From an uncultured Chloroflexia bacterium (GTDB lineage Bacteria > Chloroflexota > Limnocylindria > Limnocylindrales > CSP1-4): DNA of 64,000 nt. The notes below the pieces were generated by a model. It saw only the letters and a list, made by a program, of their open reading frames with translations, did no database searches and was not told the origin of the DNA. Shown here in pieces: positions 1 through 64,000 of the stretch. Position 1 is the first letter of the stretch. The number at the start of each line of letters is the position of its first letter. The stretch covers positions 151,787 to 215,786 of the forward strand of contig CAVXLA010000010.1 in assembly GCA_963762445.1 (NCBI GenBank), read 5' to 3'. A program made the translations under genes and the position numbers.

Positions 1-968
1 TCGACCGCGACGCTCTCGCCCTTGAGGGCGTTGACCTGGTACGGCCAGGTCGTCCCGACGACCGTCGCCCCGGTCTTGAAGTTGTCGATCTCGTCGGAGT
101 AGAGGGCCCAGTACTTGCCGACCCACGGGCGCTGCTGCTTGAGCAGGGTGACGGCGGCATCGAGCTGCTCCTGGGTCAGCTCGTAGGGGTCGGTGATGCC
201 GAGGGCCGGGTTCGTCGCCTTCAGGTAGAGGGCGGCGTCGGCGATGTAGATCGGGCTGTCGTAAGCCGTGATCTTGCCCTGGTACGCCTTCGAGGCGGTG
301 GCGTCGAAGACGACGTTCCAGCTCGTCGGGGCTGGCGTCACGACGTCCGTGCGATACATGAGGCTGTTGCCGCCCCAGCCGTGCGGGACGCCGTAGTGCT
401 TCCCGCCGACGACGTAGTGCGGCGCGTCCTGGAGGAACTGCGCGATGTCGCCGAAGCCCGGGATCTGGGTCGGGTCGACCGCCGCCACGTCGCCGTTCGC
501 GATCAGGCGGTTCGAGGCGTCGCCGGAGGCCGAGACGCCGTCGTAGACGCTGCCGCCGCCCTGGCGGAGCAGGGTCACCATCTCGTCGGACGTGTTGCCG
601 ATCTTCGTCGCGACCTTGCAGCCGGTCGCCTCCTCGAACGGCGTGACCCAGTCGTATTCCTTGACGTTCGAGCCGTTCTCCGCGTAGCCGGCCCAGATGA
701 TCAGGTTGAGGGCGCCCTCGCCCGGGCCGCCGACCGAAGCGAGGTCGACGGCCGGCTTGAGCGGGCTGATCGTCCCGAGCGCCGAGCCCGACAGCGTCGG
801 GGCCGGGGTCGCACCCTCGGTCGGGGCGGCGCTCGCGGTCGGCGCCGTCGCGGCGGCGGTGGGTGCGGCGGTCGGGGCGGCCGAGGGCGCGCTCGTGGCG
901 CCCCCGCTGCATGCCCCGACGACGAGCGCGACCGTCGCGATCGTCGCCGCGAGATGGCGGGTCTTCAT
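1..968 (-). CDS. ABC transporter substrate-binding lipoprotein, polyamine (PotD/PotF)-like; its 3' end runs off the left edge of the window
   Basis: Hand translation of the minus strand from ATG 968: MKTRHLAATIATVALVVGACSGG... (signal peptide plus lipobox VVGAC), then ...VYDGVSASGDASNRLIANGDVAAVD...GKHYGVPHGWGGNSLMYRTD.... GGGAGGAG lies just upstream. ATGA overlap with the stop of the upstream ATPase gene. Absent from the ORF track because there is no in-window stop. Confidence 0.8.
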   Translation of the reverse strand, partial: MKTRHLAATIATVALVVGACSGGATSAPSAAPTAAPTAAATAPTASAAPTEGATPAPTLSGSALGTISPLKPAVDLASVGGPGEGALNLIIWAGYAENGSNVKEYDWVTPFEEATGCKVATKIGNTSDEMVTLLRQGGGSVYDGVSASGDASNRLIANGDVAAVDPTQIPGFGDIAQFLQDAPHYVVGGKHYGVPHGWGGNSLMYRTDVVTPAPTSWNVVFDATASKAYQGKITAYDSPIYIADAALYLKATNPALGITDPYELTQEQLDAAVTLLKQQRPWVGKYWALYSDEIDNFKTGATVVGTTWPYQVNALKGESVAV

Positions 969-2071
969 CCTGGTTCTCCTCCCTCTCGTTCCTCTCGGTC
1001 GCCGGCGACCGGGAGGCTGTGCTGCCGCTGCCAGACGAGCCGCACCGGGCGGCCCCGCTGGGCGAGCGCCTCGGTCGACGTCGTCGACAGGTTCTGCTGG
1101 GTGACGACGAGCGTCGAGCCGGCATCGAGGCGCACGATGTAGCGCGTGTCGGCGCCGAGGTAGACGACCTCGGCGATCTCGCCGAGCGCCGTCGTCTCGT
1201 CGGGGCCGACCGGCCCATCCGGAGCCTCGATCCGGATCTTCTCCGGGCGGACGGTGAACGTGCCCTCCCGGCCGACGATGGCCCGGGCCACCGATCCCGA
1301 CAGGAGGTTGCTCGTGCCGACGAAGCCGGCGACGAAGCGGGTGTCTGGCTTCTCGTAGACGTCGGCCGGGGTCCCGACCTGCTCGATCCGTCCCTGGTTG
1401 AAGACGGCGAGGCGGTCGCTCATCGTGAGCGCCTCCTCCTGGTCGTGGGTGACGTAGATGAACGTGATCCCGACGTCGCGCTGGATCGTCTTGAGCTCGA
1501 TCTGCATCTCCTCGCGGAGCTTGAGGTCGAGCGCGCCGAGCGGCTCGTCGAGGAGGAGGACGCGGGGCCGGTTGACGAGGGCCCGGGCGAGGGCGACCCG
1601 CTGCCGCTGCCCGCCGGAGAGCTGCGACGGCTTCCGCTTCTCGTAGCCCTCGAGGCGGACCATGCGGAGCGCGTCGACGACCCGCTGTCGGCGCTCCTCG
1701 CGGCCCACCTTCCGGACCATGAGCCCGTAGCCGACGTTGTCGCCCACGCTCATGTGGGGAAAGAGGGCGTAGTCCTGGAAGACCGTGTTGACGTCGCGCT
1801 CGAACGGCGGCAGCTGCGACACGTCCTGGCCGCGGAGCTCGATCCGCCCGGCCGTCGGCAGCTCGAAGCCGGCGATCATCCGGAGCGTGGTCGTCTTGCC
1901 CGAGCCGGACGGGCCCAGCATCGAGAAGAACTCGCCCTCGCGGACCTCCAGGTCGATGCCCGCGACGGCGACGACCTCGCCGAAGTGCTTCTGGAGCCCG
2001 ACGAGGCGAACGGCGGGAACGCCGTCGTCGCGGACGCGCGCGCCGGAGCGTACCGGGGTGTCGATCGTCAC
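965..2071 (-). CDS. ABC transporter ATP-binding protein, PotA/CysA/MalK type (polyamine-importer-like)
   Basis: ORF 965..2155(-). Walker A GPSGSGKTT, Q-loop FQDYALFPHMSV, signature LSGGQRQRVALARAL, Walker B LLLDEPLGALD, and a C-terminal TOBE-like tail. Start moved to GTG 2071 (VTIDTPV...) because GGGAGGGAGAGG lies directly upstream. Confidence 0.9.
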   Translation of the reverse strand: MTIDTPVRSGARVRDDGVPAVRLVGLQKHFGEVVAVAGIDLEVREGEFFSMLGPSGSGKTTTLRMIAGFELPTAGRIELRGQDVSQLPPFERDVNTVFQDYALFPHMSVGDNVGYGLMVRKVGREERRQRVVDALRMVRLEGYEKRKPSQLSGGQRQRVALARALVNRPRVLLLDEPLGALDLKLREEMQIELKTIQRDVGITFIYVTHDQEEALTMSDRLAVFNQGRIEQVGTPADVYEKPDTRFVAGFVGTSNLLSGSVARAIVGREGTFTVRPEKIRIEAPDGPVGPDETTALGEIAEVVYLGADTRYIVRLDAGSTLVVTQQNLSTTSTEALAQRGRPVRLVWQRQHSLPVAGDREEREGGEPG

Positions 2072-2245
2072 GCCTCTCCCTCCCCACGACGGCGTCCGGT
2101 CCCGGCGCACGCGGAACCCACCGCACGCGGGGGACGCCACGGGACGGCGGAACATTGCCCGTGCGCCCTCGCCGTGTCAAGGATCGGCGGGCGCGGAGCC
2201 CGCTCGTCCCGGCGCGCGGCACGACCCGTGGCTACACTGCGCGCC

Positions 2246-2803
2246 GTGCGCCACCCTGCTCGCCATGCCGCGCGCCGCCGGCCCGGGCGCCTCGTTGCCG
2301 CGCTCGCCGTCGGCGGCCTCGTCGTCGCCGGGTGCGGGGCGACCTCCGTCCCGGCGACGCCGGCGATCACGCCCGGCACCCCCGCGACCCCGCGCCAGGT
2401 CAACGTCATCCTGAAGGACTACCTGTTCGTGCCCGGGATCGTCGACCTCGTCCCCGGCGAGACGATCACGCTCAACGTCGTGAACGGGGGCCTTGACACC
2501 CACGAGCTCGTCCTCGGGCCGTCGTCCGTCCAGGAAGCGTGGGAGGCCGCCGAGGCGCCGGCGGCGAACCCGCCGCCCGGCCCGACGCCGGCGGTCTCGG
2601 TCCGGCCCGCCCTCGAGGGCCTGCGCGTCGTGGTGGCCTCAGGCGCGACCGCGACGGTGACCTACACGGTGCCGGTTGGCGCCGGGCAGCTCCTCCTCGG
2701 CTGCCACATCTCGGACCACTGGGAGCGCGGGATGGCCGGGGCCATCCGGCTCGTCGGCCCCGGCGGCGCTCCGCTCGCCACGGCGCCTCCGACGGGCTCG
2801 TAG
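2246..2803 (+). CDS. Cupredoxin (type-1 blue copper-like) lipoprotein
   Basis: C-terminal 185 aa of ORF 863..2803. In-frame GTG at 2246, lipobox LVVAGCG, beta-rich VNVILKDYLFVPGIVDLVPGETITLNVVNGG..THE, and ligand-like spacing LGCHISDHWERGM (C-x4-H-x4-M). The upstream part of that ORF is antisense to the ATPase gene. Confidence 0.65.
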   Translation: MRHPARHAARRRPGRLVAALAVGGLVVAGCGATSVPATPAITPGTPATPRQVNVILKDYLFVPGIVDLVPGETITLNVVNGGLDTHELVLGPSSVQEAWEAAEAPAANPPPGPTPAVSVRPALEGLRVVVASGATATVTYTVPVGAGQLLLGCHISDHWERGMAGAIRLVGPGGAPLATAPPTGS

Positions 2804-2960
2804 CCACCGGCCCGGAGCTCCGTCGACCCGCGATCACAGCCCCCGGTGCCCGCCAGGCCCCGTCGCCAAGTGGTACGCTCGCCGCTGCGGGCGTGAGCGC
2901 CTGCCGCCCGGGAGCGGTGCCGCCCGGGGCCGTGGTGAGCTCTAGCGGAGGACCCCCGAG

Positions 2961-3248
<288 letters not shown>

Positions 3249-3253
3249 CGCCG

Positions 3254-3280
3254 GCGGCGCCCCTCCCGACCGGGCGCCGC
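3254..3280 (+). terminator. Candidate GC-rich hairpin terminator after the ferredoxin gene
   Basis: GCGGCGCCC (3254-3262) pairs with GGGCGCCGC (3272-3280) around a 9-nt loop. No U-tract follows, which is common in high-GC genomes. Confidence 0.3.
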
Positions 3281-3357
3281 GCCGATCGCCATTCCACGAC
3301 CGGCCCCCGGCGACGGGCGGCCGGTCGCCGCGTCTCCGCGCGAGAGCCACCACGCCC

Positions 3358-4178
3358 GTGCGCATCGTCTCGCTCCTGCCGGCCGCCACGGAGATCGTCT
3401 GCGCCCTCGGGCTCGAGGACGATCTCGTGGGCGTGTCGCACGCCTGCGACTTCCCTCCGTCCGTCGTGGGGCGCCGCCTGGTCACGCGGCCGTCGTCGGG
3501 GGCGGTGGACGGGACCGCCCTCGCCTCGCTTCGCCCGGATCTCGTCTTCGCCGGCCCGGGACCGCGCGACTGGAAGGCGGGGGCCGGCGCCACGGTCGTG
3601 GTCCTCGATCCCGTCAGCCTGGAGGGGATCTTCCACTCGATCGCGACCGTCGGGGCGATGACCGCCGCCGAGGACGAGGCGGTCGGGCTCGTCGAGATCC
3701 TCCGCGAGCGCCTCGCCGACGTGGAGGAGGTCGCCGCGGAGCGCCGCGACGGGGGCCACCACGCGCCGCGGGTCGTCGCCCTCGACGGGCTCGAGCCCGC
3801 TCGACCGCGGCCGGCCTCTGGCTGCCCGAGCAGGTTCGGCGGGCAGGGGGCTGGGAGGTCCTCGGGAGCGACGGCGAGGCCAGCCGCCCGACCACCTGGG
3901 AGGCCGTCGCGGAGGTGGATCCCGAGATGCTGCTCGTCGCCCCCCGCGGGATGCACCTGCGCGAGGCGACCCGGACCTGGAAGGCCACCCCGCGACCCCC
4001 GTTCTGGTCCGAGATGGCGGCGGTTCGCGGCGGCCGCGTCGTCGTCCTCGACGCCGCCGCCTACTTCAGCCGACCGGGACCGCGGGTGATCGAGGGGATC
4101 GAGATCCTGGCCGAGATCTTCGATCCCGCGGGGTTCGTCGACCTGGCGCCGGCCGGCAGCTGGGTCCCGGTCCCGTGA
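3358..4178 (+). pseudogene. Periplasmic-binding-protein type 2 (cobalamin/Fe-siderophore, BtuF-like) protein, one frameshift as assembled
   Basis: ORF 3358..4089 gives MRIVSLLPAATEIVCALGLEDDLVGVSHACDFP... up to ...RVVALDGLEP. The sensible continuation (AAGLWLPEQVRRAGGWEVLG...VDPEMLLVAPRGMHL...YFSRPGPRVIEGIEILAEIF) is in the frame of ORF 3915..4178. The frame change is near 3795-3808. Confidence 0.7.
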
Positions 4179-4273
4179 GGTCGCGCCCGCGGCGGCATCG
4201 GTCGGCCGCTCCTTCCCGCCCACCCGGGCGACGGCCGCCTGACGTCGCGAGGCGGTGGGATACACTCCCGCCC

Positions 4274-5138
4274 ATGTCGCCCCTCGCAGACCGCACCCTG
4301 GCCACCGTCGGCACCGGCGTCATGGCCGAATCCATGATCGCTGGCCTCATCCGCGGCCAGCTCGTCGCGCCGTCCCAGGTGATCGCCAGCCATCCGCGCC
4401 CGGAGCGGCGCGAGCAGCTCGCCGCGGCCCACGGCATCCGGGTCACCGCCAGCAACGTGGAGGCCGTCGCCGGCGCCGACGTGGTCCTGCTCACGGTCAA
4501 GCCGCAGATGCTGGCCAGGGTCGGCCGCGAGATCGGGCCGCATCTGGCGCCCGGCCAGCTGGTCCTCAGCGTGATCGCCGGGGCCACGACGACGGCGCTC
4601 GAAGGGCTGCTGGGGCATCGCGAGCTCGTCCGGAGCATGCCGAACACGCCGGCCCAGCTGGGCCGCGGGATGACCGTCTGGTACGCGACTCCGGAGACGA
4701 CCGCCGACCAGCGGGCCCAGGCGAAGGCGATCCTCTCGGCCCTGGGCGCCGAGCTCGAGGTCGACGACGAGAAGTTCGTGGCCATGGCGACTGCCGTCTC
4801 GGGGACCGGGCCCGACCTACGTCTTCCTCGTCATGGAGGCCCTCGTCGACGCGGCCGTCCACCTCGGCTTCCCGCGCCACGTGGCCCACGACCTCGTGGT
4901 CGAGACGCTCGAAGGGAGCGCGCTCTTCGCCAAGCAGTCCGGCGCCCACCCGGCGGTTCTCCGGAACATGGTGACGTCCCCCGGCGGGACGAGCGCGGCC
5001 GCCCTCCACGAGCTCGAATCCGGGCGCCTCCGCACGGTCCTCTCCGAGGCGGTCTGGGCCGCCTACCGCCGGACCGTGGAGCTCGGCGACCAGCTCGAGG
5101 CCGCCGTTAACGCACCCGAGGAGCGCCGCCGGCGGTGA
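4274..5138 (+). pseudogene. proC: Pyrroline-5-carboxylate reductase, one frameshift as assembled
   Basis: ORF 4175..5110 from ATG 4274 (MSPLADRTLATVGTGVMAESMIAGL...KPQML...MPNTPAQLGRGMTVW...AVSGTGP). It continues in ORF 4833..5138 (MEALVDAAVHLGFPR...VTSPGGTSAAALHELE). Removing one base near 4811-4817 (gggcccGacctac) restores GTGPTYVFLVMEA. Confidence 0.85.
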
Positions 5139-5202
5139 CCGCGGCCGCCCGGGAGCTCGACCCGGCCCTGCGCGCCCTGGCCGGCGTGGTATAACGCCCC
5201 CG

Positions 5203-7554
5203 ATGTCACGCTTCGCCCGCAGCGACGAGGTCGACGAGGCCCTCCTCCCCAACGCCGAGACCGCCTTCGAGGCGGCCGCCGCCGAGCCTGCCGCCGCCGA
5301 GCCGGCTGGGGCCGCCGGGCCCGCCGCCGCGGAGCCGGTCTCTGCGGAGCCGGCCCCGGTAGAGGCGGGCGCGCCGGTCCTCCGCCGCCGCGGTCGGCCG
5401 CCCGGCTCGAAGAACAAGCCGAAGCCCGCCCCCGTTGCGGCCTTGGCCGCCGTCGGCACGCCGACCGCGCCCGTCGCCACCGCCGCGGACGACGCGCCGC
5501 CCCCGCCCCCAGCGGCCCGTCGCCGCGGGCGCCCCCCGGGCCGCGCGTCCCGCGCCGCAACCCACCCGTTGGGCCGCGCACCCCGCACGCCCCGCGCCGC
5601 GACGCCCCAGCCGCGTCACCACGGGCCACTCACGATCGAGCAGATCGTCGCCGTCGAGTCGCCGAAGGAGCCGCGCCTTTCGCCGGACGGCCGCCGCGTT
5701 GCCTACACGGCCGAGGCCGCCGGGGCGCGCCAGGCCTTCATCCTGGACCTGCGCTCCGGGCAGGTCCGCCAGGTGACCGCCTCTGAGCACGCCGTCAGCG
5801 ACCCGCGGTGGTCCCCGGACGGGACCCGCCTGGCGTACGTGCGGGAGAAGGCGATCTGGATCGTCGGGATCGACGGCACCCGGCCGGCGATCGTCGCGGA
5901 CCACCCGGCCGGCCAGCACACGCCGCGATGGGCGCCCGACGGGCGCCAGATCGCCTTCGTCTCGCGCCGCCGCGGCTGGAGCCAGGCGTGGGTCGTCGCC
6001 GCACCCCTGCCCCGCCGAGGTCCGCGGCCGGCCCGGGAGGCGCGCCCGGAGCCGCGGGCCATCACGCCGGTCGGGATGGACGTCGAGGATCTCCAGTGGT
6101 CGCCGGCCGGCGGGCGCATCGCGGTGCTCGCCCAGCGTGACCCGGACCTCACGACGATGCAGGTCACCGTCGTGGACGTGGTCGGGGGCGAGGATCGGGT
6201 GGTCGCCGGCGCCGGGGCCTGGGCGACGACCCCGCGCTGGCTGCCCGACGGCAGCGGGCTCCTGGTTGCCTCCGATCGCGACGGCTGGTTCCAGGTCGTC
6301 CGCGTCCCCCTCGACGGCGGCGAGCCGTCCGCCCTGACGGCCGGGGCCGTGGAGCACGGCGACTACCAGGGCGGCTTCGGCATGGCGTCCCTCCCGTCGC
6401 CTGACGGGACGCGGTTCGTCCACCCGGTGTTCCGCGACGGGCTCGTGGACCTGTTCGTCGCACCCCTGGCCGCCGCGCCGCCCGTTCGGCGCGGTCGTGG
6501 CCGGCCGCCGAAGCGGCGTCCCGGCGAGGCGATGCCCGGGCCCGGCGTCCGGATCAACCCGGCCGACGGCGTCTGGCTTTCCGCGGACTGGCTGCCCGAC
6601 GGGAGCGCGATCCTCGCGGTCGGCAGGTCCGAGCGCGATCCCGAGGACCTCTGGATCCTTCCCGTCCCGGCGCCGGACGGCCGGCTCGCCCGGCCGCGGC
6701 GCCTGACCCGCTCGCTGCCCGCCGCCGTCCCCGTCGGGGGCTTCGTCGAGCCCGAACGCGTCGTGATCGGGGCCCGGGACGGCCAGGCGATCCCGGCGAC
6801 CTTGTGGCGCCCCGCCGACGCCACCGGGAAGCGCGGCGGGAGGACGGTCCCGACCATCGTCAACGCGCACGGCGGTCCCTCCTCACTGGTGCTCCGGGAC
6901 TTCCAGCCGTTCCGCCAGCTGCTGGTCCAGGAAGGGTTCGCCTTCCTGTCGGTCGACTTCCGGGGTTCGACCGGCCACGGCCGCGCCTTCCGCCTGGCCA
7001 ATCTCGGCGAGTGGGGCCACGCCGACCTGCACGACGTGATCGACGCCGCGCGCTGGGCCGCCGCCCAGCCGTGGTCGAACGGAAAGCTCGCCATGTTCGG
7101 CGGCTCCTACGGCGGCTATCTGACCCTCTGCGCCCTCGTCGAGGAGCCCGCGATGTGGGCCGCCGGCGTGGACCTCTTCGGCGATTCCGAGATCGCCGAG
7201 AGCTACCGGCACGGCGACCGGTTCGGCCGGATCGACCTCCAGCGGATGATGGGCTCGCCCGACGACCCCGCCCGTGCCGAGCTCTTCCGCCGCGGCTCGC
7301 CGCTCTACCGGGCCGAGCGGATCGAGGCCCCGCTCCTGATCCTCCACGGTCGCAAGGATCGCCGGGTCGTGCCGCTGATGACCGAGAAGATGGTCGAGGC
7401 GCTCGAGATCGAGGGCAAGCACCACGAGGTCCATTGGTACCCGGACGAGGGGCACGGGTGGGAGCGCCGCGAGAACCGGCGTGACGCGTTCGGGAGGATC
7501 GTCGCGTTCCTGAGGCGGCACGTCCTCGGGGAATCGCCAACCGCGGAGCGCTGA
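5203..7554 (+). CDS. S9 family serine peptidase (TolB-like beta-propeller plus prolyl oligopeptidase domain) with a low-complexity N-terminal extension bearing AT-hook-like RGRP motifs
   Basis: ORF 5203..7554. Repeated ...SPDG/APDG..IAF/LAY propeller blades. Nucleophile motif FGGSYGGYLT, then ILHGRKDRRV and YPDEGHGW (Ser/Asp/His triad context). RRRGRPPGSKNKPKP at 5383-5427, RRRGRPPGR at 5518-5544, RRGRGRPPKRRPG at 6487-6525. Confidence 0.85.
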   Translation: MSRFARSDEVDEALLPNAETAFEAAAAEPAAAEPAGAAGPAAAEPVSAEPAPVEAGAPVLRRRGRPPGSKNKPKPAPVAALAAVGTPTAPVATAADDAPPPPPAARRRGRPPGRASRAATHPLGRAPRTPRAATPQPRHHGPLTIEQIVAVESPKEPRLSPDGRRVAYTAEAAGARQAFILDLRSGQVRQVTASEHAVSDPRWSPDGTRLAYVREKAIWIVGIDGTRPAIVADHPAGQHTPRWAPDGRQIAFVSRRRGWSQAWVVAAPLPRRGPRPAREARPEPRAITPVGMDVEDLQWSPAGGRIAVLAQRDPDLTTMQVTVVDVVGGEDRVVAGAGAWATTPRWLPDGSGLLVASDRDGWFQVVRVPLDGGEPSALTAGAVEHGDYQGGFGMASLPSPDGTRFVHPVFRDGLVDLFVAPLAAAPPVRRGRGRPPKRRPGEAMPGPGVRINPADGVWLSADWLPDGSAILAVGRSERDPEDLWILPVPAPDGRLARPRRLTRSLPAAVPVGGFVEPERVVIGARDGQAIPATLWRPADATGKRGGRTVPTIVNAHGGPSSLVLRDFQPFRQLLVQEGFAFLSVDFRGSTGHGRAFRLANLGEWGHADLHDVIDAARWAAAQPWSNGKLAMFGGSYGGYLTLCALVEEPAMWAAGVDLFGDSEIAESYRHGDRFGRIDLQRMMGSPDDPARAELFRRGSPLYRAERIEAPLLILHGRKDRRVVPLMTEKMVEALEIEGKHHEVHWYPDEGHGWERRENRRDAFGRIVAFLRRHVLGESPTAER

Positions 7555-7693
7555 GACCTCACGTCGGCCGGGCCGAGGACGCCATTCGGGCCGCACGGGC
7601 CGGCGCTCGCCCCGGCGGGCACCACGGAGGACGCTTGCCCCGGCGGGCCGCCCTCGCCCGACGGGCGTAGCCTCTGCGCATCGAGCCCGCCGC

Positions 7694-8203
7694 ATGGAGC
7701 CACCGATGACTGCCGCTGCCCAGCCCTCCCCGCCGCCGGCCGCAAGCCGGCTCGACCTGCGGCCCCACCCGCGCCGCGCGCGCCTCATCCGCCGGAAGGA
7801 CGTGGCCGGAGTGGGGCTCAACGCCCGGATCGCGCAGGCGGTCACGGCCGCGGTCGGGACGATGTACGCCTTCTACCTGTTCGCGCTGGTCATGGGCGGC
7901 TGGATCCTGTGGCAGGGGGCAGTCGTCTCGAAGCCGTTCGACCCGTTCCCGTTCGCTTTCCTCCTCTTCCTCGGCAACATCGTCCAGCTGCTGCTCATGC
8001 CCCTGATCATGGTCGGCCAGAACGTCCAGGCGGCCCACGCCGACGCCCGCTCGGAGTCGGACTTCGAGGTCAACGTCAAGGCCGAGGCTGAGATCGAGAA
8101 GGTCCTCGCCGCGCTGCAGGCCCTCGACCAGCGCACGCTGGCGATCGTCGAGCGGCTCGCCGCGTCAGCCAATGCCGGAGGCGAAGGCGGGACCGACGCC
8201 TGA
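7694..8203 (+). CDS. DUF1003-family membrane protein
   Basis: ORF 7694..8203. Two TM helices, then the characteristic LGNIVQLLLMPLIMVGQNVQAAHADARSESDFEVNVKAEAEIEKVL segment. Confidence 0.75.
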   Translation: MEPPMTAAAQPSPPPAASRLDLRPHPRRARLIRRKDVAGVGLNARIAQAVTAAVGTMYAFYLFALVMGGWILWQGAVVSKPFDPFPFAFLLFLGNIVQLLLMPLIMVGQNVQAAHADARSESDFEVNVKAEAEIEKVLAALQALDQRTLAIVERLAASANAGGEGGTDA

Positions 8204-8446
8204 GGGCCGGCCGCGAGCTCCCCGCCGCGACCCCGGGAGCGCCCGCCGCGAGCGCCCCGCCGCGGTCATGACCCCGCGAGGCTCCAGGGGGCAGGCGGGC
8301 TTCGGTACCATCGGCGCCAACAACACGGCGGCGCGGCCGCCCGACCCGGTGCGGCCGCCGAACCCGACGCGGCCACCAGGTCGGCGTTGCCGTTGGCTCG
8401 CATTCACCGCTCGCGCCAACAGCCTGCACCCCAGGAGCCCATCGTC

Positions 8447-9409
8447 TTGAGCACCACGACCTCGCACGACCCGATCCCGACCCGGGCCCTCCGCACCTCG
8501 TTCATCTGGCTCTCGCATCGCCGGGCCCTCGGGCGGCTCTCGACCCGGATCCCGATCACCCGGCCGATGGTCCGCCGCTTCATCGCCGGTGAATCGCTCC
8601 CCGAGGTCCTCCCGTCGCTCGAGCGACTCCGCGACGCCGGCTACCTGACGACCGTCGACGTCCTGGGCGAATCGGTCGACTCGACGGATGCCTGCGGCCT
8701 GGCCGTCGGCCGCTACGGGGAGACGCTCGACGCGCTCGCGGCGCACGGCCTCGAACGGAACGTCAGCCTGAAGCTGACCCAGATGGGCCTCGACATCGAC
8801 CGCGACCTCTGCCGCGACACGGTCGCCCGGGTCTTCCGCAAGGCCGCCGAGCTGGGAGCCTTCGTGCGCGTCGACATGGAGGACCACACCAAGACGGACA
8901 AGACGCTCGGCCTCTGGCGCGAGCTGCGGTCGCTCAACCCGAACAGCGGGGTCGTCATCCAGGCCGCGCTGCGCCGCTCGCCGGCCGACGTGGAGACCCT
9001 GATCGCGGAGGGTGCCCGGGTCCGCCTCTGCAAGGGCGCCTACAACGAGCCTGCCGCCATCGCCCTGCGCGAGCGTGAGGAGATCAGCGCTGCGTACGAG
9101 GCCCAGGCCCGGCGGCTGATGGCCGACGGCCCCTACCCGGCCCTGGCCACCCACGACGGGCACCTCATCGGGCGCCTGATCCGCTGGGCGGAGGCCGAGG
9201 GGATCGCCCGCGACCGCTACGAGTTCCAGATGCTCCACGGCGTTCGCCGCGATCTGCAGGCCCAGCTGCTGGAGCGCGGCTACCGCGTCCGCGTCTACGT
9301 GCCGTACGGCTCGCAGTGGTACCCGTACTTCATGCGCCGCCTCGCCGAGAAGCCCTCGAACGTCTTGTTCATGCTCCGGAGCCTCCTGAAGGAGGGCCGG
9401 GCGGGCTGA
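8447..9409 (+). CDS. Proline dehydrogenase (monofunctional PutA-like)
   Basis: ORF 8387..9409. ...FIAGESLPEVL...VDVLGES...VRVDMEDHTKTD...VIQAALRRS...VRLCKGAY...ATHDGHLI...YEFQMLHGVRRDL...VRVYVPYG..WYPYFMRRLAEKPSN. Start placed at TTG 8447 (AGGAG at 8433-8437); TTG 8387 is the alternative. Confidence 0.85.
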   Translation: MSTTTSHDPIPTRALRTSFIWLSHRRALGRLSTRIPITRPMVRRFIAGESLPEVLPSLERLRDAGYLTTVDVLGESVDSTDACGLAVGRYGETLDALAAHGLERNVSLKLTQMGLDIDRDLCRDTVARVFRKAAELGAFVRVDMEDHTKTDKTLGLWRELRSLNPNSGVVIQAALRRSPADVETLIAEGARVRLCKGAYNEPAAIALREREEISAAYEAQARRLMADGPYPALATHDGHLIGRLIRWAEAEGIARDRYEFQMLHGVRRDLQAQLLERGYRVRVYVPYGSQWYPYFMRRLAEKPSNVLFMLRSLLKEGRAG

Positions 9410-9461
9410 GGCGGGCCGGGCCGGGGCTCGACCGGGGCCGAATGGGCGCCGGAGCCGGTCG

Positions 9462-10271
9462 TCAGCGGACGGCGAACGATCGCTTGGCCAGGCCGTACCA
9501 GTAGCCGTCGATCCGGAACTGGGGCGCCTCGTCGGCGACGGCCGCGGCCCCGAGGGTGACGAAGAGCGGCGCGAAGTGCTCGACGGTCGGGTGCGCGTAC
9601 GGCATCCCGGGGGCCCGGTTGCGGAAGTCGAAGAGCGCGTCGATGTCGCCGGCCGCCAGCGCCTCCGCGGCCCAGCGGTCGAAGTCCATCGACCACGCGG
9701 GGGTCCCCTCCTTGCCGGCCATGTACTCGCGGACGAACGGCAGCCCGTGGGTGAGGAAGCCGCTGCCGACGACGAGCACGCCTTCGTCGCGGAGGGGCGC
9801 CAGGCGCCGCCCGACCGCGAACAGGTGCTCGGGATCCAGGTCCGGGAGCGACATCTGCAGGACGGGGACGTCGGCGTCCGGGTACATCACCGTGAGCGGC
9901 ACGTACGCCCCGTGGTCGAGCCCGCGGTTCGGGGCCTGGGCGACGGGCTCCAGGTCGCCGACCAACTTCGCCACGGACACCGCGAGGTCGGGGGCGCCGG
10001 GCGCCGCGTAGCGGGTCCGGTAGTAGCGCTCCGGGAAGCCGTAGAAGTCGTAGACGAGCGGGACGGGCGTCGTCGCGCCGACCGTGAGCGGCTGGGATTC
10101 CCAGTGGGCGCTGACCATCAGGATCGAGCGGGGGCGGGGCAGGTCGCGGGCCCAGGCCGCGAGCTCGGCCGGCCAGACCGGGTCGTCGACGAGCGTCGGA
10201 GCGCCGTGGCCGATGTAGATCGCCGGCATCCGCTCCGGCGCGGGGGTCGAGGGGACGTCGCGTGCTGTCAT
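9462..10271 (-). CDS. Class III extradiol ring-cleavage dioxygenase (LigB/YgiD, 4,5-DOPA dioxygenase-like)
   Basis: ORF 9462..10271(-). PAIYIGHGAP...LMVSAHWES...VYDFYGFP...LDHGAYVPL...VVGSGFLTHG...HPTVEHFAPLFV. Confidence 0.8.
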   Translation of the reverse strand: MTARDVPSTPAPERMPAIYIGHGAPTLVDDPVWPAELAAWARDLPRPRSILMVSAHWESQPLTVGATTPVPLVYDFYGFPERYYRTRYAAPGAPDLAVSVAKLVGDLEPVAQAPNRGLDHGAYVPLTVMYPDADVPVLQMSLPDLDPEHLFAVGRRLAPLRDEGVLVVGSGFLTHGLPFVREYMAGKEGTPAWSMDFDRWAAEALAAGDIDALFDFRNRAPGMPYAHPTVEHFAPLFVTLGAAAVADEAPQFRIDGYWYGLAKRSFAVR

Positions 10272-10290
10272 GAGATCACGGTAGCACGGT

Positions 10291-10310
10291 GTAGTTGCGC
10301 GTGCAACTAC
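10291..10310. promoter_or_regulatory. 8-4-8 inverted repeat (candidate operator) 20 nt upstream of the dioxygenase start
   Basis: GTAGTTGC-GCGT-GCAACTAC is a perfect 8-bp inverted repeat in the short leader of the minus-strand gene starting at 10271. Confidence 0.3.
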
Positions 10311-10599
10311 CCGTCATGTCCCTGCAGACAGCTCAGCCGGCGGTGGCCACCACCCAGCCATGGGCCGTCAGCCCGTCCGCCGGCCCACCATCCGATCCCG
10401 CAGCCAGGCGATGATCTCGTCCACGATCCGCTCCCCGTCGAACGGATCGTGGTGGGATTCGTGGCGGACGCCGGGGTAGACGCGGCGCTCCGTCGTGGTG
10501 AAGCGCGGGTCAGGAGCGGCGTGCGCTCGCGGGCGGCGACGGTCGCCACGCTCCACCGGGCGCCGGGCGGGGCAGGGGTGGTCGCGCGAGACATCCCGG

Positions 10600-11562
10600 T
10601 CACGCCTCCTCGAGCACGACCTCCGGCACGGCGCCGGGTGTCGTCTGGGCCAGGATCACGCCGCCGATGACGAGGACGCCGCCAAGCAGCTGGATCGGGC
10701 CCAGGCGCTCGTCGAAGAAGAGCGTCGCCAGCGTGATCGTCCAGACCGGCTCCACGGTGGAAACGAGCGCCGTCTGGGCGGCCCCGATCCGCGCCGTGGC
10801 CGCGTAGAAGGCGGAGACGGCCAGGGCCGTCGAGAAGACCGCGATCCCCAGCAGCCCGAACCATGCGCCGCCCGGGATCTGGCCCGGCAGGATCGGCTCG
10901 CCGGCGGCCAGGGCGAGGGCGGCCACCACCGCGAACGTGCCGGTGAGCATGAGCGCCGAGGCGACGGCCGGCCGCGTCTCGGCCCCGGCCCCGCCGGTCC
11001 GCGTGTCGGCCGTCTCGCCCCGTCGCTCGCCGGCCAGGCGGGCCGCCAGGATGATGTAGACGGAGTACAGGATCGGTGAGGCGACGATCAGGACGAGCCC
11101 GATCGGCTCGGCCCGGGTCTCGATGCCGCCGATCGTGAGGACGACGCCGGTCGTCACCAGGGCCAGGGCGGCCCACGGCCGCCGGCCCTGGAGCCCGTGG
11201 CCCCAGCGGATCGAGAGCACGGCCACGAGGGCCGGGTAGATGTAGACGATGAGCGCGGCCATCGACGCCGAGACGTACTGCAGCGACGCGTAGTAGGTCG
11301 ACGCGTTGCACACGAAGAGAGCCCCCAGGCCGAGGAGGGCGATCGCCCGTCGTCGCCGCAGCTCCCGGAGCGCCGCCCGGTTGTCGCGGAACAGGAGCGT
11401 CCACGCCCAGACGAGCGCGCCGGCGACCAGGAAGCGCCAGAACAGCAGGGTGAGCCAGTCGATCCCTGCTCCGTAGACGCTCTTGGCGAAGAGGGCCCCG
11501 GACCCGTAGCCGCACGCGGAGGCGGCCGCCAGGGCCACGCCGATGACGCGGTGGCGGTCCAT
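10600..11562 (-). CDS. EamA/DMT-family transporter
   Basis: ORF 10600..11910(-), start trimmed to ATG 11562 (MDRHRVIGVALAAASACGYGSGALFAKS...). About ten hydrophobic helices in two EamA-like halves. The upstream 116 codons are R/P-rich and overlap the korA leader. Confidence 0.8.
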   Translation of the reverse strand: MDRHRVIGVALAAASACGYGSGALFAKSVYGAGIDWLTLLFWRFLVAGALVWAWTLLFRDNRAALRELRRRRAIALLGLGALFVCNASTYYASLQYVSASMAALIVYIYPALVAVLSIRWGHGLQGRRPWAALALVTTGVVLTIGGIETRAEPIGLVLIVASPILYSVYIILAARLAGERRGETADTRTGGAGAETRPAVASALMLTGTFAVVAALALAAGEPILPGQIPGGAWFGLLGIAVFSTALAVSAFYAATARIGAAQTALVSTVEPVWTITLATLFFDERLGPIQLLGGVLVIGGVILAQTTPGAVPEVVLEEA

Positions 11563-11764
11563 CACCGCGAGCCTAGCAAAGGCGGGGTGCCCCGCGTCGC
11601 CCCCCCTCGACGCCACCGGACGCGCGCGACCAACACGGACGCGCGCAGGCGATCGGCGCAGCCGGACGCGTCGCCGTTCGTGCGGTACCCTACGGCGACC
11701 GGCCCGCGCCGCGCCGAACCCGCTGGTGCGCCGGCTTCGAGACCCAGGAGGATCGCGAGGTCCC

Positions 11765-13618
11765 GTGACGACCACGAAGGGCCACGAGGTGCCGGTCCAG
11801 GAGCTGGACCGCGTGACGATCCGCTTCGCCGGCGACTCCGGCGACGGGATGCAGCTGACGGGCACCCAGTTCACCCGGGCGACCGCCGTCTTCGGCAACG
11901 ACATCAGCACCTTGCCCGACTACCCGGCCGAGATCCGGGCGCCCGCGGGATCGCTGCCCGGCGTCTCCGGCTTCCAGATCAGCTTCAGCTCCAGCGACAT
12001 CCACACCCCGGGCGACGCCCCCGACGTCCTCGTCGCCATGAACCCGGCGGCACTCCGGACGAACGTGAAGGACCTGGTCCAGGGCGGCGCGATCATCGTC
12101 AACAGCGACGCCTTCACGCCTGCCAACCTGGCCAAGGCGGGCTACGCCTCGAACCCCCTCGGCGACGGGTCGCTCAAGGCGTACATGGTCTTCGAGATCC
12201 CGGTCTCCACGCTCAACGCGCGGGCGCTCGAAGGCCTCGACATGACCTCCAAGCAGGTCGACCTGACGAAGAACTTCTTCGCCCTCGGCGTCATGTTCTG
12301 GCTGTTCGAGCGGAGCATGGAGCCGACCCTCCGCTGGATCGAGGACAAGTTCGGCTCCCGCCCCGTCGTCGCGGAGGCCAACCGGCGGGCCCTGCACGCG
12401 GGCTACGCCTTCGGCGAGACGACCGAGATCTTCCACACCCGCTACGACGTCCCGGCCGCCCACCTCGCGCCCGGCACGTATCGCAACGTCACCGGCAACG
12501 AGGCCACGGCCCTGGGCTGCGTCGCCGCCTCGGCCCTGTCGGGCCGGCCCCTCGTCTACTCGACGTACCCGATCACGCCCGCCTCGGACATCCTCCACCA
12601 GCTCTCGGCCTACAAGAACTACAGCATCAAGACGTTCCAGGCCGAGGACGAGATCGCCGCCATCGGTGCCGCCCTCGGGGCCTCGTACGGGGGCGCCCTC
12701 GGGCTCACCGGCACGTCGGGCCCGGGCATGGCCCTCAAGGCGGAGATGCTCGGCCTCGCCGTCATGGTGGAGCTTCCCCTCGTCGTCGTGAACGTCCAGC
12801 GCGGTGGGCCGTCGACCGGCCTGCCGACCAAGACCGAGCAGTCGGACCTCCTCCAGGCGTTGTACGGCCGCAACGGCGAATCGCCGCTCCCGGTCGTCGC
12901 CCCGGTCTCGCCGGCGGACTGCTTCGACATGGCGATCGAGGCCTGGCGGATCGCGCTGACCTACATGACGCCCGTCGTCTACCTCTCGGACGCCTTCCTC
13001 GCCAACGGCACCGAGCCGTGGCTCGTGCCGTCCCTGGAGGACCTCCCCGACCTGCACGTGCCCAACCGGACGGAGGCGGCCGGCTTCTACCCCTACGACC
13101 GAGACCCCGAGACCCTGGCCCGGCCGTGGGTCGTGCCGGGCACGCCGGGCCTCGAGCACCGCATCGGCGGCCTGGAGAAGCTCGACGGCCTCGGCACGGT
13201 CAGCTACGACCCGGACAACCACCACCGGATGTCGCTCCTGCGCGCCGAGAAAGTGGCCCGCATCGCCCGCGACATCGCGCCCCTCGAGGCCTTCGGGCCG
13301 TCCGAGGGCGACCTGCTGGTCCTTGGCTGGGGCTCGACCTACGGCGCCATCCGGAGCGCCGTCGAGCGCCTTCAGGCGCGGGGCAAGAGCGTCGCCCACG
13401 CCCAGCTCCGCCACCTGAACCCGTTCCCGTCGAACACGGGCGACGTCCTCCGGCGTTACAAGACGGTGCTGATCCCGGAGATCAACCTGGGGCAGCTGCG
13501 GACCGTCATCCGGGCGGAGTTCCTCGTCGACGCGATCGGCTTCAACCTCGTGCGCGGCAAGCCGTTCACCATCGCCGAGATCGAGATCAAGGCCGAGCAG
13601 CTGCTCGGCGACCTGTGA
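11765..13618 (+). CDS. korA: 2-oxoacid:ferredoxin oxidoreductase, alpha (fused gamma/alpha) subunit
   Basis: ORF 11543..13618, start at GTG 11765 (AGGAGG at 11746-11751). IRFAGDSGDGMQLTG...YPAEIRAP..., NVTGNEATALG...YPITPASDIL...QAEDEIAAIGAALGASYGG...GTSGPGMALK...NVQRGGPSTGLPTKTEQSDL. Confidence 0.9.
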   Translation: MTTTKGHEVPVQELDRVTIRFAGDSGDGMQLTGTQFTRATAVFGNDISTLPDYPAEIRAPAGSLPGVSGFQISFSSSDIHTPGDAPDVLVAMNPAALRTNVKDLVQGGAIIVNSDAFTPANLAKAGYASNPLGDGSLKAYMVFEIPVSTLNARALEGLDMTSKQVDLTKNFFALGVMFWLFERSMEPTLRWIEDKFGSRPVVAEANRRALHAGYAFGETTEIFHTRYDVPAAHLAPGTYRNVTGNEATALGCVAASALSGRPLVYSTYPITPASDILHQLSAYKNYSIKTFQAEDEIAAIGAALGASYGGALGLTGTSGPGMALKAEMLGLAVMVELPLVVVNVQRGGPSTGLPTKTEQSDLLQALYGRNGESPLPVVAPVSPADCFDMAIEAWRIALTYMTPVVYLSDAFLANGTEPWLVPSLEDLPDLHVPNRTEAAGFYPYDRDPETLARPWVVPGTPGLEHRIGGLEKLDGLGTVSYDPDNHHRMSLLRAEKVARIARDIAPLEAFGPSEGDLLVLGWGSTYGAIRSAVERLQARGKSVAHAQLRHLNPFPSNTGDVLRRYKTVLIPEINLGQLRTVIRAEFLVDAIGFNLVRGKPFTIAEIEIKAEQLLGDL

Positions 13619-13628
13619 GGCCGGCCCG

Positions 13629-14666
13629 ATGACCACCCCGACGACGACGGCCGCCGAGCCGCTCAAGCTCACCCGCAAGGACTTCGCCAGCGACCAGGAG
13701 CCGCGCTGGTGCCCCGGCTGCGGCGACTACTCGATCCTGGCCCAGACGCAGAAGGTGATGCCCGACTTCGGGATCCCGAAGGAGAAGATCGTCTTCATCT
13801 CGGGGATCGGCTGCTCCGGCCGCTTCCCGTACTACATGAACACGTACGGCTTCCACTCGATCCACGGGCGGGCCCCGACGCTGGCGACCGGGCTGAAGGT
13901 CGCCCGCCCGGACCTCATGGTCTGGGTGGTGACGGGCGACGGCGACGCCCTCTCGATCGGCGGCAACCACATCCTCCACGCGATGCGCAAGAACGTCGAC
14001 ATCCGCGTGGTGATGTTCAACAACCGGATCTACGGCCTCACCAAGGGCCAGGCCTCCCCGACGTCGGAGCTCGGCCAGAAGACGAAGTCGACCCCGATCG
14101 GCTCGATCGACTACCCGATCCACCCGCTGATGATCGCCCTCGCCGCCGAGGCGAGCTTCGTGGCCCGCACGGTCGACACCCAGGTCGACCACATCCAGAA
14201 GGTCATGGAGCAGGCCGGCTTCCACCGCGGCTCGGCGTTCGTCGAGGTCCTCCAGAACTGCAACATCTTCAACGACGGGGCCCACCGCGCCTTCACCGAC
14301 CGCGAGGTGCGCGACGACCGGATGCTGATCCTCGAGCACGGCAAGCCGATGCTCTTCGGCAAGAACCGGGACATGGGGCTCCGCCTCGACGGGCTGCGCC
14401 CGGAGATCGTCCAGCTCGGCGTCGACGGCGTGACGGAGGCCGACATCATCGTCCACGACGAGACGAGCGAGGACCCGACGATCCACAACATGCTCGCCCG
14501 CATCTACTGGCCGGAGTTCCCGGTCCCGATCGGCGTGATCCGCAACGTCCCGCGGCCAACCCACGACGAGCTGATCGAGGCCCAGATCCGCGACGCGATC
14601 AACCGCCAGGGCGTCGGCGACATCGCGAAGCTCCTCGGCGGCGGCGAGACCTGGACCGTCCGATGA
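13629..14666 (+). CDS. korB: 2-oxoacid:ferredoxin oxidoreductase, beta (TPP-binding) subunit
   Basis: ORF 13629..14666. WCPGCGDYSIL...GIGCSGRFPYY...HSIHGRAP..ATG...VTGDGDALSIGGNH...NNRIYGLTKGQ. Confidence 0.9.
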   Translation: MTTPTTTAAEPLKLTRKDFASDQEPRWCPGCGDYSILAQTQKVMPDFGIPKEKIVFISGIGCSGRFPYYMNTYGFHSIHGRAPTLATGLKVARPDLMVWVVTGDGDALSIGGNHILHAMRKNVDIRVVMFNNRIYGLTKGQASPTSELGQKTKSTPIGSIDYPIHPLMIALAAEASFVARTVDTQVDHIQKVMEQAGFHRGSAFVEVLQNCNIFNDGAHRAFTDREVRDDRMLILEHGKPMLFGKNRDMGLRLDGLRPEIVQLGVDGVTEADIIVHDETSEDPTIHNMLARIYWPEFPVPIGVIRNVPRPTHDELIEAQIRDAINRQGVGDIAKLLGGGETWTVR

Positions 14667-15112
14667 GCGACGCGGGGGCGCCCGCCCCCGCCGGCGAGAC
14701 GGTCGCCGTCCTCGCGGACGACCTGATCTGGGCGACGCGCCTCGTCGGCCAGCTGCGGACGCTCGGTGCAGCGCCCGTCCGGGCCGGCACGGCCGGCGCG
14801 TTCGAGGCCGTCCTCGTCTCCGGGGCGGCGTCGCGGGCGGTCGTCGACCTGACGGCCCGGGCCTACGACGGGGTCGCCATGACGGCCCGCGCGGCGGCCG
14901 CCGGGCTGCGCGTCCTGTGCGTCGGCCAGCACGACGACCGGGCCCTCCGGCGGGCGGCCCTGGCCGCCGGCGCGGAGCAGGTGTACGCGTACCGGAAGCT
15001 CTTCGAGGACGGCCACGCCGCGCTCGCGGCCTGGCTCGGGGTCCCGGTGCCGGCGCCGGGCAGCATCTCCAGCCCCACCCCCACCGGCTCCCCGGAGGCT
15101 CCTCCCGCATGA
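14663..15112 (+). CDS. Hypothetical protein, weakly receiver (CheY-fold)-like, translationally coupled to korB
   Basis: In-frame tail of ORF 13709..15112 from ATG 14663 (ATGA overlap with the korB stop). MSDAGAPAPAGETVAVLADDLIWATRLVGQL...VVDLTAR...LRVLCVGQHDD...AEQVYAYRKLF. No family call is possible by eye. Confidence 0.5.
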   Translation: MSDAGAPAPAGETVAVLADDLIWATRLVGQLRTLGAAPVRAGTAGAFEAVLVSGAASRAVVDLTARAYDGVAMTARAAAAGLRVLCVGQHDDRALRRAALAAGAEQVYAYRKLFEDGHAALAAWLGVPVPAPGSISSPTPTGSPEAPPA

Positions 15113-16278
15113 GCGTCGCGCCCGCGACCGGCGACGTCCGGCCGTCCATCCCGACGACCCGCTTCGCGGACCGCGTCGCCCGCGCCCAGGCCGGCGCCCG
15201 CGCGCGCGGGCTCGAAGCGCTGCTGGTCGGCGTCGGCCCCGACCTCGTCTACCTGGCCGGGTACGCCGCCATGCCGCTCGAACGCCTGACGATGCTGGTG
15301 GTCCCGGCCGACGGGGCCGCGACGCTCGTCGTCCCGCGGCTGGAGGCGGCGCCCGCCCGGGGCTGCCCGGCGGCGGCCGGCGGCCACGTCGCGATCGCCA
15401 CGTGGGAGGAGACCGAGGACCCGGTCGCGTTCGTGCGGAGCCTGCTCCCGCGGGTCGTCGGCCGGCTCGGCGTCTCCGACCGCCTCTGGGCCCTCCACCT
15501 CCTGCGCTTCCAGGCGGCCCTCCCGGCGGCCGTCTTCGAGCCGGCGTCCGTGGTCCTGCGTGACCTCCGGATCGTCAAGGACGCCGACGAGGTCGCCCTC
15601 CTCCGCCTCGCCGCCCTGGCCGCGGACACCGTGATCCACGAGGTCGCTCACGGCCGCCTCGTCGGGCGGACCGAGGCCGAGGTCGCCCGCGAGGTCCGCG
15701 ACCGGCTCGTCGCCGCGGGGCACGACAGCGCCGAGTTCGCGATCGTCGGCTCGGGGCCCAACTCCGCCTCTCCGCACCACGAGGCGTCGGGCCGGGTGAT
15801 CCGGCGGGGGGAGCCGATCGTCCTCGACATCGGCGGCCCGCTGGGCGGCTACGGCAGCGACATCACGCGGACGATCTGGGTGACCGGCGGCGACGCCGCG
15901 TGCGGCCCCGACGACGAGTTCCTCCGCCTCTACTCGGTGCTCCGCGCGGCGCAGGCCGAGGCGACCCACGCCGTGCGGCCCGGCGTCGCCTGCGAGCGGA
16001 TCGACCTGGTGGCCCGGGAGATCATCTCGGCCGCCGGTCACGGGGCTCACTTCATCCACCGGACGGGCCACGGCATCGGCCTCGAGGGGCACGAGGACCC
16101 GTACCTCGTCTCCGGCAACGCCGAGGTGCTGGAGCCGGGCATGGCCTTCAGCGTCGAGCCGGGGATCTACCTCGAGGGCCGCTACGGCGCCCGCATCGAG
16201 GACATCGTCGTCTGCGGCGACGACGGCCCGATCGTCCTCAACGAGGCCCCGCGCGACCTGCTCGTCGTCACCGGCTAG
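15109..16278 (+). CDS. M24 family metallopeptidase (Xaa-Pro dipeptidase/aminopeptidase-like)
   Basis: ORF 14917..16278 from ATG 15109 (ATGA overlap with the previous stop). ...IVKDADEVALLR...GSGPNSASPHH...VLDIGG...GYGSDITRT...HRTGHGIGLEGHE...GMAFSVEPGIY...GARIED. Confidence 0.85.
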   Translation: MSVAPATGDVRPSIPTTRFADRVARAQAGARARGLEALLVGVGPDLVYLAGYAAMPLERLTMLVVPADGAATLVVPRLEAAPARGCPAAAGGHVAIATWEETEDPVAFVRSLLPRVVGRLGVSDRLWALHLLRFQAALPAAVFEPASVVLRDLRIVKDADEVALLRLAALAADTVIHEVAHGRLVGRTEAEVAREVRDRLVAAGHDSAEFAIVGSGPNSASPHHEASGRVIRRGEPIVLDIGGPLGGYGSDITRTIWVTGGDAACGPDDEFLRLYSVLRAAQAEATHAVRPGVACERIDLVAREIISAAGHGAHFIHRTGHGIGLEGHEDPYLVSGNAEVLEPGMAFSVEPGIYLEGRYGARIEDIVVCGDDGPIVLNEAPRDLLVVTG

Positions 16279-16280
16279 CG

Positions 16281-16298
16281 CTGTCGCGGTCGCGACAG
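16281..16298 (+). terminator. Candidate hairpin just after the M24 peptidase stop
   Basis: CTGTCGCG-gt-CGCGACAG begins 3 nt after TAG 16276-16278. No U-tract. Confidence 0.3.
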
Positions 16299-16472
16299 GC
16301 GCGCCGGTGCCGCCCCGACAGCGCCGCCGGCGCACCGGCGACGTCCCGGCAGGCTCGGGGATGCCGCCCCGACCGTCACGCAGCCGCTATCGCCCGCGCC
16401 ACGTCGGGGCGCACGATTCCCCTGTCTCCGGGAACAGGACGCACGAGGGCCGGAGCGCGAAGGGGGACTCCG

Positions 16473-16703
16473 ATGTTCGACCACACCGCACCGCTCCTGG
16501 TCCCGGGTCGGATGGCCGACCGCATGACCGAGGCCCGCGCCCGCCGTCTCGCGGCCGAGGCCGCGCCAGCCGCCGGGCACACGTTCTGGCTCACCGGCGG
16601 GCTCAGCTCCGCCGTCCACTCGGGCGCGGCGCTCGTGGCGCGCGTCCGGCACGTCGACGTGCGGCCGGGCTCGATGCTCGCGCCGGGCCACAATCGGGCC
16701 TGA
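16473..16703 (+). CDS. Small hypothetical protein (76 aa)
   Basis: In-frame tail of ORF 15900..16703. ATG 16473 is preceded by GAAGGGGGA. MFDHTAPLLVPGRMADRMTEARARRLAAEAAPAAGHTFWLTGG.... Confidence 0.4.
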   Translation: MFDHTAPLLVPGRMADRMTEARARRLAAEAAPAAGHTFWLTGGLSSAVHSGAALVARVRHVDVRPGSMLAPGHNRA

Positions 16704-16870
16704 CGCCCCGCGACGCATCGCCCCCCGACGCGCTCCCGAGGCCGCTGCCCGCAAGGGCGGCGGCCTCTTCATCCGCGCGGGCCGGTGACCGGCGGTATGA
16801 TCCGGCGCAGCCGGCCGATGCCGGTCGGCCCTCTCGTCCGTCACGCGGCCCACGCCGCGGAGCTGCCTCC

Positions 16871-17347
16871 ATGAGCGACCAGGAGCTGGAGCCGGTGGCC
16901 CAGCACGCGATCCCGCCCGGCGAGCGCGCGCTCGCCGGCGCCCCCGACGACGCGCTCCACGGAGCCGCGGCGTCCGCCCCCGACGAGGCCGCCCTCGCCG
17001 ACGCCGCTGCCGGCGCCACTGCCGGCGCCACCGGCACCCTCGATGGCGCTGCTGCCCCCGAGCCGCCCACCCCGTGCACCCAGGCGCAGCTGCGCCGGTT
17101 CATCAAGAGCCGGCCGTACGTGCCGCTGCACGAGCTGCGCCGGCGCTTCGGCCTCAACGGCGGCGACGACGACGTCTGCGGCGTCGACGTCGACGGCCGC
17201 CGCCTGTTCGTCGGGCTGCCGGAGCGGGAATCGGGGCTGCTGGGCGAGCTGCTCCGCCAGGGCGACGTCGGCTACGAGATTCTCCTCGACCCGACGAGCC
17301 CGATCGTCATCGGTGTCTTCCCCATGCGGCCCGTGCAGCGGCCCTGA
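16871..17347 (+). CDS. Hypothetical protein (158 aa), acidic Ala-rich N-terminus with an ordered C-terminal half
   Basis: Tail of ORF 16307..17347 from ATG 16871. ...CTQAQLRRFIKSRPYVPLHELRRRFGLNGGDDDVCGVDVDGRRLFVGLPERESGLLGELLRQGDVGYEILLDP.... Confidence 0.5.
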   Translation: MSDQELEPVAQHAIPPGERALAGAPDDALHGAAASAPDEAALADAAAGATAGATGTLDGAAAPEPPTPCTQAQLRRFIKSRPYVPLHELRRRFGLNGGDDDVCGVDVDGRRLFVGLPERESGLLGELLRQGDVGYEILLDPTSPIVIGVFPMRPVQRP

Positions 17348-17500
17348 AGGCTGCCGAGGGGGCACGGCGGGGGACAGGGAGGCTGTCGCGAGGACGACAG
17401 GGCGGCGGTCGCATCGACCCTTTACCCTCGGGACGTGCACGATCATGATCCGCATCACCGGATGCAATCCGGGAAGCTCGATCCCAAGGAGGATTGGACC

Positions 17501-18079
17501 ATGGCAAGGCGAATGGGCAGTGACGGCTTGAGCAGGCGACAGGACGAGGACGGCCTCACCAGGCGGCAGGCGACCAAGGACGACGTCGAGGGGCACAGCA
17601 GCTCCCGGCGCGCGGGCCCGGACGGCCTCAGCCGGCGCCAGGACGCCGACGGCATCAGCCGGCGCCAGGACGCCGACGGCCTCAGCAGGCGGCAGGCGAC
17701 CGAGGACGACGTCGAGGGGCACAGCAGCTCCCGGCGCGCGGGCCCGGACGGCATCAGCCGGCGCCAGGACGCCGACGGCCTCAGCAGGCGGCAGGCGACC
17801 GAGGACGACGTCGAGGGGCACAGCAGCTCCCGGCGCGCGGGCCCGGACGGCATCAGCCGGCGGCAGGACGCCGACGGCCTCAGCAGGCGGCAGGACGCCG
17901 ACGGCCTGAGCCGGCGACAGGCGACCGAGGACGAAGACGTCGAAGGGCACATGATCGGGGCGATGAACCCGGTCATGGCTCGGGACCTCGCCCGGGCGAA
18001 GGAGCGTGACGTGCAGCGCGCCGCATCCCGCGGCAACCTGATCAGCGACGCCAAGCGGGCCCTTCGCCGCAAGGAATAG
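17501..18079 (+). CDS. Highly charged tandem-repeat protein (DG[LI]SRRQ[DA][AT] nonapeptides interleaved with DDVEGHSSSRRAGP units)
   Basis: ORF 17435..18079. Start placed at ATG 17501 because AAGGAGG lies 7 nt upstream. A strong hairpin terminator follows. The antisense ORF 17455..18165 is open only because of the repeats. Confidence 0.7.
   Translation: MARRMGSDGLSRRQDEDGLTRRQATKDDVEGHSSSRRAGPDGLSRRQDADGISRRQDADGLSRRQATEDDVEGHSSSRRAGPDGISRRQDADGLSRRQATEDDVEGHSSSRRAGPDGISRRQDADGLSRRQDADGLSRRQATEDEDVEGHMIGAMNPVMARDLARAKERDVQRAASRGNLISDAKRALRRKE
17522..17950 (+). repeat. In-frame coding tandem repeat: ten 27-bp units, three 45-bp units and one partial unit; includes a near-perfect 99-bp higher-order duplication
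   Basis: Hand alignment gives gacggc[ct]t[cg]agc[ac]ggcg[gac]cagg[ac]cgcc x10 and ga/aaggacgacgtcgaggggcacagcagctcccggcgcgcgggcccg x3. 10x27 + 3x45 = 405 nt, which exactly spans 17522-17926. A partial EDEDVEGH unit follows. Confidence 0.9.
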
Positions 18080-18113
18080 GGCGAGGCCTCGCCAGGGATC
18101 GAGCACCCACGTG

Positions 18114-18145
18114 GACGAGGGCGGGCCGGGGGGCCCGCCCTCGTC
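18114..18145 (+). terminator. Intrinsic-terminator-like hairpin (14-bp perfect GC-rich stem, GGGG loop)
   Basis: GACGAGGGCGGGCC-GGGG-GGCCCGCCCTCGTC, followed by gcgTCTTcgg, 35 nt after the stop of the repeat-protein gene. Confidence 0.6.
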
Positions 18146-18232
18146 GCGTCTTCGGCGCCGCCCATTGCGGCACCCGTCGCCGGCTCGTAGCATTCGTTCG
18201 TCGAGTGCCGGCCGAGGCAGCGGGAGGATCAC

Positions 18233-18937
18233 GTGGCTGCGGAAGAGCGGGCGAACGCCGCGGAGGCGCTGCGGCGCTGCATCCTCTTCTCGCGGCTCGA
18301 CGACGAGACGCTGGCGCGCTGCATCGAGTCGCTGCGCAGCCGGCGCTACCGGCGCAACGAGACGATCTTCCACCAGGGGGACCCGGGCGACTCGCTCTAC
18401 GTGATCGAGAGCGGCGCCGTGAAGATCGTCCTCCCCGACCCCGAAGGCGAGGAGGGCGCCATCATCGCGACCCTCAATGCCGGCGACTTCTTCGGCGAGC
18501 TGGCCCTCCTCGACGGCGAAGATCACTCGGCGACGGCGATCGCGCTCGAGGCGACCGAGGCGCTGGTCCTCCGCCGCGACGCCTTCGATCGCCTCGTCGA
18601 CGAGGATCCCAACCTCCGGCGCGCCCTCTTCGCGGGTCTCGTCGGCGAGCTGCGCCGCCTCACCTACCATGTCGGCGAGCTCCACTTTCTCAACCTTCCC
18701 GGCCGCCTGGCGCGCCGGATCGTGAGGATGGCCCGCGAGGCCGACGCCGACGCCCACGGCGAGATCCACCTCTCGTGGCCGTTCTCCCAGTCCGAGCTGG
18801 CGGGGATGATCGGGGGGACCCGGCAGACCGTGAACCGCCTCCTCTCCGAGTTCACCTCCGAGGGGCTGATCCGGATCGAGAAGGAGTGGCTCGTCGTCCC
18901 GGACCTCGAGCGCCTGGAACGGGCCGCTGACCGGTGA
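18233..18937 (+). CDS. Crp/Fnr family transcriptional regulator (cNMP-binding domain plus HTH)
   Basis: ORF 18233..18937 (GTG start, GGGAGGA upstream). LFSRLDDETL...IFHQGDPGDSLYVIESGAVKI...GDFFGELALLDG..HSATAIA..., and a C-terminal HTH SQSELAGMIGGTRQTVNRLLSEF. Confidence 0.9.
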   Translation: MAAEERANAAEALRRCILFSRLDDETLARCIESLRSRRYRRNETIFHQGDPGDSLYVIESGAVKIVLPDPEGEEGAIIATLNAGDFFGELALLDGEDHSATAIALEATEALVLRRDAFDRLVDEDPNLRRALFAGLVGELRRLTYHVGELHFLNLPGRLARRIVRMAREADADAHGEIHLSWPFSQSELAGMIGGTRQTVNRLLSEFTSEGLIRIEKEWLVVPDLERLERAADR

Positions 18938-19839
18938 CCGCCGGCGACGTCCCGGAGGGGGCCGACCAGGGCGCTGAGTCGGCCGACCTCGCCGCCGCCC
19001 GCGAGGCGCTGGCGGCCATCGGGCGGCGCGCCGAGATCGCGCGGCGCCTGGAGCTGGGCGGCACGGAGGCGGTCCTCCGCTCGATCGTCGAGGCCGCCGT
19101 CCTCCTGTTCGAGGCCGAGGCCGCCTCGATGGCCCTCTTCGACGCGGCCCGCAACGTGCTCGTCTTCCGGGTGGCGGCCGGCGCCCAGGGGCAGGGCGTC
19201 GTCGGCCTGGAGATCCCGCCCGACCGCGGCCTCGTCGGCTACGTCTTCTCGACCGGCCAGGCGCTCGCGATCTCCGACGTGGCCCGCGATCCGCGCTTCG
19301 GACGCTCGTTCGCCAAGAAGACGCAATACGTGCCCCGCTCGATCGTAGCCGTGCCGCTCGTCGACGAGCGGGGCACGATCGGTGTCCTCGAGGTGCTCGA
19401 CAAGCGGACCGAGGCGACCTTCTCGATCCGCGACGTGGAGCTGGCCGGCGTCTTCGCTCGCCAGGCCTCGGTGGCCATCCGCGCCAGCCGGGTGGAGCGG
19501 GACGTCGCCGCGCTGGTCGGGGCCGTGCTCGCCGCGCTCGCCGGGGACGCGGCGCCGGCCGCCGGCGTGGAGGCGCTCGTCCGCGCCGCCGTCTCCGACG
19601 TCGGCGGGCCGGACGACCCGCTCTGGCCGCTCGTGGAGCGGGTGGCCGCCCTGCGGCGGGCCACGCCCGACCAGCTGGAGCTCGTGACCGCGCTGCTCGA
19701 CGTGCTCGTGCGCCAGGCCGAGCGCGAGGCGAGCGGGCTGCGGGGGGCCGCGCGGGGCGCGGCGAGCGGCCGGGGCGGCGCGGGGGCGCGGGGTGGCATG
19801 GGCGCGCGGGGCCCGCGCCGGCGCACCCCCGGGCAATGA
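18934..19839 (+). CDS. GAF domain-containing protein
   Basis: ORF 18934..19839 (GTGA overlap with the crp-like stop). ...LRSIVEAAVLLFEAEAASMALFD...GLVGYVFSTGQALAISDV..DPRF......SIVAVPLVDERGTIGVLEVLDK.... Confidence 0.8.
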   Translation: MTAGDVPEGADQGAESADLAAAREALAAIGRRAEIARRLELGGTEAVLRSIVEAAVLLFEAEAASMALFDAARNVLVFRVAAGAQGQGVVGLEIPPDRGLVGYVFSTGQALAISDVARDPRFGRSFAKKTQYVPRSIVAVPLVDERGTIGVLEVLDKRTEATFSIRDVELAGVFARQASVAIRASRVERDVAALVGAVLAALAGDAAPAAGVEALVRAAVSDVGGPDDPLWPLVERVAALRRATPDQLELVTALLDVLVRQAEREASGLRGAARGAASGRGGAGARGGMGARGPRRRTPGQ

Positions 19840-20672
19840 GCGAGGAGGACCTCCTCCCCGCTTGGAGCGAGCCGTTCGTCGGCGCCCGCCTGGCCGATCT
19901 CCAGCGGCAGGCGCCGTTCGGGCGGGTCGACCGCGAGTGGGCCATGGGCGGGACCGACGGCAGCGGTGTCACCGTGGCGATCATCGATTCCGGCGTCGAG
20001 CGCGATCACCCGGCGGTCGGCGGCAAGCTGGTTCGCAGCGTTCGCGTCGAGCCGGCCCCGAACCCGGACGACGACCCGGTCGTGGTGGACGACCCCGACG
20101 CCCTGGACGTCGTGGGCCACGGGACGGCCTGCGCCGGGATCATCCACGCCATCGCCCCCGGCGCCGACCTCGTCTCCGTGCGCGTCCTCGGGCCCGACAA
20201 CCGGGGCAAGGGGATCATCTTCGCCGCCGGACTCGACTGGGCGATCGAGCAGGGCGTGACGGTGGTCAACCTCAGCCTGTCGTCCAAGAGCGACGCCCTC
20301 TTCGGGCTCTTCCACGACCTCGCCGACCAGGCCTACTTCGCCAACGTCCTCCTGGTCTGCGCGGCCAACAACGTGCCCGGCAACAGCTATCCGTCGCTTT
20401 TCGCGTCGGTCGTCTCGGTCGCCGCCCACGACCTCGCCGACGCCTCGGCCTGGTTCTACAACCCCGACCCGCCGGTCGAGTTCGGGGCCCACGGCGTGGA
20501 CGTCGACGTCGCCTGGCGCGACGGCGGCCGGATGACGGCCACCGGCAACTCGTTCGCGGCGCCCCACGTGGCCGGCTACGCGGCGCTCATCCGCGCGAAG
20601 CACCCCGCCGCCTCGCCGTTCGAGGTGAAGGCCATCCTCGCCGCCACCGCCTCGGAGCCACCGGGCCGGTAG
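19836..20672 (+). CDS. S8 (subtilisin-like) serine peptidase with no recognisable signal peptide
   Basis: ORF 19836..20672 (ATGA overlap with the GAF gene stop). Catalytic contexts VAIIDSGV (Asp), VVGHGTACAGII (His), GNSFAAPHVAGYAALI (Ser). Confidence 0.85.
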   Translation: MSEEDLLPAWSEPFVGARLADLQRQAPFGRVDREWAMGGTDGSGVTVAIIDSGVERDHPAVGGKLVRSVRVEPAPNPDDDPVVVDDPDALDVVGHGTACAGIIHAIAPGADLVSVRVLGPDNRGKGIIFAAGLDWAIEQGVTVVNLSLSSKSDALFGLFHDLADQAYFANVLLVCAANNVPGNSYPSLFASVVSVAAHDLADASAWFYNPDPPVEFGAHGVDVDVAWRDGGRMTATGNSFAAPHVAGYAALIRAKHPAASPFEVKAILAATASEPPGR

Positions 20673-20928
20673 CGAGCCCCGCCCGGCGAGCCCCCTCCGG
20701 CGAGCCCCCTCCCGCTCCCGGCGAACCCCTCCGCGATTCGATGACCCTGCCCGCATCGCGGGCGCATCAGACCGGCAGCGGCGGGTTCCACTGGTTCGAC
20801 CGCGACACATGCGCCTGATCGCAGTGATGCGCGGTTGATGCGGCCAGGGTCGTCGATCTGCGGGTGCCTGTTTGCGACGGGCGGGGCTGGCGCACGCGGC
20901 GAGCGCCTCCGCGCAACCGGCGACCGCG

Positions 20929-22746
20929 TCAATACCCCGCCCCCGGTGCCCCCCGTCGCAGGTCGAGCAGGCGCGGGCGAACCATCGGGCCGGCGTTCAC
21001 GAGCGAAAGGAAGTCGGCGCCGTCGAGCGCCAGCAGGGCGCCGTCGGTCGCGGCGGTCACGGTCGCCGTCCGCGGGATCCCGTGCAGGAGGCCGATCTCG
21101 CCGAAGACCTCGCCCGGGCCCATCGTCCGGAGGTACTCGACGGCGGACGTGGCCTCTTCGACGGCCGGCGCGGCCGCCGGCACGGTCTCGACTCCGCCGC
21201 GCCGGGTGACCTCGAACGTGCCCGCCTCGACGAGGTAAAAACGGTCGGCCGCGTCGCCTTCGCGGATCACCACGTCACCGGCCGCGACCCGAACCGGCTC
21301 GAGTCGCACGGCGACCGCCTCGAGCGTCGACACCGGGACGCCCGCGAACAGCGGCAGGCCCGCCAGGCGGGTCACCCGGACGTCGCCGGTCGAGCCCGCT
21401 GTGCGCCGTGCCGCCGGGGCGGCCATCGCCGCGCCCAGCAGCCCGGCCGCGGCCACCGCCACGCCGGCACCGGCCAGCACCGGCCCCGTCCCGAGCGACC
21501 CGCCGAGGACCGGGAGCAGGAACGATCCGGCCGCAAAGGCGACGGTGGAGACCGTGCTCAGGATGCCCAGCACCCGGCCGCGAACGGCGTCGGGCACGAC
21601 CCGCTGGAAGATCGTCGTGCTCGTGACCTCGACGAGCAGCCCGCCGGCAGAGGCCACCGCGATGGCTGCGATCGCGACCGGGAGCGCGGGCGCGTACCCG
21701 AGCGCGGCGAGGCCGGCCGCCAGGACCAGCGAGCCGCCGGCGAGGATCGGGACCAGGCTCGGTCGAAGGACGAACGCCCCGGCGAGCAGCGCCCCAATGA
21801 GGCCGCCGAGGCCGATGCCGGCGTTGAGGAAGCCGGTCGCCTCCTCGCCCCCGCCGAGGCTCGAGCTCGCGATCACCACCGTGAGCACCGAGAGCCCGCC
21901 GCCCGCCGCCGCCCCGACGATGTCGATCAGCGCCAGCCCGAGGATCGGCACGAGGACGCGCCGATCGATCGCGCGCACAGACGCGCGCACAGACGTGGGT
22001 GCTGGAGCGCGCGTGGGTGCGGGTGCGGGAGCGCGCGTGGGTGCGGGCGCGCGCGTCGGCGCCGCGACGGGCTCGCCGGCCGCCGCAGCCTCCGCCCCGG
22101 CCGCCGCCTGCGGGGTCGCCTCGCCGGCGGCGACCGCGATCCCCTCCGCCTTCGCGACGTTCCGCGGCAGCCCCCGCAGCACGACCGCGATCACGGCGAA
22201 GCTCGCCGCGTTCAGGAGGAAGGCGATCACGAGCCCGCCGGCCGCGATGAGGATGCCGGCGACCGCCGGGCCCACGATGAAGGCCAGGTTGTCCAGCGTC
22301 GACCAGGCGCTGTTGGCCGGGCCCAGCTGCTCCTCGTCTTCGACCAGGCTGGGCAGGTAGGCCCCGATCGCCGGCCCGAAGAACGTCGCGAAGCAGGTCC
22401 CGCCGATCGAGAGGACGATGACCAGCCAGACGGGCCCGTCGAGGAAGACGACCGAGGCGATCACGAGCATGAGCAGCCCGCGGGCGACGTCGGTCGCGAT
22501 GAGGACGAGGCGGCGGTCGAAGCGGTCGGCGACGATGCCCGCCGGGATCGAGAGGAAGACGTAGGGGAGGACGCGCGCGGCGCCGACGAGGCCGAGGATG
22601 AACGGGTCCTCGGTCACCTGGTAGACGAGGATGAGGATCGCCACCATGTAGAGCCAGTCGCCGATCGAGGAGACGAACTCGCCGACGAGGAGCCGGGTCA
22701 GCGGCCCGTTGCGCAGGAGCTCGCGGTAGGCGCGCAGCACCTTCAT
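20929..22746 (-). CDS. MFS transporter fused to a C-terminal cyclic-nucleotide-binding domain
   Basis: ORF 20929..22941(-), start trimmed to ATG 22746 (MKVLRAYRELLRNGPL...). 12-TM MFS-like body (..GIVADRFDRR..). Central loop with AP(T)RAPAP repeats. C-terminus LPLFAGVPVSTLEAVA...GDVVIREGDAADRFYLVEAGTFEV...GEVFGEIGLLHGIPRTATVTA. Confidence 0.8.
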   Translation of the reverse strand: MKVLRAYRELLRNGPLTRLLVGEFVSSIGDWLYMVAILILVYQVTEDPFILGLVGAARVLPYVFLSIPAGIVADRFDRRLVLIATDVARGLLMLVIASVVFLDGPVWLVIVLSIGGTCFATFFGPAIGAYLPSLVEDEEQLGPANSAWSTLDNLAFIVGPAVAGILIAAGGLVIAFLLNAASFAVIAVVLRGLPRNVAKAEGIAVAAGEATPQAAAGAEAAAAGEPVAAPTRAPAPTRAPAPAPTRAPAPTSVRASVRAIDRRVLVPILGLALIDIVGAAAGGGLSVLTVVIASSSLGGGEEATGFLNAGIGLGGLIGALLAGAFVLRPSLVPILAGGSLVLAAGLAALGYAPALPVAIAAIAVASAGGLLVEVTSTTIFQRVVPDAVRGRVLGILSTVSTVAFAAGSFLLPVLGGSLGTGPVLAGAGVAVAAAGLLGAAMAAPAARRTAGSTGDVRVTRLAGLPLFAGVPVSTLEAVAVRLEPVRVAAGDVVIREGDAADRFYLVEAGTFEVTRRGGVETVPAAAPAVEEATSAVEYLRTMGPGEVFGEIGLLHGIPRTATVTAATDGALLALDGADFLSLVNAGPMVRPRLLDLRRGAPGAGY

Positions 22747-23423
22747 CGGCCTGCCCTCACGAGCCGCGCACCGGCCCCCGCGAGGTGCCGGCTCGCGCGC
22801 CGCAGCCCCGACCGCGGCGGCGGCTCGACTCCCTCCAGCTCCAGGAGGCGCTCCTTCAGCCCGAGCAGCTCCTCGCGGCTGCCGAACCAGCTGCCGCCGT
22901 AGCCGCCGAGGGTGCCGTCGCCGGCGATCACCCGGTGGCACGGGACGAGCAGCCCGATCGGGTTCCGGCCGACCGCCCCTCCGACGGCCCTCGCGGCGCC
23001 GGGCGAGCCGATCCGCCGGGCGACCTCGCCGTAGGAGGCCGTCGCCCCGCGGGGGATCGTCCGGACGCCCGCGAGGACCCGGCGATCCCAGTCGCTCATC
23101 CCCTCGAGGACGACCGGCACGTCAAACGCGTCGCGGGTACCGGCCAGGTGCTCGGCGACCTGGCGCTCCAGCTCGGCAAGGTGGGCCCGCGCGGCCGGGG
23201 ACGCGCCGGGGTCCGCCCGCGGCACGAGCCCGCACCGCGTGCGCGCTCGAATCGACGCCGCGAACGCCTCGTCGGTCGTGCGCAGCTCCAGGCCGACGAT
23301 CCCTTCGTCCGTCGCCGCGGCATGGAGCGGCCCGACCGGCGTCGCGAGCACGGCCACGACCGCGGGCGCACGCTCGGGCGCATCGGGGGGCGCGGCGGTC
23401 GGGTTCGCGGCGGAGCGCGCCAT
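22743..23423 (-). CDS. ogt: Methylated-DNA--protein-cysteine methyltransferase
   Basis: ORF 22743..23555(-), start at ATG 23423. ...IPRGATASYGEVARRIGSPGAARAVGGAVGRNPIGLLVPCHRVI (PCHR active site). ATGA overlap with the MFS gene start. Confidence 0.85.
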   Translation of the reverse strand: MARSAANPTAAPPDAPERAPAVVAVLATPVGPLHAAATDEGIVGLELRTTDEAFAASIRARTRCGLVPRADPGASPAARAHLAELERQVAEHLAGTRDAFDVPVVLEGMSDWDRRVLAGVRTIPRGATASYGEVARRIGSPGAARAVGGAVGRNPIGLLVPCHRVIAGDGTLGGYGGSWFGSREELLGLKERLLELEGVEPPPRSGLRRASRHLAGAGARLVRAGR

Positions 23424-23591
23424 CGGCGGAGTGTAGCGGGTGCGGATTCGGCCGGGTCGAAATCGCGCCACATCGCCTCCAGCGCCCGTCGGACCGGCCA
23501 CGCGACCGCTTGAGAGGAGCGCGCTGGTGGCGAACGAGCTCTCATCGCGCTGCATACGCTTCGCCTGACGTCAAGGGGAAGGAGATGGTCC

Positions 23592-25334
23592 GTGGCCAGG
23601 GCGATGATCCTCTTCGAGCGGCAGGCTGACGCCTCGTGGCTGCCCGCGACGGTAATCCTCGCCACGCCGAGGCGGCTGCAGGGCAGGTGCCTCCCGGGGA
23701 ACGCCGACCGCGATGCCCGGCTGGCGCGCATCCTGACGGACGCCCTCCCGCCCCGGCTGAACGACGACAACGAGGAGCGTGGCACCTACGAGGATTGGAT
23801 CGACTGGGGCGTCTACAACCTCGCCAACGGCCACACCACGTGGGCCACCGAGGTTAGGCCGACTCCGACGGTCGACGAGCTCTACCAACGCGAAGTTGCG
23901 GACGTCGTCTCATCGCTGCCGCCCGCAGCCCAGGTTCTTGAGGCTGGCCCCGGGAGCGAGGAGAGTGGCCTCGAACTCGTTGAGTTCACCGAAGGCGTGA
24001 TCCTCGCGATCGAGCGCGAGACGGACCAGCGCCTGTATGGCGTGATATCGGCGATAGACGGAGAGGAGGTCGGACTCACCGCGTTCCAGACATCGCTCCG
24101 GAAGGACCGCATCGTGCGGCGCACGCCACTGTCGCGCGCTACGCGCCCGATCCGGGGTGCCGATGGGTCATCCTTGCTGTTCGAGGGGTTTCACGGGTGG
24201 CACCTGGGCGTGCCGGCGGCAGGCCCCGAGCCCTCCGAGGTCGCCGCAATGCGGCACTATCCGGTGCCGCCGCTTGCGTGGCCAGAGGCCGAAGCCCATT
24301 ACCGGAACCTTCGAGTCCTCCGCGACCGCTTCATCGGCTGTCTCGTCGGCGGGGCGATCGGCGATGGTCTGGGTGGACCCGTTGATGGGCTGTCTCGGGC
24401 GAAGGTCCACGCGCGTCTTGGTCCGCTCGGAGTTCAGGAGCTGCCGCCCGAAGGCGCCCGTTGGTCCGGCGTCACGCTGCTGACGGTTGAGGTGGCCCGG
24501 AGTCTGGCCGAGCACAGGGGGCATCTGAATCCTGCTGATGTCGTCGCCCGACTCGTCGGTTCAGAGCCGACCGCCGGCGGGGTCGGACTCACATCCCACG
24601 CGGCATTGGCCGCACTGGCTAACGGGGAACCCTGGTACGAAGTCGGACCGCGGCTCGGCGTGTCAGACAACGGCGCGGCGATCAGGAGCGCACCCGTAGG
24701 GCTCGTCCACTCCGGGGAGACGGGCGCAACCGCCCTGCTTCGCGACGCTGTCCGCTTCGCGTTGCCAACGCACGGGGGCAACGTCGGCGTCGCCGCGGCG
24801 GTGGCGGTCGCTGCTGCAGTCGGATATCTGGCTCGGCTCGCGTCCACGGGCACAACGCAGCTCGAGGCTGGCCCATTCCTGGACTTCGTCGCGACCGCGA
24901 TCGGCCTGATTGAGCCCGAGCCGACCCCGACGCGACGGCCACCGGTTCGCCCGATCTACCTGCGCGACCGGATCCGCCGGATCGAGACGTGGCTGAACCG
25001 GGCACCCGAAGTAGTGTTCGATCGGATCTGGACCGGCGCCTTCGCGCTCGAGAGCATTCCGGCGGCGATCTTCTGCTTCCTCCGCGCCCCTGATCGCCCC
25101 AAGCAGGCCCTGCTGACCGCGGCCAACGCAAGTCACGCCACGGCGGCGATCGGGGCGATGACGGGCAATCTCGTGGGCGCCTGGGTGGGGGCCGACCGAC
25201 TGCGGGAGGAGCTGCCGACCTGGTGGGCGGCCGTCGAGGGAGTGAATGAGCTCTCGGCCCTTGCAGACGACCTCCTGGACGCCTCCGCCGATCTCGCCGA
25301 GTCAGAGCAGCCTCCACTCAGTCCACTCGGCTGA
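23592..25334 (+). CDS. ADP-ribosylglycohydrolase (ARH/DraG family) domain protein with an unassigned ~250-aa N-terminal domain
   Basis: ORF 23592..25334 (GTG start, GGAAGGAGA upstream). C-terminal half: DRFIGCLVGGAIGDGLGGPV...VSDNGAAIRSAPVGL...ALPTHGGNVGVAAAVAVAAAV...ESIPAAIFCFL...AANASHATAAIGAMTGNLVGAWVG. I do not recognise the N-terminal half (MARAMILFERQ...GFHGWHLGVP). Confidence 0.75.
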   Translation: MARAMILFERQADASWLPATVILATPRRLQGRCLPGNADRDARLARILTDALPPRLNDDNEERGTYEDWIDWGVYNLANGHTTWATEVRPTPTVDELYQREVADVVSSLPPAAQVLEAGPGSEESGLELVEFTEGVILAIERETDQRLYGVISAIDGEEVGLTAFQTSLRKDRIVRRTPLSRATRPIRGADGSSLLFEGFHGWHLGVPAAGPEPSEVAAMRHYPVPPLAWPEAEAHYRNLRVLRDRFIGCLVGGAIGDGLGGPVDGLSRAKVHARLGPLGVQELPPEGARWSGVTLLTVEVARSLAEHRGHLNPADVVARLVGSEPTAGGVGLTSHAALAALANGEPWYEVGPRLGVSDNGAAIRSAPVGLVHSGETGATALLRDAVRFALPTHGGNVGVAAAVAVAAAVGYLARLASTGTTQLEAGPFLDFVATAIGLIEPEPTPTRRPPVRPIYLRDRIRRIETWLNRAPEVVFDRIWTGAFALESIPAAIFCFLRAPDRPKQALLTAANASHATAAIGAMTGNLVGAWVGADRLREELPTWWAAVEGVNELSALADDLLDASADLAESEQPPLSPLG

Positions 25335-25493
25335 TACAGGTGCACGCCGCCGGTGCGTACCGCAACACCCCGTGCCATGCGAGCTGGCAAGGCCCACCGC
25401 GACCATCCCGTTTGTGACCACGAGCTTTCCGCCCTCCGAATGATGGCTCCACTCGATCGCACCCCCGCGTCGGGGGCAACCGCCGGAGGGCTC

Positions 25494-25823
25494 ATGCGCC
25501 TCACGTACGACGCCACGACCGACATCGCCTATCTCCACTTGCGGCCGCTCGCCCAGGGAGAGCCTGTCGGTCCGACGCTACTGCTCGAGACGGACGTGGC
25601 GTTCGCGGGCTTCGTCGCGCTCGACTTCTCGCTCGCCGATGGGCATGCGGTCGGCCTCGAGTTCCAGCGGGCGTCGTCCTGCCTCCCGGCCGAGCTGCTT
25701 GCCGGCGCCGTGAGAGGGCACGGCACCACCGTCGAGCGGCGACTCGACGAGCGTGTCCTGCGCAACTTGGGCGGTAGCCGCGGCGTGGCCCGATCGCGGA
25801 CCGGCCGCGCCCGGACCAACTGA
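25494..25823 (+). CDS. DUF2283 domain protein
   Basis: Tail of ORF 25353..25823 from ATG 25494 (GGAGGG upstream). MRLTYDATTDIAYLHLRP...VALDFSLADGHAVGLEF is the typical DUF2283 pattern. Confidence 0.7.
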   Translation: MRLTYDATTDIAYLHLRPLAQGEPVGPTLLLETDVAFAGFVALDFSLADGHAVGLEFQRASSCLPAELLAGAVRGHGTTVERRLDERVLRNLGGSRGVARSRTGRARTN

Positions 25824-25939
25824 AGGGAGCCTGAACATGGGTCGCCCCTGACCGCGCGTGGCCCGCGGACACCGGAACGACCTGTCAGGTGGGACGACGA
25901 CGCCCAAGGCTCCGTAGACTGGCCAGAACGACGCACCGA

Positions 25940-29510
<3,571 letters not shown>

Positions 29511-29514
<4 letters not shown>

Positions 29515-32339
29515 GCGACCGACCGAAGCGCAAGCTCATCGAGGTCGCGCTGCCGCTCGAGGCGATCAACGTCGCGTCGGCGCGCGAGAAGAGCATCCGC
29601 CACGGCCACCCGAGCACGCTCCACCTGTGGTGGGCGCGCCGGCCGCTCGCCGCCTGCCGGGCCGTCCTGTTCGCCAGCCTCGTCGACGACCCGTCGTCCG
29701 ACCCCGACCGCTTCCCGACGCCGAAGGCCGTCGAGGACGAGCGGACCCGCCTCTTCGGGATCATCGAGCGCCTCGTCCAGTGGGAGAACAGCACGAACGA
29801 GGCGGTCCTCGAGGAGGCCCGCGCCGAGATCCGCCGCTCCACCGGCGGCAACCCGCCGCCCGTCCTCGACCCGTTCTGCGGCGGCGGCTCGATCCCGCTC
29901 GAGGCCCAGCGCCTCGGGCTCGACCGCCTACGCCTCCGACCTCAACCCGGTCGCCGTCCTCATCACGAAGGCGCTCATCGAGATCCCGCCGAAGTTCGCG
30001 AACCTGCCGCCGGTCCACCCCGACGCCCGCCGCGGCGTCGGCGGCACGGGCGCCTGGAAGGGCGCCGCCGGGCTCGCCGAGGACGTCCGCCGCTACGGCG
30101 CCTGGATGCGCGACGAGGCCGAGCGCCGGATCGGCCACCTCTACCCGAAGGTCCGCCTGCCGAAGGAGCACGGCGGCGGCGAGGCGACGGTCATCGCCTG
30201 GCTCTGGGCCCGCACGGTCACCTGCCCGAACCCCGCCTGCGGCGCACGGATGCCGCTCGTCCGCTCGTTCGCGCTCTCGACGAAGAAGGGCAAGGAGGCC
30301 TGGGTCGAGCCGATCGTCGACCGCGCGGCGAAGACGGTCCGCTTCGAGGTTCGGACGGGCCACGGGACGCCGCCCGAGCCGCCGAAGGTCGGCCGCGGGG
30401 CGACTTCCGCTGCCTCGTCTGCGAGCACCGGTCGCGCTCGACGAGCACATCAAGGCCGAGGGCCGGGCCAGGCGGATGGGCGCCCAGCTCATGGCGATCG
30501 TCGCCGAGGGCCAGCGCGGCCGCATCTACCTGCGCGCCGACCGACGAGCACGAGGCGATCGCGCGGTCGGCCGAGCCGGCGTGGGCGCCCGACGAGCGAT
30601 CTGCCGACGCAAGCCCGCGAGCTTCTGGACGCGCCAGCTACGGCATGACGACGTTCCGCGACCTCTTCACGCCGCGCCAGCTCGTCGCTCTGACGACGTT
30701 CAGCGACCTCGTCGGCGAGGCCCGCGAGCGCGTCCTCCGCGACGCCGTCGCCGCCGGCCTCGCCGACGACGACGTCCGCCTCGACGGCGGCGGCACGGCG
30801 CGCTGCCTACGCCGACGCGGTCGCGACGTACCTGGCGTTCGCGGTCGAGCAAGCTCGCCGACTACTGGTCATCGCTCTGCGCTCGTGGAGTCGAGCCGAC
30901 GATCGAGCTCGTCGGCGACACCTTCGCGCGCCAGGCGCTCCCGATGACCTGGGACTTCGCCGAGGCCAACCCGTTCGGCGGCGCCGGCGGCGACTTCGGT
31001 CGAGCGCATCGACTGCGATCGCCGAGGTCGTCGGCAGCCTCGCGCGTCGGCCGCGGCGCTGGCGTCGTCAGCAGCGCGATGCCAGCCGACGTCGATCGCG
31101 TGCCGGTCGGCCGCTCGTCTCGACCGACCCGCCGTACTACGACAACATCGGCTACGCGGACCTGTCCGACTTCTTCTACGTCTGGCTGCGCCGCTCGCTC
31201 GGCGACGTCTACCCGGACCTGTTCGGCACGCTGCTGACGCCGAAGACAGCCGAGCTCGTCGCCGACGCCGTACCGCTTCGGCGGCGACAAGGCAAGGCGC
31301 GAAGCGCACTTCGAGGACGGGCTCGGCGCGGCGTTCGCGCGCATGCGCGAGGTCGCCGACCCGACGTTCCCGGTGACCATCTACTACGCCTTCAAGCAGG
31401 CGGAGTCCGACGGCGACGACGACGGCCGATGGCGCGATCGCCTCGACCGGCTGGGAGACGATGCTCGAGGGCCTGCTCGCCGCCGGGCTTCTCGATCGAC
31501 GGCACATGGCCGATGCGGACCGAGCGGGCGACCGGATGCATCGCGATCGGCACGAACGCTCTCGCCTCGTCGATCGTCCTCGTCTGCCGGCCCCGCCCGG
31601 CCGACGCCGGCATCACGACCCGCAAGGACTTCGTCGCCAGCCCTCAAGCGCGAGATGCCCGAGGCGCTGCGGACGCTCCAGCACGGCAACATCGCGCCGG
31701 TGGACCTCGCCCAGGCGTCGATCGGGCCGGGGATGGCGGTCTTCAGCCGCTACGCGAAGGTGCTCGAGCCCGACGGCTCGGCGATGCGCGTCCGCACCGC
31801 GCTCGCGCTCATCAACCAGGTCCTCGACGAGATCCTCGCCGAGCAGGAGGGCGAGTTCGACGCCGACACCCGCTGGGCGATCGCCTGGTACGAGCAGTTC
31901 GGCCTCGGCGAGTCGGCGTACGGGACCGCGGAGACGCTGTCGAAGGCGAAGAACAGCTCGGTCGCCGGCCTCGTCGAGGCCGGCATCGTCGCCGCGTCGC
32001 GCGGACGCGTGCGCCTCCTCGCCCGCGACGAGTACACGCGCCGACTGGGATCCCGCGAAGGACACGCGCATCCCCGTCTGGGAGGCGACCCAGCGCCTCG
32101 TCCACGCCCTGCTGACCGACGGCGAGGCGGCGGCCGGCGACCTGCTCGCGCGCCTCGGCGGCCTCGGCGACACCGCCCGCGACCTCGCCTACCGCATGTA
32201 CCACGTCGCCGAGCGCAAGGGCTGGACCGACGAGGCCCGGGCGTACAACGCGCTCGTCGTGGCCTGGACCGACCTCGCCCGCGGGGCGGAGTCGGCCCGC
32301 GCTGCCCAGCCGGCACAGACGAGCCTCGGGCTCGAGTAG
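29511..32339 (+). pseudogene. DUF1156-type DNA methyltransferase with Zn ribbon (COG1743-like, amino-MTase DPPY); at least 12 frame changes as assembled
   Basis: GTG 29511 overlaps the helicase stop (GTGA). Pieces lie in ORFs 29334..30947, 30106..30648, 29627..31237, 31343..32359, 31429..32115 and 31461..32339, plus a hand-read frame. Motifs: [45 protein letters not shown] motif [10 protein letters not shown] (29862), CPNPAC...CLVCEH (30223-30422), [26 protein letters not shown] (DPPY at 31126-31137), C-terminal ...YRMYHVAERKGWTDEARAYNALVVAW, stop TAG 32337. Confidence 0.8.
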
Positions 32340-32349
32340 GGGACGCACG

Positions 32350-35614
<3,265 letters not shown>

Positions 35615-35727
35615 GGGGTTGGACGCGACGTCGATCCGGCATGCGCCTGCAGTTGGCGGCATCGTTCGCCGAGGCCGTATGACCCCGGTGACGTCGCGGG
35701 TTCGCGCCTCGGTGCCGTCCGACGAGT

Positions 35728-38700
35728 TTGTGCCCGCCACACGAGTCGGAGGCTGACGCGCTCGTGCTCGCCCTCTCTCGCGGGAAGGCGCAAGCGGTCC
35801 TCCAGGCTGAGGCCCTTGCCGATGACTTCGAGGGTTGGCTCGGGATCACGGATGAGGTCGCCCGGGACTACGCAGGGCGCTTCGTCACGGAGCTGATCCA
35901 GAACGCGCACGACGCCCACGACCCCGAGCGCACAGACGGCGAGATCGACATCGTCTTCGATCCCCGCGAAGGACCGTCGGGCACCCTATACGTCGCGAAC
36001 AAGGGTCGCCCGTTCAACTACGGGGACCTGTGCTCGATCTCCGTGCTCGCGAGGTCGTCGAAGCACCCGGGTCAGGGCATCGGCAACAAGGGCGTGGGCT
36101 TCAAGTCCGTCTTTCTCGTGTCCGATGCGCCCGAGGTCTATCTCGGCCGGGGCCAACCGGCGCGATGGCGCCCTGGACGGCTTCTGCTTCACGTTCGCGA
36201 CGCCGCAAGGACTACCTGACGCTTGCTGGCGACGACGCGGCCGCGGCCGACCGCTCGCAGAAGCGGCGCCACCACAGCGGCCTGCCGATGCCGCTGACCC
36301 GCGAGGGCAACGCCACCGTCAGGTCGCTCGCCGCCCGCGGCCACAACGTGGTGATCCGCCTCCCGATCCGTAGGAAGGCGACGGGCGATGTGCAGCGGCA
36401 ACTGCAGGAGCTGGTGAGCGGCGGGGCGCCGATGCTGCTCTTCTTCGACCGTATCCGGCGGCTCCATGTCGACGTCCGCGGTGGCGAGCCAGCGACGCTT
36501 GAGCGCAGAGCGGAGCCCGTTCTTGCGGATGGGAGAACTCCACCTAGAGCGGGTCAGGCTCGGGGCGCAGGGTACCTACCTTTGTTCGACCGCCGAGGTC
36601 CCGGCCAACCGCTTCAAGACGGCCATCCGCGACAGCGTCGATCAGGGCCGCATCGACGCCCGCTGGCTCGAGTGGTCGGAACCGGCCGCAGTGTCCGTCG
36701 CGGTGCGGACGGACGAGGTCGAAACCGACGATCGGCTGTATTGCTTCTTGCCGATGGGCGCGGACGCCCAGTCGCCGTTCCAAGGTCATGTCAACGCGCC
36801 CTTCTCTGTCGCCATCGCCCGGAAGGCACTCGTCGAGGAGACGCCACTCAACGAGCTGCTGCTCGATGCGGCCGCCGAGCTCGCTTGCAGGACCGCAGCG
36901 GCGATTGCCACGACGTCCTGGGGCAGGGTTGCGGCCGCGGACCTCATCGCATGGAAGCCCGAAGGCGTCGAGTCGCCTGCTTGACCGCTGCGGCACGAGA
37001 GCCGGATCAACCTCGAGAGGAAGCCGCTGCTCGCGATCCTGCCGGGAGTCGCCCTGGGATCTTGAAGACGGCCTGGGCATGGACTGCCGAGGAACTCACG
37101 GTGATGACGCCCGCCACGTTGGCACAGGCGAAGGTCGAGGTGCTCGATCCGGGGCTCGGGCACGACCGGGTACAACGGCTTGCGGTGTTCGCTCAGGCGG
37201 CCTTCCTCCGGGTGATGGAGACCTGGACGCGGGTGACATTGCACGGTGGGCAGAGGGTGTAGCCCAGGTCTTGGCAAGCGCCGAGCACGGCCGTCGCAAG
37301 CTCGACGCGTCCAGGTGGCTCGCGTTCTATGACGATCTCGCTGCCCTTGCTGGTACCCGTCCTCGAACTGCCGCTACACCTAGCGAACCGACGGATTGTC
37401 ATCGACGACCATCTGCGCCTACTCCCGTGCCGCGGGTCGGCCGCGGGAAAGCGCGCCCGCGGCGACTTCACCGTGTTCTTCCGACCCGGCTCGACCGTGG
37501 ATGATGAAGGGGATGACGCGCCAGGTGACCTCGAGCTTCCGACATCCCTCGAGGCTCGCCTCGCATTCCCACACTCGTCGTTGCGTTGGCTCGAGGTCAC
37601 CCCACAGGGCCGGGTCAACCGGCCAGGCCGCGACCTGTTGGAGGATGCGGGTGTTCGCCAGTGGCGCCTGGAGGACCTCTACCCCGAGGTTGGGGCGCTC
37701 GTGAGGCTCGAGTCAGGACGAGCGCGTGTGGGCCGATGCCTTGCGGTTCGTCTTCGCGGCATATCGGCGGACCCTCCGGTCGCGAGCAACCGACGTGACC
37801 CCTGCGAACCTCTGCGTACCGACAGCCGACGGATCATGGAGGCCGGCCCGCGACGCCCGATTCGGGAAGGGCTGGCCCGAGGCAACACTCGGTCCCGACC
37901 TCGCATCGTTCGTCGCACTGGCCGGGGACGACCCGGAGATCGAACAGCTGCCGGTCTCGCCTGCTCGCTCCCTTCGACGGCCGGCGGTATCGCGGCACCC
38001 CCGCGGAGTGGGCTGCGTTCCTGACGGCAGCCGGTGTCGCCACGGGCCTGGCACCCGACAACCTCGTTCCGCGAACGCTGCAGCTGCCCAAGTGGCAGTT
38101 CCGCTCGAGCCACCTGTTGGAGTACCTCGGCCTGTCGCGAGAGCGCGACAGGGCGTGGGCGCATGCGATCGACGCTGCGCCGCAGCCGACACGACGCAGC
38201 CCCTGGACGATGCGAGGACCGGTCTATCGGATTCCGGGTCAGGGTGCGCTGACGACCCTGACCCCCGAGGCGCGGCACCGTTTCGCGGATCTGATCCTCG
38301 CCGGACTGCCGACCTGGCCACCGACGTCTTCCATACGGAGAATCGAGTCGGTGCGCTGGCCGTCGCCCGTGTTCTCCTTCCTGCAGACGGCCGCTTGGCT
38401 TCCAGTCAGCCGGCCGTCGGCTCCGCTCCACGTTTCGTCACAGTGTCCGACGCATGGCACCACATTGAGGACGACGGTGGCGTTCCCGTGTACGCGGAGC
38501 TTTTGCTGCGGTCCGTCCGCGCGAGGATCGGGGCACACCCACTCCTCTGGGACCGCCTCCGCGAGCTCGGGGTGAAGGAGTGGGGCGATCCCCAGTGTGC
38601 GGCGGCGCGCCTGAAGGTCCTTACGGATCTCGCTGACACTGACCTCCCCGACAACCACCGGCAGTATGTCCGACGGGCGTATGAGCGATCATGGTCAAGC

Positions 38701-41113
38701 GTCGTCAGCCCTCAAGCTCCAGCTGCCGTGGACGAATGCCCGCCGCTCTTGGTTACCGTCAAGGGACGCCTGGCGGTACACGACCCCCGCCAACAGCGCG
38801 GCAAGGTCTACCTGCTCACGTGGCGGGATGCGCTCGCGGAGAAGCTGGTCGACGAGCGATCGGTCGCTCGCCTTCGGGTGGAGCCAAAGGATGCAGAGCG
38901 ACGTCGCCACGTTGCTGCGGCCATCGCTTGGTGACCGCCTGATCGAGGTCGGGCGACGCGACATCACCGTCTCGATCGGGAGCCAGGTCGTCCGGCCGTC
39001 AGCCGCCGACCCGGCCCTGGTCACTGCCCAGCGCGCATGGCTCGCCGACCTACTCGCGATCACACTCAATCTCGTCTTCCGCACCGACGTGACGCCCCAG
39101 ACCACCGCTCGCGCCGTTGGCAAGCTCCGCAGGATCCGGCTCCGCTTCGGTAGTCCGATCAAGGTGGCGGTCCGGAACACAGGCCTCGGGGACACCGACG
39201 GCGCCGTATCAGCGGTGCCCGTCGACGACGACCGGCTCCCTACGATCGTTGTCGCGGGCGACGGAGGCGCCGAAGCGAAAGCGCTCCGGTGGCCGCAGCT
39301 TGAGGCGATGTCCTCCGCCATCGCTGAGCTGGTGGGCTATCCATCGGCCGATGTCGCACTGCGGTTCGCCATCTCCAAGCTGGCAGGCGGCAGCCCGGGT
39401 CCGGTGACCCGTCCTAACGAGGAGACCTACGCGTCGGCGCTCGGAATCCGAGAAGCGGCAGTGCGCGAAGTGCTGCTTGCGAACCGCGACTTGCTGAACC
39501 GGCTGGTCTTCGTCCTTCGTCCCGTCGTCCGCTGCCTCGGAAGCAGCCGGACCCTCAAGGCCCTGGACGGCGGCGGCGAGGACGGTCCGTCCGAGCGGCG
39601 CCTGCTCGAGCTCTTCGCGCAGCTGCGGCTCCCCGGCGGCTGGACTCCGGAGTCGCTGCTCGCCGCCGCTCGCGAGGCGGACACGCCGACGGACCTGCGC
39701 GATCGGCTGGGGATCCCGTTTGGCGAGTTCAACGCCGCGCTCGAGGCATTGGGTGGTCCATACGAGCCTGACCGGCAGCGCGACATCCATGAGGCGGAAT
39801 TCGCACGCTGGCTGAGGATGGCCATGAGCGGATCGCCCTGACGCTACGCGCCGCTGCGCTGCCCTCGTTCGACGAAGGCTCAATCCCCGCGTGGTACCCG
39901 GCAGCACTCGCGGAGTTGGACCGGGCGCGTCGCCTCGGTCCGGCCGCGGAACGCCCAAATGTCGCACGTCTCACCGCGGATCCCACCTGGCTCGACCAGA
40001 TGCGAGTCCCGACGCCCGATGTGATGCGGGAGCGTCTCGGGTCCTGGCTCTCGACCTTCGGGATCTCAGCCCCCTCCGGCCGAGTCCCGGGACTGCGCAA
40101 GCTCGCCGACGTACGAGCGGCAAACACCACGACCGTCGATCATCTCTCGCGAGCGGCCGCCCCGCTGGTCTTCGCCTGGTGCAGGATCCACGACACTGAA
40201 GCACCGAGTTGGGCGTCCGGCGGACCCAGGGCACTCTCCCTCGAGCTCCAGCACAACGGCGTGCTGGACTTTCGAAAGCTGGACCTGGCAGCCGTCCTCG
40301 ACTGGTTGCCGAAGGTCGCCGGGACATGGCCAGCCTCGATGCCGCTCACTCGCGATCCGGATAGGCTCGGCCTGACCCGCAACCAGGTGTCGGCCGCGGC
40401 TGCCGAGCTGGCGAACCAAGGCGAACCTTCCAAGGCAAAGGTGAGGCGGTCTGTGCCGCTGGACGGACACGAAGTCTCGCTCGCCGACGACGGTGCTGCA
40501 GACCTTCTTGCTCGCGTCGACGGGTCGCTCGGCAGCCTCCTCGAGGTGCCGCCAGAGATCGCCCAAACCGGACCGCTGCCAGAGGGGCGAGGCGATGGTG
40601 GCGGTCGGGGAGGACGCGGCGGTGCCGCCAGCGAGACGAGCCTGTCTGACGCCCAGCGCGAGATCATTGGGTTCATCGGGGAGTTGGTCGCCTATCGGTG
40701 GCTGTGTCGCCACCTGGGCGACGGACGCGTCACCTGGTGCTCCGGCCTCGCCCTGTCATTACGACGCGACGCTCCCCGGTGAACGACAGCCTCGGCTACG
40801 ACATGCGCGTCGTCGACCCCGGGATCCTCGCCGGCGGCGAAGGGCTAGCGCGCCAGCTCTTCATCGAGGTCAAGGCCGTTGGCGAGCCGCGGCCTGGTCG
40901 TCCCGTCTCGTTCAGCCTCACACGTATCGAGGTCGAGTTCGCGCAGGAGCACGCTGACGACGGCAGCTACTTCATCCTCGTGGTCGCGAACGCGCTGAAG
41001 AGCGAGCAGCCGGACGCATCCATCTGCTCCCGAACCCATTCTCCGCCGCGGGTCGCAAGGTCTTCCGGGACATGTCGGACACGCGGACGATGCTGTTCAA
41101 CCTGGCGGGCTAG
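35728..41113 (+). pseudogene. Giant (~1800 aa) GHKL/Bergerat-fold ATPase (sacsin/MORC-like N-terminus) with a C-terminal DUF3883-like nuclease module; at least 13 frame changes as assembled
   Basis: Pieces lie in ORFs 35728..36219, 36125..36373, 36030..37262, 36466..36984, 36788..37504, 37329..38024, 37726..38934, 38117..38575, 38666..39841, 39916..40782 and 40698..41225, plus a hand-read last frame (..IHLLPNPFSAAGRKVFRDMSDTRTMLFNLAG, TAG 41111). Motifs: FVTELIQNAHDA (35890), LYVANKGRPF, GQGIGNKGVGFKSVFLVSD. C-terminus: REIIGFIGELVAYRWL...SLGYDMRVV...LFIEVKAV...FSLTRIEVEFA...YFILVVAN. The start is uncertain: TTG 35728, or ATG 35679 with one more frame change. Confidence 0.7.
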
Positions 41114-41297
41114 CGAACCTGATCGCCTTTGTCGGGGCTCGTCTCTATCGAAGTCAGCGCGGCTCAGGCTAGTCTCCCGGCTCTTTTCGCCGCCGGATGT
41201 AGGCGAAGGTCCAGTCGGGCGGTGAGCACGCCACAGTCCCCCCGGCCCGCCCGGATCGGGACCTTCGGACCGGGTGGACCGGCGCACGCCCGCTGTT

Positions 41298-41314
41298 ATA
41301 CTCCGGGGGAGTAT
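41298..41314. promoter_or_regulatory. CsoR-operator-like 7-3-7 palindrome overlapping the copA start codon
   Basis: ATACTCC-GGG-GGAGTAT is a perfect inverted repeat. It has the ATAC..C-run/G-run..GTAT shape reported for CsoR operators in Gram-positive bacteria. ATG 41313 lies inside the right arm. Confidence 0.4.
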
Positions 41315-44130
41315 GAGCACCAGCGTCCCCACGGCCCCCGCCGTCCCTGCCGACCCAGGCCATCCCGCCAACCCTGCCCAGGCCCCCGTCGAGGTCTCGT
41401 TCCCGGTCGTCGGGATGACCTGCGCCTCGTGCAGCAACCGGATCGAGCGGTTCCTGCGCAAGACGGACGGCGTCGTCGAGGCCAACGTGAACCTTGCGAC
41501 CGAGGTCGCCACCGTCCGCTACCTGCCCGAGGCTGTCGGGCGGGCCGAGCTCGTCGGGGCGATCGAAAAGGCCGGCTACGACGTCCGGCCGGGCTCGCTC
41601 GAGGCGGCCGAGGTGCGGGCGACGGGCGGCGCTGCGGCCACGACGGCCGTGGACGCCGAGCTCGACGAGACGGAGCGGATCCGCGCCCGCGAGCAGCGCG
41701 AGCTCGCGATCCAGTCGGCGGTCGGCATCGTCGTCGCGATCGGGATCATGGTCCTGATGTTCGGCCCGTTCCCGCTCGCGATGGCCGACGTCAACCGGTT
41801 GGTGCTCTGGCCGGCCACCTTCGTCCAGCTCTGGGCCGGTCGCCGCTTCTACGAGGCGGCCTGGAAGAGCGCCCGCCATGGCGGGACGAACATGAGCACG
41901 CTCGTCGCGGTCGGCACGAGCGCGGCCTGGGGCTACTCGGTCTTCGTGACGATGTACCCCGAGGTGATCATGCGGGCCGGCCTGCCCGCCGAGACCTACT
42001 TCGACTCCTCGGCGATCATCATCGGGCTGATCCTGCTCGGGAAGTGGCTCGAATTGCGGGCCAAGGGCCGCACGACCGGCGCGATCCAACGGCTGGTCGG
42101 GCTCCAGGCGAAGACGGCCCGGCTCGTCCGCGCGGACGGCGACGTCGACGTCGCCATCGAGCAGGTCGAGCCGGGCGACCTCCTGCGCGTCCGCCCTGGC
42201 GAGAAGGTCCCGGTCGACGGGGTCGTGGCCGAGGGCTCGAGCGCGGTCGACGAGGCGATGCTCACCGGTGAGGCGATGCCGGTCACGAAGGGCCCCGGCG
42301 ACGAGGTGATCGGGGCCACCCTCAACACCACCGGCAGCTTCGTCATGCGGGCGACGCGCGTCGGGCGCGACACCGCGCTGGCCCAGATCGTGGAGATGGT
42401 CCGCCGCGCCCAGGGCAGCAAGGCGCCCATCCAGCGGCTCGCCGACCAGATCAGCGGCGTCTTCGTCCCGGTCGTGCTCGCGGTGGCCGCGGCGACCTTC
42501 GCCCTCTGGTGGCTCCTGGGCCCCGAGCCGAAGGTGACCCTCGCGCTGGCCGCCTTCATCACCGTCGTGATCATCGCCTGCCCCTGCGCCATGGGCCTCG
42601 CCACGCCCACCGCGATCATGGTCGGCACGGGGCGCGGCGCCGAGGCCGGGATCCTCGTCCGCGGCGGCGAGGCGCTCGAGAACGCCCACCGGGTGACGGC
42701 GGTCATCCTCGACAAGACGGGGACGCTCACGCGGGGCAAGCCGGCCGTCGCCGAGGTGATTCCCGCGGGCGGCCTGGCCGAGGACGACCTGCTGCGCCTG
42801 GCCGCGGCCGTCGAGGCGGGCTCGGAGCACCCGCTGGCGGGCGCGATCCTGCTCGCCGCGCGCGAACGCCGGCTCGCCTTCCCGGGTGGCGACGCCTTCG
42901 TGGCGACCCCGGGCGGCGGCGCCGAGGCGAACGTCGAGGGGCGCGCCGTCCTCGTCGGCAGCGCCCGCTTCCTCTCCGAGCGCGGTGTCGACCTGGGTGC
43001 CCTGGGCGCGGCCGGCGAAGCCCAGGCGGCGGACGGGTGCACGCCGGTCTTCGTCTCGGTCGACGGCGTCTCTGTCGGCCTCATCGCCATCGCCGACCCG
43101 GTGAAGCCAGAGTCGGCCGAGGCCGTGCGCGCTCTCGGGGCTGCCGGCATCGAGGCCTGGCTGGTCACCGGCGACCACCGCGGGACGGCGCTCGCGGTCG
43201 CGGCCAGGGTGGGGATCCCGCCCGAGCGCGTCCGGGCACAGGTGCTCCCCGGGGACAAGGCGGGGGTCGTCGAGGAGCTGCGCGCGCGCGGCAAGGTCGT
43301 GGCCATGGTCGGCGACGGGATCAACGACGCCCCGGCCCTCGCGATGGCGGACCTCGGCGTGGCGATCGGGACCGGCGCCGACGTGGCAATCGAAGCCTCC
43401 GACGTCACCCTCGTCGGCGGCGACCCTCGCGGGGTGGTCGCGGCGATCGCGCTCTCGCGGCGCACGATGGCCGTCATCCGCCAGAACCTGTTCTGGGCCT
43501 TCGCCTACAACGTGGCCCTCATCCCGATCGCCATGGGCGTCTCTCTTCCCGTTCTTCGGGATCACGATCAACCCGGCGATGGCCGCGGGCGCGATGGCCC
43601 TCTCGTCGGTGAGCGTCATCTCCAACTCGCTGCGCCTGCGCGGCTACGACCCGCGACCGGCCGCGGTGCTCACGGCCGCGCGCCACCGGACGTGGACCCG
43701 GGTGCGCGACGCCGCGTACCTCGCCGTGATCGCCGGGCTGGCGGTGGGGGTCGCGGCCGCCGTGATCGGCGTCAACCGCTGGCTGGACGGGGCTGCCGTG
43801 CCGGTCTCTGTGCGGGCGTCCGCGCTGGACGGCCCGGCGCCCGTGTATCAGTTGGCCGCCGGCGAGCAGGTCCGGGTCACCTTCACCAACGACGCGGACA
43901 CGCTCCTGGTCTGCACCCTGCCCGGTGTCCCGAAGCTGGAGCTGAACCCGCGACCCGGCCAGGAGCAGGCGGCGCGGTTCGCCCTCGGCCAGCCCGGGAT
44001 GTACACGCTCTCCTGCGCACCGCTGGAGCAGACGGCGTCGGTGGGGGATGCGGCCGATGCGCCGGGCGGCCAGGCGGCCGGCATGGGTGGCGGGCCCACG
44101 ATGGAGGCTTCCGTCTTCGAGGTCCGGTAG
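41313..44130 (+). pseudogene. copA: Copper-translocating P1B-type ATPase with an extra C-terminal TM helix and cupredoxin-like domain; one frameshift as assembled
   Basis: ORF 41274..44378 from ATG 41313. [12 protein letters not shown] metal-binding domain, CPC ([13 protein letters not shown]), [15 protein letters not shown]. The frame changes near 43540-43545 into ORF 43579..44130 ([32 protein letters not shown]...), which continues ~165 aa beyond the usual CopA end. Confidence 0.85.
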
Positions 44131-44134
44131 GCGC

Positions 44135-45394
44135 TCAGGCCTCCTCGCGCAGCGGCGTCGGGCGGGTCTCGAGCAGGACGCTCCCGATCCGCGGCGCCGC
44201 CGGTCGCCCGGGCGCAGCACGGTCGTCCGTCCTGACGCGCACGCCACTGGCCATGCGCAGGCGCTCGTCGCGCTCGAGCAGCGCCAGGAAGAGACGCACG
44301 AGCTCGGGGTCGAATCGGATGCCGGCGAAGTGCCGGAGCTCGTCGAACGCCCGCTCTGGAGAGGCCGCCAGCTTGTAGGGCCGGTCATGGGTCATCGCGT
44401 CGTAGGCATCGGCGATCCGGACGATGCGGGCCTCGAGCGGGATGGCGTCGCCGCGCAAGCCGTCCGGGTAGCCACGTCCATCGAAGTCCTCGTGGTGCCA
44501 GCGGGCGATCCGTCGGGCGACCTCGAAGCCGATGCCGCCCTGGAGGATCTGCTCGCCCCAGACCGGGTGCCGGCGCATGACCTTCCATTCGTCGGGCGTG
44601 AGCGGTGCGCGCTTGAGAAGGATCTGATCCGGGATGTGCAGCTTGCCGATGTCGTGGAGCATCGCCGCCCACCCGATGTCGTCCGCGCGGCCCCGCGCCA
44701 GGCCGGTCTCGAGGGCGAGGGCGGTCGCGAGGGCGCGACACCGGAAGATGTGCTCGCCGGTCGCGTTGTCCCGTGCCTCCGCGCCGCGGGCGAGGGCGAC
44801 CATGCCTTCCTGCTGGCGCTGCGCGATCTCGATGGTGGCGCTCTCCAGCCCGCCGACGGCGCGCTGGAGGCGATCGAAGAGAGCGCCGACGGCCAGGCCA
44901 ACCACCATGAACATGAGGCCCCGCGACACCCAGGCCATCGTGTCCTCCGTCCCGCCGGGCAGTCGGAACACGGCGGCGGCCGGGCCGAGCAGCAAGGCCA
45001 CGCCCACGGCCGTCGCCAGCGCGGCTCGCGCCCCGAACAGGTAGGCGCCGAGGAGGACCGGGAGGTAGCCGAGGTGGTTCAGCGGGTTCGGCGAACCGCC
45101 GGTTGCCCGGACGACCCCGAATGCGAGCAGGGAAACGCCGACGACGGCCGACCACCCGGTGACCGGCGTCACCGGCCGCGGCAGGGTGGCCGGCGCGAGC
45201 TCCCGACCACGGGAGGCCGCCCAGGAGGCGATGCCCCAGGTCCAGGCGCGTGGCTTCGGCGCGCCTCCAGGCGCTTCGTCGTCCCAGCGACGCCGGGGCG
45301 TTGCCGCGCCTCCCCGGGGCGTTGTCTCGCCTCCCCGGGGCATTGCCTCGCCTCCGATCGCGTCGCCGGCGGATCCCCCGGGAGGACTACCCAC
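44135..45394 (-). CDS. HD-GYP domain phosphodiesterase-like protein with an N-terminal membrane region
   Basis: ORF 44135..45394(-). ...[41 protein letters not shown]...[41 protein letters not shown]. Several TM helices lie upstream. The start codon is uncertain (N-terminus is repeat-rich and R/P/G-rich). Confidence 0.8.
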
Positions 45395-45847
45395 CGGGCT
45401 CCCGGGTCGACCATGCCAGCCCGTCGTGCGGGAAGTAGGTGACGGTCAGGCTGCATTCACGGATCCGACGGACCCCGAGGACGAGCGCGACAGCCGCGGC
45501 CTGCCAGGGCGGGTGGCAGGGCAGCCACCGCGATGGCCGCAAGCCCCGTCGCCACGAGGAGCCACAGGATGCCCGTCGGCGCGGGGCACACGGTGTCCCG
45601 GCTCGTCCACCCCACCCGGTACTCGGCGCTCAGCTTCGAGGCATCGGCGCGCATCTTGGCGAACGCCCCGCCGGGCGTCGGCGCCTGGTACACGCGGTCC
45701 ACGCCGTGTTCGCCTCCGCGGCTCGCGACAGACTGACTGACGCGCATTGTATGACCACGGTGTCAAGTCCTGCTGTACCGGCGCGCGGGAGAACATCACC
45801 GCCGGGCCGGCAGACGCTGTCGAACTTCCTGAGTGCGCGGAGGGCCG

Positions 45848-45973
45848 CTACCGGGGGAACGGCCCTCCGGTTCCATCGGCGAGGACCGTCGCGACGAGGG
45901 CGAGGGCCGAGAGGATGCCGATCAGGAGGGAGCTGGTCAGGACACGAAGCCGAGAGGACCTGGTCTGGTGCAT
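45848..45973 (-). CDS. Small (41 aa) putative membrane/secreted peptide
   Basis: Hand translation: MHQTRSSRLRVLTSSLLIGILSALALVATVLADGTGGPFPR. ATG 45973 is preceded by GGAAGGAG with 6-nt spacing. Too short for the ORF track. Confidence 0.35.
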   Translation of the reverse strand: MHQTRSSRLRVLTSSLLIGILSALALVATVLADGTGGPFPR

Positions 45974-46036
45974 CGGGATCTCCTTCCCGTCCACCCGACC
46001 CGGCGGGAGTTCGACGGGCAGAGTACGCTGTTCGCC

Positions 46037-46372
46037 ATGCGAATGTCAACTATTTCTAAACTCTCGCTGCTTCGGGCCGGCTCGCCCGCCCTGGTCGTCC
46101 TCGGCGCACGCGTCAGGCGCCTGCGCCTCGAGGCCGGGCTGACGCAGGCGGAGGCGGCCGGGCCGTTCAGCGCCGCCTACGTATCGGCGATCGAGCACGG
46201 GAAGATCATCCCGTCGCTCCCGGCGCTCGTGCTGCTGGCGACGCGCCTGGGGGTGACGCCGTCCGACCTCCTGACCGGCGTCAACTTCCTTGTGTCGACG
46301 GGGTACACTCCGGGTCATGCCGAGGCACTCGGGAATCAAGGTCGGAATCGAGCGATCGTCGGCGGGGGGTGA
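46037..46372 (+). CDS. XRE-family helix-turn-helix protein (111 aa)
   Basis: Tail of ORF 45833..46372 from ATG 46037. ...LGARVRRLRLEAGLTQAEAAGPFSAAYVSAIEHGKIIPSLPALVLLATRLGVTPSDLL. Confidence 0.7.
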   Translation: MRMSTISKLSLLRAGSPALVVLGARVRRLRLEAGLTQAEAAGPFSAAYVSAIEHGKIIPSLPALVLLATRLGVTPSDLLTGVNFLVSTGYTPGHAEALGNQGRNRAIVGGG

Positions 46373-47606
46373 CTTCGCCGGCCGCTTGCGGACGGCGCGC
46401 CTCCGGGCCGGCCTGACCCAGGCACGGCTGGCCGAGGGTCGCTACACGAAGGCCTACATCAGCGCGCTCGAGAACGGGCTCAGCCGGCCGTCCATCGCGG
46501 CCCTCGACTTCCTCGCCGGTCGCCTCGGCGTCTCGACGACCGAGCTGCTGGGCGACGGGGCCGGCCGCTGGTCCCGGGTGGAGGCCGACCTGCGCCTGGC
46601 CGCGGGCGACTGGCAGGCTGCCCTCGACGCGTACGACCGTCTCCTCGCGGAGGAGACGCACCCGATGCGCCGGGCGGAGATCCAGCGGGGTCGCGCCGAG
46701 GCCCTCTGCCGGCTGGATCGACCTGCCGAGGCCGTGACCGCCGGCGCCGAGGCGGCCGTCGCCTTCACCGCCGTCGGCATGCCCGCGCAGGCGGCCCTGG
46801 CCCGCTACTGGCAGGCCTCGGGCCTGTACCAGGTCGAGAACACCGAGGAGTCCCGCGCCCTCCTGCGCGGCGTGCTCGACGTGGCCCGCGGCGGCGCCGC
46901 CGTCGAGCCCGACCTCGAGGTCCGGGCGCTCATCGCCCTGGCGATGATCGACTCGCGCGATGGCCACCCCGAGCGCGCCCTGACCTACCTCGGCGAGGCG
47001 CGGGCCCAGGTCGACGCGCTCGACGACTGGCGCCGCGGGGTCTTCCTGGAGTCGCTCGCGATCAGCTACCGCGAGAGCGGCGACTACGAGGCAGCCGTGT
47101 CCACGGCGACGCAGGCCATCGCCTACTTCCGCGCGGCCGAGGACGCCCTCGAGGTCGCGATCCTCGACAACGAGCTCGCGCTGACGCACCTCGCCCTCGG
47201 GACCCTCGAGCGGGCCCGGGCGCACGCGTCCGCCGCCCACGAGCGGCTCGCGGGGCTCGGCAACTCGACCCGGCTCGCCAACATCCTCGAGACCGAGGCC
47301 CAGGTCGCGCTCGCCCTGGACGACCCGGTCGCCGCCGATCGGTTCGCCCTGGAGGCGATCGAGGCTGCCGGCACGACGGGCAACCACAAGGCCGGCATCA
47401 GCGCGGCGCTGACGCGGGGGCGCATCGCCAGGAGGCTTGGCGAGCCCGATCGCGCGGTGGCGATCCTCGAGGCCGCTATCGCTGCGGCCCGGGAGCACGG
47501 ACGCTCGGCCCAGCTGCGTGACTGCCTCGTCGAGCTCAGCGAGGTCGTGGCCGCACGGGGAGACGCGCAGCGGGCCTACGAGCTGGTCCGCGAAGCTCTT
47601 CGCTGA
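46317..47606 (+). CDS. XRE-family HTH regulator with a C-terminal TPR-like helical repeat domain
   Basis: ORF 46290..47606, ATG 46317. FAGRLRTARLRAGLTQARLAEGRYTKAYISALENGLSRPSIAALDFLAGRLGVSTTELL, then about 330 aa of Ala/Leu-rich helical repeats. Confidence 0.8.
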   Translation: MPRHSGIKVGIERSSAGGDFAGRLRTARLRAGLTQARLAEGRYTKAYISALENGLSRPSIAALDFLAGRLGVSTTELLGDGAGRWSRVEADLRLAAGDWQAALDAYDRLLAEETHPMRRAEIQRGRAEALCRLDRPAEAVTAGAEAAVAFTAVGMPAQAALARYWQASGLYQVENTEESRALLRGVLDVARGGAAVEPDLEVRALIALAMIDSRDGHPERALTYLGEARAQVDALDDWRRGVFLESLAISYRESGDYEAAVSTATQAIAYFRAAEDALEVAILDNELALTHLALGTLERARAHASAAHERLAGLGNSTRLANILETEAQVALALDDPVAADRFALEAIEAAGTTGNHKAGISAALTRGRIARRLGEPDRAVAILEAAIAAAREHGRSAQLRDCLVELSEVVAARGDAQRAYELVREALR

Positions 47607-47635
47607 CGAGGCGGCCCGCCGGCGCCGCGCCCCTG

Positions 47636-49138
47636 CTACCTCTCGCGGATCCGCCACTCCTGGGTGCCGCCCGCGCGATCGACCACCTCGACGCCGAGGT
47701 CGGCAAGGGCGGCGCGGAGGGCATCGGAGCGGGACCAGTCGCGGGCGTTGCGGGCGCCGGCGCGTTCGCGGAGCAGATCCTCGGCTCCCGCGGGGAGCGC
47801 CGCCGGGCGCCCCGCCGCGGCCATCGCGATCTCGCGCGCGAGGTCCAGCCCCAGGACGCGATCCGCCTCCAGGAGGAGCCAACGGCGCTCGGCCGCCGGC
47901 ATGGACGTGTCCCGGGCCGCCTCGCGCAGGGCCGCGACCCCGCGGGGCAGGTCCAGGTCGTCGTCCACGGCGGCGGTCCAGCGCTCGAACGCTGCCCGGG
48001 CGGCCGGACCCAGCTCAGACGGATCGGCAGCCCCGACGCCTGGCGGGACCACGCCGTCCGCCCCTGGAGCGCCCGCTTCCACGAGCCCGCCCGGCCCCGC
48101 TGCGCCTTCGGCCGCCCGCCCGATCCCCCGGGCCCGCACCCGCAGCGACTCGAGGCCGGCCTGGGCGCCGCGCAGCGAAGCCTCCGACACGTTCAGCTTC
48201 GCCCGGTAGCGCGAGGCCAGGCAGAGGAGGCGGAACGCCAGCGGCTCGACCCCCGTGCCGAGCTCGGTGATCCGGACGAAGTTGCCGGCCGACTTCGCCA
48301 TCCTGCGGCCCGCCATGAGGAGGTGCTCCCCGTGGACCCAGTGTCGCGCAGGGACGAGGCCCGAGAGCGCCCCCGACTGGGCGATCTCGTCCTCGTGGTG
48401 GGGGAAGACGTTGTCGATGCCGCCGGTGTGGATGTCGAACTGCGCGCCGAGGTACTTCGTGGCCATGGCCGAGCACTCGATGTGCCAGCCGGGGAAGCCC
48501 TCGCCCCAGCGGGCCGTCGGCCAGCGCATGAGCCGCCCCTCCCCGGCGTGCTTCCAGAGGGCGAAGTCGGCCGGGTCGCGCTTGTCGGGCTCCACCTCGC
48601 CGCGGTGCCCGGCCCGCAGCTCGTCGAGGGTGTTCCCGGACAGCTTCCCGTAGCCGGGGAATGAGGCGACGGCGAAGTAGACGTTCCCGCCGACCTCGTA
48701 GGCGAATCCCGCGTCGACGAGCCGCTCGGTCATCGCCACCATCTCGGCGATATGGTCGGTCGCCCGCGGGAAGGCGTGGGCCGGGAGGATGTTCGCCGCC
48801 CGCTCGTCCTCGTGGAACGTCGCCTCGTAGAAGCGGGCGATCTCCCCGGGCGACTTGTCCTCCAGGCGGGCCTGGACGAGCATCTTGTCCTCGCCGCGGT
48901 CGAATCGCTCGTCGCGGAGATGGCCGACGTCGGTCACGTTCTTGACCTGGAAGACGTCGATGCCCCGGGCGAGCAGGGCGCGGCGGACCAGGTCCGCGAG
49001 GAGGTAGCTCCGCAGGTTCCCGATGTGGGCGTAGCGGTAGACCGTCGGCCCGCAGGTGTACATGCGCACCCGGCCGGGTTCGAGCGGGACGACCTCGTCG
49101 ACCGTGCGGGTCAGCGTGTTGCGCAGCCGGAGGCTCAT
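47636..49138 (-). CDS. cysS: Cysteine--tRNA ligase
   Basis: ORF 47636..50008(-), start at ATG 49138 (MSLRLRNTLTR...). MYTCGPTVYRYAHIGNLR (HIGN), GWHIECSAM, HTGGIDNVFPHHEDEIAQ, RMAKSAGNF (KMSKS-like), C-terminal ...ARNARDWSRSDALRAALADLGVEVVD. Confidence 0.9.
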   Translation of the reverse strand: MSLRLRNTLTRTVDEVVPLEPGRVRMYTCGPTVYRYAHIGNLRSYLLADLVRRALLARGIDVFQVKNVTDVGHLRDERFDRGEDKMLVQARLEDKSPGEIARFYEATFHEDERAANILPAHAFPRATDHIAEMVAMTERLVDAGFAYEVGGNVYFAVASFPGYGKLSGNTLDELRAGHRGEVEPDKRDPADFALWKHAGEGRLMRWPTARWGEGFPGWHIECSAMATKYLGAQFDIHTGGIDNVFPHHEDEIAQSGALSGLVPARHWVHGEHLLMAGRRMAKSAGNFVRITELGTGVEPLAFRLLCLASRYRAKLNVSEASLRGAQAGLESLRVRARGIGRAAEGAAGPGGLVEAGAPGADGVVPPGVGAADPSELGPAARAAFERWTAAVDDDLDLPRGVAALREAARDTSMPAAERRWLLLEADRVLGLDLAREIAMAAAGRPAALPAGAEDLLRERAGARNARDWSRSDALRAALADLGVEVVDRAGGTQEWRIRER

Positions 49139-49218
49139 GGCAGCGGTCTCCGCCGCGTGCTCGCCGGGTCGCCCCGGGACCGGGACCCTGTGCGCCGCGC
49201 GGCCCGGCGGGCCATCGG

Positions 49219-49731
49219 TCAGGCCGCGAGCGGCGCGACGACCGCCAGGACCGGCGTCGCGACGAGGGCCGCCACGATCGCGGCGAACCGCCCGGCGCGT
49301 CGCCCGAACCCGTGCGGGGTGAGGAGCTCCGCGGCCAGGAGCCCGGCGAGGGCCGCCGGCGCCGCGAGGAGCCCGGCCACCACGCCGAACGGCACCGCGA
49401 ACCCGACGTTGGCCAGCAGGAGCCGCTCGCCCATCATCGCCGTCACGGCCGTCAGCAGGTCGGCCCCGACGAGCCAGCCGACGATCGCGCCCAGGATGGC
49501 GTCGCCCCGCGTCGCTGCCATGGCGACCGGGTAGGCGACCGCGAGGACGCCGATCGAGAGGACGGGGAGGGCCATGACGAGGCCCGCGCCCAAGCCGGCG
49601 GGGAGGACCATCGGCCACGGCACACGGTGCTCCCAGGCCAGCGCGATGACCGTGACGAGCGACAGGAGGGCGGCGAAGACGCCGGCCTCCAGCCCCCGGC
49701 GAAGCCACGCGGGAAGGCGCAGGCGGCCCAT
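49219..49731 (-). CDS. Hypothetical integral membrane protein (170 aa, ~5 TM)
   Basis: ORF 49219..49941(-), start at ATG 49731 (MGRLRLPAWLRRGLEAGVFAALLSLVTVIALAW...). Uniformly hydrophobic. Lies upstream of cysS on the same strand. Confidence 0.6.
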   Translation of the reverse strand: MGRLRLPAWLRRGLEAGVFAALLSLVTVIALAWEHRVPWPMVLPAGLGAGLVMALPVLSIGVLAVAYPVAMAATRGDAILGAIVGWLVGADLLTAVTAMMGERLLLANVGFAVPFGVVAGLLAAPAALAGLLAAELLTPHGFGRRAGRFAAIVAALVATPVLAVVAPLAA

Positions 49732-50170
49732 GCGCCGATGGTACGCCGGGGGCGGGCGCGGGGGCGGCGGGACACCCCGCACGAGCCCGGGTGTCCGCGG
49801 CGGCGCGGGGCTCCCGCGGCACAGCGACGTGCGTGGGAGGGGCGTAACGGACGAGCGGTCCGCGGCGCGTGGCCCGAACTGCGCGTGATGTGCAACCCGA
49901 AGCACGCGATCGACGAGCGCGCTGCCCGGCCTGCTGATCATGTGCGCGGGGGAGCACAGAACCAGCGTGTGCGGCGCGGTCGGCGTCCGTTACGCCCCTG
50001 GGGGGCACCGCGCCGCGGCGACGGGGTGAGCGAGGGCACCAACCGCCGCGGCGCCGCTACCCCCCCCGGGGGGGCACCGCGCCGCGTCGCGAATCCGCCG
50101 CAGCCCGACTCGCCGCGGCGCCGACCCGCTCCTGGCCGCCCGCTCGGGGACCGCGCGCGAGTGGCCGCCC

Positions 50171-51442
50171 CTACCCCGTGTAGCGCCGGAAGATCGCCAC
50201 CGCGTTCTGGCCGCCGAAGCCGAACCCGTTGACCATCACCGTGTCCACCTTCGCCTTGCGGGCCACGAGCGGCACGTAGTCGAGGTCGCACTCCGGCAGG
50301 TCCGGGTTCTCGTGGTTGATCGTGGGCGAGATCACCTGGTCGCGGATCCCGCCGAGCGCCGCCAGCGCCGAGGCGATGCCGGCGGCCCCCACGAGATGGC
50401 CGATCATCGACTTGGGGGAGCTGATCGCGACCTTCGCTGCCGCCGGGCCGAAGGAGGCCTTGATCGCCCGTGTCTCGGTCACGTCGTTGAGCGGCGTGGC
50501 GGTCCCGTGGGCGACGATCCAGTCGATCTCGTCGGCCGTCACGCCGGACCGCTCGCGGGCCATCGACATCGCCCGGGTGGCGCCGCGCCCGGTCGGCTCC
50601 GGCGCCGAGATGTGGAAGGCGTCGGCCGTCAGGGCCCCGCCGAGCACCTCCGCCAGCGGCTTCGCCCCGCGCGCCAGGGCATGGGCCAGCGACTCCACGA
50701 TCACCACGCCGGCGCCCTCGCCCAGGACGAAGCCGTCGCGGTCGCGGTCGAACGGGCGCGAGGCACGGGTCGGCTCGTCGTTCCGCTTCGAGAGAGCGCC
50801 CATGTTCCCCAGCGCGGCCACCCCGACCTCCAGGATCGGCGCTTCGGTGCCGCCGGCCAGGACGACATCGCACTCGCCTGCGGCGATCAGGCGGAGGGCG
50901 TCGTGGAAGGCGATGACCGACGTCGCGCAGGCCGCCACCTGGGTCATGACCGGTCCGGTGATCCCGTGCTCCATGCTGACCATGCAGGCCGCCATCGAGG
51001 GCGAGAGGCCCGGGATCGCGAAGGGGCTGACGAAGCGGGGACCGCGCGAGCCGCGGACCAGCGTCCCCTCCACGACCTGCTCGATCCCGCCGCCGCCCGT
51101 GTTGATGACGACGCCCATGCGATCCCGCTCGTCGGGGCCGAGCGCGGCCGGATCGATGCCGGCCGAGTCCAGCGCCTCCTTCGCGGCGGCCATGGCCAGG
51201 TGGGTGAAGCGGCTCATCCGGCGCGCCATCTTGGGGTCCATGTGGTCGGCGGCCCGGAAGTCCTTGACCTCGGCCGCGATCTTGACCTCGAAGTCGGTCG
51301 GGTCGAAGTGGGTGATCGTGGCGACCCCCGAGACGCCGGCCCGCAGGTTCCGCCAGTACGTCTCGAAGTCGTTGCCGATCGGCATGACCGCGCCGAGGCC
51401 GGTCACGACGGCGCGGCGAGCGGGATCCTGGCTTGGCGGCAC
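50171..51442 (-). CDS. fabF: Beta-ketoacyl-ACP synthase II
   Basis: ORF 50171..51442(-) (GTG start, GAGGAGAA upstream). RRAVVTGLGAVMPIGN..., active-site context VAACATS, ...AHGTATPLND..., ...NGFGFGGQNA. Confidence 0.9.
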   Translation of the reverse strand: MPPSQDPARRAVVTGLGAVMPIGNDFETYWRNLRAGVSGVATITHFDPTDFEVKIAAEVKDFRAADHMDPKMARRMSRFTHLAMAAAKEALDSAGIDPAALGPDERDRMGVVINTGGGGIEQVVEGTLVRGSRGPRFVSPFAIPGLSPSMAACMVSMEHGITGPVMTQVAACATSVIAFHDALRLIAAGECDVVLAGGTEAPILEVGVAALGNMGALSKRNDEPTRASRPFDRDRDGFVLGEGAGVVIVESLAHALARGAKPLAEVLGGALTADAFHISAPEPTGRGATRAMSMARERSGVTADEIDWIVAHGTATPLNDVTETRAIKASFGPAAAKVAISSPKSMIGHLVGAAGIASALAALGGIRDQVISPTINHENPDLPECDLDYVPLVARKAKVDTVMVNGFGFGGQNAVAIFRRYTG

Positions 51443-51573
51443 GGGCTTCTCCTCGCAACGACAGTCGCGCCGATTGTAGCCAGGTCGGCATGATGACCGA
51501 GATGGACTGGACGAGCCGAGAGGGCCGGGCCGACGTCAGGCCGCGGGGAGGGACCCGGAGGCGCGATCGGGCT

Positions 51574-52734
51574 TCATGTCACCGTCGGCGCCGCTCCGTC
51601 GTCGAGCCGCCCTGCGGGGCGAAGGTATGCGCGAACGACGCGCTCGTAGAGGTCGACCGCCACCTCGAGCTCCCGGATGTCGACCGACTCGCTGCCGGAA
51701 TGAGCGGTGTCGAGGGAGCCCGGACCCAGGATCGCCGTGGGGATCCCGACGGCGATGAGGTGCGGCGCGTCCGAGACGGCGCGGAAGATCGGCCCCGGCG
51801 AGGCCTGGTCAAGCGTCGACAGGAGCAGGGTTGCGAACGCGCTGCCGGCTTCAAGCTCGAATGGATCGACCCAGAGCCCAGCGGGCGACAGCTCGTACGA
51901 GACGCCGGGGGCTTCCAGCATCACGCGTGCCAGGCACGCCTCGATGCCGTGGATCGCGGCGTCGGACGTTTCGTCCGGGCCGAGCCGGCGGTCGACCTGG
52001 ACCCGGCACGCGTCGGGGACGACGTTCAGCCTGGACCCGCCGTCCACGATCGTCGCCGAGCAGCTTCCCATCGATCCTCGCGCGTTCAGCTCCGCGTCGA
52101 GCGACTCCATGGCGAGGATGAACCGGGCAGCCCCGTAGATGGCATTGACGCCCTGCGAGGGTGAGCTCGCATGCGCCGCCCGACCCTGGAAGCGAACGCC
52201 CAGCCGGACCGACCCGCGCGAGCTCAGGACGGCGACGTTGTCGGTGGGCTCTCCGATGATGGCGGCATCGGCACGGAGGCCCCGGGAGACGAGTGCCCGG
52301 ACGCCTTCAGCATTCGACTCCTCGTCGGCCACGCATGCGAGGAGCAGTGTTCCCCCGATGTCCGCCCGGCGTGCCGCGAGCCGTTCGCACGCCCCGATCA
52401 TGGCGGCAATCGCCCCCTTCGCGTCGCAGGCACCGCGTCCGATCAGGCGACCGTCGCGGATGACCGGATCCCATTGCCCCTCGTGTTGTACGGGAACAAC
52501 GTCCGAGTGGCTGCAGAGCAGGAACGTCGGGCCTGGCCCGAAATCGAACGTCGCCACGACATTGGCGCGGTCCTCGGTCAAGGCCTCCACGGACACGCGG
52601 CTTGCGATGTGTTCGAGGCGTGCTGCCAGCCACTCCGCGACAGGTCTCTCGAGGCCCGGAGGATTGGCGCTGCGGATACGGATCAGGGCCGCTGCGTCTC
52701 CCAGAAGGCGGCTTCGCTCCGCAGTGCTGGACAC
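51574..52734 (-). CDS. M20 family metallopeptidase (ArgE/DapE/acetylornithine deacetylase-like)
   Basis: ORF 51574..52761(-). Start moved to GTG 52734 because GGGAAGGAG lies 4 nt upstream. ...LCSHSDVVP...GRGACDAKG...VADEESNAEG...IIGEPT.... Confidence 0.8.
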   Translation of the reverse strand: MSSTAERSRLLGDAAALIRIRSANPPGLERPVAEWLAARLEHIASRVSVEALTEDRANVVATFDFGPGPTFLLCSHSDVVPVQHEGQWDPVIRDGRLIGRGACDAKGAIAAMIGACERLAARRADIGGTLLLACVADEESNAEGVRALVSRGLRADAAIIGEPTDNVAVLSSRGSVRLGVRFQGRAAHASSPSQGVNAIYGAARFILAMESLDAELNARGSMGSCSATIVDGGSRLNVVPDACRVQVDRRLGPDETSDAAIHGIEACLARVMLEAPGVSYELSPAGLWVDPFELEAGSAFATLLLSTLDQASPGPIFRAVSDAPHLIAVGIPTAILGPGSLDTAHSGSESVDIRELEVAVDLYERVVRAYLRPAGRLDDGAAPTVT

Positions 52735-52774
52735 CGGACTCCTTCCCGTGATGAAGGCCAACGCGCCGCAAGAC

Positions 52775-53359
52775 TCAGAGGGAGGGCGGTGTCATCGCCG
52801 TGATCAGCACCGCACCGTGCTCGAAGGTTCGGTACCAGTGGGGGGTGCTGGACGTGAATCGAATGGAATCGCCCTCGCTCAGGAGGAATGTCCGCTGCTC
52901 GGCGTGGGTTTCGATCTCACCCTTGAGCACGAGCATGCACTCCTCGCCGAGATGACGGAACGGGTCGCGCTCATTGGTGAACCCGGGCGGCATCTCGATA
53001 TGGAGCATGGACAGGGCCCCTTGCAGATCGGGGACAAGCAGCTGGTAGGTGAGGTTCCGCTCGGCCAGGATGAGCCGCTTGCGGGTATGCGGGTGGACCA
53101 CGATGTCGGCCTCGTCGGTCGAACCCGCGAAGAACGCACCGATCGGGATGTCGAGAGCCTGGGCCAGGCGGGTCAGCGTGCTCAGCGAGGGATTGCCGAT
53201 GCCCCGCTCGAGCTGGCTGAGGAGCCCGGTCGAGATCGACGACCGTCGAGCGAGCTCCTCGATCGTCAGGCCGTGCGTGGCCCTCTGAAGGGCAATCGTC
53301 GCCCCGACAAGCCCACTCAGCGGGGACGTTGCCTCAGCGGTCCTGATCTGACGGCTCAC
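52775..53359 (-). CDS. XRE-family HTH regulator with a C-terminal cupin domain
   Basis: ORF 52775..53359(-). LTIEELARRSSISTGLLSQLERGIGNPSLSTLTRLAQALDIP, then a cupin-like ...HLGEECMLVLKGEIETH...LSEGDSIRF..STPHWY. Confidence 0.85.
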   Translation of the reverse strand: MSRQIRTAEATSPLSGLVGATIALQRATHGLTIEELARRSSISTGLLSQLERGIGNPSLSTLTRLAQALDIPIGAFFAGSTDEADIVVHPHTRKRLILAERNLTYQLLVPDLQGALSMLHIEMPPGFTNERDPFRHLGEECMLVLKGEIETHAEQRTFLLSEGDSIRFTSSTPHWYRTFEHGAVLITAMTPPSL

Positions 53360-53465
53360 CCGGTCACTCCCACATCATGAATCATCCGACGAACGCAGCT
53401 CCTCGGGCCCGAGGCATCTGACCGTCAGCATACTGAGGTTCCTTCACTGACGCATCTTCAACATA

Positions 53466-53495
53466 TTGACATCCTCGGTTTCCCGTGTCTAGACT
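53466..53495 (+). promoter_or_regulatory. Candidate sigma-70/SigA-type promoter for the liv-type ABC operon
   Basis: TTGACA (53466-53471), an 18-nt spacer, then TAGACT (53490-53495). It lies ~80 nt upstream of ATG 53574 in a visibly AT-richer divergent intergenic region. Confidence 0.35.
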
Positions 53496-53573
53496 CGCCG
53501 AACGGCTCGATGTGGCGCCATCGCCGCAGATGTCTCCCGGTCGACTGACCGGTTATGGAGGGTCGGCACGAGA

Positions 53574-54953
53574 ATGCGCTCGAGACAGAACCCAGGATCC
53601 AGGGCCTCGGATCGTCCAGGAGTGCTTCGGCGCGCGGTGGCCATCGGGGCGGTGACCGCTCTGTTCGTTGCCGCCTGCGGCGGAGGAGCGACGGCATCGC
53701 CCTCGTCCACCGCGTCGACGCCAGCCCCGGCCACTCCGGCGGCGACAGCGACGCCTGCCGGCGAGATCGTCATCGGAGGCGTCGGTCCGCTCTCGCAGCC
53801 GGGTGACGTGGCGATCGGCACCGAGATGAAGTGGGCCATGGAACAGGCCGTCGCCGATCTCAATGCCAAGGGCGGTGTCCTTGGCCGTGAGCTCCGGCTG
53901 GACTTCTCCGACACCCAGAATCAGCCCGACGTGTGTGCGTCCGTTTCACAGAAGCTCGTCGATGAGAACGTGGCCGCCGTCGTCGGCGAAGCCCACTCCG
54001 GCTGCGGGCTGGCCCAGATCCCTGCCTACAGCAAGGCCGGGATGCCTGTCGTCTTCTCGGAAACGTACAACGACAAGATCACCGGAGGCGATCCCGCGGA
54101 TCCGAACCTGCCGGCGAACCCGGCGACGATCTTCCGCATCGCCCCGACATCGACCTACTACTCGAACTTCATCGGGGATTGGCTGATCAACGGCCTGAAG
54201 GCCACGAAGCTCGTCCACATCGTCGACAACAGCGACTACGGCAACGGCGAGAAGGCGGCGATGCAGGCCGCCCTTGCATCGAGCAGCATCAAGCTCGTCC
54301 AGGTCGCGGTTGACGCCGCGCAACCCGACTACAGCGCGATCGTGTCGAGGCTCAAGACCGAGAACCCCGACGCCGACGCGGTCTTCTTCGACACAGCGGG
54401 AATCGCGGACGGCTGGGCGCTCGAGCAGAACGGGATCGATGCCGGGCTGGTTGACACCGCAGCCTGCATCGGCGGCCCGGCCGCCACCGACTTCGCCGGC
54501 TACTGGCGAGCGGTCCCGGGCGGCGCGGGTTGTGCCTTCCAGCAGGTCGGCCTCACGAGCTCGCAGTTCAACGAGCTGGCCAAGTCGCTCGACGACCGGG
54601 CGAACCTGGCCCTGGGTCATGGCGCCCGAAACTACGCGTTCGAGGCGTACGACTCCGTCCTGCTTGTCGCCGATGCCATCCAGCGCGCTGGCTCGACCGA
54701 CCACCAGGCCATCGTGAAGGCGCTCGAGACGACGTCCATGGTTGGCGCCCAGGGGAAGTACGAGTTCCCGTACAACTCGACAAACCCGGTGCCGGCCGAC
54801 AAGCCGGCGTGGCTGTGGCACCAGTGGCCCGAGCCGCCCATCCAGCTGCTCGAATACACGAAGAAGGAACAGACGCTCGCGGAAGCCATCACGATCTGGC
54901 CCGCGAGCCGGCAGACGGTGGCCGGGCAGGCCTGGGTCCAGGTTCCGCGATAG
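53574..54953 (+). CDS. ABC transporter substrate-binding lipoprotein, branched-chain amino acid (LivJ/Peripla_BP_6)-like
   Basis: ORF 53574..54953. Lipobox LFVAACGGG, ...IGGVGPLSQPG...GVLGRELRL...VVGEAHSG...IFRIAP.... Confidence 0.8.
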   Translation: MRSRQNPGSRASDRPGVLRRAVAIGAVTALFVAACGGGATASPSSTASTPAPATPAATATPAGEIVIGGVGPLSQPGDVAIGTEMKWAMEQAVADLNAKGGVLGRELRLDFSDTQNQPDVCASVSQKLVDENVAAVVGEAHSGCGLAQIPAYSKAGMPVVFSETYNDKITGGDPADPNLPANPATIFRIAPTSTYYSNFIGDWLINGLKATKLVHIVDNSDYGNGEKAAMQAALASSSIKLVQVAVDAAQPDYSAIVSRLKTENPDADAVFFDTAGIADGWALEQNGIDAGLVDTAACIGGPAATDFAGYWRAVPGGAGCAFQQVGLTSSQFNELAKSLDDRANLALGHGARNYAFEAYDSVLLVADAIQRAGSTDHQAIVKALETTSMVGAQGKYEFPYNSTNPVPADKPAWLWHQWPEPPIQLLEYTKKEQTLAEAITIWPASRQTVAGQAWVQVPR

Positions 54954-54974
54954 CGGCCTGTCGCAGGGTCGCTG

Positions 54975-56180
54975 ATGGAGCTCCTCCTGTGGATGGCGCT
55001 CGCCGGACCGCTCTGGTCGACGGCGGGCGCCATCGTCATTCCGCGGCGATACCGGACGCGTCGCGAAGATCCGCGGCTGGCCGGCGTGGCGGGCGGCATC
55101 CTGGGAGCTGCGCTGGGTCCATTGGGGCTTGCCTGGCTCTACCTGTCGACGCCGCCCCTCCGGCGCGGCCTCCACGTCGCCGTCCCGGGAGTCCTGCTGC
55201 TCGCTGAGCTGCTCTTCCTGTTCGCGCGAACGAATCCGTCGAACACGTGCGTGACCGACGGGCTCTACCTCGCGAACCAGGTCCAGAACGGCCTGACAGT
55301 CGGTCTCGTCTACGCCACGATGGCCGCCGGGCTCACCCTCATCTACTCGGTCCAGCGGATCATCAGCTTCAGCCACGGCCAGTTCGTCATGTTCGGCGGG
55401 GTGACCGCCTTCCTCATCCTCCAGCAGCTCGACGTCAGTCCGCTTGCCATCATCCCCATCGTTGCGATCGTCACGCTCCTGCTCGGGATGCTCGTCGCGG
55501 CGACCCTGCTCCGACCGATCCAGACCGGCCGTGCCGAGCGGCCCGACGAGTTCGCGATCCTGATGACGTTCGGCCTCGGCGTGTTCATGACGTACGCCCT
55601 GGTCGGGGTCCTGGGCTCGCCGGTCGGGGTGCGCGCGCCGAGATACACGGACCGTCCCCTCTTCGGGCTCGATGCCTCGGTCATCGAGATCGGCGCCATT
55701 CGCCTGCGGATGGACCTTCTCATCGCGGGCGGAGTCGGCCTGCTCGTCTTCCTCGGCCTTGTCTGGCTGCTCTACCGGACGTGGCTCGGGCGAAGCTTCC
55801 GGGCAGTCTCGATGGATCGCCAGGCCGCCGCGGTGGTGGGGATCGATTCCGGACGGGTCTTCGTCCTTGCCTTCGGCCTCGGCTGCATGCTCGCGGGCAT
55901 CGCCGGGGCAGCGCTCGTGCCCGCGTTCAACTTCCAGGTGCCGGACATGGCGGCCCAGACCGCGATCCGCTCGTACGTGATCGTCGTCCTCGGTGGGCTG
56001 GGATCGGTCCCCGGAGCGCTCGTCGGGGCGCTCTTCCTGGGCGTGACGGAAGCCCTGACGGCGGCCTGCTACCCGGACCCGACCAAGGGGGCCACCTACC
56101 AGGTCGCCGCCGGGCTCCTCGTCTTCCTGGCCGTCCTGCTCCTGCGCCCGCAGGGCTTCTTCGGCAGGAAGGAGCAGTGA
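54975..56180 (+). CDS. livH: Branched-chain amino acid ABC transporter permease (LivH-like) with a ~90-aa N-terminal hydrophobic extension
   Basis: ORF 54975..56180. ...QVQNGLTVGLVYATMAAGLTLIYSVQRIISFSHGQFVMFG...RAVSMDRQAAAVVGID...VVLGGLGSVPGALVGA. The canonical LivH start would be near GTG 55251; the extension contains TM-like segments. Confidence 0.8.
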   Translation: MELLLWMALAGPLWSTAGAIVIPRRYRTRREDPRLAGVAGGILGAALGPLGLAWLYLSTPPLRRGLHVAVPGVLLLAELLFLFARTNPSNTCVTDGLYLANQVQNGLTVGLVYATMAAGLTLIYSVQRIISFSHGQFVMFGGVTAFLILQQLDVSPLAIIPIVAIVTLLLGMLVAATLLRPIQTGRAERPDEFAILMTFGLGVFMTYALVGVLGSPVGVRAPRYTDRPLFGLDASVIEIGAIRLRMDLLIAGGVGLLVFLGLVWLLYRTWLGRSFRAVSMDRQAAAVVGIDSGRVFVLAFGLGCMLAGIAGAALVPAFNFQVPDMAAQTAIRSYVIVVLGGLGSVPGALVGALFLGVTEALTAACYPDPTKGATYQVAAGLLVFLAVLLLRPQGFFGRKEQ

Positions 56181-58043
56181 CCCGAGCGGGCGTCGCCCGG
56201 TCAGCGCTTCTGCGACGGGCGACGCCGGCGATCCTCGTTCTGCCGCTCGTCGTCGGGCTCGCGCTCGTGCCCGCAGTGGCCGAATCCGGCTACCAGGTCG
56301 ACATCGCACGCCAGGCGCTCTATGCGGCCTGCCTGACCGCGACCTGGTCGCTCCTGGCAGGCGTGGCCGGACAGTTCTCGTTCGGGCACGTGGCGATCGC
56401 CGGGATCGCAGCCTACGTGGGCGCCATCTGGGGCCGCGATCTCGCCGGAACTCCATTCGGGGACGCCTGGGTTGCGACCATCGTCGGAGCCCTCGCGGCG
56501 CTCGGCTTGGGCGCGACGCTGGGGGTGATCCTGCTCCGGCTGCGTGGCTCCTACCTCGCCCTCTTCACGCTTGCCTTCAGCGAGATTGCCCGGATCGTCA
56601 TCGCCACGGAGGTGGAGATCACCGGCGGTCGTCTCTCGCTCGCGGTCAGGCAGCTGCCCGGCGATCGCACGTTCCACTACTATCTGATGGCTGGCGTCCT
56701 GCTCCTCGTGCTCGGGGTCATCTATCGGGTCCTCGGATCGCGCTTCGGGCTCTTCCTGCGCGCGATGCGCGAGGATGCCGACGCCGCCGCCGCGATGGCC
56801 GTGGACACGACGCGACTCAAGGTCCTGGTGTTCAGCCTCGCATCGCTCCTCCTCGGCTTCTCCGCCTCCGTCTACTACCACACCACCCCCCGGCTTGACG
56901 CCGGAGATCCTCGACCTCCTGGGAATGGGCCTGGTCGTCGTGTATGCGGTCATCGGCGGCATGGAGAGCCCGCTGGCGGGAGCGATCGCAGCGGCGTTTC
57001 TCGTCTGGCTGCTCGACGCCCTCCGGGTCATCGAGATCGGCCCTGTGCACATCGAGCCCGGGGTCTGGCGCTATGCGATCTTCGGTGCCATGCTCGTGCT
57101 CACCCTCCGGCTCGCGCCCAACGGCCTGATCGCTCCGATCGGAGCGTGGGCAGCCTCTCGCGCCCGCCGGCTGCCCGAGACGTCGAAGCCAGGGACGGCC
57201 ACCCGGGTCCCCTCGAGCCCGGTCGACCCACCGACGGAAGGCATTCGGGTCACGCCCGCGCCCGACCCGGCCGTCGGGGGGCCTGGCCGTGAGATCGCGC
57301 TGGCCGTCGAGGCGATCGTCATGCGGTTCGGAGGGCTGGCGGCCCTCGACGGCGCGACCCTCGCGCTGGACCGACCGCAGATCTGCGGACTGATCGGCCC
57401 CAACGGCGCCGGGAAGACGACCCTCGTCAACGTTCTCAGCGGCTACTACCGCCCGACAGGCGGCGCGGTCATCCTGAAGGGCGAGCGCGTCGACGGGCTG
57501 CCGCCCTACGAGATGGTGCGGCGGGGCCTCGGCCGGACCTTCCAGATCACGCGGTCCTTCCGGCGCCTGACGGTCCTCGAGAACCTGCTCGTCCCGGAGC
57601 TGGCGATCAACCCCGCCCGCGGGCGCGGTGAAGCCGAGGACCGCGCGCTTGCCGCCCTGGACACCGTGGGCCTTCGGCGCCTCGCGGGCGACTACGCCCG
57701 GTCCCTGTCCGGCGGCCAGCAGAAGCTCCTGGAGCTGGCCCGGCTGATCATGCTCGACAGCGACATCCTCTTCCTCGACGAGCCATTCGCGGGCGTTCAC
57801 CCGGTTCTCCGGCGTTCGATCGGCGACCTGATCAGGCGGATCCGCGCGGAAGGAAGGGCCGTCGTCCTCATCGAGCACGATCTCGGTGCCGTCTTCCAGC
57901 TCTGCGAGCGGCTCATCGTCCTCGACGGCGGCGTGGTCATCGCCGACGGCGATCCGGAGCCGGTCCGGAACGACCCGCGGGTGATCGCGGCGTACCTGGG
58001 TCAACCCGACGCGCCGGCGACAAGGGCTCCGTCCAATGCTTGA
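56177..58043 (+). pseudogene. Fused LivM-like permease / LivG-like ATPase, one frameshift as assembled
   Basis: GTG 56177 (GTGA overlap with the livH stop) in ORF 55247..57292 as far as ...ASVYYHTTP. The frame changes near 56882-56900 (C6 run) into ORF 56775..58043 (TPEILDLLGMGLVVVYAVIGGMES...). That ORF runs without a stop into an ABC ATPase (GLIGPNGAGKTT, LSGGQQKLLELARL, LFLDEPFAG). Confidence 0.8.
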
Positions 58044-58780
58044 AGTCGCCGACCTCCGGGCGGGCTACTACCGCGACCTGGACGTCCTCCGGGGCGTCAG
58101 CCTGCGGGCCCGAGCCGCCGCGGTGACCGCCATCCTGGGGGCGAACGGGGTCGGCAAGTCGACGCTCCTGAAGGCGATCTTCGGTTTCCTTACGCCCACG
58201 GCGTGGTCGAGTCCTGCTGGGCGATCGCGAGATCACGGGGACCCCTCCGCATCGAATGATCGAGCTCGGCGTGGCATACATGCCGCAGCAGCCCGGTGTC
58301 TTCGCCCAGATGAGCGTCGAGGAGAACATCCTGATGGGGGCCTGGACGTTCCGTCGCGACAGGCCGCGGACACGCCAGCGTCTCCAGGAGAGCTACGATC
58401 GGTTTCCCGATCCTGGGCACGCGGCGCACCAGCCAGGCCGGCCAGCTCTCCGGAGGCCAGCAGCGCATGGTGGAGCTGGCCCGGGCGCTCATGACGGAGC
58501 CGCGCTTCCTCCTCGTCGACGAGCCGTCCGCCGGGCTCGCGCCGCTCGTCGCGGACGTCGTGTACGACGGCGCTCGATGGACTCCGGCGAGCCGGCGTCG
58601 GCATCGTCCTCGTCGAACAGGACATTCCGCGAGCGCTCCGCATCGCCGACTACGTCTACGTGATCGACCTGGGGACCAATCGAGTCGAGGGAACGCCCGC
58701 CGAGCTGGGGGACATCGAGCGGACGTTCTGGGCCTGGTCGCAGCCCGGGCAGGACGGAGCCGGGCGGATCTCCGACGTGA
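58036..58780 (+). pseudogene. livF: LivF-like ABC ATPase, at least 3 frame changes as assembled; 3' end uncertain
   Basis: ATG 58036 overlaps the livG stop. Pieces: ORF 58036..58494 (ILGANGVGKSTLL) to ~58198; ORF 58256..58663 (GRVLLGDREITG..MIELGVAYMPQQ..MSVEENIL) to ~58405; ORF 58467..59033 ([27 protein letters not shown]) to ~58572; then ORF 58660..59472 ([27 protein letters not shown]). A TGA at 58778 in the third frame overlaps the next gene's GTG. Confidence 0.7.
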
Positions 58781-60421
58781 CCGGCCCCGCCGACCTCATC
58801 CTGACCGGCGGCCGGGTCCAGACACACGATGCCGCCCGCCGAGTCGCCGAGGCGATCGCGGTCCGCGAGGGACGGATCGTCGCCGTGGGACCGGCACGCG
58901 ACGTTCGCCCTCTTGCCCGCGCGCGGACGCGCATCGTCGAGCTCGCCGGCCGGATGGTGCTGCCCGGCTTCCAGGACGCCCACGTTCATCCGCCTATCGG
59001 CGGGCTGGCCCGCATGCGCTGCGACCTGCATGAACGGCGTGGCCTCGACACGTATCTCCGGATCGTTCGCGACTACGCCGAGAGCCATCCCGACGAAGCC
59101 TGGATCCGCGGTGGCGGCTGGCATATGGCCGACTTCCCGGGCGGCACGCCGCGGCGCGAGGACCTTGATCGGGTGGTGCCCGATCGACCGGTCTACCTGC
59201 ACAACCGCGACGTCCATGGCGCGTGGGTGAACACGCGGGCACTGGAGCGTGCGGGCATCAGCACCGAGACGCCTGACCCACCAGACGGACGGATCGAGCG
59301 CGACTCCGCGGGGAAGCCGTCGGGCACCCTCCACGAGGGGGCGATGCGGCAGGTCGAGCGGCTGCTGCCGCCGGACACAGCGGCGGATCTCGAATCGCGC
59401 CATCAGGCTCGCCCAGGCCTACCTCCACTCGCTCGGGATCACGGCCTGGCAGGACGCCTGGGTCACGCCTGAGGTCCTCGATGCGTACCGGGCCCTCGCG
59501 AGTCGCGGTGAGCTGACGGCGCGGGTTGTCGCCGCGCTCTGGTGGAACCGCGATCAGGGCATCGAGCAGATCGACGACCTGATCGAACGCCGCGCCAGAG
59601 GCCAGATCGGCCGCCTTCGAGCGACGAGCGTGAAGATCATGCAGGACGGGGTCCTCGAGAACTTCACCGGCGCGGTTCTCGAGCCGTATCTCGACCGCCA
59701 GGGCGAGCCCACGGCGAACCGGGGGATCAGCTTCGTGGACCCCGAGGCCCTGAAGGGCCATGTCGCGCGGCTCGACGCCGCCGGCTTCCAGGTTCACTTC
59801 CACGCGATCGGCGAACGTGCGGTTCGAGAGGCGCTCGACGCGGTCGAGGCAGCCCACCGGGCGAACGGGGTGACCGACCGGCGCCACCACATTGCGCACC
59901 TCCAGGTCGTCCACCCCGACGACGTGCCCCGCTTTCGGGCGCTGGGCGTCGTCGCCAATGCCCAGCCCATCTGGGCCTTCCACGGAGCCCAGATGGATGA
60001 GCTGACGATCCCGTTCCTCGGGCCGGAGCGATCGAGCTGGCAGTACCCCTTCGGCTCGCTGCGGCGGGCAGGGGCGGCCCTGTGCATGGGCAGCGACTGG
60101 AGCGTCAGCAGCGCCAATCCGCTCCTCGAGATCGAGGTCGCGGTCAACCGCGTGGCCCCGGCCAACCGCGACGCAGAGCCGTTCTTCCCCGAGGAGCGAC
60201 TCGATCTGCCCGCCGCCCTCGAGGCGTTCACGATCGGATCGGCCTATGTGAACCACCTTGACGAGGTCACGGGCTCGCTCGAGGTCGGGAAGGCGGGCGA
60301 TTTCGTCGTCCTCGACCGCGACCTGTTCGCTCCGGACGCAGGCCCGCTCGGAGACGCCAAGGTCCTGCTCACGCTGGTGGGCGGCGAGCCGGTCTTCCAG
60401 GACCCCGGACTCGACGCATAG
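58777..60421 (+). pseudogene. Amidohydrolase family protein (Amidohydro_3/YtcJ-like), one frameshift as assembled
   Basis: GTG 58777 in ORF 58660..59472 ([11 protein letters not shown]...[16 protein letters not shown]...GGGW...VYLHNRDVHGAWVN). The frame changes near 59388-59400 into ORF 59249..60421 (AIRLAQAYLHSLGITAWQDAW...VHFHAIGERA...IAHLQVV...MGSDWSVSS...GKAGDFVVLD). Confidence 0.8.
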
Positions 60422-60508
60422 ACACGAGTTGTGCAGGCAAGAGCGTCGCGGCAGGGTGGGAGTTCTTGACGGGCAACCGGGACCGCGATCGACAAGGAGC
60501 ACCAGCGC

Positions 60509-61627
60509 ATGAGCAGGATCCTCGTCCTCGGAGGATCGGGCGAGATGGGATCAGTCGCCGTCGCCGACCTCATCGAACGCGCCGATCACGAGGTCACGGT
60601 CGGCGACATCCGGCCGGACGCCGCCACCGCCCTGCTGCGCCGCCTCGGCGCACCCGAGCGCGTCGTCCGCGTCGACGTCGACGACCCGGCGTCGCTCGCC
60701 GCTGCGCTCGCCGACACCGAGGTCGTCCTGAACGCGACCTACATGCGCCACAACGTGCCCGTCACCGACGCGGCGATCGCCGCGGGCGTGCACCTCGTCG
60801 ACCTCGGCTCCTACTACCCCGAGACCCTCCAGCAACTCGACCGGCACCAGCTCGCCGAGCGGGCCGGTTGCCGCATCGTCCCCGGCTGCGGCGTAGCACC
60901 AGGCCTCACGAACATCCTCGCCCGGCTCGGTGCCGACCAGCTCGACGCCGTCGACGCCGTCCGCATCTACTCGTACATCACCCACCCGCTCTGGACGTCA
61001 CCCGGCATCGTCGTCACCCGCTTCGACGCCAGCACCGGCACGTCCGTCGCCTGCGAGAACGGCACGCTCGTCGAGCGTCCGTCGTTCTCCGACGAGGAGG
61101 CCATCGGCTTTCCCGAACCCTACGGCGAGCAGGACGTCCACCTGGTCCCGCATCCCGAACCGGTCACCCTGCCGCGCTACCTCGAGGTCAAGAACGTCGT
61201 CTTCAAGGTCGGCTACCCCGCCGACGAGAGCCGCCGCATCAAGGTCCTGCTCGAGCTCGGCTTCGACCGCGAAGCGCCCTTCGAGCTCGACGGCGTCGCG
61301 ATCTCACCGCGCCGCTTCGCGGCCGCCTACATCGGCAGCCGCGGCATCAGCTCCTCCGACCGCAGCGCCAACGTCAAGCAGGTCAGGGTCGAGGGCGTCC
61401 GCCGCGGGAGGCCCGTGACGCTCGTCTACGACTTCGCCGTGGAGCAGGTCGGCCGCTCCGCCTCCTCCGCCATCACCGGCACCGTCGCGGCGATCGCCGC
61501 CGACTTGGTCGCGCGCGGTGGACGGATCGGCGTGCATCCGCCCGAAGGCGCATTCGACCCGCGCGCGTTCCTCAACGCCCTCGCCGAACGCGGCCTCACC
61601 GTCAACGAGAGCGAGCTGGCCCGCTAG
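60509..61627 (+). CDS. Saccharopine dehydrogenase-like NAD(P)-binding protein
   Basis: ORF 60509..61627. MSRILVLGGSGEMGS (Rossmann GxGxxG)...HLVDLGS...IVPGCGVAPGLTNILA.... Confidence 0.75.
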   Translation: MSRILVLGGSGEMGSVAVADLIERADHEVTVGDIRPDAATALLRRLGAPERVVRVDVDDPASLAAALADTEVVLNATYMRHNVPVTDAAIAAGVHLVDLGSYYPETLQQLDRHQLAERAGCRIVPGCGVAPGLTNILARLGADQLDAVDAVRIYSYITHPLWTSPGIVVTRFDASTGTSVACENGTLVERPSFSDEEAIGFPEPYGEQDVHLVPHPEPVTLPRYLEVKNVVFKVGYPADESRRIKVLLELGFDREAPFELDGVAISPRRFAAAYIGSRGISSSDRSANVKQVRVEGVRRGRPVTLVYDFAVEQVGRSASSAITGTVAAIAADLVARGGRIGVHPPEGAFDPRAFLNALAERGLTVNESELAR

Positions 61628-61668
61628 ACCTCAGGCGGCTCTCGGCCGGCAGCGGCGGGCGCGTTCGG

Positions 61669-62931
61669 TCAGTCGCCCTCGTAGCGCTTGAACACGACGG
61701 CGCCGTTGTGGCCGCCGAGGCCGACGTTGTCGGAAATGGCGTAGCGGATCTCGCGGCGGACCGTGGCCGTCGGGACGTTGAGGTTGATCTCCGGGTCGGG
61801 GTCCCGGAAGGTCGGCACGCCGGGGACCGCCTGGTTGTGGACCGCCAGGATCGTGAAGATCGCCTCGACGGCCCCGGCGGCCCCCATGAGGTGCCCCGTG
61901 AGCGACTTCGTGGCGCTGATGCTGATCTCCGGCGTGCGCTCGCCGAAGACGGCCCAGAAGGCCTGCGCCTCGCGCAGGTCGCCCAGCGGCGTGGACGTGC
62001 CGTGGGGGTTGATCATGTCGATCCACTCCGCGCGCACGTCATGGCGCTCGAGCGCCGCGACGAGCGCCCGGCGGACGCCGTCGCCCTTCTCCACGGGCTG
62101 GATGAGGTCCCAGGCGTCGGCGGCGGAGCCGAAGCCGACCACCTCCGCGTAGACGGTCGCCCCGCGCGCCTTCGCGTAGTCGAGGTCCTCGAGGACGACG
62201 GCGCCGGCGCCTTCGCCCAGGACGAAGCCGTTGCGGCTGATGTCGAAGGGCCGGGAGACCGATTCCTCGACGTCCCCCTCGCGCGGCGTGCCCATGCCCC
62301 GCATGTTGGAGAAGCCCACGTGGACCAGCTCGTGGAGCGGCGTCTCCGTCGAGCCGGCGATCGCGGCCACGACGTCGCCGCGCCGGATGAGCTCGGCCGC
62401 CTCGCCGATGTTGTGGGTGCCCGTGGAGCAGGCCGTGACGATGCACATGTTCGGGCCGCGGATCCCGGTCTCGATCGCGATCTGCCCGGAGGCCGTGTCC
62501 GGGAGCATGTTGGCGATGAAGAACGGGCTGACCGCGCGGGCGCCCTTTGTCTCCCAGGTCGCGAGGCTGTCCATCAGGAGCCTGGCGCCGCCGCCGCCCG
62601 AGCCGAAGTAGATGCCGATGTCGTCGCGGTTGGCGTCGGTCACCTCGAGGCCGGAGTGGGAGAGCGCCTTCTTCGCGGCGGCCACGCCCAGGACGACGTT
62701 GCGGTCGGTCCGGCGGACCTCCTTGAAGCTCATCCAGGCGTTGGGGTCGAAGTCGGGGACCTCGCCGGCGACCTTGCAGTCATACGGAGCGGGGTCCCAG
62801 TAGGTGATCCGCTTGAGGCCGGAGACGCCGTCGACGAGGTTGCCCCAGACGGTGTCCACGTCGGACCCGATCGGGCTGACGAGGCCGAGGCCGGTGACGG
62901 CGACGCGGCGGGTGAAGTCGGGCTTGCGCAC
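61669..62931 (-). CDS. fabF: Beta-ketoacyl-ACP synthase II, second paralogue
   Basis: ORF 61669..63009(-), start at GTG 62931 (AGGAGA upstream; avoids overlap with fabD). RRVAVTGLGLVSPIG..., VTACSTGTH, NPHGTSTPLGD, VGLGGHNG. Confidence 0.85.
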   Translation of the reverse strand: MRKPDFTRRVAVTGLGLVSPIGSDVDTVWGNLVDGVSGLKRITYWDPAPYDCKVAGEVPDFDPNAWMSFKEVRRTDRNVVLGVAAAKKALSHSGLEVTDANRDDIGIYFGSGGGGARLLMDSLATWETKGARAVSPFFIANMLPDTASGQIAIETGIRGPNMCIVTACSTGTHNIGEAAELIRRGDVVAAIAGSTETPLHELVHVGFSNMRGMGTPREGDVEESVSRPFDISRNGFVLGEGAGAVVLEDLDYAKARGATVYAEVVGFGSAADAWDLIQPVEKGDGVRRALVAALERHDVRAEWIDMINPHGTSTPLGDLREAQAFWAVFGERTPEISISATKSLTGHLMGAAGAVEAIFTILAVHNQAVPGVPTFRDPDPEINLNVPTATVRREIRYAISDNVGLGGHNGAVVFKRYEGD

Positions 62932-62977
62932 GGGGCGATGGTCTCCTGTCGCGGGGTCGATGGCGGGGTGGCGGTGG

Positions 62978-63967
62978 TCAGGCCGGCTGGCCGGCGGGAT
63001 GGGACGCATCCGATGTCGCGTCCGGGTCGGCCAGGCCGCCCGGGGAGCTGGGGTCGTCGAGCGGGACGGTCTCGGCGTCGTGGGCGATCCGCCGGATGAG
63101 CCCGGAGAGGACGCGGCCGGGGCCGACCTCCACGAAGCGGCTCACCCCCGCCGCGCGCATGGCGGAGACGGCGGCGATCCAGTCGACGCCGGTCGTCAGG
63201 TGGTCGACGAGCTCGGCGCGGCAGGCCTCGGCGGTGGCCAGGGGCGAGGCGTCCGCGTTGGCCAGCAGGGGGATCGCGGGCTGGCGGAACGTCACCTCGG
63301 CGAGGGCGGTCCGCATCCCGGCGGCGGCGCTCGCCATCAGGGGCGAGTGGGCGGCCACGCTGACCGGGAGGACGATCGCGCGCTTCGCGCCCATGCCCTT
63401 CGCGGCGGCCGCGGCGGCCTCCACCGCGGGCCGAACGCCGGAGACGACGACCTGGCCGGGCGAGTTGCGGTTCGCGATCCCGAAGGTCCCGTGGGCAAGG
63501 CCGGCGGCCACGAGGTCGTCCAGGCGCTCGTCGGGGAGCCCGATGATGGCGGCCATCGCGCCCGGGCTGCCCTCGCCCGAGGCCTGCATGAGGCGGCCGC
63601 GCTCGCGCACGAGGCGGATCGCGTCGGCCAGCGACAGGACGCCGGCGGCGACGAGGGCGGAGTACTGGCCCATCGAATGGCCGGCCGCGAAGGCGGGGGC
63701 GAGAGCGGGCCGACCGAGGGCGGCCCGGCGCTCCCCGAGCGCGCGGTGGAACGCGATGGAGGCGGCGAGGAGGGCGGGCTGGGCGTTGACGGTGAGGTCA
63801 AGCTCGTCGACCGGGCCTTCCCAGGCCAGCCGGGAGAGGTGCTCGCCGAGGGCATCGTCGGCCTCAGCGAACACGGCGGCCGCGGCGGGCGAGACGGCGG
63901 CGATCCCGCGCGCCATGCCGACGGCCTGCGAGCCCTGGCCGGGGAAGACGAAGGCGATTCTGGGCAT
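62978..63967 (-). CDS. fabD: Malonyl-CoA:ACP transacylase
   Basis: ORF 62978..63967(-). IAFVFPGQGSQAVGM...QPALLAASIA...AGHSMGQYSALVAAG...VSVAAHSPLM. Confidence 0.9.
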   Translation of the reverse strand: MPRIAFVFPGQGSQAVGMARGIAAVSPAAAAVFAEADDALGEHLSRLAWEGPVDELDLTVNAQPALLAASIAFHRALGERRAALGRPALAPAFAAGHSMGQYSALVAAGVLSLADAIRLVRERGRLMQASGEGSPGAMAAIIGLPDERLDDLVAAGLAHGTFGIANRNSPGQVVVSGVRPAVEAAAAAAKGMGAKRAIVLPVSVAAHSPLMASAAAGMRTALAEVTFRQPAIPLLANADASPLATAEACRAELVDHLTTGVDWIAAVSAMRAAGVSRFVEVGPGRVLSGLIRRIAHDAETVPLDDPSSPGGLADPDATSDASHPAGQPA

Positions 63968-64000
63968 CGTGGTTCGCGGTTCCTCATCGCGGCGGAGTCG

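Follow-up and report, generated by a model that had tools for sequence, protein, structure and literature searches.

Organization of the locus

The window analysed here is a stretch of 64,000 nucleotides from a contig (CAVXLA010000010.1) of an uncultured Chloroflexia bacterium. It contains a defence island, composed of the Hma genes and of tmtA, which sits between an ogt-like gene and copA. The genes of the island are all encoded on the same strand:

26029..35614, + strand: hmaABC operon, frame-broken (PADLOC HmaA, HmaB and HmaC matches, Pfam matches)
about 26029-29511, + strand: hmaA, SNF2 helicase with NOV_C, 7 frameshifts
about 29525-32339, + strand: hmaB, DUF1156 methylase, 11 frameshifts
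about 32350-35614, + strand: hmaC, HEPN_Swt1 and DUF499 ATPase, 9 frameshifts
35679..41113, + strand: predicted tmtA (Tiamat) coding region, about 1806 codons and a TAG stop (frameshift-aware alignment to the homologues P0001 and P0002, PADLOC match)

Identity of the giant gene

In a frameshift-aware alignment, P0001 (1806 aa), the nearest homologue with an intact frame, spans window positions 35679-41110, with the TAG at 41111-41113; the window protein is 77% identical to it and contains no in-frame stop. A previous reading of this DNA, made from the sequence only, had proposed a single gene of about 1800 codons rather than several, and this is borne out by the one continuous reading obtained after repair, at the same coordinates as the P0001 alignment. 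The length is typical: 79 out of 82 TmtA loci have one uninterrupted ORF that reaches 1700 aa or more and, among the 120 matches listed of at least 389 TmtA homologues, nearly all measure about 1750-1840 aa.

Membership in TmtA, for which PADLOC holds the models PDLC03964-03972, is assigned here, as in PADLOC and DefenseFinder, by a significant full-length profile match. The repaired window protein scores 1315.7 bits against PDLC03971 'TmtA', residues 24-1799 corresponding to positions 12-1773 of the 1782 of the model; five TmtA homologues match the same model end to end, with 1321-1690 bits. After repair, the layout is that of Tiamat, with an Hsp90/sacsin-type ATPase at the N-terminus, a long middle region and DUF3883/NOV_C at the C-terminus of one polypeptide. 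As judged by these matches, 35679-41113 is a copy of TmtA, the sole protein of Tiamat, an anti-phage system described before, and belongs to the PDLC03971-type subfamily of about 1800 aa, common in Actinobacteria. The association, at first thought possibly undescribed, is thus made of known parts, since the upstream genes correspond to the published defence system Hma (HmaA/B/C; PMC11232893).

In the entries for Tiamat in Millman et al. (2022), the system consists of the single gene TmtA, annotated 'Hsp90, DUF3684, DUF3883', and anti-phage defence is verified for TmtA of B. cereus FORC_005; Table S20 of the same work has one gene column for Tiamat, and its homologue table takes in Actinobacteria. 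The mechanism is listed as unknown (PMC12926258). When the first 399 residues of the verified protein are compared with P0001, the alignment (35% over 101 aa, E=2e-9) takes in the three Bergerat motifs, and within these 399 residues pairwise BLAST similarity is confined to the GHKL core of about 100 residues. The verified member is 1590 aa long, against about 1800 aa in the window subfamily, and the window copy differs also in being frame-broken. No Pfam DUF3684 match was found at E<=0.1 in 25 members of this subfamily; DUF3684 is an annotation of the two tested Tiamat genes rather than a criterion of the TmtA family, whose sub-models diverge strongly in the middle region. The B. cereus protein being the only Tiamat member shown to defend, phage defence by the subfamily of about 1800 aa is putative.

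The N-terminal ATPase

The predicted domains and motifs of TmtA, from the N- to the C-terminus, are:

35742..36461, + strand: sacsin/Hsp90-type GHKL ATP-binding domain (NF047352, Pfam SACS, PDB profile search, Foldseek)
35890-35913, + strand: N-box ELIQNAHDA (read in the sequence)
35989-36015, + strand: sacsin-type motif II LYVANKGRPF (read in the sequence)
36076-36108, + strand: G-box GIGNKGVGFKS, GQGIGNKGVGFKS (read in the sequence)
36462..37382, + strand: Hsp90 middle-domain-like (transducer-like) region, residues about 261-565, boundary approximate (AlphaFold2, Foldseek)
37383..40584, + strand: central region, predicted with confidence as mixed alpha/beta, residues about 566-1632 (AlphaFold models, pLDDT 84-87)
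40585..40635, + strand: Gly/Arg-rich flexible linker, GRGDGGGRGGRGGAAS (pLDDT <50 at model residues 633-649)
40636..41110, + strand: NOV_C/DUF3883 PD-(D/E)xK nuclease domain (Pfam NOV_C match, catalytic motif)
40794-40802, 40866-40874 and 40929-40931, + strand: NOV_C catalytic residues GYD, (I)EVK and helix Glu, all intact

The GHKL nature of the N-terminus, already noticed by inspection, is supported by profile searches: the unbroken piece 35749-36141 matches NCBIfam NF047352 (sacsin N-terminal ATP-binding-like) with 79.2 bits (cut-off 50) and Pfam SACS with 37.3 bits (cut-off 32.8). PDB profile searches retrieve sacsin SRR1 (5v44-5v47, E=3e-11) and TRAP1, the only proteins matched by sequence profiles of the N-domain. 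Both the G-box GxxGxG and motif I of GHKL proteins, ExxxNxxD, are present, and the TmtA family shows no variation at residues E71, N75, D78, G135, G138 and G140. The canonical motif II, DxGxG, with its adenine-contacting Asp, is not found: the family features (V)ANxGxxF, in which Asn107 is nearly invariant, and sacsin SRR1 shows YNN-xxF at the aligned position, again with Asn in place of the canonical GHKL Asp. Motif II being of the sacsin type and not canonical, ATP hydrolysis is not assured.

The N-terminal half is modelled by AlphaFold2, in P0001, with a pLDDT of 87. Foldseek aligns it with probability 1.0 to Hsp90B, TRAP1, HtpG, SMCHD1, Topo VI-B, MORC2 and MutL; the alignments to HSP90B, TRAP1, HtpG and SMCHD1 cover both N-domain and middle domain (400-590 columns), and the best matches are the N-domain plus middle domain of Hsp90, TRAP1 and HtpG. 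According to the model, residues 22-565, approximately, are an Hsp90-like N-domain followed by a middle domain. Structure prediction for the stretch between the two recognizable ends, as recommended earlier, was thus informative up to residue 565 or so, and gave no match for residues 566-1632.

The label "MORC-like", initially given to the ATPase, turned out to be imprecise. MORC proper was rejected on the basis of the Foldseek values, E=2e-8 for Hsp90 and E=4e-4 to 5e-3 for MORC2, and of the sequence profile, which matches sacsin SRR1. Prokaryotic MORC/paraMORC GHKL ATPases (Iyer et al. 2008, PMC2292703), which are tied to restriction-modification systems, resemble TmtA in joining a GHKL ATPase and a transducer-type module with nucleases in conflict systems; in contrast, the TmtA N-domain is nearer to sacsin/Hsp90, and TmtA is found without a conserved methylase or helicase partner.

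With sacsin SRR and Hsp90/TRAP1 the protein shares the Bergerat fold, ELIQNAxDA, the Asn-type motif II and GxxGxGF(K/N)SV, and its N-terminal part finds its best matches in sacsin, Hsp90 and TRAP1 by both sequence and structure, as would be expected of a sacsin/Hsp90-like chaperone or a chromatin-type ATPase with a housekeeping rather than an immune role. We regard such a role as extremely improbable. TmtA lacks the DnaJ, HEPN and ubiquitin-like domains and the Hsp90 C-terminal dimerisation domain; it is prokaryotic, and its ATPase is fused to a conserved, intact predicted PD-(D/E)xK nuclease. Moreover, it is an accessory protein of patchy distribution across phyla, found in variable neighbourhoods often containing defence genes, and one member of the family confers phage resistance, according to the Tiamat entries of Millman et al. 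(2022).

Central region and C-terminal nuclease

The middle of the protein had been described as devoid of recognizable domains and, for the central 1100 residues or so, no Pfam or NCBIfam family and no PDB match could indeed be found, nor were internal repeats detected in this region by hhalign. The model of the C-terminal half produced no Foldseek match in the PDB below E=0.5. New sensor folds within this region are a secondary possibility.

The DUF3883 tail, also recognized in the first reading, is supported by a match of the unbroken piece 40785-41009 to Pfam NOV_C/DUF3883 (PF13020; 32.0 bits, cut-off 22.1), with D...ExK intact: D1704, E1726 and K1728 are invariant across the TmtA family and retained in the window copy. 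Weak Foldseek matches of this region (E>=0.5) include the SPARDA nuclease, EcoRV, SwaI and Hjc. These features indicate that the TmtA C-terminus is a predicted PD-(D/E)xK nuclease, catalytically intact. A sacsin-like GHKL region and a C-terminal NOV_C are also combined in the large plant protein NO VEIN (NOV), a eukaryotic nuclear developmental factor, whose layout is that of TmtA end to end.

The presence of a DUF3883 module in the upstream helicase, HmaA, was correctly anticipated and corresponds to a Pfam NOV_C match. In both proteins a NOV_C PD-(D/E)xK domain, with D...ExK and the helix Glu, forms the C-terminal end of a large NTPase; they differ in the motor, HmaA having an SNF2 helicase and TmtA a GHKL ATPase, and HmaA is usually accompanied by HmaB and HmaC, whereas TmtA is alone. 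The suggested likeness of the two tails holds as far as the Pfam domain is concerned, but their alignment (24% identity over 91 aa, E=0.12) shows them to be only distantly related, and hence not the product of a recent duplication. The HmaA-type nuclease had been predicted earlier (PMC3710099), and NOV_C of Halomonas meridiana HmaA has been shown experimentally to be a metal-dependent nickase, essential for defence (PMC11232893).

Frameshifts

As written in the window, tmtA is untranslatable, because of 15 (conservative count) to 22 single-base indels, located at equal sites with either P0001 or P0002 as guide:

approximate frameshift sites in tmtA, + strand: 35748, 36145, 36203, 36534, 36973, 37002, 37064, 37221, 37231, 37367, 37707, 37951, 38322, 38344, 38424, 38713, 38733, 38902, 39816, 40756, 40784, 41011

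About 49 indels were counted in the region 26.0-41.1 kb. Their density, about 3 per kb in the 15-kb island, is far above that of the flanks, where 3 were confirmed in about 46 kb, as may be expected if tmtA and the whole Hma-Tiamat island were a genuine pseudogene cluster, recently inactivated by many small indels. Decay of tmtA does occur, since two homologues in other genomes (L075 and L077) are also interrupted. On the other hand, all but one of the events are of ±1 nt, with a bias towards insertions (34 of +1, against 14 of -1 and 1 of -2), and they include none of the larger deletions by which bacterial genes typically decay. No nonsense codon is found in about 4660 repaired codons, 75 of 77 family-invariant residues are retained in TmtA, and dN/dS between the window tmtA and the closest gene is 0.16. 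HmaA is 98.8% identical, at the amino acid level, to the intact orthologue of locus L093 despite its 7 frameshifts; outside the island, copA, proC and a btuF-like gene are frameshifted too, proC and copA being housekeeping genes. Inactivation of the island is therefore unlikely, and the tmtA indels are probably errors in the assembly consensus and not biological lesions. The excess over the flanks is not explained by uniform sequencing error; one has to assume something further, for instance that read depth was low over the accessory island.

Relationship with the Hma operon

The gene starts 64 bp downstream of hmaABC, on the same strand, and no promoter-like or terminator-like site was found in the gap between hmaC and tmtA. 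This arrangement, the NOV_C nuclease common to HmaA and TmtA and the listing of both Hma and Tiamat among the cargo carried by a single Pseudomonas hotspot (PMC12629846) would fit a fourth dedicated Hma component, that is, a GHKL clamp-nuclease held in check by HmaB methylation in a new four-gene system; the sequence-only reading had likewise placed the gene last in a methylation-linked operon. Co-occurrence counts already largely refute this proposal: HmaB or HmaC is found in none of 90 TmtA loci (none of 82, when counted within 10 kb), and TmtA in none of 80 HmaC loci, 13 of which have 84-95% HmaC identity. Positions 25954-35617 are 85-89% identical in nucleotide sequence to two Chloroflexota MAG loci (L092 and L093), operons likewise without TmtA, and homology to the closest Hma operons ends at 35615-35627, coinciding with the end of hmaC, at its stop codon. 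Different genes directly precede tmtA in its closest relatives (73% and 61% identity), and the low identity of the two NOV_C modules also speaks against a dedicated component, which we consider highly improbable.

That homologues might occur mostly alone or in unrelated contexts had been named beforehand as the outcome contradicting an operonic association, and this is the outcome observed: a flanking family is shared by 7 of 90 TmtA loci at most, and neighbours vary on the contigs of the 10 nearest relatives. Defence genes are often found nearby, such as an Ssp/Dnd-like set (inferred from Pfam domains), Dcm+Vsr, BREX and NERD/UvrD. By this neighbourhood test, TmtA is a stand-alone protein without obligatory partner which, as known for Tiamat, is found alone in variable defence islands. 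The tmtA adjoining Hma is an ordinary one, rather than part of a new four-gene system, and sequence comparison indicates that tmtA and hmaABC are separate defence modules, not linked; co-occurrence counts and the end of homology at hmaC both favour what had been offered as a fallback, an independent single-gene defence protein beside a three-gene core. Tiamat might still have been recruited beside Hma in the window lineage, to form a composite with the TmtA nuclease gated, for instance, through methylation by HmaB or by the HEPN-ATPase HmaC. To this scenario we assign a very low probability; if true, it would be the first example of Tiamat coupled to a methylation system.

Proposed mechanism and significance

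Domain content suggests that TmtA may work as an ATP-gated nuclease. The N-terminal sacsin/Hsp90-type GHKL module, made of ATP-binding and middle domains, would bind ATP and thereby change conformation or dimerise; the central region of about 1100 residues would serve as sensor or scaffold; the C-terminal NOV_C PD-(D/E)xK domain, on its flexible Gly-rich linker, would be the effector, nicking or cutting DNA when licensed. Taken together, the data are very probably explained by a copy of tmtA, forming a separate module beside hmaABC and possibly acting by such an ATP-gated mechanism, with indels which most probably are consensus errors.

After frame repair, PADLOC or DefenseFinder would call the locus 'Hma + Tiamat'. 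Large defence genes are hidden in indel-ridden assemblies: here, the 5.4 kb of tmtA show up as more than 10 ORF fragments. The locus itself matters little for discovery; the models presented here provide a domain map for experiments on the TmtA subfamily of about 1800 aa.

Reconstruction of the tmtA reading frame

The window, whose G+C content is about 72%, contains a frame-damaged further member of the known Tiamat family, adjoining a known Hma system:
26029–35614, + strand: hmaA, hmaB and hmaC
35679–41113, + strand: tmtA, single gene of the Tiamat anti-phage system

No single ORF spans the tmtA region, where more than 10 overlapping ORF fragments are found across all three frames. A draft protein, stitched from plausible ORF fragments and used as query, retrieved at least 389 homologues, nearly all of the 120 listed being about 1750–1840 aa long; among these, P0001 (1806 aa) ranks first and P0002 (1819 aa) second, and both served as alignment guides. 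Exact-match searching for near-identical contigs gave a single hit, L091, an unrelated GHKL gene in which only 51 aa were matched.

Frames were repaired with a frameshift-aware dynamic-programming aligner; plain tblastn fuses frame-shifted stretches. P0001 aligns from 35679 to 41110, directly followed by a TAG codon at 41111–41113, exactly the coordinates proposed from sequence alone, with 77% identity across 1784 codons. The frame shifts 22 times in this alignment (14 times by +1 nt, 8 times by −1 nt) and meets no in-frame stop; the same sites are found with P0002 as guide or with a harsher frameshift penalty, and at least 14–15 net shifts persist. The sequence-only reading of one protein of about 1800 aa is thus borne out by a single continuous homologue match, but the frame is interrupted 15–22 times. 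Programmed frameshifting is ruled out, because these sites are scattered and share no common motif.

Origin of the frameshifts

Frame damage is not restricted to tmtA. With the intact operon of L093, a Chloroflexota MAG locus, as guide, frameshift-aware alignment counted 7 frameshifts in HmaA, at 98.8% amino acid identity, 11 in HmaB and 9 in HmaC, at 94.7% identity, and no in-frame stops in the three repaired proteins. The 15-kb Hma plus Tiamat island (26.0–41.1 kb) totals about 49 indels (34 of +1, 14 of −1 and 1 of −2 nt), corresponding to about 3 per kb. Frame errors extend beyond the island, since three other genes are each shifted once:
about 3796: btuF-like periplasmic binding protein gene
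about 4818: proC (pyrroline-5-carboxylate reductase)
about 43540: 3' end of the copA P-type ATPase gene

No frame changes were seen in several flanking genes of 2–2.5 kb. The island indels point to assembly consensus errors, because they are small, all but one being of ±1 nt, and biased towards insertions, nonsense codons being absent and the proteins almost perfectly conserved. Repaired tmtA shows a dN/dS of 0.16 relative to its closest relative, and the frameshift sites do not coincide with homopolymer runs. Genuine recent inactivation, against which the same features speak, is unlikely, notwithstanding the regional excess of indels within the island, for which a uniform error model cannot account. 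As a guess, a long-read assembly with low depth across the accessory island would yield consensus errors of this kind.

Among the homologues, those in the isolate genomes of Streptomyces sp. NPDC102462 and S. torulosus feature no full-length ORF, the longest being 1239 and 1497 aa, respectively; these may be real disrupted copies.

Identity as Tiamat

The repaired protein scores 1315.7 bits with the PADLOC model PDLC03971 (TmtA), an end-to-end match that covers model positions 12–1773 of 1782; five of its homologues match in the same way. In the supplementary material of Millman et al. 2022, Tiamat consists of one gene, TmtA, annotated as 'Hsp90, DUF3684, DUF3883'; the verified gene is that of Bacillus cereus FORC_005, and the table of one-gene homologues includes Actinoplanes, Amycolatopsis and Arthrobacter. 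The verified protein is 1590 aa long, in contrast with the roughly 1800 aa of the subfamily found here. Comparison of its first 399 residues with P0001 revealed 35% identity over 101 aa (E=2e-9), comprising the entire Bergerat core, and no significant BLAST similarity in the remainder of those residues. A survey places Tiamat among single-gene PD-(D/E)xK systems (10.1101/2024.10.26.620412); reviews list its mechanism as unknown (PMC12926258), and our literature search found no mechanistic or structural study.

Domains, structure models and proposed mechanism

The unbroken pieces of the window score above cut-off with NCBIfam NF047352, sacsin N-terminal ATP-binding-like (79.2 bits against a threshold of 50), Pfam SACS (37.3 against 32.8 bits) and Pfam NOV_C/DUF3883 (32.0 against 22.1 bits), the first two confirming the GHKL assignment of the N-terminus. 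Against solved structures, the TmtA family profile matches only sacsin SRR1 (5v44–5v47, E=3e-11) and the N-domains of TRAP1/Hsp90, and the alignment displays ELIQNAxDA and a GxxGxGF(K/N)SV box. Motif II is of the sacsin type, with Asn where the canonical residue is Asp, which would be compatible with either ATP hydrolysis or binding alone. In a 25-member alignment, E71, N75, D78 and the G-box are invariant at the N-terminus, as are D1704 and E1726-V-K1728, a PD-(D/E)xK signature, at the C-terminus; the window gene retains 75 of the 77 invariant and 70 of the 73 near-invariant residues.

P0001 was modelled as two halves, each from 22-row alignments, and whole half-models were used as Foldseek queries. 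For the N-terminal half (residues 1–1010, mean pLDDT 87), the top matches are HSP90B, TRAP1, HtpG and yeast Hsp90, over 540–590 columns and with E down to 2e-8, while SMCHD1, Topo VI-B, MORC2 and MutL rank after this group. Since the top matches cover the N-domain plus the middle domain, the recognisable ATPase module, as modelled, reaches about residue 565 and is Hsp90/sacsin-like rather than MORC-like; MORC membership was considered and set aside. The C-terminal half (residues 1001–1806, mean pLDDT 84) features a disordered Gly-rich linker at residues 1633–1649, ahead of the nuclease. No PDB match at E<0.5 was obtained for it, and the low-probability ones are all to PD-(D/E)xK enzymes (SPARDA nuclease, EcoRV, SwaI and Hjc). 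Comparison of the two halves by hhalign detected no internal repeat. Of the long middle region first described as lacking any recognisable domain, about 1100 residues (about 566–1632) still have no family or structure match, though confidently predicted in the models.

A member of the TmtA family has been reported by Millman 2022 to protect against phage. In the mechanism proposed as most likely, ATP bound by the sacsin/Hsp90-type module would cause a conformational or dimerisation change, the large central region would sense infection or DNA, and the tethered NOV_C nuclease would then be freed to cut.

The Hma operon and its surroundings

Upstream of tmtA, PADLOC and Pfam identify:
HmaA: SNF2 helicase with a NOV_C tail
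HmaB: DUF1156 methylase
HmaC: HEPN_Swt1 plus DUF499 ATPase

Operons of this kind were predicted in 2013 (PMC3710099), and the name Hma dates from 2021. Tests in Halomonas in 2024 showed that the NOV_C domain of HmaA is a metal-dependent nickase on which defence depends, and that the hma region is a hotspot at which other defence genes insert (PMC11232893). Extra DNA lies between hmaA and hmaB in five compared loci (L094, L095, L099, L101 and L103), which fits the hotspot idea.

The defence island is bounded by an ogt-like gene and copA. Other features in or near it are:
23592–25334: intact ORF of 580 aa, strongly matching Pfam ADP-ribosylglycohydrolase (171.9 bits) after a long N-terminal part without assignment
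25353–25823: small DUF2283-like ORF, following the former
43927–43999, − strand: tRNA-Glu(CTC), just downstream of copA, the sole tRNA in the window

The two ORFs both lie directly upstream of hmaA, within the island; they have no PADLOC match but may be additional cargo. In the vicinity of the island, no integrase was seen.

Independence of tmtA from Hma

By four independent tests, tmtA is not part of the hmaABC operon. HmaB and HmaC pieces from the window, used as tblastn queries, found no counterpart in 82 loci with TmtA homologues, flanks of up to 10 kb included; generic SNF2 similarity occurs in only 2 of them, on the downstream side. Reciprocally, none of 80 HmaC loci, 13 of which (all Chloroflexota MAGs) share 84–95% HmaC identity, contains TmtA-like sequence. 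At the nucleotide level, positions 25954–35617, covering hmaABC, are 85–89% identical to L092 and L093 (Chloroflexota / 'Candidatus Limnocylindrales' MAGs), and homology breaks off sharply at both ends, stopping at the end of hmaC; this likeness hints at either a kindred organism or a transferred operon. The new four-gene association once envisaged is not upheld by these results. The NOV_C modules of HmaA and TmtA, whose alignment had been called for, are only 24% identical (E=0.12), and the idea that the HmaA nuclease tail was recently duplicated was set aside. Scanning for promoter-like or terminator-like sites between hmaC and tmtA found none, such a scan being uninformative for a high-GC organism.

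Neighbours differ widely on the contigs of the ten nearest TmtA relatives, and include Dcm plus Vsr, BREX PglZ/BrxL, NERD/UvrD and TniB/TniQ; one set, judging from its Pfam domains, can be read as Ssp/Dnd-like. For the two most similar of these, at 73% and 61% identity, the gene directly upstream is other than HmaC. Clustering of all flanking ORFs yielded no family in more than 7 of 90 loci, the commonest being a protein of about 1170 aa with AAA_11/AAA_12 helicase and RNase_H_2/RecB-like domains, found on either side in 7 of them (for example L085, 7007–10519). The gene ending just upstream of that for P0001 (L001, 1–225) has a Cys-rich C-terminus (CRYCDFARMC), and may be of the same kind. 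The fallback of the sequence-only reading, an independent single-gene defence protein, is the correct one.

G+C content over 36–42 kb, where tmtA lies, is 68–69%, versus 73–75% in the flanks and 72–74% in hmaB/hmaC, a dip consistent with separate foreign origins of the Hma and Tiamat modules. The adjacency of hmaABC and tmtA is that of two modules of different origin, placed side by side in a defence island.
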